Positions 1-64,000 of a stretch of DNA of 64,000 bases are shown here, piece by piece. Positions within the stretch are counted from its first letter, which is position 1; every line of letters begins with the position of its first letter. Under the pieces are notes generated by a model. That model saw only the letters and a program-made list of their open reading frames with translations, was not told where the DNA came from and did not search any database. Both the position numbers and the translations under genes were made by a program. This DNA is from Dehalococcoidia bacterium (GTDB lineage: Bacteria > Chloroflexota > Dehalococcoidia > Lucifugimonadales > UBA3495), in the NCBI GenBank assembly GCA_965203195.1, contig OZ241860.1:1986334-2050333 (forward strand), given 5' to 3'.

Positions 1-331
1 CGATGACCTCCCGGCTTACCAGCGACGCCTTCATCCCCTCGGTGCCCATTGAGATGCCGTCGCTCACGGTGATGGTGCCGAACTGGAACGGCGTCCCGTC
101 GCCCTGCCGGATGCCCTCTTTGACGGCGGCGGCAATGCGGTCCAGATGCACATTGCAGGGCGTAACGTCGCTGGCCAGGTTGGCCACGGCGACAAAGGGC
201 TTGTCCAGGTCGGCGCTGGTCAGGCCCATGGCCATCAGCATAGCGCGGGCCGGCGCCCGTTCCGGCCCTTCGGTGATGTCGCGGCTGCGGTGCTTCAGCA
301 GGGCCCGGGGGCTGCGCGTGGTAGTAGTCAA
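1..331 (-). CDS. ilvD: dihydroxy-acid dehydratase, N-terminal part (gene continues past window start)
   Basis: Minus-strand translation from TTG at 331, preceded by GGAGGA, reads MTTTTRSPRALLKHRSRDITEGPERAPARAMLMAMGLTSADLDKPFVAVANLASDVTPCNVHLDRIAAAVKEGIRQGDGTPFQFGTITVSDGISMGTEGMKASLVSREVI. This is a typical IlvD N-terminus. It is absent from the ORF track because it is partial. Confidence 0.85.
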   Translation of the reverse strand, partial: MTTTTRSPRALLKHRSRDITEGPERAPARAMLMAMGLTSADLDKPFVAVANLASDVTPCNVHLDRIAAAVKEGIRQGDGTPFQFGTITVSDGISMGTEGMKASLVSREVI

Positions 332-778
332 AATGTCCTCCTCATCGGGCCGGCGCGCCCGGCGTCGTACAGCAATTGCGCCGCCTGATTGTAAATTGCC
401 CCCCCAACCGGCGGCAAGCAAAGCCCGGCGGGGCCGGCCGGCGCGATACGATGGCGTCGTCCAAAGAGTCCACGGACGGTGGCGGACGGCAAGGGCGGCG
501 GCGGAGGCGACCTATGGCAAAAGTGCGCGGCCTCGTCGACAGCGCGGCCCGGCCTGGCGGCAGCGATGGGCGCGCCGGCCGGCAAACATTGGCGCATAGC
601 CGGCGTAGCGCGCCTGTGACCGGTCTGCCCGTTAGAGAACGGCAATGTCATAATGCCGTCGGGCTTGATTTCCCGCAGCTGCGGGTAGCCCAAGCCTACA
701 GCCGGGCCATTACGCCGGGCCGGAAATTTTCTTTGCCGGCATTGACCTGCCTGGTGAGCTCGGTGGGGCGGATGGCCG

Positions 779-1075
779 CTATTGCCCGTTGGCGCGGTTC
801 TGATACCGGGCCTGGTACTCCTGCAACAGATGGGGCAGAAGGTCGGGATTGGTTTGCACCGCCGCGTTGAGCACGTCCAGCATCGCGGCGGTTTCCCGCC
901 GGCTTTCAGCCCTGCCTTTCGCTATGCCTTTGGCCCGGCCTTCCGCCCGCGCCTGGTTCAGTTTGCGGCGGCGCTCCGCCAGTGCGATGAACATTTTTAC
1001 CCCCCAGTTCCGTCAGAATCGCCGGCGAGAGCGAGACGAACAGGCTCCACTACTCCCGCAGGTTCATAATTGCCA
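779..1075 (-). pseudogene. decayed tandem copy of the EG-repeat small membrane protein gene
   Basis: About 360 bp tandem duplication of 1137-1574. The C-terminal 71 codons (779-994) are intact. The region homologous to the TM part carries an in-frame TAG (cgg gag tag tgg versus tgg gag tgg) and a 1-nt indel just upstream of ATG 994. Confidence 0.5.
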
Positions 1076-1136
1076 GGGCAACGGAGCGTTTGCCGGCGTT
1101 GACCTGCCTGATGAGCTCGGTTGGGGCGGATGGCCG

Positions 1137-1574
1137 CTATTGCCCGGTGTCGTGGTTCTGATACCGGGCCCGGTACTCCTGCAACAGATGAGGCAGAAGG
1201 TCGGGATTGGTTTGCACCGCCGCGTTGAGCACGTCCAGTATCGCGGCGGTTTCTCGCCGGCTTTCGGCTATGCCTTCCACCCGGCCTTCCACCCGGCCTT
1301 CCACCCGGCCTTCCGTTATGCCCTCCGCTCTCGCCTGGTTCAGTTTGCGGCGGCGCTCCGCCAGTGCGATGAACATTTTGACCCCCAGTTCCGTCAGAAT
1401 CGCCAGCGAGAGCGAGACGAACAGGCCCCACTCCCACAAGCCCATAATTGCCGGCGGCGTCTGTTCCCAACCCCAGCTGTGACCCTGCGCCCACAAAGTC
1501 AGCAGGTTGACCGGCCAGATGCCGAGGATGATAAGCGGGATATGTTTTACCGCATCGCGCGGCAGTATGTCCAT
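1137..1574 (-). CDS. small membrane protein with (E-G-R-V)n repeat and conserved NPDLLPHLLQEY tail
   Basis: 145-aa ORF with a hydrophobic N-terminal half (IPLIILGIWPVNLL, GLFVSLSLAILTEL). This is followed by ARAEGITEGRVEGRVEGRVEGIAE, encoded by a 12-bp tandem repeat. Paralogue at 34851-35309. Confidence 0.6.
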   Translation of the reverse strand: MDILPRDAVKHIPLIILGIWPVNLLTLWAQGHSWGWEQTPPAIMGLWEWGLFVSLSLAILTELGVKMFIALAERRRKLNQARAEGITEGRVEGRVEGRVEGIAESRRETAAILDVLNAAVQTNPDLLPHLLQEYRARYQNHDTGQ

Positions 1575-1664
1575 GATAACCCGACTCCAATGATAACCCG
1601 GCTCCGGCGGGGGCGCCAGCCGCCGCCGGCGGGGGGCGTCGCCGGAGCCGGCCGGTTCGCCGCG

Positions 1665-2483
1665 CTAGTAGTACACGGCGTTGCCCGTGCCGCCGCCGGC
1701 GGCGATCAGCTCGCCGGTGACGGCCCACGCCTTGTCCGACGCCAGGAACGCCGTCAGGTAGCCGATTTCCGAGGCGTCCACCATCCGGCAGATGTGGTTG
1801 CCCCGGGGCGAGCCGGGGGCGAAGTCCTGCTGTTCGGCCTCCGCCGGCGAAACGCCCAGCTGTTCGGCGCGGGCCGCCAGCAGGCCGGGCGTGCGCTCGG
1901 TGCGCGTAGTGCCGGGATGGATGCAGTTGACGGTGATGCCGAACTGCCCCAGCTGCGTGGCCAGCGTCTTGGTCAGATGCACCATTGACACATTGCGCGC
2001 GCCGCCGCTGAGGTTGCCGGCGTTGCGGGCGTTCAGGCCGCTGATGTTGATGATGCGCCCGTAGCCCTGCGCCTTAAGCAGGGGTATGGCCGCCCGGCAG
2101 CAGCGCAGCGCGCCCACGAATTTGACATCAAAGTCGCTGATGAGATCCTCGTCAACCAGCCCCTCAATGGGGCCGGTGGCCGAGGGCGAACCGCCGGGCA
2201 GCGACGCGCTGTTGACCAGTATGTGCAGCCCGCCCAGGGCATCGGCCGCCGCATTCACCACCCGGTCAACCTGTTCCCGCTGGGTGGCGTCAAAGGACAT
2301 CGGGATGGCCCGGCGTCCGGTGGTTTCCACAATTTCGGCGGCGGCCTTTTCCAGGTCGGGCATAGAGCGCGAGGCCACGACCACGTCGGCGCCCTCCCGC
2401 GCCAGTTCCAGGGCAATGGCCTTGCCGATGCCGCGGCTGGCGCCGCCCACGAATGCCAGCTTGTCTTCCAGTCCAAAATCCAT
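1665..2483 (-). CDS. SDR-family oxidoreductase
   Basis: Glycine-rich Rossmann motif VGGASRGIGKAIALELA, then NSAS and later GITVNCIHPG, a typical short-chain dehydrogenase layout. Start set at ATG 2483, which has GGAGGC upstream. The longer track ORF reaching 2591 is Arg/Pro-rich read-through. Confidence 0.85.
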   Translation of the reverse strand: MDFGLEDKLAFVGGASRGIGKAIALELAREGADVVVASRSMPDLEKAAAEIVETTGRRAIPMSFDATQREQVDRVVNAAADALGGLHILVNSASLPGGSPSATGPIEGLVDEDLISDFDVKFVGALRCCRAAIPLLKAQGYGRIINISGLNARNAGNLSGGARNVSMVHLTKTLATQLGQFGITVNCIHPGTTRTERTPGLLAARAEQLGVSPAEAEQQDFAPGSPRGNHICRMVDASEIGYLTAFLASDKAWAVTGELIAAGGGTGNAVYY

Positions 2484-2540
2484 AACGATAGCCTCCGTTG
2501 TCCGCATACTTGCGATGCGGGGTTGCGCTTGACGGGCGGC

Positions 2541-2546
2541 ATTATA
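2541..2546 (-). promoter_or_regulatory. candidate -10 box (TATAAT) for the SDR gene
   Basis: Minus strand reads gttgTATAATgcc, 57 nt upstream of ATG 2483. It belongs to a recurring gcTATAATgcc-like motif in this window. Confidence 0.35.
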
Positions 2547-2666
2547 CAACCCCCGGGGCAGGGCGCGGGCTGGCGTGGGCCGGGCTGGCACCGGGCCCAG
2601 TTTCGTTTCCGGCGGTAAGCGGTCAAACGCTGCCGGGGCGACGGATTGACCAGGAGGGGGCGGATT

Positions 2667-5528
2667 TTACTCAGATGGCAACCGGGGCGGTTTCGTACCG
2701 TGAATTGACGGTTCCGCGGCCAGCAGGGCCCGCCAGCGGGCCGCCGCGGCGCCGGCGGCATCGTCCAGGCCCAGCAGATCCCCAAGCAGCCGCTCGTCCA
2801 GGGCAATGCGGGCCGGGTCGACGGCGCAGTGGTGGCCGGGTTGGAACCGGCGCGGGCGAAAATCGCGGTAGATGGCTTGCGCCGCATCCAGCTGCCAGGC
2901 CGCCAGCTGCCGCGCATCCAGCGTCGCCATACTTTCCAGCATCCCCTTGTTGCCTATGCCCCGGCCCTGCTGCGCCCGGTTGGAGTGGTTGGCGTGAAGC
3001 AGCATCCCCAGCGTGGAGTTGCACCACAGCGCCAGCGCGATTTCCCGCGCGTGCCTGACCGATGGGTCATCGTCCCGAACCTGCATTGTGTACCAGGAAT
3101 TGACGCCCAACACGCGAAAATCGGTCATTGCCGCCATTATCCGCTGGGAGTTGTATCTGACATTGCGGGTCAGGTGCAGCGTACCCGCCCGTTCCCAAAG
3201 GGGCCGGTGGTCGCGGCCCGGCCGGGGCAGCAGCCAGGCGTTGGGGGCGGCGGTTATGCCTTGATGCGCCGCCGCCGAATGCCGCCAGAGTGCGGGGTAC
3301 TGCGCCGGTTCGTTCCGTCCGTGATGGGAATCAAAGACGCCGTTGGGTCCGTGTATCGCCCGGTCCTCCGGCCCGACCGCGCAGACCCGGCCCAGAGGGG
3401 CGACGGGAATTGTCCCCGCGATTCGGCTGCCGTCGGCGGTCCAGATTTCGCCCCGTTCGATGGCCGCCGCAAACTGCGCGGTCAGCGCGTGTTGCCAGCG
3501 GGCGGCGGCCCAGGGCGGGGCGCCTACCGGGCCGTCCACGATTTCGCCCCACTGTTCGCCGCCGATGAACAAGGGCGTACCGCCAACCGGAGGCCCGTCG
3601 GAACGCAGTGACGGGGCCGCCGCCGCAGTGTGCACCGCGCTAACCACCGCCAGGGCGTCGGTATCCCGGCGCAGGCCGCGCCACAGGTTGACGAACCGGC
3701 CCCGGCCCGACGGGGTTTCGTCATTGCGCAACTTGCGGGCCACCAGCAGGATTTCCGCAATGCCGGTGTCGTAGGACATAGAACGCAAGTGGCTGTCCTG
3801 GGAGGACACGACGAACTCAATGTCATAGCGCTCGGCAAGCATCCGGCGAATGCCGCGCCACGATTGGCCCGACAAGGCGGTTACCGGCAGCACCAGGGCG
3901 ATGCGCCCACCCGGTTTGACCATCCGGTCGGCAAGCACAGTGAACGATGAACCATGCCCGGCAATTTTGTTAGCCGGCGTGCCACGCTGCAAGTTGGTTA
4001 TATGGGCAATCATATGTTCCAACTTCTCTGTATCCTCTTTTGGCAGCGAAAACACGCTTGCCAACGCGACTTCGTCCTTGCCGCCATCATTCCCGCTCCG
4101 CGTATATGGGGGATTGCTGATGACCAGGTCGACATTAGGTCGCTGGACAACGCTTCCCGCGCCGCTGGTAGCTCCAATCTGTTCCCGTGTGGCTGAAAAG
4201 GACGATTGCGCTTCGGGAGCTTTCAGCCAGTCTAAGGAGCCGAAATGAGCGCCGCCGGACATTTCATCAATGCCGTACATCAGGGTATGCAGCTGCATCC
4301 GTTCAAAGCGCACTGACGGGGACATTGCGGCCAGGGTGGCCGCGGTGAGGTGGATCGCCGCCGGCACGACGTCGGTTCCGATGATGATGCGTTCTACCAG
4401 GGCCTGATGCAGCGCCGGGTCGGTGGCGCCGCCGCCGCTGGCGGAGCAGTTTTGGAGTATCCGGCGATATGCCGCCATCAGCAGGGTTCCGGTGCCGCAG
4501 GCCGGGTCGACCAGGCGGAATTGGGACAGGGCGTCAACTTGATTCCAGGCCAGGCCGGGCCAGCGTTCCGGGGCCAGGGCCAGGCCGGCCAGCAGGGTTG
4601 AGGAAGGGATGCTGGTATAGTAGGCGGCCAGCAGTTTGCGCTCGGCAATCAGCCGGTTGAAAATGCGCCCGGCGAGGTCATGCCGGCCCAGGGCGCGCAT
4701 TGCCAGCAGGTCGGCGGCGGTCTGGGCGCAGGCGGCGAGCACGGCGTCGGCTTCAAGGTCGGAAAGTTCCGCCACCACCTGTTTCGCCATATGAAATATG
4801 GGGTAGTAGTCAACGGACAGGATGGCTTCCCACATTTGCAGCAGCCGGATGCGGGAAAATATGCCGCCGCGCCGGGCCGCGCTGACGGGCTGGTACAGGG
4901 CGTCGGCGCTGGCCAGTCGTTCCTGAAAGGCCATGGCGTTGATGATGACCAGGGCGGCCATATTGGCGGATTCGGCGCTGGCGTCGGCGCCGAAAACCCG
5001 GGCCACCCGCGTCAGGGTTCCCGGCGACTGGCCGAGGCGGGAACCGGCCCGGCGGGCGCCCTCGTCGAGCAGGGCCACGGCGGCCTCCAGATTGCCGGCG
5101 GGCGGAGTGGCGCGCGCCACGGCCGCGCCGAGTTCGGCCACGTCGCCGGCCAATTTGGGGCCGGCCGTGCCGTCGGCGCGCCATTCCTGCCACTGCAAGG
5201 CAGCGGCGGCCAACCTGGCGTGGAGATGCTGCTGGGGCGTGGCGCGGACGCTTTCGGGTACGACTACGGCAAAGGCGGTCTGTACGCTGCGCCCGTCGAT
5301 TTCCATACCCAGCCGGGAGAGGGCGTCGGCGGCCACTGTAGGCGCCGGGGCAATTTCAACCTCCAGGATGGCCGGCCCGCCGGGCCGGCGTGCCAGAATG
5401 TCGGGGCGCCGGCCGGCGTGGAGGGTTTCGGCGACGGCGTCCAGCCCGACCCGTTCCCGGAGCAGCCGGGCCAGCGCGTCGTTGATGACGCTTTCGTGGC
5501 TGCGGTCGTGGTCGGATGCTACAATCAT
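2667..5528 (-). CDS. large (953 aa) gamma-class N6-adenine DNA methyltransferase with extra N- and C-terminal domains; possible single-chain type IIG/IIL-like enzyme
   Basis: Motif I LVDPACGTGTLLMAA lies upstream of motif IV VISNPPYTRS. About 330 aa precede the MTase core and about 400 aa follow it. The N-terminus has RRPDILARRPGGPAILEVEI. Start moved to ATG 5528 so the gene does not overlap the divergent gene at 5620. Confidence 0.75.
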   Translation of the reverse strand: MIVASDHDRSHESVINDALARLLRERVGLDAVAETLHAGRRPDILARRPGGPAILEVEIAPAPTVAADALSRLGMEIDGRSVQTAFAVVVPESVRATPQQHLHARLAAAALQWQEWRADGTAGPKLAGDVAELGAAVARATPPAGNLEAAVALLDEGARRAGSRLGQSPGTLTRVARVFGADASAESANMAALVIINAMAFQERLASADALYQPVSAARRGGIFSRIRLLQMWEAILSVDYYPIFHMAKQVVAELSDLEADAVLAACAQTAADLLAMRALGRHDLAGRIFNRLIAERKLLAAYYTSIPSSTLLAGLALAPERWPGLAWNQVDALSQFRLVDPACGTGTLLMAAYRRILQNCSASGGGATDPALHQALVERIIIGTDVVPAAIHLTAATLAAMSPSVRFERMQLHTLMYGIDEMSGGAHFGSLDWLKAPEAQSSFSATREQIGATSGAGSVVQRPNVDLVISNPPYTRSGNDGGKDEVALASVFSLPKEDTEKLEHMIAHITNLQRGTPANKIAGHGSSFTVLADRMVKPGGRIALVLPVTALSGQSWRGIRRMLAERYDIEFVVSSQDSHLRSMSYDTGIAEILLVARKLRNDETPSGRGRFVNLWRGLRRDTDALAVVSAVHTAAAAPSLRSDGPPVGGTPLFIGGEQWGEIVDGPVGAPPWAAARWQHALTAQFAAAIERGEIWTADGSRIAGTIPVAPLGRVCAVGPEDRAIHGPNGVFDSHHGRNEPAQYPALWRHSAAAHQGITAAPNAWLLPRPGRDHRPLWERAGTLHLTRNVRYNSQRIMAAMTDFRVLGVNSWYTMQVRDDDPSVRHAREIALALWCNSTLGMLLHANHSNRAQQGRGIGNKGMLESMATLDARQLAAWQLDAAQAIYRDFRPRRFQPGHHCAVDPARIALDERLLGDLLGLDDAAGAAAARWRALLAAEPSIHGTKPPRLPSE

Positions 5529-5619
5529 AATTGGACGGGATAAGGGGACGGCCCAGCGGGTCGCGGCCCGGCCGATAATCCGGTAGCCGGATAATATCAG
5601 AGAGTCTTGAGGGGCGAGT

Positions 5620-5973
5620 ATGAGTTCTTTTGAGATTGAAATCGGCGTCGCGGGCGGCAACGGGGATGCCCCGGTACGCCTGTCCGCTCTGGTGGACACC
5701 GGGGCGGCGCATTCGATGCTGCCGGCGTCTTTGCTGGCGCGGCTGGGTGTCAAACCGAGCCGGCAGCGCACCTTTACGGTAGCCGACGGCCGCGCCGTGA
5801 ACTACGACCTCGGCCGCGCTATGTTTTTCATCGGACCGGAAGTGGCGACTTGCCCGGTTATTTTCGGACCGGAGGGGCGCTACCTGCTGGGCGCGACGAC
5901 TTTGGGGAGCCTCGACCTGGCGGTTGACCCGGTGAACCGGCGGCTGATGCCGGTGCAGACGCTATACCTCTGA
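5620..5973 (+). CDS. retropepsin-like (clan AA) aspartic protease, single-domain
   Basis: 117 aa with LVDTGAAHSMLP (D-T-G active-site signature) and a later LLGATTL flap-like segment. GAGGGG lies upstream of the ATG. Confidence 0.7.
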   Translation: MSSFEIEIGVAGGNGDAPVRLSALVDTGAAHSMLPASLLARLGVKPSRQRTFTVADGRAVNYDLGRAMFFIGPEVATCPVIFGPEGRYLLGATTLGSLDLAVDPVNRRLMPVQTLYL

Positions 5974-6058
5974 TTATCCCGCAACCGGGGATGACAGATG
6001 ATAATGGACGGCGGGCAGCAGGCGGCGGCGCCAAGCTGCCGGGAGCATAATCGCCGGG

Positions 6059-7414
6059 CTAGATGACGCCGGCCCGCGCCAGGGCCGCCAGTTCCGGCGG
6101 CGGCAGCCCCAGCAGGCCGCCGTACACCGCCGCGTTGTGTTCGCCCAGCAGCGGCGCGCGGGACAACACGGTGGGCGTGGCGTCCAGGGTAAAGGGGGCG
6201 CCGGCGTATTCCAGCGGCCCCGTTTCGGGGTGGTCAACCGTCGCATAAAAGCCCCGCTCCCGCTGCTGGGGGCTGTGGAACACTTCGGACGGCGTGTAGT
6301 AGGGGGCGATGGGAACGCCGTGCGCCTGCCCCTCCGCGTACAGCCAGGCGCGGGTATGCCCGGCGAACCATTCCCGCAGCCGGCGGTTGAGTTCGGGGCC
6401 GTGGGTTGCCGGGTCGCGGAACATCTCCGGCGAGGCCCAGTCCGGGTGGCCCATAAAGGCCAGCAGGCCCTCAAACTGGCGGGGTTCCAGGGTCAGCAGC
6501 TCCACATAGCCGTCGGATGCCGGCATTACGCCGCCGACGCGGAAATAGCGCGTAAAACGGGTTTCGGTGATGCCCTCGGCCTCGTGGCGCTGGATGGGCA
6601 TATAGCCTACGGACAGCTGGGCTTCCTGGGCGGAGGCGTCCACCAGCTGGCCGCGCTGTGGCCGTCCGCCGTCCGTCTCAATGCGGTCAATACTGTCACT
6701 GCCGTCACTGCCGTCACTGCTATCACTGCTATCACTGCTATCACCGCCATCAGTGCCGTCAATGCCGCCGCTGTGGTCGGCGCCCATCCGGCGATAGACG
6801 GCGGCCAGGGCGCCCACGGCGGCGGTCAGGCCGGCCTGGTAGTCGCCCATATTGCCGCCGGCCGCGATGGGGGCGCGGTCGGGAAATGTGTCCAGCGCCA
6901 GTCCGTTGGGCAGCAGCCAGCCCTCGCCGCCGGCGTGAAAGACGGCCAGATGCCCGGCGCGGTAATCGGCATAGGGGCCGCTGCTGCCAAAGGGGGTGGC
7001 GGCGACGATGATGACATCCGGGTTGGCGGCCAGCAAGGCATCCGCGTCCAGCCCGGCGGCCACGGCGGCGGCCGGGGCGTAGTCGTGGATGACCACATCA
7101 ACCCGGCCCGCCAGCCGGCGCAACAGATCTTGGCCGGCGGCGTCCGTCAGGTTGAGCGTAACCGACTGCTTGCCAGTGTTCAGGTACAGATACAGCCCGC
7201 TGCGTTCCGGGTGGGGAATGTCGTTGGGGAAGGGGCCGCGCCGGCGGACCGGGTCGCCGGCGGGGGGCGGTTCCGCCTTGATGACCGCGGCGCCCAGGGA
7301 CGCCAGCAGCTTGCCGCAGTAGGGGCCGGGGATCAGCGAGGCCAGCTCCAGTATGCGGAGGCCGGACAGGGCGCCGACAGGGGATACATCGGGAGTAGTC
7401 ATAATGGCGGTCAC
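6059..7414 (-). CDS. family III CoA-transferase (CaiB/BaiF type) with an internal Asp/Ser/Gly low-complexity insert
   Basis: N-terminus LSGLRILELASLIPGPYCGKLLASLGAAVIKAE is typical of CaiB/BaiF enzymes. The insert reads GGIDGTDGGDSSDSSDSSDGSDGSDSIDRIE. Confidence 0.8.
   Translation of the reverse strand: MTAIMTTPDVSPVGALSGLRILELASLIPGPYCGKLLASLGAAVIKAEPPPAGDPVRRRGPFPNDIPHPERSGLYLYLNTGKQSVTLNLTDAAGQDLLRRLAGRVDVVIHDYAPAAAVAAGLDADALLAANPDVIIVAATPFGSSGPYADYRAGHLAVFHAGGEGWLLPNGLALDTFPDRAPIAAGGNMGDYQAGLTAAVGALAAVYRRMGADHSGGIDGTDGGDSSDSSDSSDGSDGSDSIDRIETDGGRPQRGQLVDASAQEAQLSVGYMPIQRHEAEGITETRFTRYFRVGGVMPASDGYVELLTLEPRQFEGLLAFMGHPDWASPEMFRDPATHGPELNRRLREWFAGHTRAWLYAEGQAHGVPIAPYYTPSEVFHSPQQRERGFYATVDHPETGPLEYAGAPFTLDATPTVLSRAPLLGEHNAAVYGGLLGLPPPELAALARAGVI
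6694..6768. repeat. 9-bp in-frame tandem repeat (gtcactgcc / atcactgct, about 8 units)
   Basis: Read directly from the sequence. It encodes the (D-S-S/D-G-S)n insert inside the CoA-transferase. Confidence 0.8.
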
Positions 7415-7665
7415 GCTTTACCAGGATCGGCACACGCTCACCCGGGAACCGCGGCAAGATGGGCGACTTTGCCGGAGCCCGGCAGTGCGGTTTGATGCCG
7501 CAATTCCAGGTTGCCAGCGTTCAGGGCGTACACTGCTCCATCGGTGGACGGTTAGGCAGCGCCGGCAATGTTCCCGTCCTGCGGATAATTGTCGTCGCCT
7601 GCCGAGACAAAATAGTGTTGGGGCTCTGACATCAGAATGTGAACGGCGGGCAGACGCCGGCGGCA

Positions 7666-9063
7666 TTATACCATACGCGACTGCACCGGCTGCCCTGTAT
7701 TGGGGTCAAGCATCGTCGGGATGCGGGGCATCCGATTGTCAAAGTACTCGGCGATTGACCAGAGCTGCACACGAGGATAGCTCTGGGCGCCTACGGTTAT
7801 CTGCCCTTTGCCGGCGGTTTCGCGCCAGGCATTGCTGCGCGGCCCGAATTGATCCAAAGTGACAAATATGCCCATCGCCGCGTTGTCCCGTTCCATAGCG
7901 GTCATAAATGCGCGCACTTGGTCGATGGTAGGGCGCCCGCCTTTGACCTGGGCCAGCACCAGAGGGGAAGCGTAGTCGCTGGGCTTGACCTGCATTCGGC
8001 CGCGTCCGTCGATGCCGCCGTCGCCGACCTTGGTTTCATTGGGGGCCAGCCCCGGTATTCGGGTTACGGCCCAAGCCTCAAAGTCCTGCGGATTGGCCTG
8101 CGCCAGACGCCGCGCGCCAGCCATATCTTGTGGTATGCCATCTACGCTGGCCTGTATTCCCAGCGGGGCCAGCCGATTTTGGGTAATGTCAACAGCGTGC
8201 GGCGATAGATCAATGCCGATCCACTGCCGATTGAGGGCGGCGGCGGCAACGATGGTAGTACCCCCGCCGCAGAAAGGATCCAACACCAAATCGCCCTCGT
8301 TGGACGAAGCGCTGATGATGCGTTTGAGCAGAGCGGCCGGCTTTTGCGTGGGGTAGCCGATGCGCTCCGGAGACCAAGTTTGCAGGGAATTGATGTCCGT
8401 CCACCAGTCCGGCATCCTGGCCCCGCGTTCCAAATCGCGCGGCTGGTTGTCAATGGAGACCCCGCCGCGGCTTTCAACCAATGCGGTTGAGGCGTCGGAA
8501 TACGGAACATACAGCCGATTAAATGTAACTGCCGCGGATTTGGTGTAGCGCAGGATGACATCGTGCTTGCGGGCAAAGTCATTGGCGGGAACGCCGCCGC
8601 CGCGATAGCACCAGATGATTTCGTTGCGAAAGCGGCTGGCCCCAAACACGCAGTCCAGCAGCATTTTGATGTAGTGACTGGCGGTGGGGTCGCAGTGCAA
8701 ATAGATAGTGGCCGTCTTTTTCATCAGCCGCCGCATTTCGGGCAAGCGATCCGCAAGGTAGCTCAGATAGGCCAGCATACCGGAATCGCCCAAAAACGCG
8801 CGCAGCCCGGTAATCACCCGATGCGCCGGGTGCGCGATGGCGTTGGCGATGCGCCGGGTGCGTTCTATTGCCGCCGCGTCCCATTTCCAGGTGTCCTGGA
8901 AAGCGCGGACCTGCGCCGGAACGCCGTTGCCTTCGCCAAAGAGGATGTTGTAGTTGGCGTTGCTGTTGAACGGCGGGTCAAGGTAGATGAGGTCAACGCT
9001 GCTGTCCGGCCACTGCCGCATCCAGTCCAGGCAGTCGCCGTAATACAGGGTTTGGGGGTTCAT
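7666..9063 (-). CDS. beta-class N4/N6 DNA methyltransferase fused to a C-terminal Mrr-like restriction-endonuclease domain
   Basis: Motif IV LIYLDPPFNSNANY precedes motif I VLDPFCGGGTTIVAA. The C-terminus GDGGIDGRGRMQV...LVLAQVKGGRPT...GIFVT resembles the Mrr-type PD-(D/E)XK core. ATG 9063 has GGAGAA upstream. The track start at 9192 reads through a repeat element. Confidence 0.8.
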   Translation of the reverse strand: MNPQTLYYGDCLDWMRQWPDSSVDLIYLDPPFNSNANYNILFGEGNGVPAQVRAFQDTWKWDAAAIERTRRIANAIAHPAHRVITGLRAFLGDSGMLAYLSYLADRLPEMRRLMKKTATIYLHCDPTASHYIKMLLDCVFGASRFRNEIIWCYRGGGVPANDFARKHDVILRYTKSAAVTFNRLYVPYSDASTALVESRGGVSIDNQPRDLERGARMPDWWTDINSLQTWSPERIGYPTQKPAALLKRIISASSNEGDLVLDPFCGGGTTIVAAAALNRQWIGIDLSPHAVDITQNRLAPLGIQASVDGIPQDMAGARRLAQANPQDFEAWAVTRIPGLAPNETKVGDGGIDGRGRMQVKPSDYASPLVLAQVKGGRPTIDQVRAFMTAMERDNAAMGIFVTLDQFGPRSNAWRETAGKGQITVGAQSYPRVQLWSIAEYFDNRMPRIPTMLDPNTGQPVQSRMV

Positions 9064-9080
9064 GGTATTCTCCTGATTCT

Positions 9081-9216
9081 GGTAGCGTTTTGTTGTAGGT
9101 AGTTTGATGTTCCCCGTCATTCCCGCGCAAGCCGGAATCCAGTAGCCTTGCCTGGACTCCGGCTTATGCCGGAGAGGTGGCCGTCCGGCCAAACCACCTG
9201 AAAAGAAACGCTACCG
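9081..9216. repeat. MITE/REP-like hairpin element, copy A
   Basis: Terminal inverted repeats GGTAGCGTTT (9081-9090) and AAACGCTACC (9207-9216). The inner arm is ccaaaccacctg and the palindromic core is gtcattcc...ccggaat. Related copies lie near 15541, 19835 and 35321. Confidence 0.6.
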
Positions 9217-9376
9217 TGATGATTTCGGCTTGATGACCGGGGACGACATCAAGGCCAAGCTCCGTAATGGCTTGCGGTTGCAGGGACAACCAGGTAGCAC
9301 CGGTGTCCACCAGAAACGTGATCTGACGGGACATCAATGGACCATTGATAATACCTTGCGCAAAAGTTACGCCCAT
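9164..9376 (-). pseudogene. truncated retropepsin-like aspartic protease gene
   Basis: 70-aa ORF with FLVDTGATWLSL (DTG motif), only about 60% of the length of the 5620 paralogue. Its 3' end runs into MITE copy A. Confidence 0.45.
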
Positions 9377-9609
9377 ATTTTCCCTCTAATTCTGTTCCAA
9401 TCGCTTGTAACGGCAGTAGTAGCGGAGCTTGCTCCGACCGGGGCTGGCAGGGCAATGAGGTCGCCGTGAGCGCGGCAGGGGCAATGCGGTTGCGGGACAG
9501 GAAAATTGCCGGGGCTGTGCCGGGTGCGACGCCTTGCTGGCGGGGGTTCTGACCGGCTGGCGATGCTGCCCCGGTCAGCATAAGTGACGCCCATAGTATT
9601 GGCCCTTTG

Positions 9610-10035
9610 CTATCCCGTCAATTGCTTGGCGTCGCCAATCGCCAACGCGAAGCGGCTGATGTCGGCAGGGCGATTGCCGGGATAGGTGGGGCGCTTGGGC
9701 GGCCTGGTGTCCAGCCCCATTCCCGAGACCGCCGCCACGGGCAAGGTCAGCCACTTTGAGTCGGGCTGAACCAGGCAGTCAAATTCCGGCGCGGCCGGCC
9801 AGCCGTTGATTGCGCCCGGCGCAACAGCGACGTCCAGCCGGAACGGGGCCAGGCTTACCAGGTGGCTGGCCAGGAACAGAACCTCTATGCCTTCCACTAT
9901 GCCGGTGCGCGGATGAAACCGGGCGACTACCGAATCGCCAATTTCATCCGAATCCTGCTCCCGGTAAGGCGGGCGTATCTCAATGGTGAGAATATCGCCA
10001 ATTCGGTCGTACTGAAATGTCAGGTTCGCCCCCAT
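9610..10035 (-). CDS. DUF2283-like protein (putative antitoxin) with C-terminal extension
   Basis: N-terminus LTFQYDRIGDILTIEIRPPY...ARFHPRTGIVEGIEVL matches the DUF2283 pattern as I recall it. It overlaps the upstream toxin-like gene by 16 nt. Confidence 0.55.
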   Translation of the reverse strand: MGANLTFQYDRIGDILTIEIRPPYREQDSDEIGDSVVARFHPRTGIVEGIEVLFLASHLVSLAPFRLDVAVAPGAINGWPAAPEFDCLVQPDSKWLTLPVAAVSGMGLDTRPPKRPTYPGNRPADISRFALAIGDAKQLTG

Positions 10036-10334
10036 TCCGTTTCTCCTCTCGCTGGCCGGCGCGCGATGCGCGCGGTGATAATCCAGTATCGTGGTCCGTC
10101 ATCAATGACGACCGCGACAACTACGTACTTGCTCAAATCATCGTGCCAGCGCGTGAACAGACGAACTTTCGCGTCGCTTGGACTGATCTGTACGCGGTCA
10201 GGGGCTGTCAGAGTGAGCGCAATGCACCGGCGATGGGCAGGAAGCAAATCGGGATGCCGGTTTCTGATATGCCCTTCCCTCTCGTCGGTAAGTTCGACCG
10301 CGCCGCCCAGGTAGGGGCATTGGAAAAGTTCCAT
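10020..10334 (-). CDS. putative toxin (Barnase/EndoU/RelE-like, H-x3-RHP motif)
   Basis: 104 aa with LTDEREGHIRNRHPDLL followed by APDRV and YVVVAVVID. This layout recalls small nuclease toxins paired with DUF2283. TATAAT lies 23 nt upstream. Confidence 0.4.
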   Translation of the reverse strand: MELFQCPYLGGAVELTDEREGHIRNRHPDLLPAHRRCIALTLTAPDRVQISPSDAKVRLFTRWHDDLSKYVVVAVVIDDGPRYWIITARIARRPARGETEWGRT

Positions 10335-10363
10335 TGCTCCCTCCGCAACCCGTCCTAATTATA

Positions 10364-11608
10364 TCAAACCGGCAGAATGGGCGGCGCATCCTCCGGCAGC
10401 GTGGCGTCCCGCAGGGACAGGTGGCTGCCGTCGGTGAACCAGGGGTGGCGCGGGTTCCGGGAGGGCAGCAGCACCGTTGCCATCCCCGGCGCCGTAACTT
10501 CGCCCCGCTGGTTTTCGGCCCAAATGTCCACATCAACCAGTGGGCTGCCGTTATGCAGATACTTGCGGGCGACGCGACCCCGGCAGAACTGGGTATCGCC
10601 GTACACATTGAACCGGCGCACCTCCACCCGCAGCCGCTTCAGAAAGGCGTCGTCGCCCATCCAGTTCGTCATCAGCGTGCCCAGCCAGGACACCCGCTGC
10701 GGGCCGTAGTCATAGGCGCCCGGTACGCCCACCGCCTCGGCCACGGAGTCGCGCAGATGCCCGATGCCGGTGTATTCCAGCCCGCCGCCGGCTTCCGGGT
10801 TGCGGAAAAAGTGGTCGGGATGGCGCATCGCCTCGCGCAGCAGCACGCCGTGGGCGCTGCTGCGGCCGGTTCCCACCAGGAAGGCGCTGACATCCTGCAA
10901 GGACAGGGGGCCGCGCGCTACGGTGGGCAGTTCCGCGCCGACTTCCGTATCCTCCCAGTAGCGGGGCTGGCCGCCGCGGGCGGTTTCGCGCAGCACCTGC
11001 TCGTCAATGGCGGCCAGTTCCTCCGGGGTGTACTCGTGGCGTTTCGGCACGCCGGCGTACTTGCCCTGTTCCCGGGCGGCGCGGCGCTGGTGGCGGGTGC
11101 ACCAGCCCACCACGCGGGCAACCACCTCATCCCGCTGGTTGGAGTAGATGGTTTCCACATACTGGATGACCAGCCGGCCGGAGTAGGCGCTGCGCTTTTC
11201 CTGCACATCCAGCACCCGCTCCACGCAGTTGACGGCGTCGCCGGGGCGCAGGACGCGGAAAAATTCCCAGTCGTTGCCCGCGAAAAAGCCGTGCACGCCG
11301 GGCAGTCCCCAGCGGGTGCGGCCCGACCAGTGGCGCATATAGGGCGCGCAGGGGTGGCCGATGACGCTGCCGTACTTGGAATAGGCGGCATATTCCTGGT
11401 CGCGGAACAGTGGGTTGGCGTCGCCAATGCCGTTGACGAAGTTGAGCATCGTATCCAGGTTGGCCTGGCGCACGTACTGTTCGGTGCGCATTCGCACGCC
11501 GATCATCGCTTGGGCGGCGGCGATGGCCTCGTCGGAGATGCCGTCGGCCACTTCGGGCAGCGTGTCGGCGACCTGCCGGCGAGTGTCGGTGTCCTGCTGC
11601 TGGGTCAT
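10364..11608 (-). CDS. MaoC/FAS1-like double hot-dog (de)hydratase
   Basis: 414 aa. The N-terminal half has ...FVNGIGDANPLFRD... and the C-terminal half has ...GAYDYGPQRVSWLGTLMTNWMGDDAFLKRL.... This is typical of N-terminal-MaoC dehydratase pairs. Confidence 0.65.
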   Translation of the reverse strand: MTQQQDTDTRRQVADTLPEVADGISDEAIAAAQAMIGVRMRTEQYVRQANLDTMLNFVNGIGDANPLFRDQEYAAYSKYGSVIGHPCAPYMRHWSGRTRWGLPGVHGFFAGNDWEFFRVLRPGDAVNCVERVLDVQEKRSAYSGRLVIQYVETIYSNQRDEVVARVVGWCTRHQRRAAREQGKYAGVPKRHEYTPEELAAIDEQVLRETARGGQPRYWEDTEVGAELPTVARGPLSLQDVSAFLVGTGRSSAHGVLLREAMRHPDHFFRNPEAGGGLEYTGIGHLRDSVAEAVGVPGAYDYGPQRVSWLGTLMTNWMGDDAFLKRLRVEVRRFNVYGDTQFCRGRVARKYLHNGSPLVDVDIWAENQRGEVTAPGMATVLLPSRNPRHPWFTDGSHLSLRDATLPEDAPPILPV

Positions 11609-11964
11609 AGGGTTATTCCTCTGGTGGGGCCGGCGCCGGCCGGGTTCGGGGATGGGCGGGCCGTCAGTATAATATAAATAGTCGGAACGATGGCGGTTCG
11701 GGCGCTGTCAGGAGCTTGCCGCCGGCCGCCGCCGTCGCAATGCCATATTCCGCAGCAGCGCCCATTGCCGGCGTTGCCAGCGCGGCGTTGCCGACACGCC
11801 CCGGGGGGCTTTGCCATCTACCGGGCCGGCAGCCTCAAAGCTGCCCGTCCCCGCAGTTAACGCCTGACGCCGGCGACGCGACTGAACCGGCTGCGGCAAT
11901 GCGGGCCGTAGCCTCAATCGCCTCCCGGTTTAATCGCCTTCCGGTCAGGCCGTATGCGCTGCGG

Positions 11965-12393
11965 CTAGCGCCCCGCCATCAGCCGCTCCGGCAGTTGATA
12001 CCAGAACACCTTGCCGGATTCAATCGTCGCGGCGATTTCCCAATCCTGGCGGATGCCGGCGATGGCGGCCAAGGCCGGCTTTCCGGTGAAACGGGTCATA
12101 TAGCCGGCGTTGCGTATGGCGCGGCGCGTATCCCGTTCGTCGACGGTGTACGATGACTCAACGGCCACATAGACCGTTTCGCCATCCCCGTTGCGGGCTT
12201 CCATAATCAGGTCGGCCAGCAGGAAACTTTCCAGCTCGTTGTGGGATATGCCGGACAGATCCCGGCCCGTGATCAGGGCCGACAAATCCGGGCCGCTGAG
12301 ATTTCCGGCGAAGGACAGCCCCATTTTAAAGGCAATGACGGGGGCTACCCGATACGCCAGGCTATCAATTGCCAAACTGGTGAGCATTCCCAT
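11965..12393 (-). CDS. PD-(D/E)XK-like C-terminal module of a split or pseudogenised coiled-coil nuclease-like gene
   Basis: 142 aa with LLADLIMEARNGDGETVYVAVESSYTVDERDTRRAIRNAGYM...PALAAIAG. It lies in the same frame as ORF 12529-12705, separated by two stop codons. Confidence 0.5.
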   Translation of the reverse strand: MGMLTSLAIDSLAYRVAPVIAFKMGLSFAGNLSGPDLSALITGRDLSGISHNELESFLLADLIMEARNGDGETVYVAVESSYTVDERDTRRAIRNAGYMTRFTGKPALAAIAGIRQDWEIAATIESGKVFWYQLPERLMAGR

Positions 12394-12528
12394 ATCAACT
12401 CAACCTGCATCCGTTCCAGCCGGCGGCCAAACTGGTCCATCACAGGCAACCGCTTCCTGGACAGACACATTGAAAGCCCGGGTCATTTCGGCAACCTGCT
12501 CCATAAGCCGAGCAACGCGTTCCGCAAG

Positions 12529-12705
12529 TTAGTCAGCGCGCTCCGCAATCCGGTCCACGCGCAAGGACAGGTTGGCCACAATTTGCGGCAGTTCCCGCAC
12601 TTCCCGCGTCAGCACGCGGGAGCGCACCGCCTCCAGCAGACGCGGGTTTTCGTCCAGCGTCTGCATCAGGCGTTCTACCGCGCGTATGTCGTCAATGGTA
12701 GTCAT
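12529..12705 (-). CDS. 58-aa coiled-coil ORF (N-terminal module of the same split gene)
   Basis: ATG 12705 ... TAA 12531-12529. The product is MTTIDDIRAVERLMQTLDENPRLLEAVRSRVLTREVRELPQIVANLSLRVDRIAERAD. TATAAT lies 73 nt upstream. Confidence 0.4.
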   Translation of the reverse strand: MTTIDDIRAVERLMQTLDENPRLLEAVRSRVLTREVRELPQIVANLSLRVDRIAERAD

Positions 12706-12829
12706 CGGCGCGCTCCAAGCGTGATGGGATGTGTCCGGTTCAATCGGCGTCCGGTTCAGTTGGCGTCCGTCCGGTTCAATTATAGCAGATCGGATTGCCG
12801 CCGAACTGGACGGGGCGGGGGGATGTTCG

Positions 12830-14356
12830 CTAAATGTCTTTCAGGGCCAGCGCGTCCGCCCCCGCGCTGCTGCCGGCCAGCCTGCCGAGCACCATTCCCG
12901 CGCTCAATCCGCTGCCGCCGGGGTAGTTGTGGTAGAACAGGCCGCCCACCATTTCGCCGGCGGCATACAGGCCGGGGATGGGATCCTGGGCGTTGGTGAC
13001 CACCTGGCCCCGGTTGTTGACCTTGACGCCGCCAAAGGTAAAGGTGATGCCGGTAGTCACCGCCCAGCCGCGATAGGGGGGCGTGTCCAGGGTTTGCGCC
13101 CAGTTGGTCTTGTTGACGGCCAGGCCCTCGGTGCCGCGCCCGTCCTTGACCGTGGGGTTGTACTCAATATCGGCGCGGACGGCGGCGTTGTATTCGGCCA
13201 CGGTGCGTTCCAGCCCGTCGGGGTCAATGTCCAGCATCCGCGCCAGTTCGGCAATGGAGTTGGCTTCGGCGGTGGTAGCCTGGGGGATCCAGTATTCGTC
13301 CCGCAGCAGGTGTTTCACCTTTTCGTCGAAAATCTGGAAGGCCAGGCCCTGGGGCTGGGTCATCAGGGCGCGTCCGTAGGTGACATAAGTGTAGTTGCGG
13401 AAATCGGCGCCCTCGTCCAGGAAGCGCTCGCCGTTGACATTGACGATGAGGCCGAAGGGGTAGGAATGTTTCTGGAACAGTTCGGTTACGGCGCGGTCGC
13501 CGAAGGCGGGGGCATTCATGTCCCAGGCCACGGCGTGGCAGGATGACCAGTGTCCGTAGGATTGGGCGCCTACGTCCAGCGCCATTCTGATGCCGTCGCC
13601 GGTGTTGTAGGGAATGCCGCGCACCTTGACGGTTTCCCAGCCGGGTCCCAGGTAGCGGCAGCGCATTTCGGCGTTGGCCTCAAAGCCCCCGGCGGCCAGG
13701 ACGACGGCCCGCGCCGGGATGTCCTCAAAGCCGTCGGGGCCCTTGACCCGCAGGCCGGCGACATTGCCGCGCTGGTCCTGGATCAGGGAAACGCCCTCGG
13801 TGGCGTAGCGGACGGCCACGCCCATCTTTTCACAGACTTCAAACTGCTGGTCGGAGAGGCCCTTGCCGGCGCCCACGGCCTCCACCACCAGGCCGCCCCA
13901 GAAGCGGAACTTGTCGCCGTCGCGGAACGCCTGCCGCCCGAAGGAGAGGACGAAGCGGACGCCGTGTTCTTGCAACCACTTCATGGTGGGGTAGGACTGG
14001 CTGACCAGGATTTCGGCCAGCTCGGGGTCGGAAAGGCCGTGGGTGACCCGCATCAGGTCGTCGTAGAACTGGTTTTCGGTGTACTGGCCGACTTCGATGG
14101 AATTGGCTTCGGTTTCCGACAGGTCGGGGATGAGACCCCTGATGTCGTCCAGTCCGTTGTAGGCGAAGCGGATGATGCCGCCGGTGAAGTAGGTGTTGCC
14201 GCCGCGGAAGTATTCGGGGGCTTTTTCGATGACCAGTACGGATTGGGTTTGCTCGCGGGCGGCGATGGCGGCGGAGAGGGCGGCGTTGCCGGCGCCCACC
14301 ACGATGACATCGTAGGGATTGCCGGCAGAGGCGTTGTCGCTGGTAGCAGTAGGCAA
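12830..14356 (-). CDS. FAD-binding dehydrogenase (fumarate reductase flavoprotein / TcuA-like)
   Basis: Dinucleotide-binding motif YDVIVVGAGNAALSAAIAA, then RGGNTYFTGG, and C-terminal GLYAAGEMVGG. The start is uncertain. TTG 14356 has GAGGTG upstream and GTG 14365 is an alternative. The track start 14548 gives an Arg/Pro-rich leader. Confidence 0.8.
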   Translation of the reverse strand: MPTATSDNASAGNPYDVIVVGAGNAALSAAIAAREQTQSVLVIEKAPEYFRGGNTYFTGGIIRFAYNGLDDIRGLIPDLSETEANSIEVGQYTENQFYDDLMRVTHGLSDPELAEILVSQSYPTMKWLQEHGVRFVLSFGRQAFRDGDKFRFWGGLVVEAVGAGKGLSDQQFEVCEKMGVAVRYATEGVSLIQDQRGNVAGLRVKGPDGFEDIPARAVVLAAGGFEANAEMRCRYLGPGWETVKVRGIPYNTGDGIRMALDVGAQSYGHWSSCHAVAWDMNAPAFGDRAVTELFQKHSYPFGLIVNVNGERFLDEGADFRNYTYVTYGRALMTQPQGLAFQIFDEKVKHLLRDEYWIPQATTAEANSIAELARMLDIDPDGLERTVAEYNAAVRADIEYNPTVKDGRGTEGLAVNKTNWAQTLDTPPYRGWAVTTGITFTFGGVKVNNRGQVVTNAQDPIPGLYAAGEMVGGLFYHNYPGGSGLSAGMVLGRLAGSSAGADALALKDI

Positions 14357-14580
14357 GGGAGGCACCTCACTGGGCAGGATGATGGCCGCGCGGCCGGGCC
14401 GGCAGCGGGGCATACGCGCTGCCGGCGCCGGCCGGGGCGGAAATTTTGCCCCCCGATGATACCATAGCAGGGGCGCGCCATTTTTTGATACCATTTGATG
14501 CCGGTACGATATTTGCCCCGGCACAAAGGGGCGCGGAACCGCCACCATTGGCGGGACGATGACAGCGTGGAGACGCCGCC

Positions 14581-15483
14581 ATGGCTCGGTTGGAAAACGC
14601 GCCGGCGCAAGGAACGCCCGGGCGAGATATGCGGGCTTGGGAAGTGGCGCGCCTGATCAGCGAATATGTCGCGCCGGCCACAACCATCCTGTTCGGCTCC
14701 CGGGCCAAAGGCGCCTGGCACGAACTCTCGGACATCGACATCGCCATCATCCATGACGGCACGGCAGACGAAGCGGCGCTGGAAACGGCCTGCCTGGCGC
14801 TGGGCAAAAGCATTGTGCGGCGGCTCTATGACCAGCCCGTTGCCCTGGAACTGGTTATTGAAAGCGAGGCGGTCTTTGACTACTACCGCAAGGCGCGCAA
14901 CAGCCTACAGCGCAGCATTGCCGTTGAAGGGACGGTTATGGGAAACGGAACCACCGGCTATGAACCGGACGCCGCGATTGAACCGGACGAATGGCCTGAA
15001 ACCGCGCTGCGGCTGAGGGACGCGCAGGAATATCTGCAAGCGCTGGAGGACGCTGTAACCCTGAACCGGGGGGAACGCATCATCGGGGTGAACGCCCACC
15101 AGGCGCTGGAACACGCCCTGAAAGCGGTGGCGTCCGCCGCGCAGCTGGAGTACCGGGAACATCGCACGCACGACCTGGAAACGCTGACGCGCATCGTTGC
15201 CGAACTGATAGATGACGACTTGCTGGACTTCGATTTGGAAATGCCGGCATATATCCGCTGGTTCGCCCAATTCGCGGGCACGCGCCGCTACCGGGCCACC
15301 AGCAGGGGCGTGGCGGATCGGCAGCGACTGATGGCAAGCGTACGCAATGCGGTGCACCGGCTGACCGAACTGGCCCTAACCGCCAGCGGAAAAACGCGGG
15401 CCGACATAGATGCCGCCACAATGCCGCCGATTCCACCCAACGAGCGCGTGGAATGGGCAGAGGACGACCGGGAGCGCTACTGA
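14581..15483 (+). CDS. single-chain nucleotidyltransferase (MNT)-HEPN fusion protein
   Basis: NTase motif ILFGSRAKG...LSDIDIAII in the N-terminal half. HEPN-like AHQALEHALKAV...YREHRTHDL (R-x4-H) in the C-terminal half. ATG 14629 is an alternative start. Confidence 0.7.
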   Translation: MARLENAPAQGTPGRDMRAWEVARLISEYVAPATTILFGSRAKGAWHELSDIDIAIIHDGTADEAALETACLALGKSIVRRLYDQPVALELVIESEAVFDYYRKARNSLQRSIAVEGTVMGNGTTGYEPDAAIEPDEWPETALRLRDAQEYLQALEDAVTLNRGERIIGVNAHQALEHALKAVASAAQLEYREHRTHDLETLTRIVAELIDDDLLDFDLEMPAYIRWFAQFAGTRRYRATSRGVADRQRLMASVRNAVHRLTELALTASGKTRADIDAATMPPIPPNERVEWAEDDRERY

Positions 15484-15540
15484 CGGGCCGGTGAAACAAG
15501 ACTGGCCAGCGCCGGGAGCAGAGCGACTTCCATAGCTGCC

Positions 15541-15608
15541 GCATCCCGTATTCCGGCGCCGGCCGGAATGACGGGCAAAGATCAAACCGCCCGAATGGAA
15601 ACGATACC
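15541..15608. repeat. MITE/REP-like element, copy B (partial)
   Basis: Core catcccgtattccggcgccggccggaatgacgg, plus the arm gatcaaaccgcccgaatggaaacgatacc, which is related to copies A and D. Confidence 0.45.
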
Positions 15609-15739
15609 ACCAGGGTAGCGGCGCGCATTGAAACGGTGGCTTTCTGTGTATAGAATTAGCCGGGTTTTGCGGGCAATCCGATGATGCCGCTTTGCCCGTA
15701 TGATAGCGTACCAGACCAGAAAGCTCACCGGAGGATTTT

Positions 15740-17623
15740 ATGTTCCGCAGTTCGTTTCGTCTGCCGGCAATGCTGGCCGTCCTGGCGGTGGCGGCGGTGC
15801 TCATTGCCTGCGGCGGAAGCGGCGCCCCGGCGTCGTCCGTGCCCGCGGCGGCCGCCACGGCCGCGCCGGCGGTAGCCGGCATCGCCGCGGCGCCGGAGGG
15901 CGCCGCCAGCGCGGCGACGACAACGCCGGCCGCCCAGACCGCCGGCGCCGGCAGCGGCGCCGCCATCGCGGCCGCCACCGCCGTTCCGACTGCCGCCGCG
16001 GCCGCGGCCGGCGCTTCGCCGGCAACAGCGCCGGCAATGAGCGCCGCCGCCGTCCCCGGCGGCGAAAGCTGCGGCATCGCCTCCGCAGACCTCACTTTTG
16101 ACGACCGGCCCCCGCAAGGCGGCACGCTGGTGCGGCTCTCTTCCGACCCCCCTACCCTGGACCCGCATCTGACGGGCGATGTCACCTCCAGCGCCATTGT
16201 GCATGAGGTGTTCGGCGGGCTGGTTACGCTGGGGTTGGACTACCAGCCGGCGCTGGATCTGGCCGAAAGCTGCGTGGTCAGCGGCGACGGCGTGGTGTAC
16301 ACCTTCACGCTGCGGGAAAACGCCCGGTTCCACAACGGGCGGCCCGTTACGGCGCAGGATGTGAAGTGGTCCATTGAGCGCGCCGCCGACCCCGCTACCC
16401 TGTCCAACAACGCCCAGAACTACCTGGGCGACATCCTGGGCGTAGTGGAGAAGCTCAACGGAAACGCCAGCGAAGTCAGCGGCGTGCGCGTGATTGACGA
16501 CCGCACCATTGAGCTGACCATTGACGCGCCCAAAGCCTACTTCCTCGCCAAGCTTTCCTACCCCACCGCCTTTGTCCTGGACCGGGAGCAGGTGTCGGAC
16601 GACGATTCGTGGCTGGATCAGCCCAACGGCACCGGCCCCTTCCGGCTGGGCACTTACGACATTGGCGAGCTGATTATCCTGGAACGGAACGAACTGTATC
16701 ATCTGGGGCCGCCGCACGTAGCCAGCGTGCATATGATTTTGCGGGGCGGCACGGCGATGATTATGTACGAAAACGACGAAATTCATGTGACCGGCGTGGG
16801 GCTGGACGACCTGCCCCGTCTGCTGGATCCCAATGACCCGCTGAACCCGGAGCTGAATCGCTCGCCGCAGGACTTTGATGTGTTCTACATTGGCCTCAAT
16901 GTGGATGTGCCGCCCTTTGACGATGTCAAGGTGCGGCAGGCGATGAACTACGCCATTGACCTGGAGGCCATTGCCGAGAATGTGCTGGACGGGCGCGTTT
17001 CGCCGGCGCGGGGCGTCATTCCGCCGGGGTTTCCCTCCTACAACGAAAACCTGACGGGCTACAGCTATGACCCCGACCGGGCGCGGCAGCTGCTGCAAGA
17101 ATCCGGCTACGGGGACGCGATGGCGGCGGGCGATTTCCCCCGGGTCACATTGAGCATTTCCGGCAGTTTCGGCGCCGCCATCCCCTCTTATCTGGAGGTA
17201 ATGCTGGAACAATGGCGGCAGGAGCTGGGCATTGAAATTGACATCCAGCAGACGGAATGGGCCACCTTCTTGCAGGATGTGAACGACCGCGAGTATCAGA
17301 TGTTTGTCCTGGGCTGGGTGGCGGACTATCCCGACCCAGAGAATTTTTTGGATCTGCTGTTCCGCACGGGCAGCCAGAACAACAACACCAACTACTCCAA
17401 CCCTGAGGTGGACCGGCTGCTGGCCGAGGCGGCGGTGGAACTGGACCGGGAAAGGCGCTTTGAAATCTACAACCGGGTGGAGCAGATGGTGCTGGACGAG
17501 GCCCCCTGGGTGTGGACCTGGTTCAGCGGCGAGGGCTACGCGCTCATCAAGCCGCAGGTGTCGGACTACTTCCTGTTGCAGATGAGCATCCCCAAGTACC
17601 GCTACATCTACTTTAACCAGTAG
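15740..17623 (+). CDS. ABC transporter substrate-binding lipoprotein, peptide/nickel (family 5) type
   Basis: Signal peptide with lipobox (LAVAAVLIACGG), an Ala/Pro-rich linker, then a family-5 SBP body (...YTFTLRENARFHNGRPVTAQDV...). GGAGG lies upstream. Confidence 0.85.
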   Translation: MFRSSFRLPAMLAVLAVAAVLIACGGSGAPASSVPAAAATAAPAVAGIAAAPEGAASAATTTPAAQTAGAGSGAAIAAATAVPTAAAAAAGASPATAPAMSAAAVPGGESCGIASADLTFDDRPPQGGTLVRLSSDPPTLDPHLTGDVTSSAIVHEVFGGLVTLGLDYQPALDLAESCVVSGDGVVYTFTLRENARFHNGRPVTAQDVKWSIERAADPATLSNNAQNYLGDILGVVEKLNGNASEVSGVRVIDDRTIELTIDAPKAYFLAKLSYPTAFVLDREQVSDDDSWLDQPNGTGPFRLGTYDIGELIILERNELYHLGPPHVASVHMILRGGTAMIMYENDEIHVTGVGLDDLPRLLDPNDPLNPELNRSPQDFDVFYIGLNVDVPPFDDVKVRQAMNYAIDLEAIAENVLDGRVSPARGVIPPGFPSYNENLTGYSYDPDRARQLLQESGYGDAMAAGDFPRVTLSISGSFGAAIPSYLEVMLEQWRQELGIEIDIQQTEWATFLQDVNDREYQMFVLGWVADYPDPENFLDLLFRTGSQNNNTNYSNPEVDRLLAEAAVELDRERRFEIYNRVEQMVLDEAPWVWTWFSGEGYALIKPQVSDYFLLQMSIPKYRYIYFNQ

Positions 17624-17733
17624 CGGGGGCGGAGACGCGGCGCCGGGGCGGGCCACCCGCCGGTTCGCCCCGGCGCCGCAATCCGATTGGCGATAAAGCG
17701 ACCAGGCGACAAGCGGAGGCCGAGGCCGGAGAT

Positions 17734-18681
17734 ATGGGCGCCTACGCAGTGCGGCGGCTGGTGTGGCTGCCTTTTCTGCTGCTGATTGTGACTTTCGTCA
17801 CTTTCGCCCTGTTGCGCGCCGGGCCGGGCGACCCGGTGCAGGTGTGGCTGGGGCAGCATCAGAACGATGAAGTGCGGCAGCGGATCCGGGCGCGGCTGGG
17901 TCTGGACGACCCGCTGGCGGTCCAGTATCTGCGCTATGTGGAGGGCGTCGTTACGCGGCTGGACTTCGGGGAAAGCTTCCGCTACCGCAACACTTCGGTG
18001 CGGGAACTGCTGGCCAAGCGCATCCCCGTATCATTCCAGCTCAACCTGGCGGCAATCATCATTACGCTGGGGGTGGGCATTCCGGTAGGGCTGTTCGCCG
18101 CTCTGCGCCAGGGGACGGGTTGGGACAATGTAGTCGTCGCCATTGCCCTGGCCTTTCAGTCGCTGCCGGTGTTTATCACCGCGCCCGTGCTGCTGCTGGT
18201 GTTCGCCCTGTATCTGGACCTGCTGCCCACCGGCGGCTGGGGCGGCTTCTTTTCGCCCAAGATCGTAATGCCCGCCGTGGTGATGGGCGTGCCGGGCATT
18301 GCCATCGTAGTGCGACTGGTGCGGGCCAGCGTGCTGGATGTGCTGGGGCAGGATTACATCCGCACGGCGCGGGCCAAGGGTCTCAACGAGCGGGTTGTCC
18401 GCTACCGCCACATTCTGCGCAACGCGATGATTCCGGTAGTAACCAGCTTTGGCTTTACCATCGCCGGGCTGGCCGGCGGCACCTTTATCGTGGAAATCTA
18501 CTTCGGCATTCCGGGAGTCGGCCTGTTCGCCATCGAATCCCTGTTCCAGCGCGACTACCCGGTGCTGATGGCCTTCGCCATTATCACGACTACCCTGTTT
18601 ATGCTGGCCAACCTGGTGGTTGACCTGATGTATCCGCTGCTGGACCCGCGCATCCGGCTGGGGGCGGGCAATGCGGTCTGA
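17734..18681 (+). CDS. ABC transporter permease (DppB/OppB-like)
   Basis: N-terminus RRLVWLPFLLLIVTFVTFALLRAGPGDPV and the EAA-loop region YIRTARAKGLNERVVRYRHILRNA. Confidence 0.9.
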   Translation: MGAYAVRRLVWLPFLLLIVTFVTFALLRAGPGDPVQVWLGQHQNDEVRQRIRARLGLDDPLAVQYLRYVEGVVTRLDFGESFRYRNTSVRELLAKRIPVSFQLNLAAIIITLGVGIPVGLFAALRQGTGWDNVVVAIALAFQSLPVFITAPVLLLVFALYLDLLPTGGWGGFFSPKIVMPAVVMGVPGIAIVVRLVRASVLDVLGQDYIRTARAKGLNERVVRYRHILRNAMIPVVTSFGFTIAGLAGGTFIVEIYFGIPGVGLFAIESLFQRDYPVLMAFAIITTTLFMLANLVVDLMYPLLDPRIRLGAGNAV

Positions 18682-19687
18682 CGGAAACCGGGCGGGCGCC
18701 AACCGGGCGGATTTGGCGGCGCCGGCGGCGGCCGCCGCCGCGGCCGATGAGGTCATACCCGGGCGGCATTACAGCTACTGGGGCCTGTCCGTGCGCCGGC
18801 TGGCGCGCAAGAAGCTGGCCATGGTGTGCCTGTCGCTGATTGCGTTGATGTACGGCGGGGCGCTGCTGGCGCCGCTGATTACACCCTATGAATACACGGC
18901 GCAGGATTTGTCGCAGAGCCGGGCCGGGCCGTCGCTGGCGCATCCCTTCGGCGCCGACCGGCTGGGACGGGATATGCTGACGCGGGTCATCTACGGGCTG
19001 CGGACGACCGTCATCATCACCATAACCTCGCTGCTGGGCGGCACGCTGCTGCTGGGCCTGGCGCTGGGGCTGCTCAGCGGCTATATGGGACGCTGGGTGG
19101 ATTCGGTCATTATGCGGACGGGAGAAATCACCTCCTCGTTCCCCGACATTCTGCTCATACTGATTTTTGTGGCCGCCTTGAAACCCCGTTTGATTGACGC
19201 CGTGCGGCGGTTTGAGGACGCCAGCGGGCTGGACTGGATAATCCGGCTGGGGATTGTGGATTACGCCATCATCGCGGTGGCGCTGTCCATATTCGGGTGG
19301 TTCGGCATGGCGCGGCTGGTGCGCGGGCAAGTATTGCAGGCGCGGGAAAGCCAGTACACGGAGGCGGCGCTGGTTACCGGCGCTTCCACCGCCCGCATCC
19401 TGCGCGCCCATGTGCTGCCCAATATACTGAGCCCGCTGATTGTGTCCATATCGGCGGGACTGGCCGGCGTGGCGGGTTCGGAGCTGGTGTTGAGCTGGAT
19501 TGGCATCGGGGTGCAGCCGCCGGTGCCCAGCCTGGGGCGGATGATGTTTGAGAACGGCAGCATCCAGGTGCTGCGGAACGAGCCGCATCTGATACTCTTT
19601 CCCATCGGCACGGTGACGCTGCTGTTTTTCTGCTTCAACATCCTGGGGGATGCGGTGAACGACGCCTTCAACCCGCGGGCGCGGTGA
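18671..19687 (+). CDS. ABC transporter permease (DppC/OppC-like)
   Basis: Overlaps the upstream permease by 11 nt. Contains ...LGADRLGRDMLTRVIYG... and YTEAALVTGASTARILRAHVLPN. No ATPase genes follow. Confidence 0.9.
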   Translation: MRSDGNRAGANRADLAAPAAAAAAADEVIPGRHYSYWGLSVRRLARKKLAMVCLSLIALMYGGALLAPLITPYEYTAQDLSQSRAGPSLAHPFGADRLGRDMLTRVIYGLRTTVIITITSLLGGTLLLGLALGLLSGYMGRWVDSVIMRTGEITSSFPDILLILIFVAALKPRLIDAVRRFEDASGLDWIIRLGIVDYAIIAVALSIFGWFGMARLVRGQVLQARESQYTEAALVTGASTARILRAHVLPNILSPLIVSISAGLAGVAGSELVLSWIGIGVQPPVPSLGRMMFENGSIQVLRNEPHLILFPIGTVTLLFFCFNILGDAVNDAFNPRAR

Positions 19688-19834
19688 CGGCGCCGGCAAT
19701 GATTGAAAAGACTACCCATCCGGGCGTCCGTTTGACATATCCTGTATCCCATCCCTATACTGCCCCCGCGCCCATACCGGGCTGGCGGTCATATTCGCCG
19801 GGGCGGCGTCGGGAACGGGCCCATTTCCGCAGCG

Positions 19835-19900
19835 GCCGCATCCCGGATTCCGGCCGGCGCCGGAATGGCGGAAACCAACCCGGAATGAATGAAGGAAACC
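19835..19900. repeat. MITE/REP-like element, copy C (partial)
   Basis: Core gcatcccggattccggccggcgccggaatggcgg, followed by aaaccaacccgg...ggaaaccgg. Confidence 0.4.
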
Positions 19901-19974
19901 GGGCCGGGGCGATGATGAATCGTGAATCGCAAGTTGCCCCCACGCCCTGACCAGCGACCAGACCAGACCAGCTG

Positions 19975-21129
19975 ATGCCCCGAAAGAACATTGTCGTCGT
20001 CGGCGGCGGCGCCGGCAACCATACCACGCTTACCGGCCTGCGCGCCTGCGACTGCAACCTCACCGCTGTGGTGGCGATGACCGACAGCGGCGGCAGCAGC
20101 GGGCGTCTGCGCCAGGAGCTGGGGCATCTGCCGCCCGGCGACCTGCGCCGCTGCCTGATGGCGCTGGCCGGCGATGACGAATCCGCCAACCTGATGCGCC
20201 GCCTTTTTGACTACCGCTTCGCCGCCGGCAACGGCCTCAAAGACCACAGCTTCGGCAACCTGCTGCTGGCGGCGCTTACCGAAGTCACCGGCGACACTAT
20301 TACCGCCATCGCCGAGGCCGCCCGGATTTTGGGCATCGACGACACCCGCTCCGTGCTGCCCGTTACCCTCACCAAAGCCACCCTCTGCGCCCGGCTGGAG
20401 GACGGCGCCCGGCTGGTGGGCGAATCGGCCATTGACCTGCGCCGCGACAATCTTGATGTCGCCATCGACTATATTTACCTGGACCCCAAAGCCTACGCCT
20501 ATCCCCCCGTTCTGGAGGCCATTGCCCGCGCCGACGCCATTGTGCTGGGGCCGGGGGACATTTACACCAGCGTTCTGCCCAACCTGCTAGTTGAGGATGT
20601 GGCCCAGGCCATCAACGCCTCGGACGCCGTCAAGATTCATATTGTCAACCTGATGACCAAGCCCAACGAAAGCGCCGGCTTCCGCGCTTCCAACTTTCTG
20701 GCGCTGCTTACCGAATACCTGGGGACGGCCCAGCCGCTGGACTTTCTGCTGGTCAACGACGCGCCCTTCCCGCCGCGTCTGCTGGAGCGCTACGCCGCCG
20801 ACGGGCAGTATCCGGTGACGCTGGACGAGGCGGAATCGCTGACGATGGCCGGGCGGGTGGTGCGTCGTCCGCTGCTGGCGCCCGGCGTTTTTATCCGGCA
20901 TGACCCCCACGCGCTGGCCGCCGCCATAATGGCGCTGGGGGCCGGGCGGCCGGCGCCGCGCCGTCCGGTCGCGTTGCCCCCGCCGGTGATTGACTGCGAT
21001 GACTATGCCGGGAACGGCGTCCGGCCGGCGCCCGCCGGCGCCGCTGCCAATGCTAATGTCAATGCCAATGCCGGTGCCAATATCAATGCCGGCGCGAATG
21101 CCGGCGCCAATGCCGGCGGAGGAGATTAA
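19975..21129 (+). CDS. YvcK/CofD-family (UPF0052) protein with (Ala-Asn)n C-terminal tail
   Basis: N-terminus IVVVGGGAGNHTTLTGL...AVVAMTDSGGSSGRLR is the family signature. The tail NANVNANAGANINAGANAGANAGGGD is encoded by a hexamer repeat at about 21040-21120. Confidence 0.8.
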   Translation: MPRKNIVVVGGGAGNHTTLTGLRACDCNLTAVVAMTDSGGSSGRLRQELGHLPPGDLRRCLMALAGDDESANLMRRLFDYRFAAGNGLKDHSFGNLLLAALTEVTGDTITAIAEAARILGIDDTRSVLPVTLTKATLCARLEDGARLVGESAIDLRRDNLDVAIDYIYLDPKAYAYPPVLEAIARADAIVLGPGDIYTSVLPNLLVEDVAQAINASDAVKIHIVNLMTKPNESAGFRASNFLALLTEYLGTAQPLDFLLVNDAPFPPRLLERYAADGQYPVTLDEAESLTMAGRVVRRPLLAPGVFIRHDPHALAAAIMALGAGRPAPRRPVALPPPVIDCDDYAGNGVRPAPAGAAANANVNANAGANINAGANAGANAGGGD

Positions 21130-21135
21130 GTCGGT

Positions 21136-23022
21136 ATGTGCGGCATTGTCGGTTATGTGGGCGACCGTCCGGCGTGGCCCATCGTGGTGGAGGGGTTGCG
21201 GCGGCTGGAGTACCGGGGCTACGACAGCGCCGGCGTGGCCATCCTGGAGGCCGACGGCGGGATGCGCGTCCGCAAGACCGTGGGCCGGGTGGCCGGCCTG
21301 GTTGACGATGCCCCGCGCCCGGAGTCCCGGGGTTTCGCCGGCCTGGGCCACACCCGCTGGGCCACCCACGGACGGCCCTCGGAGGCCAACGCCCATCCCC
21401 ATACCGACTGCGCCGGCCGCATCGCCGTAGTCCACAACGGCATTGTGGAAAACTACCTGGAACTGAAAGCCGACTTGCAGCGGCGCGGCCATCGCTTTGT
21501 TTCCGAAACCGACACGGAAGTGATTTCCCATCTCATTGAGGAGGGTCTCAACGCCGGCCAGACCCTGCCCCAGGCGGCGCTGGGGATGGCGGAACGGGTG
21601 CGCGGCGCCCAGGCCGTGGTGGCGATGCGGAAAGACGGCGACCAGAGCATCTGCGCCCTGCGGATTGGCAACGCCGGCGGCGGCGTAACGGTAGCCTACC
21701 AGGACGGGCAGGGCATTGTGTCCAGTGATTTGCCCGCCCTGCTGCCGCTGATTGGCGAGGGCGCGGGCAGCGGCCGGCCGCTGCCCGTGGGCTTTCTGGA
21801 GGACGGAGAGGTGGCCGTAATTACCCGGCAGGGCGTTAATTTTCTGGACCGCGCCGGCCGGCCTCTGGACAAGCCCCTGCGTCCGGTTACCCTTGAGGAT
21901 GTGCTGGTGGACCGGGGCGGCTACCGCCATTTTATGCTCAAGGAGATAATGGAGCAGCCCCAGGCGGTGGTTTCTGCCCTGCGGGACCGGGTTGATTTCG
22001 CCGCCGGCCGGGTAACGCTGCCCGACCTGGCCCTGTCCGATGCCGAGCTGCGGCGAATCCGCCGGGTGGCGCTCATCGGGTGCGGCACCAGCCTGCACGC
22101 GGCGCAGGTGGGGCGGCATTTGATCGAAACGCTGGCGGGCGTGCTGGCCGAAGCGGAATCGGCGTCCGAGTTCCGCTACCGGGAACCGTTCCTGGACGAC
22201 AGGACGCTGGTGGTCGCCGTGGGCCAGTCGGGGGAGACGGCCGACACCATTGCCGCCATGGCCGCGGCGCGGCGCAGCGATGCCCGGCTGATTGCCGTCT
22301 GCAACGCCGCCGGCAGCCAGGCCGCCCGGCTGGCCGACCATACCCTGCTGATGCGCTCCGGCGTGGAAATCGGAGTCGCCAGCAGCAAGACTTTTTTGGC
22401 CTCTCTGACCATCCTCAACCTGTTGGCGATGCGGATGGGGGCGGCGCGCCGGGGGAACGACGCTGCCGGCGGCTCCGGCGGCGCCCGGCAGTGGGTGGAC
22501 GGGCTGGCGCGGCTGCCCGGCCAGCTCGCCGCTGCCCTGGAGCAGTCGGACGCCATTGCCGGCATTGCCCGCCGCTACTACACCCGCCGCAACTTTCTGT
22601 ACCTGGCGAGGGGCGTCAATGCGCCCATCGCCGCCGAGGGCGCCCTGAAGCTCAAGGAAATCAGCTACATCCACGCCGAAGCGTACCCCGCCGGGGAGAT
22701 GAAACACGGCCCCATTGCCCTGATTGACCGCAAGATGCCTACTCTCGCCATTGCCCCGGCGGACGCTCTTTATGACAAGATGGTGAACAGCGTGCAGGAA
22801 GTCAAAGCCCGCGACGGCGCTGTCATCGCGGTGGTCACCGCCGGCGACGCCGGGCTGTCGGCCATTGCCGATGACGCCATACCGATTCCAGAGGCGCCCC
22901 GGCACCTGACGCCCATTCTGGCTACGGTGCCGCTACAGCTGCTGGCCTACCAGATCGCCTTGCGGCGGGGCTGCGATGTGGACAAACCCCGCAACCTGGC
23001 CAAATCCGTTACCGTAGAATAA
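21136..23022 (+). CDS. glmS: glutamine--fructose-6-phosphate aminotransferase
   Basis: MCGIVGYVG N-terminal nucleophile, two SIS domains, C-terminal ...DVDKPRNLAKSVTVE. GGAGGAG lies upstream. Confidence 0.95.
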   Translation: MCGIVGYVGDRPAWPIVVEGLRRLEYRGYDSAGVAILEADGGMRVRKTVGRVAGLVDDAPRPESRGFAGLGHTRWATHGRPSEANAHPHTDCAGRIAVVHNGIVENYLELKADLQRRGHRFVSETDTEVISHLIEEGLNAGQTLPQAALGMAERVRGAQAVVAMRKDGDQSICALRIGNAGGGVTVAYQDGQGIVSSDLPALLPLIGEGAGSGRPLPVGFLEDGEVAVITRQGVNFLDRAGRPLDKPLRPVTLEDVLVDRGGYRHFMLKEIMEQPQAVVSALRDRVDFAAGRVTLPDLALSDAELRRIRRVALIGCGTSLHAAQVGRHLIETLAGVLAEAESASEFRYREPFLDDRTLVVAVGQSGETADTIAAMAAARRSDARLIAVCNAAGSQAARLADHTLLMRSGVEIGVASSKTFLASLTILNLLAMRMGAARRGNDAAGGSGGARQWVDGLARLPGQLAAALEQSDAIAGIARRYYTRRNFLYLARGVNAPIAAEGALKLKEISYIHAEAYPAGEMKHGPIALIDRKMPTLAIAPADALYDKMVNSVQEVKARDGAVIAVVTAGDAGLSAIADDAIPIPEAPRHLTPILATVPLQLLAYQIALRRGCDVDKPRNLAKSVTVE

Positions 23023-23137
23023 TCCGCCGGTAGAATAAGCATCGCCCGGACGCAATGCCGACCGGCGCCCGTTCCGGTTTGCCACCGGGCATCGCCATTG
23101 CCGTTGCCATTGACGCCCATTCAGTGCGGGAAACGCT

Positions 23138-24052
23138 ATGACTACTCCCAATGTCGCTACTACCACCGCTCCCCCAACCCGGCCGGCGGATGCGCCGGCT
23201 CTCGCCTCAACCCTGGACCAGTTCCCCGACTTTCCGCCGCGTACCGATATGATGAACACAACGCACCTCCACGACTACGGGAACCAGCCCACGCTGCGCC
23301 TGCATCTGGGCAACCCGGAGACCACCGTAGTACTTGGCGAGGTTCCACTTTACTGGCAGGTTACCCGGCGGCGCGCCGAAGTCCGCATCCCGGATCTGCT
23401 CATCGCCTTTGACATCCGGCGCGCCCGGGTCATTGCCCAGAAGGGGTACTCCATTCGCGACCAGGGCAAGCCGCCCGAATTCGTGCTGGAGGTGGCGTCG
23501 GACACCACGGCGCGCAACGACCAGCTGGACAAGTGGGTTGACTACGCCGCCTTCGGGGTGCTGGAGTACTGGCTTTTTGACCCGGACTGGGGCTTGCGCT
23601 ACCCCAGCGGGCTGATCGGCTGGCGACTGGTGAACGGACGCTTTGTGCGCATCATCGTCCACGAATATGCGCCGGGTATGTATTTTGCCTGGAGCGCGGT
23701 TCTGGGGCTGTATGTCTGCTGGGAATTCGGCCGGCTGCGCTGGTACGACCCGCTGAAGGGATACTTGCGCACCCACGATGAGGAGCGGAGCAGCCGCATC
23801 GCCGCCGTGGCGCAGCGTAACGAGGAGCGGAGCAGCCGCATCGCCGCGGAGGCGCAGCGGAATGAGGAGCGGAGCAGCCGCATCGCCGCCGAAGTGCAGC
23901 GCGACGAGGAGCGGGACAGCCGCATCGCCGCCGAAGCGCAGCGCGACGAGGAGCGCAACAGCCGTATCGCCGCCGAGGCGGAACTCCAGCGCCTGCGCGC
24001 CGCAATGGCCCGCCGGCAAGCCGGGGCCGCCGGCAACGGCGACGCGGCATAG
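23138..24052 (+). CDS. Uma2-family (DUF820) PD-(D/E)XK endonuclease with C-terminal 14-aa tandem repeats
   Basis: Core ...RIPDLLIAF...PPEFVLEVASDTT...YAAFGVLEYWLFDP. The tail is (EERSSRIAAEAQRN) x about 5. Confidence 0.75.
   Translation: MTTPNVATTTAPPTRPADAPALASTLDQFPDFPPRTDMMNTTHLHDYGNQPTLRLHLGNPETTVVLGEVPLYWQVTRRRAEVRIPDLLIAFDIRRARVIAQKGYSIRDQGKPPEFVLEVASDTTARNDQLDKWVDYAAFGVLEYWLFDPDWGLRYPSGLIGWRLVNGRFVRIIVHEYAPGMYFAWSAVLGLYVCWEFGRLRWYDPLKGYLRTHDEERSSRIAAVAQRNEERSSRIAAEAQRNEERSSRIAAEVQRDEERDSRIAAEAQRDEERNSRIAAEAELQRLRAAMARRQAGAAGNGDAA
23780..23980. repeat. 42-bp tandem repeat, about 4.8 units (in-frame)
   Basis: The unit gaggagcggagcagccgcatcgccgccgtggcgcagcgtaac is repeated with point differences. 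Confidence 0.85.
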
Positions 24053-24093
24053 CCGGCAGCGCGCATTCCGTATGGCGCTGAAACTGCGTTCCC

Positions 24094-24960
24094 TTGTCGC
24101 CGGCATACCTGACTGCCCTGCTTTTCGCCGTGGTGCAGGGCGCCACCGAATTCCTGCCCGTATCCAGCAGCGGACATCTGCTGCTGCTGGCCATCCTTGT
24201 GGGGGCCGGCGGCGGCGAACCCTTTTTTACGGTGGCCATGCTGCATTCGGCTACGGCGCTGGCCGCCGTTATCTACTACCGCCGCGCCTGCGGGCAGGCG
24301 GCGCGGGGGTTATGGCGGGCGGGGCCGGCGCGCCGGTTTCTGTGGCGCTACGCCCTGGCCCAGGCCGCCACGGCCGCCGTGGCGCTGCCGCTGTTTTTCA
24401 TCCTGACCCGCACGCCGGCGGCGCAATGGCGGCTGTCGCTGTGGGCAATCGGCGTAGCAATGCTGGTCAACGCCCTCGTTCTGCTGCTCGCCCCGCGCGG
24501 GGGCGATGACTCCGGCGATGGCTCCGGCGGCGGCGCGCCGGCGGCGGGCCACGGGCTGCCCGGGCCGGGCTGGCGCGCGGCGCTGTGGGTGGGGCTGGCG
24601 CAGGGCATCGCCGTGCTGCCCGGCCTTTCCCGCGCCGGCCTTACCGTGGCGGTTGGACGGCGCGCCGGACTTGACGGCGCTGCGGCGGCCGGTTTCTCCT
24701 TTCTGCTGGCGCCGCCGGTCATCCTGGCGGCCGCCGCGCTCTGGACGATACAAACCTGGCCGGAGCCGAAAAGCGGGCTGGCGGACGGGCAGTCGGCCAG
24801 CGTGGCGCTGGCAATGGGCGCGGTTACCTTCGTCATCGCGCTGGGCGCCATTCACTGGACGGCGTCGTGGGCGCGCGCCGGGCGGCTGTGGTGGTTTGCG
24901 CCGTGGAATGCGGCGTTGGGCGCCGGGGCGCTGGCCGTGGCCGCCGCGGGCGCTATTTAA
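24094..24960 (+). CDS. uppP: undecaprenyl-diphosphate phosphatase
   Basis: N-terminus LLFAVVQGATEFLPVSSSGHLLL and later GLAQGIAVLPGLSRAGLT, the BacA/UppP signatures. TTG start. Confidence 0.85.
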   Translation: MSPAYLTALLFAVVQGATEFLPVSSSGHLLLLAILVGAGGGEPFFTVAMLHSATALAAVIYYRRACGQAARGLWRAGPARRFLWRYALAQAATAAVALPLFFILTRTPAAQWRLSLWAIGVAMLVNALVLLLAPRGGDDSGDGSGGGAPAAGHGLPGPGWRAALWVGLAQGIAVLPGLSRAGLTVAVGRRAGLDGAAAAGFSFLLAPPVILAAAALWTIQTWPEPKSGLADGQSASVALAMGAVTFVIALGAIHWTASWARAGRLWWFAPWNAALGAGALAVAAAGAI

Positions 24961-25046
24961 GGCTGAAACGGCGTCGCCGGCGCCGGTGCGGGCGATTGCC
25001 GCAGCCGCTATAGTAGGCGCCGGCCACGCTGTTCTGCCGCTGCCCC

Positions 25047-25121
25047 GGCTTTACCGCCGCTTACGCGACTTTACTGGTTGCCAGACTTTACTCTTGACCA
25101 GACTTTACTCTTGACCAGACC
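25047..25121 (+). promoter_or_regulatory. 17-bp direct repeats (gactttactSttgMcca, 3 full units plus degenerate flanks) upstream of the glycosyltransferase gene
   Basis: Units at 25067-25083, 25084-25100 and 25101-25117. They end 10 nt before GGAGG (25128-25132) and the TTG at 25141. Confidence 0.4.
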
Positions 25122-25140
25122 GCGATCGGAGGCAACCGGG

Positions 25141-26430
25141 TTGATTGATCTTATTGAGTATCCCCAGATCGATGCCGGCCGTTACCTTGACCTGCTGCCG
25201 CCGGAAACGGCCGGCAGCCTGGCGGAGCTGGCCGAGGGGTTCCGCGACCGGAGCGTCATCCACATCAACAGCACGGCCTACGGCGGCGGCGTGGCGGAAA
25301 TCCTCCATTCGCTGGTGCCGTTGAGCAACGCCCTGGGCGTGAACACCAGGCGCGCCGTGATTACGCCGCCGGACGCCCGGTTTTTCGCCGTCACCAAGCG
25401 CATCCACAATATGCTGCAAGGCGCGCCCGGCGAACTTTCCGATGACGAGCTCGCCATATACTATGGCTGTCTGGACGATGTGGCCGGTGCCGTTAAGCGC
25501 AGCGGGCTGGAGGCGGACATCTGGTTTCTGCATGACCCGCAGCTGCTGCCGCTGGGCCGTCTGCTGAATGGCGCCGCCCGGACCCGCATCTGGATTGTCC
25601 ACATTGACCTGACCCGGCCCAACCCCGGGCTGCTGGACGAACTGCTGCCGCTGACCGCCGCCTACGATACGCTGGTCTGTTCACTGGACGATTACATTCC
25701 GGCCCGGCTGCCGGCCGGTTTGCCGGCGCGCACGGCCCCGCCGGCCATTGACCCGCTGACCGCCAAGAATGCGGTTATGCCCCCGGAGCGCGCCGCTCAA
25801 ATCGTGGCCGCCCTGGGCATTGACCCGGCCCGCCGCCTGGCCACGCAGGTATCCCGCTTTGATGTGTGGAAAGACCCCTGGGGCGTTATTGACGCCTACC
25901 GGATGGCGCGGCGGACGCACCCCGGCTTGCAGCTGGCGCTGCTGGGTTTGAGCCAGGCCAACGATGACCCGGAAGGCGCGCAGGTGGCGGCGTCCGTGCG
26001 CGACTACGCCGCCGGCGATGCCGACATTCATCTGTTCTTTGCGCCGGAGGGCCTGCCGGCGGGCAACGATGAAATCGTCAACGCCCTGCAAACCCATTCC
26101 GATGCGCTGTTGCAAAAGTCAACCCGCGAGGGATTCGGGCTTACCGTTGCCGAAGGGATGTGGAAGGGCAAGCCCATGGTGGGCGGCAATGTGGGCGGCA
26201 TCCGCTTGCAGATTGAGGACGGGCGGTCGGGCTACCTGGTCAATTCGGCGGCGGAAGCCGGGGAACGCATTGCCCGGCTGCTTGCCCAACCGGATTTGCG
26301 CGCTGAAATCGGACGCAACGCCAAAGAGCGGGTGCGGCAGCGTTTCCTGATGCCGCGCCTGCTGCGCGACTATCTGAAGGCGGCGCAATGCGCCCGGCGC
26401 CGGGGCCGTTCCCGCAACGGAACGCATTAA
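25141..26430 (+). CDS. GT4-family glycosyltransferase, trehalose-synthase (TreT)-like
   Basis: ...VIHINSTAYGGGVAEILHSLVPLSNALGV... and C-terminal ...STREGFGLTVAEGMWKGKPMVGGNVGGI.... Start placed at in-frame TTG 25141, 8 nt after GGAGG. The track start 25078 would translate the direct repeats. Confidence 0.7.
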   Translation: MIDLIEYPQIDAGRYLDLLPPETAGSLAELAEGFRDRSVIHINSTAYGGGVAEILHSLVPLSNALGVNTRRAVITPPDARFFAVTKRIHNMLQGAPGELSDDELAIYYGCLDDVAGAVKRSGLEADIWFLHDPQLLPLGRLLNGAARTRIWIVHIDLTRPNPGLLDELLPLTAAYDTLVCSLDDYIPARLPAGLPARTAPPAIDPLTAKNAVMPPERAAQIVAALGIDPARRLATQVSRFDVWKDPWGVIDAYRMARRTHPGLQLALLGLSQANDDPEGAQVAASVRDYAAGDADIHLFFAPEGLPAGNDEIVNALQTHSDALLQKSTREGFGLTVAEGMWKGKPMVGGNVGGIRLQIEDGRSGYLVNSAAEAGERIARLLAQPDLRAEIGRNAKERVRQRFLMPRLLRDYLKAAQCARRRGRSRNGTH

Positions 26431-26659
26431 TATGCCCGTTGCCGTACTGCCCGTTGCCGGGACGAAATACGGCGGCATTCCGTATTTGGGCCAGGGGCGG
26501 GGCGATGCCGGCACAGGTCGCATTGCGCCGCTATAATGACGGGAAGGCAACGAGGGCAGAAACGCGACAGGACGCCCGCCCGTCCGCCAACGCCAATGCC
26601 GAAGCCAGCCGCCGCCGAGCCGCCGCCCGCCGGCGGGTTCCGACAGGGGGACAGCCAAA

Positions 26660-27763
26660 ATGCCGCGCGCCACCATACTGGTAATGATTGACGGGCTGGA
26701 CCCGGAATACCTGGCTGCCTGCCCGGCGCCCAACCTGCGGCGGTTCGCCGAGCAGGGCTTCCGGGCCCACGGCGGCGGGATGATGCCCAGCGTCACCAAT
26801 GTGAACAACGCCTCAATGGTCACCGGCCACTACCCGGCCCAGCACGGCATCGTCTCCAACTACTGGCGCGACCGGCAGGCGGGAATTGAGCAGTATGTGG
26901 AATCGGGCGAGTTCATCTGCTCCGACACCATCTTTGCCCAGTGCCGGCGGCGGGGCGGAAGGTCGCTGCTGGCGGCGTCCAAAGACAAGCTGCGGCGTCT
27001 GCTGGGCGACGATGCCCACTTGGCTTTTTCCGCGGAACAGCCCACGTCGGCGGCCGTTGCCGACGCCGGCGACCCGCCGCATATCTACTCGCTGGAAGTC
27101 AACGGCTGGACGATCGACGCCGCCCGCGCCGCCCTGCAACGGGAGCATTACGACCTGGCGTTTATCGCCACCACCGATTACGCCATGCATACCTACGGGC
27201 CGCAGCATCCCGAATCGGCGCGCCACCTCGCCATCCTGGACGCCGCCCTGGGGCGGCTGGTGGACGACCTGCCCGATGTGCAGATTCTGATTACCGCCGA
27301 CCACGGTATGTCGGACAAGCGCCGTATGCTGCATCTGCCGGCCATCCTGGCGGAGCATGGCATCGGCGCCCAGGCGGTTCCCGTCATCAAAGACCGCTAT
27401 GTGGCGCATCATTACAACCTGGGCGGCTGCATTTATGTGCATCTGGACGACCCGGCGGCGGTTGACGACGCCCTGGGCGCGCTGCGGGCCGCCGACGGCG
27501 TTGAGGAGGCGATGCCGCGCGGGGAGGCCGCCGCCCGTATGTCGCTGATGGGCGCGCGGCTGGGCGACATTCTGGTCACCGGCGCGGCGGATGTGGTGTT
27601 CGGCGACCCGACGGAAGTCACCCTGCCCCCCGGCCTGCGTTCCCACGGCTCCCGTCACGAGACGCAGGTGCCCATCATCGGCTACGGCGGCGATTTCGGG
27701 GGCTTTGCGTTCCGCGAAAACCGCGACCTGGGACGCTATGTCAGCCAGCGGGTGTTCGCCTAG
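26660..27763 (+). CDS. alkaline-phosphatase-superfamily enzyme (nucleotide pyrophosphatase / phosphonoacetate hydrolase-like)
   Basis: ILVMIDGLDPEYL (metal-ligand Asp) and MPSVTNVNNASMVTGHYPAQHGI (nucleophile Thr motif), later ITADHGM. Confidence 0.75.
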   Translation: MPRATILVMIDGLDPEYLAACPAPNLRRFAEQGFRAHGGGMMPSVTNVNNASMVTGHYPAQHGIVSNYWRDRQAGIEQYVESGEFICSDTIFAQCRRRGGRSLLAASKDKLRRLLGDDAHLAFSAEQPTSAAVADAGDPPHIYSLEVNGWTIDAARAALQREHYDLAFIATTDYAMHTYGPQHPESARHLAILDAALGRLVDDLPDVQILITADHGMSDKRRMLHLPAILAEHGIGAQAVPVIKDRYVAHHYNLGGCIYVHLDDPAAVDDALGALRAADGVEEAMPRGEAAARMSLMGARLGDILVTGAADVVFGDPTEVTLPPGLRSHGSRHETQVPIIGYGGDFGGFAFRENRDLGRYVSQRVFA

Positions 27764-27841
27764 GGCGCACTGTCCCTTCACTATACTGCCGGGCCACGCT
27801 ACTGGCTCTTGCTTCCCCCAACCTCTGCGGTGAAAATCATT

Positions 27842-28756
27842 ATGGCTACCCTGTCGGTGCGCGCTCCGGCCACTACTGCCAACCTCGGCCCCGGCTACGA
27901 TTGCCTGGGGATGGCCCTTGACCTGTGGAACCGCCTCACCGTAAGCACGGAGACGGCGGCGCCGGCGGTGCGCGTGCGCGGCGAAGGCGCCGGCGAACTG
28001 GCGGCGGATACGGAAAACCTGACCTACCGGGCGATGCGGTTTCTGTATGACGAAGCCGGCGTGCCGATGCCCCCGCTGGCACTGGAATGCGACAACGCCA
28101 TACCCCTCAGCCGGGGCCTGGGCAGCAGCGCGGCGGCCATCGCCGGCGGGCTGGTCGCCGCCAACGCCCTGCTGGACCATCCCTTTACGCCCGGCGAAAT
28201 GCTGGAAATGGCGGCCACTATTGAGGGGCATCCCGACAATGTGGCGGCGGCGCTGCACGGCGGCCTGCAACTGGTGGTGACGGACGAGGGCAGCCGCATC
28301 TACACCGCGCCCATCGGCGTCCCCGATGATTTGCAGGCGGCGCTGTTCATCCCGGAGCGGCGCATCGCTACGGCGGACGCCCGCCGGGTTCTGCCGGCGC
28401 AGGTGGGGATGGCCGACGCCGTGCATAATATGAGCCGCGCCGCCCTGCTGGTGGCGGGGATGATGGGCAACCGCCCGGAGTATTTGGGGATTGCCACGCA
28501 GGATCGGCTGCATCAGCCCTACCGCCAGGCGCTGTTCCCGGCGATGAAGGTTATTTTCGCCGCCGCGCGCAACGCCGGGGCGCTGGGCGTGTTTCTGTCC
28601 GGGAGCGGCAGCGTCATCCTGGCGTTGACGCGGGAACGGACGATGACGGTGGCCTACGAGATGTTTGACGCCGCGCGGACGGCCGGCGTGGAGGGCCGGG
28701 TGACCATCACCCAACCGGCGGCGCAGGGGGCGCACCTGATGCCGGCGGCGGAATAA
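27842..28756 (+). CDS. thrB: homoserine kinase
   Basis: MATLSVRAPATTANLGPGYDCLGMALD and PLSRGLGSSAAAIAGG (GHMP kinase motif). TATACT lies about 55 nt upstream. Confidence 0.9.
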   Translation: MATLSVRAPATTANLGPGYDCLGMALDLWNRLTVSTETAAPAVRVRGEGAGELAADTENLTYRAMRFLYDEAGVPMPPLALECDNAIPLSRGLGSSAAAIAGGLVAANALLDHPFTPGEMLEMAATIEGHPDNVAAALHGGLQLVVTDEGSRIYTAPIGVPDDLQAALFIPERRIATADARRVLPAQVGMADAVHNMSRAALLVAGMMGNRPEYLGIATQDRLHQPYRQALFPAMKVIFAAARNAGALGVFLSGSGSVILALTRERTMTVAYEMFDAARTAGVEGRVTITQPAAQGAHLMPAAE

Positions 28757-28776
28757 AACCTGGCCGGGTCTGCTGA

Positions 28777-30345
28777 TTACGCGGTGGCCGGCGGCGCTTT
28801 CGGCCGGGCCAGTTCGGCCAGATAGTCCGTGGCCCACTGGCGGGCGATGCGGAGTTCAATGCGCCGGTCAATCGCCCGGTCGCCGTACCAGCGACCGTTG
28901 CGCCGGTTATCCTGGCGCAGGGCGGTCAGCGTCATCGTGTTGGATTTGCGCTTGTTGCAGGGGCCGCACAGCGGGGCGCGGTTCTCCAGCTCGTTGCTGC
29001 CGCCTTCGGAATCGGGCAGAATGTGGTCCAGCTCCAGAAACTCGGCGGTGGGCGGCTCAAAGCCGCAGCCCCAGCAGCGGACGCCCCACTGCTCAACCAG
29101 GATGTCCAGCATTTCCTGGCGGCGCATTGTAGCCGGCCGGCGGCGGCGGTACACCGGCCCCAGATGCGGGGCGCTTTCGCCATCATCGGTGCGCGCGGGC
29201 GGGATGTAGCGGATTTCACAGGCGGCTTGCAGCTGGGGCATCAGGCTCTGCTGCTGCGCCTTGAAATCGTCAACATTGATGCCCAGACCGAGCAGACGGT
29301 TGGCGACGTGATAGGCGGCATCCTCGCGGCGGTCGATGCCCACCCAGCGGCGGCCCAGATTCTGGGCGGCAATCGGCGTGGTGGCACACCCGCAAAATGG
29401 GTCCAGCACAATATCACCAGGGTTTGAGCCCGCCGCGACAATGCGTTCATACAGGGCCAGCGGCTTTTGGTCGGGCGAGCCGGTGCGCTCGCGACGCGGG
29501 GCGTGCATCATATCGGCAATGTCCGTCCAGGTATCGCCAAGCATTACATTTTCGATGACATCATTGCCACGAGTCTCCAAGTCGTATCTGATTCTGATGT
29601 TACCGCTTGCCGTGCGGTGAATCCTACTTTCCGATTCCAGACGCGCAACGCTGGAATCGGTATAGTTCCCGCGTGGGGCCGTTTTAAAAGCCTGGCCGTT
29701 ATTGTCGATGCGGATGTGCGACGGGAGGGATGACTTCGGATGGCGGATTTCCCCGCTTACCCGGTTGTACCGGGCTTCGGGCGACTTGCCGTAAACGTAG
29801 ATAATTTCGTGGTTACGCGGGAACTGGCGGGATGTAGCCTTTCCTCCGCGGCCGCTTTTCCCATAAACCCAAATTACCTCGTTCCTGAAATTCCGCTTGC
29901 CAAAGATGGCGTCCAATACCATGCGGATATAGGCATTGGCGCTGTGGTCGCAGTGCAGGTAGATGCTGCCCGTCGGTTTCAGCACCCGGTGCATTTCCAG
30001 CAGGCGGACGCCCAGGAAGCAGAGGAACGCCGCCGTGTCGTCGTCCTGCGTCATCCGGGTGGATTCGATGACCTGGAACAGGGCCCGGTTTTCGTCCTGG
30101 ATTTGGTCCAGCCAGATGCGGTGGACGGGTTGCCAGAGCCACTGGTCAGGGCGGTTCAGCATAGTCGGGTCGTCGGCCCAGCGCCAGGCGTCCTCGTACT
30201 GGCTGGCCGAGGCGGCGCGGTTGCGCTTTTTGTTGAAAGGCGGGTCGGTGGCGATTAGGTCCACGGTTTCGCTGTTCATCCCGCGCAGGACATCCAGGTT
30301 GTCCATATTGTAGAGGACGCGGTCGGGGAAGTTCTGCTGGGCCAT
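28777..30345 (-). CDS. beta-class N4/N6 DNA methyltransferase fused to a C-terminal HNH endonuclease domain (copy 1)
   Basis: Motif IV LIATDPPFNKKRN, motif I VLDPFCGCATTPIAA, C-terminal CWGCGF...LELDHILPDSEGGSNELENRAPLCGPCNKRK (HNH). ATG 30345 has AGGAG upstream. Confidence 0.85.
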   Translation of the reverse strand: MAQQNFPDRVLYNMDNLDVLRGMNSETVDLIATDPPFNKKRNRAASASQYEDAWRWADDPTMLNRPDQWLWQPVHRIWLDQIQDENRALFQVIESTRMTQDDDTAAFLCFLGVRLLEMHRVLKPTGSIYLHCDHSANAYIRMVLDAIFGKRNFRNEVIWVYGKSGRGGKATSRQFPRNHEIIYVYGKSPEARYNRVSGEIRHPKSSLPSHIRIDNNGQAFKTAPRGNYTDSSVARLESESRIHRTASGNIRIRYDLETRGNDVIENVMLGDTWTDIADMMHAPRRERTGSPDQKPLALYERIVAAGSNPGDIVLDPFCGCATTPIAAQNLGRRWVGIDRREDAAYHVANRLLGLGINVDDFKAQQQSLMPQLQAACEIRYIPPARTDDGESAPHLGPVYRRRRPATMRRQEMLDILVEQWGVRCWGCGFEPPTAEFLELDHILPDSEGGSNELENRAPLCGPCNKRKSNTMTLTALRQDNRRNGRWYGDRAIDRRIELRIARQWATDYLAELARPKAPPATA

Positions 30346-30416
30346 TGTGGGGTACTCCTGTCCTGCGACCATACTGTTGCCGGTATAATGAGGATTTCCG
30401 CAGCACTGTCCGGTTA

Positions 30417-30446
30417 GATATATTGTATTTACAGCGTCCGTGTCAA
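30417..30446 (-). promoter_or_regulatory. near-consensus sigma70-type promoter for MTase-HNH copy 1
   Basis: Minus strand reads TTGACA (30446-30441), N18, TATATC (30422-30417). It is an AT-rich island in GC-rich DNA, about 70 nt upstream of ATG 30345. Confidence 0.45.
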
Positions 30447-30455
30447 GTTGGGGCA

Positions 30456-30537
30456 GTTCCCGGCGATGAAGGTTATTTTTGCCGCCGCGCGCAACGCCGG
30501 GGCGCAGGGGGCGCACCTGATGCCGGCGGCGGAATAA
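30456..30537 (+). pseudogene. remnant copy of the thrB 3' end (internal 141-bp deletion)
   Basis: 30456-30505 matches thrB 28534-28583. 30506-30537 matches thrB 28725-28756, including the TAA stop. The junction falls in a shared ggcgc microhomology. Confidence 0.85.
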
Positions 30538-30589
30538 AGCGGGGCCGGGCCGCGCCGGGCCGCTTGCCCGCATTGAATCGCCTTGCCGT

Positions 30590-32053
30590 CTATTCCCGCA
30601 ATTCCGCCGGCACCGGAAAGTCTTTGATAAATGACTTGGCGTATGACATCCAGCCGCCCTGGTAGGGTCGTCCGGTCTGCCGGATGTAAAAGTCCATATC
30701 ATCCGAATTCAGCGCCGACAGCAGACGCTTCCGGTCGACGCCGGGCTTGGGCTTGACGCAGTAGCCGGAATAAAAGGTCGCATCCGCGTTGGGGCAAACC
30801 TGAAAGTTGGGGCGCCGGTTCATGCCGGAGGTCAAAATCTTGTCGCCAAACCCGGAGACGATGGAAACCTGCCGGCCGAAAGCGTACCAGCGCGCCGGGT
30901 CAAATCGCCCCTTGTCCCGGTTGAGCAGCCGTTCCCGGTGGGAAATCAGCCACCGGTAGGCCACGGGAGCATTGGCGGCAATATCGCCTTCGGGCAGCAG
31001 CCGGCCGTGGTCATCATACGGGAAAATGGCGACGCGGCGCACCGGATCCTGCCCGTCGCGCATCACCGACGCTTTGACCACGGGGCGCAGGAGCCGGGGT
31101 TCCAGCCCGATGGCGCGGGCCTCGCCCGCCGGCAGGATGAATACCCGGTCGGCCAGTGTCTGTATGCCTACATGGATGTCCGCAACCGCCGCCAGGCGCG
31201 GCCCCCGGCGGGCCAGTTCCTGCATCCGCCGCCGTTCCGCCGCCGTGGCCGCCAACCAGGTATGCGCGGGATTGCCGGCGTCCAACGCGATTGCCCCGGC
31301 GTCATAGAAACGCGCGCCGTCATACTTTGATACCGGGATGTCTGCCGGCGCGCCGTCTTTTCGTATGATGGTGACGGCGGTGTAGGTGGTAACATCGTCA
31401 AAGACTTGGTGTTCGCCGAAGTCAATAATTCGTTCCACCCGGTGGGATTGCGCCAGCAACTGGCGCAGTGCCGCCCCGGAGGCCGACCGCAGCCAGCTGG
31501 AGGGGGCAATGTAGCCCAGCAAACCGCCGCTGCCGAGCAGGGCCAATCCCAGCTCGTAAAACACCAGGAACAAATCAGTGGCGCCGCGCGTAACGCGCCA
31601 GCGGCCGGCGATGCGATGGCGGCCTGACTGCTCCAGATGCTGCACCCGCACATAAGGCGGGTTGCCGACGATATGCGTAAATCGGCCCCAATCGGCGGCG
31701 AAAGCGTCCCGGTCAAAAGCATTTCGTACTTGCAGGTTCCATTGGACCCGCGCGCCGGGATGCCATTGAGCCAGAGTGTCATCCAGGCGGGAGCGGCAGC
31801 GGGCGATGGCGGCGGCGTCTATGTCGTAGCCGGCCATACGGCCCAGAGCGGCCAGGGCATCGGCGCGGCCCAGGCGCGTCAGCAGCCGGCGGGCCACGGC
31901 GACCAGAAAGGCTCCTTCGCCGCAGGCCGGGTCGCAGATGGATGCCGCGCCCAGCCCGTCGGCGCCGGCCGGCAGCGCATTGTCTAGTACCAGAGCCACG
32001 ATGGACGCCGGGGTATAGACTACGCCTTGCCGCTTGCGGGTGGAAATACTCAT
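30590..32053 (-). CDS. gamma-class N6-adenine DNA methyltransferase (Eco57I/TaqI-like), M subunit of type II R-M pair 1
   Basis: VVYTPASIV, motif I ICDPACGEGAFLVA, motif IV IVGNPPYVRV. The ATG overlaps the upstream R gene stop (ATGA). Confidence 0.85.
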   Translation of the reverse strand: MSISTRKRQGVVYTPASIVALVLDNALPAGADGLGAASICDPACGEGAFLVAVARRLLTRLGRADALAALGRMAGYDIDAAAIARCRSRLDDTLAQWHPGARVQWNLQVRNAFDRDAFAADWGRFTHIVGNPPYVRVQHLEQSGRHRIAGRWRVTRGATDLFLVFYELGLALLGSGGLLGYIAPSSWLRSASGAALRQLLAQSHRVERIIDFGEHQVFDDVTTYTAVTIIRKDGAPADIPVSKYDGARFYDAGAIALDAGNPAHTWLAATAAERRRMQELARRGPRLAAVADIHVGIQTLADRVFILPAGEARAIGLEPRLLRPVVKASVMRDGQDPVRRVAIFPYDDHGRLLPEGDIAANAPVAYRWLISHRERLLNRDKGRFDPARWYAFGRQVSIVSGFGDKILTSGMNRRPNFQVCPNADATFYSGYCVKPKPGVDRKRLLSALNSDDMDFYIRQTGRPYQGGWMSYAKSFIKDFPVPAELRE

Positions 32054-32739
32054 GGCGACAGGCGTCTCAATTCAATGCGTCGGGCCATACGCGGGAAAAA
32101 CAGCGGGACGCGCAGCGCATTGTCCAGCGCGGCGCAGCCTTCGGCGCTGATGCCCATTGCGGCGGGGTTGGCAATGCCGATTATGGCGTTGGCGTCGGTA
32201 TCCAGCTCAGCAATGCCGATTGCCATTTCCTGCGGGGCGTGAATATGCTCGTGGTCGGCGCGGAGCCGGGCGTAGCGCTGGATGTCATTATCTCTGATGG
32301 CTTCCCGGCGCACAATCTGCCCGGCCCGGTTTTTGTAGGGTATAGGGTTGGTTACACAGAAAAGGTTGCCGTACACAATGTTGCGGCGACGCAGGTTGGC
32401 GGTTTCGCCAATCTGCTGCTCCAGGTAGTTGACGGAGTTTTGCCAGTAATTGGAGATGACAAACTTGACGCTGATTACCCCCAGTTCCTCGCCATCCCGC
32501 GCGACAAGCACATCAACATTTTTGTCGTAATACATACCGACAACGCCGGCTTCCTGCGCGCTGACCGGAGATTGCCCGGTGAAAGTGTACCCGTCTCCCA
32601 GCTCGCGACGCAACTCATCCTGCACCCAACCGTGCAGGACTTTGGTCTTTTCATTGGAACGAACGCCGTGCCGGAGTACCATCCGGTAGGATTCCTGCAT
32701 CGCCGCCAGGAAGCGTTGCTCTACACTGTCGGTTGGCAT
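32050..32739 (-). CDS. putative type II restriction endonuclease (R subunit of pair 1)
   Basis: 229 aa with a PD-(D/E)XK-like KNVDVLVARDGEELGVISVKFVISNY. 4-nt overlap with the methylase gene. GC visibly lower than in the neighbouring genes. Confidence 0.6.
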   Translation of the reverse strand: MPTDSVEQRFLAAMQESYRMVLRHGVRSNEKTKVLHGWVQDELRRELGDGYTFTGQSPVSAQEAGVVGMYYDKNVDVLVARDGEELGVISVKFVISNYWQNSVNYLEQQIGETANLRRRNIVYGNLFCVTNPIPYKNRAGQIVRREAIRDNDIQRYARLRADHEHIHAPQEMAIGIAELDTDANAIIGIANPAAMGISAEGCAALDNALRVPLFFPRMARRIELRRLSP

Positions 32740-33045
32740 CTGTTCACCTCAATTTCAATAGCAAGTTACGCCAATGGGCATCTTGGTCAAAGCGTTGCCC
32801 AACCCGGCCATTGTTGGAACGATGGTACCGCAGAGCGTGGGTTGGGCGCAAGCGCTGCTGTACCGGGTTAGGATTATTCAAAACTCAGAAAGGATCGAAA
32901 CGCGCTACGAATTCCGTCACTTTCGTGAGCAATTTCCGCAATCGCCCGCGCATCGTTCCCACGCCAGATCACCAGCCATGTCCCCAATCGACTCTGGGGG
33001 ATTATAGCACCGCAGGCCCTCCAGAACGAACCCCACGAACGCGCG

Positions 33046-33078
33046 CCAAAGAAAACCGGCCGCTCGGCAAGCGGCCGG
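33046..33078 (-). terminator. intrinsic-terminator-like hairpin (orphan)
   Basis: Minus strand shows a 9-bp perfect stem ccggccgct/agcggccgg with a 5-nt loop, followed by ttttctttgg. It lies just outside the IS end and has no intact upstream gene. Confidence 0.45.
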
Positions 33079-33168
33079 CCCGGAACGCTATCGGCAGACA
33101 TCCAACAAACAGGACGCCAGCCTGCTTGGCCGACTATCCCACGCTACGCTCCGTCGCCTTTTTCGCCA

Positions 33169-33978
33169 GGCCGTGTTGACATTTCAGCGTAGCCAGATGA
33201 GGGCCGCCGCAAAATGCCAAAACCCCAAGTAGCGCCGGCTCAATTTCTCAAACCGGGTGAACACCCGCCGGTAGCGCTTCACTTTGCCAATAAAGCACTC
33301 CACCAAATGACGCTCGCCGTACAGGTCCGGATCATACACCACCACTACCTTCCGGTTGGAACGCCCCGGTATCACCGCCGTCATCCCCAACTCCGCAATC
33401 CACTCCCGCAGCCACTGGGCATCGTATCCCTTGTCCGCAATCACATACTCGCCGGCGTAGCCGGACAGCAACGCTTCGGCCTGGGTAATATCGTTCTCCT
33501 GGCCTCCCGTCAGGATGAACCGCAAAGGATTGCCCAGCCCGTCCACTGTGATGTGTACTTTGGTACTGAACCCGCCCCGACTGCGCCCTAACGCTTGAGC
33601 GTCTTGACCGCCCCCTTTTTCGGGGCGCCGGCGGCGTCGGGATGAGCGCGGACGATGGTACTGTCAATGATGAGGTATTCGGTGTCCGGGTCATCGGCCA
33701 AGTGTTGGTGGAGCGCCGTCCAGATGCCACGGTCGCACCAGTTGGCGTAGCGTCGGTAGATGGAGTTCCATTTGCCGTATTCCGCAGGCAGCATTCGCCA
33801 GGGGGCGCCGGAGCGGGCAATCCAAAGTACGGCGGTAACGAAGCGTCGGCAATCGGTTTCACAGCCGACGTAGAGGTCGGAGCGGCTGCGGAGGAAGGCG
33901 AGGATTTTGTCCCATTGGTAGGATGTCAGTTCCAAGTTTGCCATGCCGCAATGATAACACCAAAATGTCAACACGACC
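33169..33978 (-). mobile_element. IS5-family (IS427/IS1031-like) insertion sequence, copy 1
   Basis: About 17-bp terminal inverted repeats: GGCCGTGTTGACATTT at the left end and AAAATGTCAACACGACC at the right end. The element is about 810 bp and has a two-frame transposase. Confidence 0.85.
33184..33944 (-). CDS. IS5-family DDE transposase, orfA-orfB joined by a -1 frameshift
   Basis: orfA is MANLELTSYQWDKIL...GAPKKG. The slippery AAAAAG lies at 33620-33615. The -1 frame continues GGGQDAQALGRSRGGFSTKVHITVDGLGNPL...ADKGYD...ERHLVECFIGKVKRYRRVFTRFEK. Confidence 0.85.
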
Positions 33979-33980
33979 TA

Positions 33981-34790
33981 GGCCGTGTTGACATTTCAGC
34001 GTAGCCAGATGAGGGCCGCCGCAAAATGCCAAAACCCCAAGTAGCGCCGGCTCAATTTCTCAAACCGGGTGAACACCCGCCGGTAGCGCTTCACCTTGCC
34101 AATAAAGCACTCCACCAAATGACGCTCGCCGTACAGGTCCGGGTCATACACCACCACTACCTTCCGGTTGGAACGGCCCGGTATCACCGCCGTCATCCCC
34201 AACTCCGCAATCCACTCCCGCAGCCACTGGGCATCGTACCCTTTGTCCGCAATCACATACTCGCCGACGTAGCCGGACAGCAGCGCTTCGGCCTGGGTAA
34301 TGTCGTTCTCCTGGCCTCCCGTCAGGATGAACCGCAAAGGATTGCCCAGCCCGTCCACTGTGATGTGCACTTTGGTACTGAACCCGCCCCGACTGCGCCC
34401 TAACGCTTGAGCGTCTTGACCGCCCCCTTTTTAGGGGCGCCGGCGGCGTCAGGATGGGCGCGGACGATGGTGCTGTCAATGATGAGGTATTCGGTGTCCG
34501 GGTCATCGGCCAAGTGTTGGTGGAGCGCCGTCCAGATGCCGCGGTCGCGCCAGTTGGCGTAGCGTCGGTAGATGGAGTTCCATTTGCCGTATTCCGCAGG
34601 CAGCATTCGCCAGGGGGCGCCGGAGCGGGCAATCCAAAGTACGGCGGTAACGAAACGGCGGCAATCGGTTTCACAGCCGACGTAGAGGTCGGAGCGGCTG
34701 CGGAGGAAAGTGAGGATTTTGTCCCATTGGTAGGATGTCAGTTCCAAGTTTGCCATGCCGCAATGATAACACCAAAATGTCAACACGGCC
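33981..34790 (-). mobile_element. IS5-family insertion sequence, copy 2 (head-to-tail with copy 1, separated by TA)
   Basis: Same inverted repeats (perfect GGCCGTGTTGACATTT / AAAATGTCAACACGGCC). It is flanked by TA on both sides. It is near-identical to copy 1, with scattered substitutions. Confidence 0.85.
33996..34756 (-). CDS. IS5-family DDE transposase, orfA-orfB joined by a -1 frameshift
   Basis: Same architecture as copy 1, with the slippery AAAAAG at 34432-34427. Confidence 0.85.
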
Positions 34791-34850
34791 TAGGGTAGGG
34801 CAAAGTCCGGCGGCAGTACGGACGAACCGCAAAGGAGGGCAACCGGCCTT

Positions 34851-35309
34851 ATGAATCTGATGAACCGGGTGATCACCGGCGGCTACTGGGTGGCGTACTA
34901 CCTGGTCTATGCGCTCGGTGTGGTATATTTGACGTGCCATTTCCGGCGCGAGTTGCCGTTTCTGGTCGCCGGGCCTGGGCAGCTGGATTTGCACCAGCTG
35001 TTTATACTGGCCGCCATCTTCGCGGTGGCGGGGGGAACGGCGCTGTTCGTGGCAATCAATGTGGAGGTGACCGGACGCATGGTTTTGCTGATACCCAAAG
35101 CGTGGAACAGGGCGAAAGCCGAGGGCCGGGCGGAGGGCCTGACTACGGGTCGGGCGGAGGGCTTGACCGAGGGCCTGACTGTGGGGCAGGCCGAGGAACG
35201 GGACCGGGTGCAGGCCATTCTGTCCCGGTACGCGCGGCGCGACCCGGCAACCGGGGAACTTGTCCTGGACCGGGACGCCGAGGAACGCCTGCGCAACGGC
35301 AAGGGCTAG
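34851..35309 (+). CDS. small membrane protein with EG-repeat (paralogue of 1137-1574)
   Basis: Hydrophobic N-terminal half, then KAEGRAEGLTTGRAEGLTEGLTVGQAEE. Confidence 0.55.
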   Translation: MNLMNRVITGGYWVAYYLVYALGVVYLTCHFRRELPFLVAGPGQLDLHQLFILAAIFAVAGGTALFVAINVEVTGRMVLLIPKAWNRAKAEGRAEGLTTGRAEGLTEGLTVGQAEERDRVQAILSRYARRDPATGELVLDRDAEERLRNGKG

Positions 35310-35320
35310 GCTGCGCGCCA

Positions 35321-35432
35321 GCCGCGTTTCTTTATCGGGTGGTTTGGCGGCGGGCCGGCAGCCCATCCCGCCGGCGAAAGCCGGCCGGCCGGAATGACCG
35401 GAAAACCAAACCACCTGACCGGAAACGCTACC
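35321..35432. repeat. MITE/REP-like hairpin element, copy D
   Basis: The left arm is gccgcgtttc...ggtggtttgg and the right arm is ccaaaccacctgaccggaaacgctacc. The core is cccatcccgccggcgaaagccggccggccggaatgaccgg. Confidence 0.55.
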
Positions 35433-35555
35433 GCCTAACCGGGAACGACACCGGGGCGATAGCCGCAGCAGCGCTGGCCGCCGCCGGTGTAGCATCCCGC
35501 CGGCCGGTGTAGTATCCTGCCGGCTATGGACGCGCTGCCCGGCATTCCGCCTTCC

Positions 35556-35645
35556 ATTCCGGTTGAGCCGGTTCCGGTTGAACCGATTCGGACTGAACCG
35601 ATTCCGGTTGAGCCGGTTCTGATTGAGCCGGTTCTGATTGAGCCG
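35556..35645 (+). repeat. 15-bp tandem repeat (ccgRttcYgRttgaR, about 6 units) abutting the acetyltransferase ATG
   Basis: Read directly from the sequence. If translated from ATG 35526 it would encode (PVEPx)n. Confidence 0.7.
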
Positions 35646-36206
35646 ATGACGCCCGCCGACTGGCCGGCCGTGCGGCGCATTTACGCGGAGGGCATCGCCA
35701 CCGGGCAGGCTACCTTTGAGACGGAAGCGCCGGGCTGGGATGCCTGGAACCGCAGCCACCTGCCCCTATGCCGCCTGGTGGCCCGCGCCGCCGGCAGTGG
35801 CAACGGCGCTGATAGCGGCAGAGATGGCGATGGCAGTAGCGGCGGCAATGGCGGGAATAACGCCGGCGGCGTTCTGGCCTGGGCGGCCCTGTCGCCCGTG
35901 TCGGGCCGCGCCTGTTACTCGGGTGTGGCCGAACACAGCATCTATGTTGACGCCGCCGCCCGGGGACGGGGCATCGGCAAACTGCTGCTGGGCGAACTGG
36001 CGCGGCAGTCGGAAGCCGCCGGCATCTGGACATTGCAGAGCAGCATATTCCCGGAAAACGCCGCCAGCATTGCTATCCACCTGGCGTGCGGCTTCCGCAT
36101 CCTGGGCCGCCACAAGCGGGTAGCGATGCACAACGGCGTCTGGCGCGACACCGTAATTATGGAACGCCGCAGCAATGTAGTCGGAGTCGAAGGTATGCAA
36201 CACTAG
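35646..36206 (+). CDS. GNAT N-acetyltransferase, phosphinothricin-acetyltransferase-like, with Gly/Asn/Ser insert
   Basis: MTPADWPAVRRIYAEGIATGQATFETE...EHSIYVDAAARGRGIGKLLL...NAASIAIHLACGF. Confidence 0.75.
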   Translation: MTPADWPAVRRIYAEGIATGQATFETEAPGWDAWNRSHLPLCRLVARAAGSGNGADSGRDGDGSSGGNGGNNAGGVLAWAALSPVSGRACYSGVAEHSIYVDAAARGRGIGKLLLGELARQSEAAGIWTLQSSIFPENAASIAIHLACGFRILGRHKRVAMHNGVWRDTVIMERRSNVVGVEGMQH

Positions 36207-36340
36207 CATTGATTACAGGTACGATACTTGCTCTCGATGTCAACGGCTAGTTTGTCGTCGGCTTCTGCCAGCCGATACAACAAAGCAGAGATAGCGTACA
36301 TCTGGCTATCATAATCAAAATCGAAACCGGTATATTCCAT
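36203..36340 (-). CDS. 45-aa hypothetical ORF downstream of MTase-HNH copy 2
   Basis: Product is MEYTGFDFDYDSQMYAISALLYRLAEADDKLAVDIESKYRTCNQC. The ATG lies 18 nt after the methylase stop, with GGGGTGA upstream. The segment is markedly AT-richer than its surroundings. Confidence 0.3.
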   Translation of the reverse strand: MEYTGFDFDYDSQMYAISALLYRLAEADDKLAVDIESKYRTCNQC

Positions 36341-36357
36341 GATTGTCACCCCGCTTT

Positions 36358-37749
36358 TCAGGCCGCAATCCCCATTTCCCGCAGGCGGGCCAGCAGGTAT
36401 TCCTGCGATCGGACGCCCTTGACGCGGTTGCAGTGGCCGCAGAGGAGTTGCAGGTTTTCAATGTGGTCGGCGCCGCCGGCGGACTGGGGGATGATGTGGT
36501 CAACCTCCATATGCCGGAACTCAAAGGCGGAGCGGCAGCCCCGGCAGCGGCCCTCCTGCTGCCCAAAGAGGATGTGCCGGTTCTGGCGGTAGGGGCGGGG
36601 CGCGTCAATGTCAGTGCGGCGGGGTATGTCGGCGCGGGCGGTTACCAGGCGGTTGTGAAAGAGGTTGCCCATTGACTGCCGCAAGCGCATATTGACCAGC
36701 TCCACGGCCTTGGGCGAGATGTCAATGCCAATCCAGCGGCGGCCCAGCTGCTCGGCGGCCACGCAGGCGGTGGCGCAGCCGCAGAACGGGTCCAGCACTA
36801 CATCGCCGGGGTTGGACGAGGCTTTGATGATGCGTTCCAGCAGGGCCAGCGGCTTTTGCGTGGGATAGCCGATGCGCTCTTTGGCTTGGGATGCAATGGG
36901 CGATATGTCCGTCCAAATATCCTGCAACGGCACGCCGGGCATTTCATCAAGATAACGCTTATATTGAGGCACACCTCCCGGCCTTCTCTGGACTATCCGG
37001 CCCTCGTCAATCAGTTCCTGCATTCGCGCTTCGCTGTAACGCCAGTACCGGGTCACTCCCATCATTTCGTAATGCGGGTTGCCTTTGGAGGCACCGCCGG
37101 GGGCGGTCAGATCGCTCAGCCTGTAACGGCGGTTGGTTCCCGGCTCTGTGTACCTGTAGAACTTGGCTACATACTCCGGGTTATAGGCCGTATAGACCGG
37201 GTTCCAGTTCCATTGGTCCGACTTGGTGTAAAAAAGCAGGATGTCGTGAATGCGGCCATGCTGCCGTCGGCCTTGTCGGGTATCGCTATGGGCGTTAGTG
37301 CGCCGCCAGGTAATTTCGCTGCGGAAATTGCCGGCGCCGTAGATGCTGTCCAGCAGCAGTTTGAGGTAATGGCCGGCGGTGGGGTCGCAGTGCAGGTAGA
37401 TGGAGCCGGTGTCTTTCAGCACGCGGCGCATTTCCAGCAGTCGGACGGCCATCATACAGAGGTAGGATTGCATTCCCTTGCCGTGGGTGAGGCCGGCGGC
37501 GGCCAGGGCCTGGTAGAGGGCGGGCTGTTGGTCGGCGACTAGGCCCATCCAGGCGGTGTCCAGGTCGGACAGGGTCCAGGTGTCCTTGAAGGCGGCGCCG
37601 GCGGCGGCGCTGCCCACGGGGGCGGCGTAGTTGCGGTTGGAGTTGAAGGGCGGGTCGAGGTAGATGAGGTCAACCGAGGCGGAGTTGAGGCCGCGCAGGA
37701 TGTCCAGGTTGTCGCCCGTCCAGATGGTTTTGTCGGCGAAGTTGGTCAT
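36358..37749 (-). CDS. beta-class N4/N6 DNA methyltransferase fused to a C-terminal HNH endonuclease domain (copy 2)
   Basis: Motif IV LIYLDPPFNSNRNY, motif I VLDPFCGCATACVAA, C-terminal CRGCRSAFEFRHMEVDHIIPQSAGGADHIENLQLLCGHCNRVKG. Confidence 0.85.
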   Translation of the reverse strand: MTNFADKTIWTGDNLDILRGLNSASVDLIYLDPPFNSNRNYAAPVGSAAAGAAFKDTWTLSDLDTAWMGLVADQQPALYQALAAAGLTHGKGMQSYLCMMAVRLLEMRRVLKDTGSIYLHCDPTAGHYLKLLLDSIYGAGNFRSEITWRRTNAHSDTRQGRRQHGRIHDILLFYTKSDQWNWNPVYTAYNPEYVAKFYRYTEPGTNRRYRLSDLTAPGGASKGNPHYEMMGVTRYWRYSEARMQELIDEGRIVQRRPGGVPQYKRYLDEMPGVPLQDIWTDISPIASQAKERIGYPTQKPLALLERIIKASSNPGDVVLDPFCGCATACVAAEQLGRRWIGIDISPKAVELVNMRLRQSMGNLFHNRLVTARADIPRRTDIDAPRPYRQNRHILFGQQEGRCRGCRSAFEFRHMEVDHIIPQSAGGADHIENLQLLCGHCNRVKGVRSQEYLLARLREMGIAA

Positions 37750-37764
37750 AGTGATTGCCTGGCT

Positions 37765-38138
37765 TCACCCGTTGCGGGCCAGGCCCGGCGCGGCCAGAGG
37801 TTCCATTATGTCCAGGAATCGCTCCAAATCGAGCAGGTCGCCGGCCACGTTCGCGGCATTATCCCAGTTCTCATAAAAATTTGCCTCGAGGCTGATGGCA
37901 ACCTGGAACAGGACCGGATGTCGTCGTCGCCGGTTTCGGAGGCCAGCCGGGAGATGACATTATAGAGGGCGGCATGGTCGTGATGCGCCCAACCGCGTCG
38001 CACGGCCACGGATTTGACGATTTGGGCGGCGGCGGCCCAGCCCTTTTGGGATGCCTGGCGGGTGTCGCCGGCGGCGAGTTCCTCACGCGCCTGCGTCAGC
38101 AGGTGCCGGCTGGCGGTCTGATAAGTTTGCGCTACCAT
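37765..38138 (-). pseudogene. HEPN-like (PaREP1-type) paralogue 1, frameshifted
   Basis: Same N-terminus as paralogues 2-4 (MVAQTYQTASRHLL...). A 1-nt deletion within 37903-37920 relative to paralogue 4 shifts the frame. The shifted frame restores LFQVAISLEANFYENWDNAANVAGDLLDLERFLDIMEPLAAP. Confidence 0.7.
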
Positions 38139-38148
38139 AGATTGCCTC

Positions 38149-38505
38149 CTACGGCGTGGCCAGCGGTTCCAGCTGGTCCAGGAACTGTGCGATGTCGTCA
38201 AGACTGTCGGCCACGTTCGCGGCGTTATTCCAGTTTTCGTGGAAGTTCACCTGGAGGTTGCCGGCAACGTCGAACAGCCGCCGTATGTCCTCGTCTCCGG
38301 TTTCGTCCGCCAGTCTCCGGATGACGCGATACAGGGCGGCATGGTCGTGATGCGCCCAGCCGCGCGTTTCGGCTACGGATTTGACGATTTGGGCGGCGGC
38401 GGCCCAGCCCTTTTCGGATGCCTGGCGGGTATCGCCAGCGGCGAGTTCCTCATGCGCCTGCGCCAGCAGGTGGCGGCTGGCGGTCTGGTAGGTTTGGGCT
38501 ACCAT
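38149..38505 (-). CDS. HEPN-like (PaREP1-type) paralogue 2
   Basis: 118 aa: MVAQTYQTASRHLLAQAHEELAAGDTRQASEKGWAAAAQIVKSVAETRGWAHHDHAALYRVIRRL.... GGAGGC lies upstream. Confidence 0.75.
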   Translation of the reverse strand: MVAQTYQTASRHLLAQAHEELAAGDTRQASEKGWAAAAQIVKSVAETRGWAHHDHAALYRVIRRLADETGDEDIRRLFDVAGNLQVNFHENWNNAANVADSLDDIAQFLDQLEPLATP

Positions 38506-38515
38506 AGATTGCCTC

Positions 38516-38872
38516 CTACGGCGCGGCCAGCGGTTCCAGCCGGTCCACAAACCGCTCAATTCGGGACAGGGCGCCGGCTACGTTTTCGGCGTTGTCCCAA
38601 TTTTCGTAAAAGTTGGTGTGGAGGGCGTTGGCGATATGGAACAGGTCGCGGATGTCGCCATCGCCGGTTTCGTTGGTCAGGCGCCTGACGACGCGATACA
38701 GGGCGGCATGGCTACCGTGTTCCCATCCGCGTCGCGCGGCTACGGATTTGACGATTTGGGCGGCGGCGCCCCAGCCTTTTTCGGAGGCTTGGCGGGTGTC
38801 GCCGGCGGCGAGTTCCTCATGCGCCTGCGCCAGCAAATGCCGGCTGGCGGTCTGATAGGTTTGCGCTACCAT
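38516..38872 (-). CDS. HEPN-like (PaREP1-type) paralogue 3
   Basis: 118 aa, same pattern (…VAARRGWEHGSHAALYRVVRRL…). GGAGGC lies upstream, with a 10-nt spacer to the next gene. Confidence 0.75.
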   Translation of the reverse strand: MVAQTYQTASRHLLAQAHEELAAGDTRQASEKGWGAAAQIVKSVAARRGWEHGSHAALYRVVRRLTNETGDGDIRDLFHIANALHTNFYENWDNAENVAGALSRIERFVDRLEPLAAP

Positions 38873-38882
38873 AGATTGCCTC

Positions 38883-39239
38883 CTACGGCGTAGCCAGCGG
38901 TTCCAGCTTATCCAGGAACTGTGCGATGTCATCCAGGTCGCCGTCCACGCTCACGCCGGGTATCCAGTTTTCGTAGAAATTTGCCTCGAGGCTGATGGCA
39001 ACGTTGAACAGCCGGCGTATATCGTCGTCGCCGGTTTCAGCGACCAGCCTGGAGATGACGATAAAGAGGGCGGCGTGGTCGTGATGCGCCCAACCGCGCG
39101 TTTCGGCTACGGATTTGACGATTTGGGCGGCGGCGGCCCAGCCCTTATGGGATGCCTGGCGGGTGTCGCCGAGATACAAATCCGCGCGGGCTTGCGCCAG
39201 CAGGTGACGGCTGTCGGCTGGGCAGGTTGGCATTGCCAT
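38883..39239 (-). CDS. HEPN-like (PaREP1-type) paralogue 4
   Basis: 118 aa with a divergent N-terminus (MAMPTCPADSRHLLAQARADLYLGDTRQASHKGW...). The remainder is conserved. Confidence 0.75.
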   Translation of the reverse strand: MAMPTCPADSRHLLAQARADLYLGDTRQASHKGWAAAAQIVKSVAETRGWAHHDHAALFIVISRLVAETGDDDIRRLFNVAISLEANFYENWIPGVSVDGDLDDIAQFLDKLEPLATP

Positions 39240-39350
39240 AGGTCAATCCATGCTGGCAGCGGTACGGACGGCGTTGCCATCCGGTCTGCGGGGCGTACGC
39301 AGAGCGTGGTTGGGCCGGTTCAAGGTTAGCCTGTTTCAGGGAAGTTCCGG

Positions 39351-39716
39351 CTAGGCTTCGAGGGCCTTGGCCAGCTTCGCCAAAGTGGCCTTCGGGTTGA
39401 GCGCGGAGCGGCGCGCCAGCTGGTGCAAGTGGCGCAGCCGGAGGGCCTGTTCGCCGGTTGCGAGACTCTCATTCGAAAGCGTCGCGAATTTGTGGCTGGT
39501 CTCCAAAACCTCGGCCGTGTAGCCGTCATCGTCAAAAATTTCAAGCTGATGGCGGGCCGCAGGAGAGTATTTGCCGGTACTCAACTCCCGCACCACAACC
39601 GCGATGGTATCTACGGATGTCACGAACGCGTCGTTGGTCACGGAAGGACGCCAGCGCAATTTCCCGTCATCGGTTTGCCGGATCAATCCTTCCAAAATCC
39701 GGTCCATTTCGCTCAT
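39351..39716 (-). CDS. hypothetical 121-aa protein
   Basis: Clean ORF, translationally coupled (ATGA overlap) to the upstream TM-protein gene. I recognise no motif in it. Confidence 0.55.
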   Translation of the reverse strand: MSEMDRILEGLIRQTDDGKLRWRPSVTNDAFVTSVDTIAVVVRELSTGKYSPAARHQLEIFDDDGYTAEVLETSHKFATLSNESLATGEQALRLRHLHQLARRSALNPKATLAKLAKALEA

Positions 39717-40237
39717 CTCGTGTCCTCCTGTTGATTGCCAAAGCCCAAGTCGCTGGCCAATTCCTCCAGGTCGCTCTGTATCAGGTTCAGTATCCGATAC
39801 AGCAACGCCGTGTCAGGTTCCTCACCGGGTTGTCCGAAGTGCGCTGCAACGAGGTTTTCCATCTCCCTGACAGCGACTATGGCGTCGGACAACCGGGCTT
39901 GGAACCCGGTTTGACCCTCCGGGCAGCGTTTGCGGATGTCGGACAGCATTTGCCGCAGCGACTGGTACTGCTCCAGAGCCGCATCCCACCGGCGGGCGCC
40001 GTGCAGGATTTTGATGCGCTGGATGAGAGCTATGGCGCGTTGCAGATCTACCGCTTGCAGATGGCGGGCGATGTCGCTGCGCGTTTCGTTGGCCGCGGCG
40101 CGCGCCGCCTGCGATGCGGAGCGGGCGCCCCGCGCCTCGATGATGGCCCACGCCAGCCCGGCAAGCGAAACGACCACGCCTGTAACGCTGGCTAAACTCC
40201 CCCAGTTGTCCGCCAAGTATCCCATCAGGTATTCCAT
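39713..40237 (-). CDS. hypothetical N-terminally membrane-anchored helical protein
   Basis: The start is taken at ATG 40237 (MEYLMGYLADNWGSLASVTGVVVSLAGLAWAII), giving one predicted TM helix and then a helical soluble domain. The track start 40399 adds an Arg/Cys-rich leader. Confidence 0.5.
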   Translation of the reverse strand: MEYLMGYLADNWGSLASVTGVVVSLAGLAWAIIEARGARSASQAARAAANETRSDIARHLQAVDLQRAIALIQRIKILHGARRWDAALEQYQSLRQMLSDIRKRCPEGQTGFQARLSDAIVAVREMENLVAAHFGQPGEEPDTALLYRILNLIQSDLEELASDLGFGNQQEDTR

Positions 40238-40326
40238 AATGCGAGGCCCAATATAGCGCCATCCCCACATACTGGCAAGGCATACTGGCAAGCAGCATTC
40301 CGGCAAGCCGGGCGGGCGCGGCGCGG

Positions 40327-40353
40327 TTGCGCTGCCCGTCTCTGTGCTAGAAT
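40327..40353 (+). promoter_or_regulatory. candidate promoter for the LLM oxidoreductase gene
   Basis: TTGCGC, N15, then tgcTAGAAT (extended -10-like), 84 nt upstream of ATG 40437. Confidence 0.35.
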
Positions 40354-40436
40354 GACGCCGGCAACGGCAGCGCCAACGCCCGCGCCATCCCGCGCTCAAC
40401 CCGTCCCCCGTCCCCCAACTTGCCAGGAGGCACTAT

Positions 40437-41603
40437 ATGACCGCCCCCGCCCGTATGAAATTCGGCGTATTTATGGCCCCTTTCCACCGGGTTGGCGAAA
40501 ACCCCACCCTCGCCCTGGAACGGGATCTGGAGCTGCTCCAGTGGCTGGACCATCTGGGCTACGATGAAGCCTGGATTGGCGAGCACCACAGCGCCGGCTG
40601 GGAAACCATCGCCTCCCCCGAAGTGTTTATGGCCACTGCCGCCGAGCGCACCCGCAACCTGCGCCTGGGCACGGGCGTGGTCAGCCTGCCCTACCACCAT
40701 CCCTATATGGTTGCCAACCGGATGGCGCTGCTGGACCACCTCACCCGCGGGCGGGTAATGCTGGGCGTGGGCCCCGGCGCTTTGGCCTCGGACGCCTATA
40801 TGTTCGGCATCGACCCGGCCCGGCAGCGGGAGATGATGGACGAGTCCCTGGGCGTCATCAAGCGGCTGATGGACAGCCCCGAACCGTACACTTATAAAAG
40901 CGACTGGTTTGAGCTGCACGACGCGCATCTCCAGCTGCGGCCTTACCAACAGCCCTTCCCGCTGGTGGTGGCGTCGGTGCAGTCGCCGGCCGGGGTGACT
41001 ACGGCGGGCAAGTACGGCGCCGGCGTCATTTCGTTGAGCGTGCCCCGCGATATGGTGCGTTCCACCAGCCTCAAGGATCAGTGGGCCATCGCCGAGGAAA
41101 CCGCCGCCGAACATGGGCAGACGGTGAAGCGCGCGGAATGGCGCCTCTCCGTGGGCGTCCACCTGGCGGAGAGCAAGAAGCAGGCGATGGCGGACATCCG
41201 CGAAGGCTCCGCCCGGGTAGTTACCGAATACTTCGGCAACACCCTGGGCCACGAAGTGCCGGATGTGCCGCGCGACCAGATCGTTGACTTTATGACCGAC
41301 AACAAGCAGTGGATTGTAGGCACGCCCGACGACTGCATCCAGCGTATCAACGAGCTGCAAGAGCTGTCCGGCGGCTTCGGCGGGATGCTGGTGCGGGTGG
41401 AGGACTGGGCGCCGCGGGACAAGCTGCATCGTTCCTACGAGCTGCTGGCGCGCTATGTGATGCCGCAGTTCCAGGGCACATTGACCGGCATACAGACTTC
41501 GCAGCAGTGGGCCGCCAACCTGCGGGAAACCTTGCAGGTCAACCGGCGCGCCGGCCTGGAACGCGCCACCCAAACCTACGAAGCGTCCCGCCGCGCATCC
41601 TGA
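40437..41603 (+). CDS. LLM-class (luciferase-like) flavin-dependent oxidoreductase
   Basis: MKFGVFMAPFH...LGYDEAWIGEHHSAGWE... is typical of luciferase-like monooxygenases. AGGAGG lies upstream of ATG 40437. Confidence 0.8.
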   Translation: MTAPARMKFGVFMAPFHRVGENPTLALERDLELLQWLDHLGYDEAWIGEHHSAGWETIASPEVFMATAAERTRNLRLGTGVVSLPYHHPYMVANRMALLDHLTRGRVMLGVGPGALASDAYMFGIDPARQREMMDESLGVIKRLMDSPEPYTYKSDWFELHDAHLQLRPYQQPFPLVVASVQSPAGVTTAGKYGAGVISLSVPRDMVRSTSLKDQWAIAEETAAEHGQTVKRAEWRLSVGVHLAESKKQAMADIREGSARVVTEYFGNTLGHEVPDVPRDQIVDFMTDNKQWIVGTPDDCIQRINELQELSGGFGGMLVRVEDWAPRDKLHRSYELLARYVMPQFQGTLTGIQTSQQWAANLRETLQVNRRAGLERATQTYEASRRAS

Positions 41604-41888
41604 CGCCTCGCGCCGGGCCGGCCATGCCGCGCAACGGGAAACTCGCCCGCCGGCCGGCCCGCGCGCGCCGCAGCGATCCTCCGTATTACGGGTACCGCGC
41701 ATTGCCGGCCCCGGCGCGGCGCCGCCGAATGCGTCCGCTCAGATCCCCGGCGGATACGGGCGGGCCGGCGCATTGCGCCGCCGCATACAGTATGAATATA
41801 GTGTAGTATATTGATTGTCCGTGGCCTATTGAGAACGATTCCCCATTCCCCGGCGGCAGCGCCGGCAATGAACGCGAGGGCAGGAACT

Positions 41889-43346
41889 ATGCGGAAGACC
41901 AAAATCATCGCCACCATCGGCCCCAAGTCCAACTCCCCCGAAGCGCTCAGCCAGCTGGTCGCCGCCGGCATGGATGTGGCGCGCCTCAACTTTTCTCACG
42001 GCACCCTGGAGGAACACGCCGCCGTCATTGCCAACGTGCGCGCGGCCTCCCGCCAGCACAACCGCCCCGTGGCCGTCCTGCAAGACCTCGGCGGCAACAA
42101 GTTCCGGCTGGGGCATATGGCCCAAGCCATCCAGCTCAATGTGGGCGACAGCGTGTCCATCGTCAACGAAAACGCTTCCGACGACGCCGGCCGCCTTCCT
42201 TTCCCGGAACCCGCCATTCTCCGCAACCTGCGCCCCGGCAACCGCGTGTTCCTCTCCGACGGCACCGTATGCCTGGAAGTGCAGGACATCGCCGCCGACC
42301 TGGAAATCAAAACCAGAGTCCTCATCGGCGGCAACCTGTCCTCTTACAAGGGCGTCAACCTGCCCGACGTTTCGATGGATATGCCCGTCATCACCGAAAG
42401 CGACAAAATCGCCCTGCAATTCGGCGTGGAACAGGGCGTGGACTGGGTTGCGCTCTCTTTCGTCCGCACCGGCGAGGACGTGCGTTACGCCCGCGCCTAC
42501 CTTAACCAGCTCAACAGCCGCGCCCCGGTAATGGCCAAGCTGGAGCGCCGGGAATGCGTGGACAACCTGGACGACATTCTCCACGCGGTGGAAGGCATCA
42601 TGGTCGCCCGCGGCGACCTGGGCGTGGAAATGCCGATGGAGGAGGTTCCCGGCATCCAGAAAAAAATGGTGCGCCGCGCCAACGAACTGGGCAAAATATC
42701 CTCCGTAGCCACCCAAATGCTGCGCTCCATGGTCAACTCGCCCACGCCCACCCGCGCCGAAATCTCGGACATCCACAACGCCGTGCTGGACGGCTGCGAT
42801 TCCATCCTCCTCTCCGACGAAATCGCCGTGGGCAACCACCCCGTAGAAGCCGTGCAAATCGCCGCTTCCACCATCGTTGAGGCGGAAAAGTCCTACGACT
42901 ACTACAAAGAGTTCCCTCAGCAGAACGGCCAGACCCAGGCCATTACCGGCGCCGCCGCGCGGCTCATCCAGTCCCTGGACGCCAAGCCCATCGTCATCAC
43001 CAGCACCGGGCGCGCGGCCTACGAAATGTGCCGCTTCCGCCCAGAGAACGACATCCTCGTCTTTTCCCACGAGGAAAGCGTGCAGCCCCGCGTGTGCATG
43101 GCCTGGGGTCTGGCCCCCAAGGGCGTCATTCCCGTGGAGCCCGATGTGGCCCGTCTGGTGGCTCGCCTGGTGGACGCCGCCCTGGCTACCGGGCTGGTCT
43201 CCGAATCCGACACTGCCGTCCTGGTGTACGGCTTCCTGCCCGGCGTCTCCGGCACGACCAACACCATCCAGGTGCTCAACATCCGCGAGTACCTGGACCA
43301 CATCGGACGCAGCGCCGTTCCCCACGCCGCCCCGGTTCCCGCCTAG
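41889..43346 (+). CDS. pyk: pyruvate kinase
   Basis: MRKTKIIATIGPKSNSPE...GMDVARLNFSHG...MVARGDLGVEMP. Confidence 0.95.
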   Translation: MRKTKIIATIGPKSNSPEALSQLVAAGMDVARLNFSHGTLEEHAAVIANVRAASRQHNRPVAVLQDLGGNKFRLGHMAQAIQLNVGDSVSIVNENASDDAGRLPFPEPAILRNLRPGNRVFLSDGTVCLEVQDIAADLEIKTRVLIGGNLSSYKGVNLPDVSMDMPVITESDKIALQFGVEQGVDWVALSFVRTGEDVRYARAYLNQLNSRAPVMAKLERRECVDNLDDILHAVEGIMVARGDLGVEMPMEEVPGIQKKMVRRANELGKISSVATQMLRSMVNSPTPTRAEISDIHNAVLDGCDSILLSDEIAVGNHPVEAVQIAASTIVEAEKSYDYYKEFPQQNGQTQAITGAAARLIQSLDAKPIVITSTGRAAYEMCRFRPENDILVFSHEESVQPRVCMAWGLAPKGVIPVEPDVARLVARLVDAALATGLVSESDTAVLVYGFLPGVSGTTNTIQVLNIREYLDHIGRSAVPHAAPVPA

Positions 43347-43478
43347 CCGCCTAAACCTTACCGCCCGACCCTGGCACCGGACGCCGCCCGGTGTCCGGGC
43401 CGGCCCCACACCTGCCCAAGACACACCGGCATCCCACCGCATTGCCCCTCGCCTCTGCCGCCACAACGGAGACCCGCA

Positions 43479-43835
43479 ATGACCTATTCCGAATACGCCC
43501 GCTGCGCCCGCAAGTTCCTTGTCGACTCCGACCGCGAATTCGCCGTCGGCGAAAGGCAGCAGGCATCCGAAAAGCTCTACGGCGCCGCCAACGAAGCCCT
43601 TACCGCCGTCGCAATCCGGCGCGGCTGGAAATACCGCACCCACCGGGATATGAAAAACGCCGCCCAGCGACTGGCCGCCGAGCTGGACGACCCCTTCCTG
43701 GTAGGCGGGTTCGGCCTCGCCGAAAAATTCCACAAAAACTTTTTCCACGACGAAATGGAGGACTACGAAATCGCATCCGACCGCCCCTACGTTCATCTGT
43801 ATGTCAACCGGGTGCTGGCCCTGCTGGATGGCTAA
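43479..43835 (+). CDS. solitary divergent HEPN-like (PaREP1-type) protein
   Basis: 118 aa: ...DREFAVGERQQASEKLYGAANEALTAVAIRRGWKYRTHRDM...AEKFHKNFFHD. It has the same length and helix pattern as the 38-39 kb array. Confidence 0.65.
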   Translation: MTYSEYARCARKFLVDSDREFAVGERQQASEKLYGAANEALTAVAIRRGWKYRTHRDMKNAAQRLAAELDDPFLVGGFGLAEKFHKNFFHDEMEDYEIASDRPYVHLYVNRVLALLDG

Positions 43836-43848
43836 CACCCAAACGGCG

Positions 43849-43877
43849 ATGACATCCCCGCCCCAATAGGCTATAAT
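43849..43877 (+). promoter_or_regulatory. candidate ileS promoter
   Basis: ATGACA (43849-43854), N17, TATAAT (43872-43877), 39 nt upstream of ATG 43917. Confidence 0.5.
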
Positions 43878-43916
43878 CCCGTTCTAACCGCAAACTGCCA
43901 CCGAGGTATCCCGGCT

Positions 43917-47087
<3,171 letters not shown>

Positions 47088-47093
47088 TCCGCG

Positions 47094-47936
47094 ATGCCCG
47101 AACTGCCCGAAGTAGAAAATACCCGCCAGTACCTGCTCCGTTCCGGGCTGGCGGGCTGTCGTCTGGGCACCCCGGAAATCACCTGGCCCAATACCGTCCG
47201 CCAGCCCTCGGTAGGCGAGTTTATTGAGGGCGTGGCCGGCCGCTGCGTTGCCGATGTGGGCCGGCGCGGCAAATATCTGCTGGCGGCGCTGGATGACGGC
47301 GGCCATCTCGCGTTGCACCTCGGCATGACCGGCAGCCTACGCATCCACGCCGCCGCCCGGGAACGCCCCCCGATGACCCGGCATATATTCCCGCTGGACG
47401 ACGGGCGGGAGCTGCGCTTTATGGATCCGCGCAAGTTCGGCCATCTCTGGTTGCTGGACGACCCGGCGCAGGCTTACGGCCGAATGGGGCCGGAACCGCT
47501 GTCGGCGGATTTTACCGCCGCGGCGCTGGCGACGGCATTGCGGGGCCGCAAGGCACCCGTCAAGGCTCTGCTGCTGGAGCAGTCCGTAGTGGCCGGCATC
47601 GGCAATCTGTACGCCGACGAAGCCCTGTACCAGGCGGGCATACACCCGGAACGGCCCGCCGGCAGCCTTGCCGATGCCGAGCTGACCCGTCTCCACCGTG
47701 CTATTGTGGCCGCCCTGGCCCGCGCCACCGCCGCCTATGACGACGCCCGCAACGCCCACTGGCCCGACCCGCCGGTTGCCCTCTCCCCGTGGGACATCCC
47801 CCGCCGCAAGGACGCCCAATGCCCCCGCTGCGCCGCCTCAGTCCAACTCCTCAAAATCCGCAACCGCAGCAGCTGGCACTGCCCCCGGTGCCAGCCTCCG
47901 CACCAACAGACACCGCCCCCGTCCTTGACCGACTGA
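47094..47936 (+). CDS. mutM: formamidopyrimidine-DNA glycosylase
   Basis: MPELPEVE N-terminus, and a C-terminal zinc finger CPRCAASVQLLKIRNRSSWHCPRC. Confidence 0.9.
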   Translation: MPELPEVENTRQYLLRSGLAGCRLGTPEITWPNTVRQPSVGEFIEGVAGRCVADVGRRGKYLLAALDDGGHLALHLGMTGSLRIHAAARERPPMTRHIFPLDDGRELRFMDPRKFGHLWLLDDPAQAYGRMGPEPLSADFTAAALATALRGRKAPVKALLLEQSVVAGIGNLYADEALYQAGIHPERPAGSLADAELTRLHRAIVAALARATAAYDDARNAHWPDPPVALSPWDIPRRKDAQCPRCAASVQLLKIRNRSSWHCPRCQPPHQQTPPPSLTD

Positions 47937-48138
47937 TACGGCGCTGACCGCAGCCTGACCACGGCATACGGATGGCTTTGCCCCACTGCCCCTCGGCGGT
48001 TCCGGCCGGCTCCGGGCACCGCCGGCGCCGCTGTGTTATCATTGCGCCCAAACGCCGGCGCCCGCCTTCCCTTTGGCCGCCCCGCCGGCGCGCGACCTCA
48101 TTCACCGCGCACAGACGCCGCGCACAGGAGGCACTACT

Positions 48139-49164
48139 ATGCCCTTCGGAGGCAATGACTGGCACTCCCTCCGGCAGGAGGAAACGCTGGAACCCGAAAT
48201 CCCCATCTGCGACCCGCACCACCACTTCTGGGATTTTCGCAGCGAGCGCATTCCCTACCAGCGCTATCTGCTGCACGAACTGGCCGCGGACATCAACAGC
48301 GGCCACAATGTGACTTCCACCGTCTTTGTGGAGGCCCGGTCAATGTACCGCGCCGCCGGGCCGGAGGAAATGCGGCCGGTGGGCGAGGTTGAATTCGTGC
48401 AGGGCCTGGCGGCGGCGTCAGCCAGCGGGCTGTACGGCCCCGGCCGGGCGGCGGCGTCCATCGTGGGCCACGCCAACCTGAACCTGGGCGACGGCGTCAA
48501 GCCCGTGCTGGAGGCGTTGCAGGCCGCCAGCCCCAACCGCTTCCGCGGCATCCGCCACTCCGTTACTTGGGATCCGCACCCGGAGGTGGAAAACACCGCC
48601 GCCCACCGGATGCCGCAGCAGCTGGGCAGCGACAACTTCCGCGCCGGCGCCCGCGTCCTGGCCGGTATGGGACTGTCGCTGGAAGGCTGGCTCTACTTCC
48701 CGCAAATGCCTGAACTGGCCGACTTCGCCAACGCCGTTCCCGACCTGACCATCATCCTCAACCACATCGGCGGGCTGCTGCGGGTTGGCCCCTACGCCAA
48801 CAGCGCCGAAACGCTGGCCACCTGGCGCAACGGCATTGCCGCCTGCGCCGCCGCGCCGAACATCGTCATCAAGCTGGGCGGCATCGGAATGCCCCGCACC
48901 GGCTTTGACTGGCACGAACGCGCCGTCCCCGCCGGCTCGGAGGAACTGGCGGAGCAGATGGCGCCGCTGATGCACTACTGCATTGAGCAGTTCGGCCCCG
49001 ACCGCTGTATGTTTGAGAGCAACTTCCCGGTGGACAAGGTGTCCTACTCGTACAATGTGATGTACAACGCCTTCAAGCGGCTGTCGGCCGGCTACTCGCC
49101 CGCCGAGCGGGCCGCTATGTTCCACGACACCGCCGTGCGCGTGTACCGGGTGGACGAAAGCTGA
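48139..49164 (+). CDS. amidohydrolase-2 family metal-dependent hydrolase
   Basis: ICDPHHHFWD (HxH metal motif) and later ILNHIGG. AGGAGG lies upstream of ATG 48139. Confidence 0.75.
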   Translation: MPFGGNDWHSLRQEETLEPEIPICDPHHHFWDFRSERIPYQRYLLHELAADINSGHNVTSTVFVEARSMYRAAGPEEMRPVGEVEFVQGLAAASASGLYGPGRAAASIVGHANLNLGDGVKPVLEALQAASPNRFRGIRHSVTWDPHPEVENTAAHRMPQQLGSDNFRAGARVLAGMGLSLEGWLYFPQMPELADFANAVPDLTIILNHIGGLLRVGPYANSAETLATWRNGIAACAAAPNIVIKLGGIGMPRTGFDWHERAVPAGSEELAEQMAPLMHYCIEQFGPDRCMFESNFPVDKVSYSYNVMYNAFKRLSAGYSPAERAAMFHDTAVRVYRVDES

Positions 49165-49231
49165 CCACGCGCGCCAAACGGCAAAAACCCTGGGGGCGCG
49201 GCCTGCCTCGCCCCCGCTTCGGAGATTTGAT

Positions 49232-50815
<1,584 letters not shown>

Positions 50816-51014
50816 CCGCCGCCTGGTCGCAAAAGCAGGGATGGGGGTAGGGGGTTGCTCCCCTGCCCCCTGTGCCGCCGGCCGGCGCGGCCCGTTTGAC
50901 GGGATAGGCGCCAAGTGGTAAGTTAGGCGCACAGGAAATTTAAGGCGTCCCCCTCCTCCCGGTTGGGGACGCTGCTGTCGACTATCGCCGCAGCAACGGC
51001 ATGGAGGCGAGGTT

Positions 51015-51176
51015 ATGACGACGCCGGAATCCGACCGTCAGGCAACTCCCCAGCCGGAGCAGATTAACTGGTGGATGACGCCGACGCAGCGACGCCATAT
51101 CAAACGCCTGGAGCGCAAGGCGGATGCCGCTATGGAAAATCTGTACCGGCTGCTCCCGGAATTGCCCCGCAGCTAG
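51015..51176 (+). CDS. 53-aa hypothetical ORF between the protease paralogues
   Basis: GGAGG lies 7 nt upstream of the ATG. Product is MTTPESDRQATPQPEQINWWMTPTQRRHIKRLERKADAAMENLYRLLPELPRS. Confidence 0.35.
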   Translation: MTTPESDRQATPQPEQINWWMTPTQRRHIKRLERKADAAMENLYRLLPELPRS

Positions 51177-51255
51177 TCCGCGCGAGCAATGCCAGGGACT
51201 GTCGCCGGCTGCTGCCCTCGCCACCCCATCGCAACCTTTGCTGGAACCACGCTGA

Positions 51256-52914
<1,659 letters not shown>

Positions 52915-53050
52915 CGCAAACGCGCCGCCCCGGGCGGATGCCGCCCGGCGCAAATCATACCCGGTTGTGCTACCATTAAAGCCGACGCCGGCAAACCCGA
53001 TGCCGGCGCGACCTCGGGTTCGGAAGGCAAACAGGCAGGAGGCGGTCAAT

Positions 53051-53242
53051 ATGGTAGTCGCAGAACGCGCCATGACGCATCACCACCGGGAACACCACCC
53101 GCACCGGAGCAACGAGCTGGCGGAACACGACCACTGCCAGGGGAATATGGACTGCGTGTGCCATCACGACGGCCATTGCTGCTGTTGCCATAGCGCCCAC
53201 TGCAACGGCAGCAGCTGCAACTGCCACGGCGGCGATGCCTGA
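53051..53242 (+). CDS. 63-aa His/Cys-rich metal-binding-like peptide
   Basis: AGGAGG lies upstream of ATG 53051. Product is MVVAERAMTHHHREHHPHRSNELAEHDHCQGNMDCVCHHDGHCCCCHSAHCNGSSCNCHGGDA, with 14 His and 10 Cys. Confidence 0.55.
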   Translation: MVVAERAMTHHHREHHPHRSNELAEHDHCQGNMDCVCHHDGHCCCCHSAHCNGSSCNCHGGDA

Positions 53243-53377
53243 GCCCGGCGCCCGCATCCCCGGCGCCGGGCCCTTCGGGAGGACAAGTTGCCGGACAACA
53301 AGCTCTCGGACGCCGGCGCGGGCCGGCTGCCCCTGCGGTCGGGCCGGCCGCGAATGGTCAGGAGGTTGGGTTTGACG

Positions 53378-54037
53378 ATGAACCCCGACAGCTTCCCGCC
53401 GGAGTTTTTCCGCCGCGAGGACGAAAGCGACGATGCCGAGTTCTACACGACGCCCCGTCTGGTGGTGCATATTGACGACGGGGCCATCGGCGCCGTGGGC
53501 CGGCTGTTCCGGCAGCTGATTCCCCCGGACTCCGAAACCCTGGACCTGATGAGCAGCTGGCGCACGCACTGGCCGGCGGAACACCCCCGCCGGCGCATTG
53601 TCGGCTTGGGGATGAACGCTACGGAGCTGGCGGAGAACCCGCAGCTGGACGATTACCTGGTGCGCGACATCAACGCCGACCCGTCCCTGCCCTTTGCCGA
53701 AGCCTCCTTTGACGCCGTGGTCATCACCGTTTCGGTGCAGTACCTCACCAGCCCGGTTGCGGTGTTCGCCGAGGTGTCCCGCATCCTGCGGCCCGGCGGC
53801 GTGTTCATCGTCACCTTTTCCAACCGCTGCTTCCCCACCAAAGCCGTCCGCGTCTGGCGCGCCACCAACGATGCGGATCATATTGAGCTGGTGGCGTCAT
53901 ATCTGCACCGGGCCGGCGGGTTCAACGGCGTGCGCGGCGGGCTGGCCAACCCCGACCTGGCGCCGCCGGGCGACCCGCTGTTCGCCGTCTATGCCTATAA
54001 AGAGGCCGCCGGCGATGGCGACGCTGCGGGGGCGTGA
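53378..54037 (+). CDS. class I SAM-dependent methyltransferase (Methyltransf_11-like)
   Basis: ...IVGLGMN...FDAVVITVSVQYLTSPVAVFAEVSRILRPGGVFIVTFSN. The start at ATG 53378 follows GGAGG. Confidence 0.7.
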   Translation: MNPDSFPPEFFRREDESDDAEFYTTPRLVVHIDDGAIGAVGRLFRQLIPPDSETLDLMSSWRTHWPAEHPRRRIVGLGMNATELAENPQLDDYLVRDINADPSLPFAEASFDAVVITVSVQYLTSPVAVFAEVSRILRPGGVFIVTFSNRCFPTKAVRVWRATNDADHIELVASYLHRAGGFNGVRGGLANPDLAPPGDPLFAVYAYKEAAGDGDAAGA

Positions 54038-54078
54038 TACACTGGAAAAGAGATTTGCGGGGTAGGAAAGACTGGACT

Positions 54079-54705
54079 ATGAGCGGCGTTTTCGTTTATT
54101 GGGACAATTCCAACATTTGCCACGAGGCGCAGCGGCTGGCCGAGGAGCGGGACGCCACTCCCGGGGCGCGCTATCTGGTACGAATCCATTTTGAAAACCT
54201 GCTGCGCCTGGCCCACGCCGACCGTCCCCTGACCAAAGCCTGGGCCGCCGGCTCCATCCCGCCGGAACTGAACCAGCTATGGAACCGGCTGGAGAACCGG
54301 GGCGTGGCAGTGGAACTGTTCGACCGGGGCGGGCGCGAGCGCGGCGAACAGGATATACCCGACCGCTGGTTGCAACTGCGTATGCTGGAGGACGGCTGGG
54401 ATTACAACGGCGATCCCGGCATTGTGGCGCTGCTGACTGGAGACGGCGCCGGCTATGTGGAAGGCCGGGGTTTTCACCGCACCCTGGAGCGTATGCACCG
54501 GCGCGGCTGGCGGGTGGAAGTCCTGTCCTGGTTGCATTCCTGCCGGCGCGGGATGCGCCTGTGGGCAGAGGAAAACGGCGTATTTGTGCCACTGGACGAT
54601 TATTATGACGCCATAACTTTCCGGGAACCGTCCCGCCCCGGTCACGAGCTGGCCCTGGCGCGGCGCGTGGCCGATCTTGACCTGTCCGGTCGCCCGACAG
54701 CGTGA
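54079..54705 (+). CDS. NYN-domain (LabA-like) protein
   Basis: VFVYWDNSNICH...GIVALLTGDGAGY... fits the NYN/PIN-like layout. Confidence 0.6.
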   Translation: MSGVFVYWDNSNICHEAQRLAEERDATPGARYLVRIHFENLLRLAHADRPLTKAWAAGSIPPELNQLWNRLENRGVAVELFDRGGRERGEQDIPDRWLQLRMLEDGWDYNGDPGIVALLTGDGAGYVEGRGFHRTLERMHRRGWRVEVLSWLHSCRRGMRLWAEENGVFVPLDDYYDAITFREPSRPGHELALARRVADLDLSGRPTA

Positions 54706-54731
54706 AGCCGCCGTGGGTGGAGGGAATTGCG

Positions 54732-55295
54732 ATGACGACGACAATGACGACGCCCAAGCTACTGACCGCCGCCGACCTGCTCCGCCTGCACAGCGAAGGC
54801 GTGCGCGGCGAACTAATCCAGGGGGTACTGCACCAAACTATGCCAGCCGGATTCAGGCATGGCAAGATAATAATGCTCCTGGGCGCCCGGCTGGTATCGC
54901 ACGTGGAGCCGGCCGGTCTGGGCCACGTGTTCGGCTCCGACACCGGCGTCCTGCTGGAACGCAACCCCGACACCGTGCGGGAACCGGACATAGCCTATGT
55001 TTCCGCGGCCCGCCTCCCCCTAGATGCCGAAATCAGCGGCTACTGCCCGGTCGTCCCCGACCTGGTAGTGGAGATAGTGTCCCCAACCGACGACGAACGG
55101 GAAGTGGCTAACAAGGCCGCAATGTGGCTGCATTACGGCGCCCGCATGGTCCTGGTGATAAACCCGGCATCCCGCACGATACAGATGCGCCGGCCCGGCG
55201 CGCCGACTGCTATCCTCACCATCCACGATACGCTGGACGGCGGGGATGTGCTGCCGGGTTTCACCTGCCCGGTGCGGGATATTCTGGAGCGTTAG
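54732..55295 (+). CDS. Uma2-family endonuclease, tandem paralogue 1
   Basis: ...REPDIAYVS...VPDLVVEIVSPTDD...KAAMWLHYGARMVLVINP. Confidence 0.8.
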   Translation: MTTTMTTPKLLTAADLLRLHSEGVRGELIQGVLHQTMPAGFRHGKIIMLLGARLVSHVEPAGLGHVFGSDTGVLLERNPDTVREPDIAYVSAARLPLDAEISGYCPVVPDLVVEIVSPTDDEREVANKAAMWLHYGARMVLVINPASRTIQMRRPGAPTAILTIHDTLDGGDVLPGFTCPVRDILER

Positions 55296-55371
55296 GCCAG
55301 TCAGCCATCTCCGGCGCCATCTCCACCGGCGCCCCGCCGGGCCTGGCGGATCTGCCCACGAGGGAATTGCG

Positions 55372-55935
55372 ATGACGACGACAATGACAACGCCCAAACT
55401 GCTGACCGCCGCCGACCTGCTCCGCCTGCACAGCAAAGGCGTGCGCGGCGAACTAATCCGGGGAGCGTTGCGAGAAACTATGCCAGCCGGACTGAAACAC
55501 GGCGAGATAGCCGCCGCCCTGATGTCCCTGCTCTGGATACACGTCCACCCTGCCCGACTGGGCCACGTGTTCGGCTCCGACACCGGCGTCCTGCTGGAGC
55601 GCAACCCCGACACCGTGCGGGAACCGGATGTAGCCTATGTTTCCGCGGCCCGCCTGCCCCTGGACGCCGACATCAGCGGTTACTGCCCCGTCGTCCCCGA
55701 CCTGGTAGTGGAAATAGTTTCCCCAACCGACGACGAACGGGAAGTGGCTAACAAGGCCGCAATGTGGCTGCATTACGGCGCCCGCATGGTGCTGGTGATA
55801 AACCCGGAATCCCGCACTATACAGGTGCGCCGGCCCGGCGCGCCGGCAGTTATCCTGACCGTCCACGATACGCTGGACGGCGGGGATGTGCTGCCGGGTT
55901 TCACCTGCCCGGTGCGGGATATTCTGGAGCGTTAG
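55372..55935 (+). CDS. Uma2-family endonuclease, tandem paralogue 2
   Basis: 640-bp tandem duplicate of 54732-55295. Both copies are preceded by the same agggaattgcgATG leader. Confidence 0.8.
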   Translation: MTTTMTTPKLLTAADLLRLHSKGVRGELIRGALRETMPAGLKHGEIAAALMSLLWIHVHPARLGHVFGSDTGVLLERNPDTVREPDVAYVSAARLPLDADISGYCPVVPDLVVEIVSPTDDEREVANKAAMWLHYGARMVLVINPESRTIQVRRPGAPAVILTVHDTLDGGDVLPGFTCPVRDILER

Positions 55936-55940
55936 GCCGG

Positions 55941-56405
55941 TCAGTCGGCCACTTCCAGCACCATCTCCACTTCCACCGGCGCCCCGCGCGGCAGGGCGGC
56001 CATGCCCACGGCGGAACGGGCGTGGCGTCCGTTTTCGCCGTACAACTCCACCAGCAGGTCGGAAGCGCCGTTGCCCACCGCCGGCTGCTGGTCAAACTCC
56101 GGGTCGCTGTTGACCATCACCAGCAGCTTCACCACGCGCCGCACCCGGTCCAGGTCGCCGATGATGCTTTTGGCGGAGGAAAGGCAGTTGACGGCGCACT
56201 GGCGGGCCGCCTCATAGCCCTGCTCAACGCTCACCTCCCGCCCCAGCTTGCCGCTGGCGACCATCGCGCCGTCGGGACGCCGGGGCAGGTTGCCGGATAC
56301 GAACAGCAGATTGCCGGCGCGCACCGCGGGAACAAAATTGCCCAGAGAGGGGTTGGGTTCGGTTACTTCCAGGCCCATTGCGGCCAGCTTGCTTTCAATT
56401 TCCAT
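55941..56405 (-). CDS. RidA/YjgF-family protein
   Basis: ...AGNLLFVSGNLP...RHARSAVGMAALPRGAPVEVEMVLEV. Confidence 0.8.
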   Translation of the reverse strand: MEIESKLAAMGLEVTEPNPSLGNFVPAVRAGNLLFVSGNLPRRPDGAMVASGKLGREVSVEQGYEAARQCAVNCLSSAKSIIGDLDRVRRVVKLLVMVNSDPEFDQQPAVGNGASDLLVELYGENGRHARSAVGMAALPRGAPVEVEMVLEVAD

Positions 56406-56519
56406 AACGACAATCGTCTCCTTGATGCGTTGGCAGGACAGGTCGGACGGGATGGGGACAGGACAGGCAGAGTAAAGTCAGGGCAAGCCGGACGGGACGA
56501 TGGCAAGGCGGAGTCTGCG

Positions 56520-58328
56520 CTACCCGTCGGCCGGACGGTAGCGGTTGACGATGGGCAGACGCCGGTCTTTGCCGAAAGCGCGGGGCGTAATTTTGACGCC
56601 GGGCGGCGCCTGCCTTCGCTTGTACTCGTTGCGGTCCACGGCGGCGATCACCTGGAGCACCCATTCCGGCTTATGCCCCATGGCCACCATTTCCGTGTAG
56701 TCGCAATCATCCTCAACATAGGCTTTGATGATGGGATCCAGCAGCTCGTAGGGCGGCAAGGTATCCCGGTCGGTCTGGTCGGGCCGCAGTTCGGCGCTGG
56801 GTGGCTTGTCCAGTATCGCCCGGGGGATGACCGGGCCGACGGCGGCGCCAACGCTGACCTCGACGTCGTATGCCGGCCGGGAGTTGCGCCAGTGGCAGAG
56901 TTCGTACACCATCGTTTTGGGGACATCCTTCAGCGCCGCGAACCCCCCGGCCATATCCCCGTACAAGGTGGCGTAGCCCATCGCCAGCTCGCTCTTGTTG
57001 CCGGTGGTCAGCGCCAGCCAGCCGAACTTGTTGGAGATGGTCATCAGCACATTGCCCCGGATGCGGGCCTGCACATTCTCCTCGGCGGTGTTGGGCGCCG
57101 TGCCGGCAAAGCGCGGGGCCAGCATATCGGCAAAGGCTTCGTGGGCCGGCTCTATGGGGATGCGCCACAGCGGAATGCCCAGATTGTCGGCCAGCTCCTG
57201 GGAATCGGCCACGCTGCCCTCCGATGAGTAGCGCGACGGCATCGTGACTCCGACTACATTGTCCGCGCCGAGGGCATCGGCGGCAATAACCGCCGTCAGC
57301 GCCGAATCCACGCCGCCGGACAGCCCCACCAGGGCTTTGCGGAAGCCGGATTTGCGGACATAATCGCCGACGCCGGTGACCAGCGCCCGATAGACTTCGG
57401 CAACAGCGTCCGGCGGCGGGCAAAGGGGCGGGGCAGCAATGGCCGGCCGGCGGCCGGCGGGGATAGCGGGGCCGGCGGCGGCGGGTTCGGAAAGGGCAAT
57501 TACGGGTGCCGGGGCAATTTCCCCCGCCGCCGGCCGCTGGTGCGGGTTCGCCTTGCGGGGGCGCGGGTCGCGGAGCCGCTGCCGGAGCGCGGCGCCGGCG
57601 TCCAGGTCGGCAATCAGCAGACTTTCCGCAAAAGACGGCGCGCGCGCAATGACGGCGCCGTCCGGGGCGCAAATGACGCTGGCGCCGTCAAACACCAGCT
57701 CATCCTGCCCGCCCACGGTGTTGAGATAGGCGATGAACACGCCGTTGTCGGCGGCGCGGGTGGCCAGCATCCGTTCCCGCTGGGCGGCCTTGCCGGCGTG
57801 AAAAGGCGAGGCGTTGATGTTGACGATAACCTCGGCGCCCGCGGCCCGCTGCGCCACCACAGGGCCGGCGGGATACCAGATGTCCTCGCAGATGTTGACC
57901 CCCACCGGAACGCCGTTGACCGCATAGACCGGGCAGGCGTCGCCCCGCCGGAAGTAGCGTTCCTCGTCAAAGACGCCGTAGTTGGGCAGGTAGATCTTGC
58001 GATACCAGTCCACAATGCGCCCGTTATGAATGATGGCGGCGGCGTTGGCGATGTCATCATCCACCGCAACGCAGCCCACAATGACGGCGATGTCCCGCGC
58101 GGCGGCGGCAATGCGCCAGACGGCGGCGATGTTGTCCGCCAGAAAAGAGGGCTTGAGCAGCAAATCCTCCGGCGGATAGCCGGCCACGGCCAGCTCCGGG
58201 AAGGCTACCAGGTCGGCGCCGGCGGCCCGCGCATCATCGGCCAGGGCGATGATGCGGTCGGCGTTGCCGGCTATGTCGCCGACGGTAGGGTTGAACTGGG
58301 CCAGAGCCAGGCGGAGGATGCGCGGCAT
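56520..58328 (-). CDS. nadE: glutamine-dependent NAD+ synthetase
   Basis: N-terminal nitrilase-like domain (LRLALAQFNPTVGDI...FPELAVAGYPPEDL) plus a synthetase domain (LVGLSGGVDSALTA). Confidence 0.9.
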   Translation of the reverse strand: MPRILRLALAQFNPTVGDIAGNADRIIALADDARAAGADLVAFPELAVAGYPPEDLLLKPSFLADNIAAVWRIAAAARDIAVIVGCVAVDDDIANAAAIIHNGRIVDWYRKIYLPNYGVFDEERYFRRGDACPVYAVNGVPVGVNICEDIWYPAGPVVAQRAAGAEVIVNINASPFHAGKAAQRERMLATRAADNGVFIAYLNTVGGQDELVFDGASVICAPDGAVIARAPSFAESLLIADLDAGAALRQRLRDPRPRKANPHQRPAAGEIAPAPVIALSEPAAAGPAIPAGRRPAIAAPPLCPPPDAVAEVYRALVTGVGDYVRKSGFRKALVGLSGGVDSALTAVIAADALGADNVVGVTMPSRYSSEGSVADSQELADNLGIPLWRIPIEPAHEAFADMLAPRFAGTAPNTAEENVQARIRGNVLMTISNKFGWLALTTGNKSELAMGYATLYGDMAGGFAALKDVPKTMVYELCHWRNSRPAYDVEVSVGAAVGPVIPRAILDKPPSAELRPDQTDRDTLPPYELLDPIIKAYVEDDCDYTEMVAMGHKPEWVLQVIAAVDRNEYKRRQAPPGVKITPRAFGKDRRLPIVNRYRPADG

Positions 58329-58337
58329 AACGCAGGC

Positions 58338-58343
58338 ATTATA
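58338..58343 (-). promoter_or_regulatory. -10 box (TATAAT) only 9 nt upstream of the nadE ATG (possible leaderless mRNA)
   Basis: Minus strand reads gcgcTATAATgcctgcgttATG. Confidence 0.35.
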
Positions 58344-58451
58344 GCGCCAGCGGTCAATACAATGGCGCCGCCGGGCAGTAGCGCCGCCAGGCAAGGCAAT
58401 GAACGGGCGATAACCGGCGGCGCCTTGCGCGCGCCCTGGCCGCGCCGGGCG

Positions 58452-59006
58452 TCATCCGCCCGGATGCCGGGGATGCGTGAACCAGTGGTAACTGAACGCC
58501 CCCTGCGCCCCCCGCACGAACAAAAACAGCAGCAGCAGATAGACGACGACCCAGAACGCGCCCCGTCCGTCCAGCGCCAGCGGCTCCAGCCGGGTCAGCG
58601 CGATGACGCGGGCAATGGCGAACACCACCGGCAGCAGCGCCGCCGCCAGCCGCCAGCGCTGGTTCAGCCCCAAGCCCAGCATACCCACCAGGAAGCCCTC
58701 TACGCCGTAGTAGATGACGATGCGCGCCGGCAGGAAGGCGGCGTCATCCGCCCCGCCGTCGCCGGCCGCCGCCATTCCTTCCTGGATGGCCGGCCCAATC
58801 AGCCAGACCAGCAGCAGCCCGGTGGTCCAGACCCACCAGGCCAGCGCCGCCAACCAGCCCCAGCGTATCCAGCGGCGCGCCGGCCCCGGCCCGGACGCCG
58901 CGAAACGCCCCAGGCGGCCAGGCGGACGGGGATAACGGTATGCGCCACCGCCGTCGTCGGCGACGCCGCTGTCATCATCCCGCGGCGTGTCCGGCGGCGG
59001 CGACAT
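58452..59006 (-). CDS. hypothetical membrane protein
   Basis: 184 aa with four hydrophobic segments after an Asp/Pro/Gly-rich N-terminus. Confidence 0.5.
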   Translation of the reverse strand: MSPPPDTPRDDDSGVADDGGGAYRYPRPPGRLGRFAASGPGPARRWIRWGWLAALAWWVWTTGLLLVWLIGPAIQEGMAAAGDGGADDAAFLPARIVIYYGVEGFLVGMLGLGLNQRWRLAAALLPVVFAIARVIALTRLEPLALDGRGAFWVVVYLLLLFLFVRGAQGAFSYHWFTHPRHPGG

Positions 59007-59035
59007 TGCGATGAGCCGGGCGGAGTACGGGCCGC

Positions 59036-59275
59036 CTACCCGGCGTCCTCGTCCAGCAGGGGAATGGTCGTCCAGACCACGCCGTCGGGGTCTGCGGAAA
59101 GCCCCTGCTCTCCCACCATCCGCCGGATGTCCAGCAGGGTGGCGTTCACTTCACCGGTCACTTTCCGCCATTCCGGTTCCGGCGGGAACCAGTAGGGGGA
59201 GTTGATCCGCACTACCTTGTTGTCGGCGGCGTGGTGGTAGATGCCGAACCGGGCGGCTTGCTGTTGCATCGTCAT
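59036..59275 (-). CDS. hypothetical 79-aa protein
   Basis: The start is taken at ATG 59275 (MTMQQQAARFGIYHH...). The gene is co-directional with the DoxX gene upstream. I recognise no motif in it. Confidence 0.35.
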   Translation of the reverse strand: MTMQQQAARFGIYHHAADNKVVRINSPYWFPPEPEWRKVTGEVNATLLDIRRMVGEQGLSADPDGVVWTTIPLLDEDAG

Positions 59276-59378
59276 AATAAGGCCACACTTCCCGCCCGGC
59301 GCCGGGGACAGGATGGCGCGGCGCCGGGCGATGCGTACGATGGTACTGGTACCGGGACAGGTTGCGGGAGTTCCCTGA

Positions 59379-59867
59379 TTACAGGATTTCCCTCTTGAGG
59401 ATGAGGCGTTCAATGCCGTACTTGCGGCTGCCCAGGATGCCGATGATGCCGGCGCAGGCGAACCACAGGATGGTCACTTCGCCGCCGTGGGCGCCAAAAG
59501 CGGAGCCCATATCCCCCGGCGGGTTGGGGTACAGGTGCGGCAGAATGCCGTTGGGCGCGTGCACCATAAAGTAGGCCACCACCATAGTGACCACCAGGGC
59601 GCCGGCGCCCAGCCGGGTCAAAACGCCCAGCCCCACCAGAAAGGCGGCGACCAGTTCCACCCACCCGGCCACATACACGATGTCCGGCGGCCCGCTGCCC
59701 GGCAGCGGAAAGTTCCAGACGAAAGCCTTCTGCGCCCCGTGCAGGAATACCAGAAAGGCGAAAATCAGCCGGAACAGCAGGTAGAATTCGTCCGTATAGC
59801 GCCGGAAAAAGCGCCCCAGAAAAGCGCTTTCCGCAGCCGGCGCCGGCGCGGCGTTGTTGGCAGCCAT
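59379..59867 (-). CDS. DoxX-family membrane protein
   Basis: ...LLFRLIFAFLVFLHGAQK...VAGWVELVAAFLVGLGVLTRL... GGAGAGGAGAGG lies upstream of ATG 59867. Confidence 0.7.
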   Translation of the reverse strand: MAANNAAPAPAAESAFLGRFFRRYTDEFYLLFRLIFAFLVFLHGAQKAFVWNFPLPGSGPPDIVYVAGWVELVAAFLVGLGVLTRLGAGALVVTMVVAYFMVHAPNGILPHLYPNPPGDMGSAFGAHGGEVTILWFACAGIIGILGSRKYGIERLILKREIL

Positions 59868-60143
59868 AGTCAGACCCTCTCCTCTCCATTCAATTGCTTG
59901 CTCAACAGGTATCCCCGGGAGGCGTCCCCAGGATGTGTTCCCCAGATATGTCCACAGGAATGTTCGCGCGGCGCGCTGCGGCCCGGAGCGAAGCTGCGCC
60001 CGGCAGCCCTGGTGTGGCCGGACTGCCGGAGTTCCCATTGTGACAACCCGTTTAGTTTGACATGAATCGCGCCACGCCATTGCCGCCGGCGCAAATGCCA
60101 ATGCCGGCGCCGGCGTCAGGCTATCGGCGTCAGGCTATCGGCT

Positions 60144-61433
60144 TCAGGGTATGATGGAGCTGATGGCAATGGTTTCGTCCCGCCGGGGGCCGGTGGAGAT
60201 GATTTGCGCCTGGCAACCCACCAGTTCCTCAATGCGGCTGACATAGTCGCGGGCGTTGGCCGGCAGCCGCCCGTAGTCGGTGACGCTGGCGGTCGGTTCC
60301 GTCCAGCCGGGCATCTTTTCGTAAATCGGTTCGCAGCGTTCCAGCAGGGCGGTGTCGGCGGGAAAGCGATCGGTTTCGGCGCCGTCCTCGTCCCGGTAGC
60401 CCACGCCGATTTTGACCTCCGGCATACCGTCCAGTATGTCCAGCCGGGTCAGCACCATTCCGGTAAAGCCGTTGATGCGCTGGCTGTAGCGGGCGGCCAC
60501 GGCGTCAAACCAGCCCACCCGGCGCGGACGCCCGGTGGTGGTGCCGTACTCGTGAGCTTTCTCCCGCAGCTCCTCGGCGGCGGCGCCATGCATTTCCGTA
60601 GGCATCGGCCCGCCGCCCACGCGGGTGGAGTACGCCTTGAACACTCCCACCACGCCGGCGATGTCCTGCGGACGAATGCCCAGCCCGGTAATCGCGCCGC
60701 CAATGGACGGCGAGGACGAAGTCACATAGGGATAAGAGCCGTGGTCAATATCCAGCAGCGTGCCTTGCGCGCCTTCCAGCAGCGCGCTTTTGCCCTGCTC
60801 CAGCAGATCCTGCACCATCTGCTCGGTGGGGCAAACCCTGGACTCCAGCCGTTTCGCCCAGGTTTGGCACTGCGCCAGCACGGCGTCGGCGTCCAGGGGC
60901 TTGCCATCATACACGCCGGTGATGACCCGGTTTTTCATCGCCACGGCGTCGCGTATGCGGTCGGGCAGCTGCCGGGCATCCAGCAGGTCGCCGATGCGGA
61001 TGCCGTCGCGGGCGGCCTTGTCCACATAGGCGGGGCCAATGCCCTGCCCGGTGGTGCCGATGGCGGAACGGCCGCGCGCCTGCTCCTGCAACCCGTCCAG
61101 CAGTATGTGGTAGGGCATAATGATGTGGGCGCGGTCGCTGACGAACAGCCGGTCGGTGGCGATGCCCTGTTGGTGCAGGCCGTCGATTTCGCCGAGCAGC
61201 ACATCGGGATTGACCACCACGCCGTTGCCGATGACGCCGGTGACGCCGGGCCAGCAGATGCCGGATGGCACCAGGTGCAGCTGGAACTCGCCCCGCTCGT
61301 TGACCACCGTATGGCCGGCGTTGTTGCCGCCGGCGTAGCGCACGACGCAATCGGACCGGCCGGCCAAATAGTCAATGACCTTGCCCTTGCCCTCGTCGCC
61401 CCATTGCCCCCCGATTACGGCGTAAGCCGGCAT
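60144..61433 (-). CDS. purA: adenylosuccinate synthase
   Basis: MPAYAVIGGQWGDEGKGKVIDYL...GTTGQGIGPAY... Confidence 0.95.
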   Translation of the reverse strand: MPAYAVIGGQWGDEGKGKVIDYLAGRSDCVVRYAGGNNAGHTVVNERGEFQLHLVPSGICWPGVTGVIGNGVVVNPDVLLGEIDGLHQQGIATDRLFVSDRAHIIMPYHILLDGLQEQARGRSAIGTTGQGIGPAYVDKAARDGIRIGDLLDARQLPDRIRDAVAMKNRVITGVYDGKPLDADAVLAQCQTWAKRLESRVCPTEQMVQDLLEQGKSALLEGAQGTLLDIDHGSYPYVTSSSPSIGGAITGLGIRPQDIAGVVGVFKAYSTRVGGGPMPTEMHGAAAEELREKAHEYGTTTGRPRRVGWFDAVAARYSQRINGFTGMVLTRLDILDGMPEVKIGVGYRDEDGAETDRFPADTALLERCEPIYEKMPGWTEPTASVTDYGRLPANARDYVSRIEELVGCQAQIISTGPRRDETIAISSIIP

Positions 61434-61700
61434 TGTGCTCTGCTCCTGGATTTTGCTGAAACTAGCCGGATGTTGCCACCAGCCCGAAACGCCGCCCGGT
61501 CTCCGGCGTGGGCCAAAACTGCCCGGCAGGGCAGGGCATCCGCGCCGCGCGCCCCCGGGCAACGGGACGGCTGCCGCAGGGATTATAGCAGAAACCGCCC
61601 CCGGGCAACAGGGCAAACCGCCGCCGCAACCGGGGCAATCACCGGGAACCGGATGCCGGAACCGGATGCCGGATGAATAAGCGCCCGCCCGCGCCGATCC

Positions 61701-61835
61701 TCAATCCGGTGCCGCGCCCGGACCGGAAAGGCGGCCCCATTCAACCCCCCGCCGGCGCAGCCGTTCCGCAATGACCCGCTGCGCCGCCGGCGAGTCGTCC
61801 ATCCCAATGAAGCGGCGCCCCAGCCGGGCAAAGTA
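61701..61835 (-). pseudogene. 3'-terminal remnant of a beta-class DNA methyltransferase gene
   Basis: Translates as ...ARLGRRFIGMDDSPAAQRVIAERLRRRGVEW... 61738-61829 is about 90% identical to 62559-62650, the 3' end of the intact methylase gene. Confidence 0.7.
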
Positions 61836-62531
61836 CTACGGGTTGTTGGCAGCAATATCCGTGAGGATAGGTTGCAGGGCATTAACGCTGGCTACATAGC
61901 TACGCGGGTTTTGCATACGAACCAGCGCCTGCAATTGCGACAACCGCGCCGCGTTGTAATACGGGCCATCAACCAGGACGAAAAGGGCGACATCATTGTT
62001 GATGCGTTGCAAAAAATTTCGCAGCAGCGCCTGAATTTCGTTGAACTGATTGTCCTGATTTCCGCCGCTCTCCCGCGTGTATTTTTGAGCAGCATAGCAG
62101 GTCACTCCACCGGTCCGCCACTGAAAATCAATGGACTTGGACGGACGCTGTGCGCCAGCCAACTGCGCCCCGGTAACTATTTGGCCGTCCCTGTTGACAT
62201 AGCAAGCATTTTGGCCGCTGGATGGCAACTTGCGAAATTCCGCAACGAACGCCAATTTCTCAACATAATCGGCGGCCGCTTTCTCGTGTACGTTTTGACG
62301 GCGCGCCTCTCGCGCCAGAACGGCTGCCAACGGGCCGTTGGGGTTGGCATCTAGATCGCGCCAGAAATCGGCTTCCGGGATGTCAAATTGACCGGCGAAA
62401 TGCAGGATCCGCGTCCGCAATCGTGCGGAGCGTTGGGCAATTTCATCAGCCATCTCAGCCCGATTAGCGAGATTCTGCTGATGCTCTATCGCTTCAAAAT
62501 CCAGTGGTTGCGGTTGCTGTGGTTCTATCAT
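61836..62531 (-). CDS. putative type II restriction endonuclease (R subunit of pair 2)
   Basis: 231 aa with SKSIDFQW...CYAAQKYTRESGGNQDNQFNE (D...QxK-like). The gene is visibly AT-richer. Its ATG lies 13 nt after the methylase stop. Confidence 0.55.
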   Translation of the reverse strand: MIEPQQPQPLDFEAIEHQQNLANRAEMADEIAQRSARLRTRILHFAGQFDIPEADFWRDLDANPNGPLAAVLAREARRQNVHEKAAADYVEKLAFVAEFRKLPSSGQNACYVNRDGQIVTGAQLAGAQRPSKSIDFQWRTGGVTCYAAQKYTRESGGNQDNQFNEIQALLRNFLQRINNDVALFVLVDGPYYNAARLSQLQALVRMQNPRSYVASVNALQPILTDIAANNP

Positions 62532-62543
62532 ATCAATCCTCCA

Positions 62544-63542
62544 TTAAACTAGTTCCTGCCATTCAATCCCCCGTCCCCGCAGCCGTTCCGCAATGACCCG
62601 CTGCGCCGCCGGCGAGTCGTCCATTCCAACGAAGCGGCGCCCCAGCCGGGCGGCGGTCAGCAGCGTGCCCCCGCCCCCGGCGTAGCAGTCCAGCACCGTA
62701 TCGCCGGGGTTGGACGAGGCGCGGATGATGCGCTCCAGCATACGGGCGTTTTTCTGCGTGGGATACTGCGGGCGCTGCGGGTCTTTGTAGAGCCACACAT
62801 CCTGGGGCAGCTTGCCGGCGGCGGCGCTGGCGTAGCGAATCTGGCGCGGGTTGCCGGCGCCGCTCCATTCAATCAGGCCGGCGGCGTCCAGTTCGTCCAA
62901 CCTGGACGGAGGATAGCGCCAGTGGCGGCCCGGCGGGGGCGGCATTCCCCGCCAGGGCTGCCCCGTGGCGCCCTGACGCGTCACGCCGGGCGCGTGCAGC
63001 GGCGTGGTCGTATAGCGCCGGCCGGCGGCGTCCGCGCGGGGGTACAGGCGGGCGATTTCGGCCTCCGACAGCGGTTCCGGCTGGGGATGCCAGGTAATGC
63101 GCCGGGGCGACACGGAGTAAAAGAGGACGGTATCCTTGATGTTGCCATAGGAATGGCGGGCGAAGTTCTTGGGGTTGCACTTGATGCGGGTGATGCTGTT
63201 GCGGAAATTCTCCGGCCCGAAAACGCCATCTAGCAGCAGGCGGACATAATGCTCCATTTTGACATCAATGTGGACATAGACGGAGCCGGCGGGGGCCATC
63301 AGGCCGCGGATGGCGTCCAGCCGTTCCCGCAGGGCGTCCAGGTAGGCGTCGCCGCGCATCCGGTCGGAGTAGGCCGGCCGCCCGGAAGCGCTGACGCTGC
63401 TGGCGCGCCCGTCGTCAATCAGAAAGTCGTTGTTGGTGGCAAAGGGCGGGTCGATATAAACCAGGTCCACGGCAATGCCCGTATCCGCCAGGCGGCGCAG
63501 GCCGTCCCGGTTGTCGCCCGCGTAGAAAAGATGCGGCGTCAT
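62544..63542 (-). CDS. beta-class N4/N6 DNA methyltransferase (M subunit of pair 2)
   Basis: Motif IV LVYIDPPFATNNDF, and motif I VLDCYAGGGGTLLTAARLGRRFVGMD. ATG 63587 is an alternative start. Confidence 0.85.
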   Translation of the reverse strand: MTPHLFYAGDNRDGLRRLADTGIAVDLVYIDPPFATNNDFLIDDGRASSVSASGRPAYSDRMRGDAYLDALRERLDAIRGLMAPAGSVYVHIDVKMEHYVRLLLDGVFGPENFRNSITRIKCNPKNFARHSYGNIKDTVLFYSVSPRRITWHPQPEPLSEAEIARLYPRADAAGRRYTTTPLHAPGVTRQGATGQPWRGMPPPPGRHWRYPPSRLDELDAAGLIEWSGAGNPRQIRYASAAAGKLPQDVWLYKDPQRPQYPTQKNARMLERIIRASSNPGDTVLDCYAGGGGTLLTAARLGRRFVGMDDSPAAQRVIAERLRGRGIEWQELV

Positions 63543-63601
63543 CGCGTCTCTGCTCGCCCCGGCGTCTGTGATAACTCCAGCGTCCATAATAGCCCAGGTG
63601 T

Positions 63602-64000
63602 CTATAATAACCCCGCTTGCGCCAGAATCGCCCGCAGCAGGTTTGCCATCTGCGCCTCGTGGTAGGGGGCGAATTTGGCGAATTCGCGCCGGTTGCGGGC
63701 GGCTTCGGCGTCCGGGTCAAAGCGGTCGCCCATCAGGGCGTAGTCGCCCGCCAGCTCCCGGTTCCAGACCAGCAGCTCGTCCAGCGTCAGTTGCGGTTCA
63801 AACTGGAAGCCGTAGGATACCCCGTAGCGAAAGGCCATGGGGATGCGGACATAACCGCCGTCGCGCCGCAGCATCGTCCCCTCGGCCAGCAGGACGGCGT
63901 CGGGGGGAACGGTGAACTGCTCGCCGTGCAGGGTAGGAACCAGTGGTATGTCAATCCGGCCGAAGGCGGGGTCGGCGGCGCCGGCGGCGGTGAGATCCAG
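63602..64000 (-). CDS. hypothetical protein, C-terminal part (gene continues past window end)
   Basis: The open frame runs to the window edge: ...GRIDIPLVPTLHGEQFTVPPDAVLLAEGTMLRRDGGYVRIPMAFRYGVSYGFQFE... Family not recognised. Confidence 0.5.
   Translation of the reverse strand: MDLTAAGAADPAFGRIDIPLVPTLHGEQFTVPPDAVLLAEGTMLRRDGGYVRIPMAFRYGVSYGFQFEPQLTLDELLVWNRELAGDYALMGDRFDPDAEAARNRREFAKFAPYHEAQMANLLRAILAQAGLL

Follow-up and report, generated by a model that had tools for sequence, protein, structure and literature searches.

Orphan DNA methylases are thought to arise when restriction-modification (R-M) systems lose their restriction gene, and to guard against re-invasion by the same system; the evidence for this origin is mostly statistical. 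Passages of Seshasayee, Singh, and Krishna (2012, NAR 40:7066, PMC3424554) present orphan methyltransferases as degradation products of R-M systems. R-M genes can also be inserted with long target duplication, as set out in sections of Furuta, Abe, and Kobayashi (2010, NAR 38:2428, PMC2853133), where the earlier work of Nobusato et al. (2000) is cited. In those sections, published repeats measure 46 to 423 bp and some targets lie within a Type II methylase gene; the criteria are repeats longer than 30 bp, a one-copy site in a related genome, both R and M genes inside the insert, a length below 20 kb, and no mobility genes. Homology-facilitated illegitimate recombination (de Vries and Wackernagel 2002; Meier and Wackernagel 2003) is cited in parts of Kirchberger et al. 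(2017, PMC5361080), according to which one-ended recombination at Rhs, CDI, and T6SS effector loci leaves "orphaned 3' ends."

A repeat search of the window, by which we mean the whole stretch of 64,000 nucleotides analyzed here, found a 93-nt direct repeat with 87 of 93 positions identical (94%) and a spacing of 822 nt (Table 1). The next longest direct repeat within positions 60000 to 64000 has 25 nt at 80% identity. Both copies contain a perfect 46-nt core (61757-61802 and 62579-62624) that has no further occurrence in the 64-kb window; 100 shuffles yielded no match to it. Read on the minus strand, the repeat codes for ARLGRRF[V/I]GMDDSPAAQRVIAERLR[G/R]RG[I/V]EW, which corresponds to residues ~313 to 343 of a 347-aa PF01555 methylase (M); the copies differ at six positions, including the V/I and RGRGI/RRRGV sites. 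An earlier note on this DNA had identified the repeats correctly as the methylase 3' end, although it placed each end one base off and put the identity at about 90%.

The copies bracket a 729-bp insert of low GC content (61830-62558), nearly all of which is a second gene, R. M does not lie inside; the insert comprises R and just the last four M codons with their stop, is far below 20 kb, and carries no mobility genes or other family-bearing open reading frame. The upstream copy ends 27 nt ahead of the R start, an interval made up of those four codons, the stop, and a 12-nt spacer containing GGAGG. Six nucleotides past the R stop codon the downstream copy begins (TAG TACTTT/GCCCGG); in frame with R, it extends 12 codons past the repeat, reaching a stop of its own at 61701. 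This is the orphan gene tail that the earlier note saw abutting R. Read-through fusion of R and this remnant across the single TAG was considered and has no support, the in-frame arrangement having a 1-in-3 chance and being inherited from a single junction. R was also rightly described as AT richer; its GC content is 55% (52 to 58% for R in the window versus 65 to 73% in the flanks). Low GC was rejected as a sign of recent R transfer, since R averages 8 points under its flanks family-wide. Against a phase-variable R-M switch, no simple-sequence tract or invertible element was found in M or R, the only short tandem repeat being that in the spacer before purA; a promoter and terminator scan did no better than shuffles.

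Table 1. Features of the methylase-restriction gene locus, in window coordinates
Feature	Position	Strand	Remark
GATase, 3' part of glutamine-amidotransferase-like gene	63602..64000	-	runs off the window end
M, beta-class N6/N4 DNA methyltransferase	62544..63587	-	PF01555 at 1.9e-35
Copy B of the repeat (upstream), within the live methylase gene (M codons ~313-343)	62559..62651	-	
Left end of insert: last four M codons of R-linked type (QELV), stop, 12-nt spacer with GGAGG	62532..62558	-	
R, 231-aa putative Type II restriction endonuclease, PD-(D/E)XK-like fold	61836..62531	-	
6-nt spacer TACTTT, from R stop to remnant	61830..61835	-	sole junction without counterpart in other alleles
Copy A of the repeat (downstream), a pseudogene fragment from the displaced 3' end of the orphan allele	61737..61829	-	
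Remnant-specific tail GRLSGPGAAPD and stop	61701..61736	-	identical to C-terminus of orphan methylase M0
Short tandem repeat (CCGGATG / 13-mer), spacer before purA	61645..61675	.	copy number varies between strains
purA, adenylosuccinate synthetase, right flank of R-bearing and R-less alleles	60144..61433	-	PF00709 on orthologues

The longest open reading frame of M encodes 347 aa, with a likely start 15 codons further on (MTPHLFYAG..., giving the 332 aa called in contigs L001 and L050). M matches the PADLOC model MTase_II (PDLC03354) at 1.4e-121, has M.MboIIA, M.RsrI, and CcrM as PDB relatives, and contains the motifs IDPPF and YAGGGGT in beta-class order; it thus supplies the AdoMet-binding and catalytic motifs looked for in a Type II R-M methyltransferase. 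Within the species, dN/dS of the M body is 0.01 to 0.17, including pairs of R-less and R-bearing alleles, and M is under purifying selection in both states. Every conspecific and sister locus has GATase directly upstream of M, and the GATase stretch in the window is 80% identical in tblastn to the GATase (PF00117) of the nearest sister, L002. purA, on the other flank, has tblastn identities of 96 to 98%. The tandem-repeat site in the spacer before purA shows indels in a six-way alignment.

R is present in some strains of this species and absent from others. Two conspecific contigs (L005 and L052, ~97% identical) read GATase-M0-purA and differ from the window at this site by the lack of one 822-bp unit and by no other indel; they thereby provide the uninterrupted one-copy site, and the stretch 62532..62558 is missing from both and present in all R-bearing alleles. 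Their methylase, M0, ends in EWGRLSGPGAAPD followed by a stop, that is, in the window's orphan tail. One such protein (P0121) has 350 aa, is 97% identical to M, and shares its C-terminus exactly with the window remnant. Among the 14 near-full-length members listed for the cluster at ≥90% identity, 11 have the M0 ending (P0121 and 10 further members end EWGRLSG[PDE]GAAPD) and 2 the R-linked ending. It is the L005/L052 allele, not the window copy, that is an orphan methylase in the full sense: intact, under purifying selection, without an adjacent R, and with an R-linked orthologue. The R-bearing structure recurs in four further assemblies, drawn from at least two samples (L001, L050, L049 [ERZ25070167], and L051 [ERZ23496207]). 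L005 shares a metagenome with three R-bearing contigs; its contig name gives 19.99x, and L001 (5.27x) and L050 (5.92x) come from the same sample. The junction TAG TA(C/T)TTT/GCCCGG is common to all five R-bearing alleles, the window's included, which points to a single origin.

The remnant (61701-61829) matches the 3' end of M0, so that a displaced part of the resident gene has been kept downstream of R. It differs from the orphan allele at 3 of 129 nt and from the adjacent M at 6 of 93 nt, its last 36 nt having no homology there. Because the C-termini of M0 and the remnant are identical, the remnant is, judged from these alignments, the 3' end of an allelic orphan version of the same gene and not of an unrelated methylase, the match that the earlier note had named as damaging to its own account. 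That note had proposed comparing relatives for orphan-methylase alleles, and L005 and L052 are exactly such alleles, shorter by precisely one unit. Its proposals that recombination inserted R behind, or swapped it in next to, a pre-existing methylase and that R is poised for a loss that leaves an orphan are both supported.

Sister species place these alleles in a longer history. At least seven sister genomes carry GATase-M-R-DLH without a remnant, and purA stands in place of DLH in this species. Across 30 loci M and R identities co-vary (r = 0.87), R and M both co-occurring and co-diverging. The R-linked methylases of sister species share the ..EWQEL ending with the left end of the insert, and their DNA continues as the left edge does (..GA(A/G)TGG CA(G/A) GAA CT.), so that just one novel junction is needed. 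The right junction, TACTTT/GCCCGG, has no counterpart elsewhere. Among the same four R-bearing strains, synonymous diversity is 0.019 to 0.044 for R and 0.064 to 0.088 for the M body, with 3 to 7 synonymous differences per pair. Since protein identities to L002 are nonetheless similar (R, 87%; M, 85%), R looks younger than M in this population as far as these sequences can tell.

Haplotypes around the locus carry less information. The variable sites that tell the window copies apart are all polymorphic among R-less alleles as well, and flank distances are star-like, every pair lying between 2 and 4%; haplotypes are therefore silent on whether an R-less allele never had R or lost it. Pairing single R-less alleles with R-bearing ones by flank haplotype was uninformative for the same reason. 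We also dropped a reciprocal mosaic reading, in which the upstream copy would combine recipient 5' with donor 3' sequence and the remnant donor 5' with recipient 3' sequence, and which would have been proof of one crossover with a circular donor: all of the variants segregate among R-less alleles, and L050 has yet another combination.

We therefore read the locus, with a probability of about two in three, as a strain-level presence/absence polymorphism of a Type II R-M restriction gene in an uncultured Dehalococcoidia-type bacterium, the methylase being fixed and under selection. At the same rough probability, R was lost and later returned a single time, when one-ended homologous recombination brought it in beside an orphan methylase, and the repeats allow its renewed loss. 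The ancestor of the group would have carried GATase-M-R-DLH. In this species, a rearrangement with its breakpoint just past M codon 343 may then have removed R, leaving beside purA the orphan M0 with a new C-terminus (..EW-GRLSGPGAAPD and stop). DNA from a relative still carrying M-R would subsequently have recombined in, with one end anchored by homology in the methylase gene and the other joined illegitimately, 6 nt beyond the R stop, to M0 codon ~313. Such an event would have placed the M 3' end and R ahead of the displaced M0 tail and thus created the 93-bp direct repeat. Recombination anywhere in the repeat, with its 46-nt perfect core, would delete R and restore an intact M0, because the copies share a reading frame and the remnant still has a stop codon of its own. 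The methylase would remain uninterrupted throughout, so that gain of R would be safe (the genome is already methylated) and so would its loss (methylation persists).

The event was probably a re-acquisition after an older loss, given that sister species carry M-R at the GATase-linked site with no remnant. Counting against this preferred history, a donor allele in which R and TACTTT are followed by non-methylase sequence was not found. A donor search with the R 3' end pattern returned no match in JGI metagenome contigs, nor did the M0-specific junction pattern in the same contigs. In R-bearing strains, the similarity of the upstream repeat copy and the M body to M0 equals that between strains, and M shows no foreign tract, which requires a near-conspecific donor or later homogenization by recombination.

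Alternatively, R was never lost. On this account, which we consider unlikely, an illegitimate rearrangement of an ancestral GATase-M-R chromosome fused the DNA just past R with the interior of another methylase paralogue, sited upstream of purA, and so created the remnant; M0 would be a chimera of the two paralogues, and the R-less alleles would all be secondary products of repeat recombination. Vertical descent of this kind fits the M-R pairs found in sister species at the same GATase-linked site and the co-variation of M and R, yet it demands a correctly oriented, near-identical paralogue (about 94 to 100% in the tail), and a second paralogue was seen at none of the loci examined. The deletion step would be mechanistically easy given the perfect core, and the L005 tail is of upstream type at the 5' variable site (GTT) and of remnant type at the 3' sites, as a crossover within the repeat would give. 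Nevertheless, the synonymous diversity of R is less than half that of M in the same strains, which would be unexpected if the R-bearing state were old, and R-less alleles form the majority (11/14) among the cluster members listed.

The preferred reading also depends on what R encodes. R has no sequence-family match in Pfam, NCBIfam, PADLOC, or PDB (phmmer and profile searches), and its 142 homologues are all unnamed. Its confident AlphaFold model (pLDDT, 92.5) has R.BstEII (9ibq_A) as the top Foldseek match (E value, 3e-3; probability, 0.99), followed by Can2, HamA, MGME1, EcoRI, BspD6I, McrC, and EcoO109I. R.BstEII and other PD-(D/E)XK Type II endonucleases are thus the best structural neighbors of the model, but R is only 18% identical to R.BstEII, with a TM score of 0.42 and no relationship at the sequence level. 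The model places invariant D135 and K150 on a pair of beta-strands; the local sequence is AAQK, with no evident canonical (D/E)xK triplet. From predicted fold and gene context in place of a sequence family, we infer that R is the cognate endonuclease of M.

It is quite unlikely, in our estimate, that the 231-aa protein is instead some other methylase-associated protein, such as a nuclease-fold regulator or a repair factor, in which case the polymorphism would concern an accessory gene and not restriction. The missing sequence matches would suit such a protein, as would Foldseek E values that are all above 1e-3. Against this, a Type II restriction enzyme heads the structural matches, and the leading ones are essentially all PD-(D/E)XK nucleases. 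In ~32 of 43 genome loci R is directly preceded by an M homologue, typically at a gap of 14 to 70 nt, and so stands in tight tandem behind a Type II-like methylase. R is often frameshifted or truncated beside an intact M (L031, L032, L034-L036, L043, and L048), its distribution is patchy (142 R homologues versus >5,000 M homologues), and natural M-R fusions exist (P0179 and P0100); these traits and the tandem arrangement are all typical of restriction genes. If R is an endonuclease, the ~140 unannotated proteins of its family join the candidate Type II endonucleases.

A bolder and distinctly unlikely proposal is that R travels alone, with the methylase 3' end as a portable homology arm and the 822-bp unit plugging into and out of orphan methylases. 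It would amount to a population-level on/off switch for restriction in which the genome is never exposed with unmethylated sites, and R would be a minimal recombinase-free mobile gene by which "domesticated" orphan methylases are repeatedly re-armed. In the specific form that we find very unlikely, the unit (93-bp methylase tail, spacer, R, and 6 nt) is a mobile module that exists as a circle or tandem array and enters by a single Campbell-type crossover in the tail of any resident methylase of the family, reversibly and with flanking repeats as the outcome. The structure exactly matches the single-crossover product of such a circle, and amplification or movement of R-M units via flanking long repeats is already proposed in sections of Furuta et al. 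(PMC2853133). A circle or tandem array was never observed, and the remnant is confined to this species: a methylase tail after R is absent from 41 of 41 other R-containing genome loci, on which ground recurrence was rejected. The remnant haplotypes of the window and L001 on the one hand and of L050 on the other each match a different R-less allele (L005 and L052, respectively) across the same junction, as repeated integration of one unit into different M0 backgrounds would give; however, ordinary recombination in a population that recombines freely explains the shared haplotypes equally well.

We give practically no credence to an assembly artefact, in which repeat and remnant would stem from collapsed or chimeric reads of R-bearing and R-less strains: both alleles do coexist in one sample and the short-read scaffold L051 has a run of N within the remnant, but the identical junction and remnant occur in five assemblies from at least three data sets, and the six differences between the window copies are unlike the product of a collapse. 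With the structure present in four assemblies besides its own, the window is not misassembled, a danger of which the earlier note had warned.

The locus matters in that a single natural population contains both of its states, with boundaries exact to the base pair. The leftover gene end indicates that the present R-bearing form was built on a methylase that was already an orphan, so that the process would also run opposite to the usual assumption, an orphan methylase being re-armed with R. Since the repeats bracket R alone, loss of R would be clean and non-lethal. In an uncultured Chloroflexota lineage that is probably host-associated, the locus also offers a concrete and testable setting for measuring how often restriction is gained and lost, and with what effect on fitness.

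Set beside the described systems, the locus is a clean example that varies the known long-target-duplication type of R-M gene insertion without introducing a new principle. Like the cases in the sections of Furuta et al. (PMC2853133) drawn on here, it has flanking repeats (93 bp) far longer than transposon target duplications, a one-copy empty site in a relative, no mobility genes, and an insert of lower GC content. It departs from them in that their definition requires R and M inside, whereas this insert holds R and the last M codons; here the stretch duplicated is the 3' end of the methylase cognate to R, and the resident M, left undisrupted, serves as the partner. The proposed upstream anchor and illegitimate far-end join, and the displaced 3' end kept downstream, recall the Rhs, CDI, and T6SS loci as portrayed in parts of Kirchberger et al. 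(PMC5361080). Those loci displace toxin tips and keep old immunity genes; at the M-R locus, where the mechanism is our inference and not a demonstration, the incoming tail is nearly identical to the displaced one, and the outcome is a recombinogenic direct repeat instead of an array of different orphans. As in passages of Seshasayee et al. (PMC3424554), relatives carry either M-R or M only, intermediates with decayed R exist, and the orphan M is conserved. In those passages the process is derived from cross-genome statistics and point-mutational decay, whereas here both states occur in one population, separated by a precise, repeat-bounded indel, and the remnant indicates that the orphan state came first.

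The putative restriction gene R lies between two direct-repeat copies of the 3′ end of its neighbor M. A repeat search found a 93-nt repeat with 87/93 identical positions and a spacing of 822 nt, standing out in the region; its 46-nt core shows no mismatch between the copies, has no further occurrence in the 64 kb, and was matched in 0 of 100 shuffles. The earlier note had placed R between such repeats, which is confirmed here with its description accurate to within one base. The repeat encodes approximately residues 313 to 343 of M (ARLGRRF(V/I)GMDDSPAAQRVIAERLR..EW). The upstream copy lies within M and is followed by four codons (QELV), the stop, a 12-nt spacer containing GGAGG, and R. The downstream copy starts 6 nt past the R stop (TAG TACTTT, then GCCCGG). 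It shares the reading frame of R and extends by 12 codons (GRLSGPGAAPD), ending at 61701 with a stop of its own; we call this displaced methylase 3′ end the remnant. The GC content of R is 52 to 58%, versus 65 to 73% in its surroundings. Remnant and R share one frame (61701-61838) with a single TAG and two codons between them; read-through would add 44 residues, and nothing points to its relevance.

Features of the methylase-restriction gene region in window coordinates
Feature	Position	Strand
purA	60144-61433	minus
Short tandem repeat, remnant-purA spacer	61645-61675	
Direct repeat, downstream copy	61737-61829	
R, 231-aa ORF	61836-62531	minus
Direct repeat, upstream copy	62559-62651	
M, 347-aa methylase	62544-63587	minus
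GATase-like gene, terminal part	63602-64000+	minus

M is a beta-class N6/N4 DNA methyltransferase, matching PF01555 in Pfam (1.9e-35) and the Type II MTase of PADLOC (1.4e-121), with M.MboIIA, M.RsrI, and CcrM as PDB relatives and IDPPF and YAGGGGT motifs in its translation. Its longest ORF begins 15 codons upstream (63542-63587) of the start assigned in relatives (MTPHLFYAG), and since the N-terminal stretch MDAGVITDAGASRDA varies in length with a repeat-like pattern among strains (P0244 and P0253), the true start is uncertain.

Within the protein collection, the closest homologue of M is P0121 (350 aa, 97% identical), the product of an R-less allelic methylase gene, M0. P0121 ends in ..RRFVGMDDSPAAQRVIAERLRRRGVEWGRLSGPGAAPD, the same C-terminus that the window remnant encodes. 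Its contig, L005, has the gene order GATase-M0-purA-DoxX without R, and a three-way alignment showed that L005 lacks precisely one 822-bp unit of the window and has no further indel at the site. A second R-less allele, L052, has the same structure and comes from a different sample, on a contig of 3.8 Mb. An orphan-methylase allele of the kind that the earlier note proposed to look for thus exists, and its coexistence with R-bearing alleles strengthens that note's reading of the locus as a snapshot of R gain or loss, which our results support. Metagenome ERZ25070167 contains the R-less L005, the R-bearing L001 and L050, and a scrambled R allele, L049 (19.99x, 5.27x, 5.92x, and 7.09x coverage, respectively, according to the contig names). 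The methylase cluster at ≥90% has 30 members, and endings were read in the 15 listed (11 M0, 2 R-linked [EWQELV], 1 scrambled fusion, and 1 fragment); among these listed members, the R-less form appears to be commoner than the R-bearing form. In L049 (3001-4500; ctg352199; protein P0247), M is fused in frame to R fragments. The M end carries a 30-nt tandem duplication, several stretches are deleted internally, and R is interrupted by a segment of the downstream spacer; the R 3′ end, a junction reading TAG TATTTT, and the remnant all persist. This third allele is either a truly scrambled, inactivated R or a low-coverage assembly problem.

The order GATase-M-R-DLH occurs in at least seven sister genomes (L002, L003/L007, L008, L009, L010, L036, and L043), and in conspecifics purA, not DLH, follows the methylase gene (M or M0) or the remnant. 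R-linked methylases of sister species end in ..(E/S)WQ(E/R)L.., as does the window M, and the M0 ending was found only in the cluster of the window species. When the L052-type M0 tail is compared, the copies match perfectly through GAATGG, where the homology breaks off sharply and M continues like the sister R-linked genes; this argues that the insert's left edge is the old breakpoint that gave rise to M0, leaving a single new junction, 6 nt past R. The most parsimonious order of events would begin with an ancestor carrying M-R. A rearrangement past codon 343 would have removed R and created M0 beside purA; the M 3′ end plus R would then have been regained through a homology anchor in the methylase gene and illegitimate joining to M0 at about codon 313; and the R-bearing form would have spread between strains by ordinary recombination, with loss via the 93-bp repeat. 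No foreign tract is visible in the M body of R-bearing strains in the allele alignments, and this order thus requires a near-conspecific donor or later homogenization, which is plausible in a freely recombining population. Alternatively, R may never have been lost, the locus having been rearranged with a methylase paralogue beside purA; M-R adjacency in the sister genomes is compatible with this, and we regard it as unlikely, if the strongest of the alternatives. Directly upstream of GATase, on the opposite strand and past window position 64000, conspecific contigs (L005 2031-4950; left ends of L049, L050, and L052) carry a NotI-family endonuclease gene (PF12183), called as a separate gene in L005 only, and a 692-aa N6/N4 methylase, so that the locus is predicted to comprise two R-M systems in a small cluster.

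Single-sequence and profile searches with R gave no match in Pfam, NCBIfam, PADLOC, or PDB sequences, and the 142 homologues of R are all unnamed. A structure model built from a 52-sequence alignment (pLDDT 92.5, pTM 0.84) had the Type II enzyme BstEII as its top PDB neighbor (E 3e-3, prob 0.99, TM 0.42), and its further neighbors Can2, VC1899, HamA, MGME1, EcoRI, BspD6I, McrC, and EcoO109I are likewise PD-(D/E)XK nucleases. D135 and K150 are invariant and lie on neighboring strands; the canonical (D/E)xK triplet was not evident. Scanning one genome per species gave 43 R loci, the majority of them in MAGs of Dehalococcoidia and other Chloroflexota, with an M homologue immediately upstream of R in about 32 and co-varying M and R identities to the window (r = 0.87). 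R is frameshifted or truncated in L034, L035, L036, L043, and L048, yet a full-length M homologue lies directly upstream in each; it is also damaged in L031 and L032, which have no close M homologue upstream and only weak, distant methylase matches downstream. In all seven contigs the R match lies near 4001-4660; no more than residues 123-227 are left in L036 and 55-228 in L031. The R homologues of related genomes thus show restriction-gene decay at several stages. Two M-R fusions are present, P0179 (572 aa, on a 1.09-Mb contig) and P0100 (301 aa, a contig-end fragment), each a single ORF with the methylase N-terminal and R C-terminal; these are either natural fusion proteins or cases of a lost M stop codon. 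M has >5000 homologues at E<1e-60, versus 142 for R. Because of the model's neighbors, the upstream M homologues, the co-variation, the decay, the fusions, and the numerical excess of M, we consider R to be the putative cognate endonuclease, with a probability of about 0.85. That R is not an endonuclease, a question independent of the other alternatives, is improbable.

Family-wide, R averages 8 GC points lower than its flanks. M has a host-like GC content in the clade closest to the window (L002-L010) and R does not, whereas both are low in distant genomes (L012-L030); M and R thus appear to differ in residence time or constraint.

The junction (TAG TA(C/T)TTT, then GCCCGG) and remnant are common to every R-bearing conspecific allele (window, L001, L050, L051, and L049), and a methylase tail follows R in 0 of 41 other R-containing genome loci. 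This sequence pattern suggests a single origin of the species' R-bearing alleles. A self-contained 822-bp module integrated via a single crossover would match the exact 822-bp difference; we find this explanation improbable. An assembly artefact is very improbable, as the junction and remnant recur in separate assemblies.

Strains differ by 2 to 4% in either flank without clustering by R state, and tandem repeat copy number in the remnant-purA spacer (CCGGATG heptamer or 13-mer) differs in each of the window, L001, L050, and L005. Every site that distinguishes the window's repeat copies (V/I; RGRGI/RRRGV) is also polymorphic among R-less alleles, and L050 has a different combination. Since there are two deep remnant haplotypes, each near-identical to a different R-less tail (window/L001 to L005; L050 to L052), either remnants and live M0 tails have swapped sequence or there has been more than one loss or gain of R. 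The M body has a dS of 0.05 to 0.11 and a dN/dS of 0.01 to 0.17, with or without R, and R has values of 0.019 to 0.044 and 0.2 to 0.5. In the same four R-bearing strains, synonymous diversity of R is less than half that of M, yet the two proteins show comparable identity to those of L002, the nearest sister (87% for R and 85% for M), which suggests, on small counts, that the species' methylase diversity predates the R-bearing haplotype.

Because the copies are in frame and the remnant ends in a stop codon of its own, a complete methylase gene would be regenerated wherever in the repeat a crossover fell. Only R is bracketed, so its loss would leave the methylase in place. In R-M systems, losing R while keeping M is the non-lethal direction. 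Where a 97%-identical M0 already methylates the genome, gaining R would likewise be safe, judging from established R-M biology and presuming that M and M0 share specificity.

Kobayashi's group described "insertion with long target duplication," in which R-M genes lie between long direct repeats and the empty site is single copy, for all R-M types, including targets within a Type II M gene (PMC2853133). The present locus differs in one criterion, since its insert holds R only. The proposed mechanism resembles the homology-facilitated illegitimate recombination by which orphaned 3′ ends of T6SS and Rhs loci have been explained (PMC5361080). The R-less state agrees with the model in which orphan methylases arise by R degradation (PMC3424554); in contrast to that model, the orphan here would have preceded the present R-bearing allele. 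We view this locus as a clean and well-documented case, not as a new principle.
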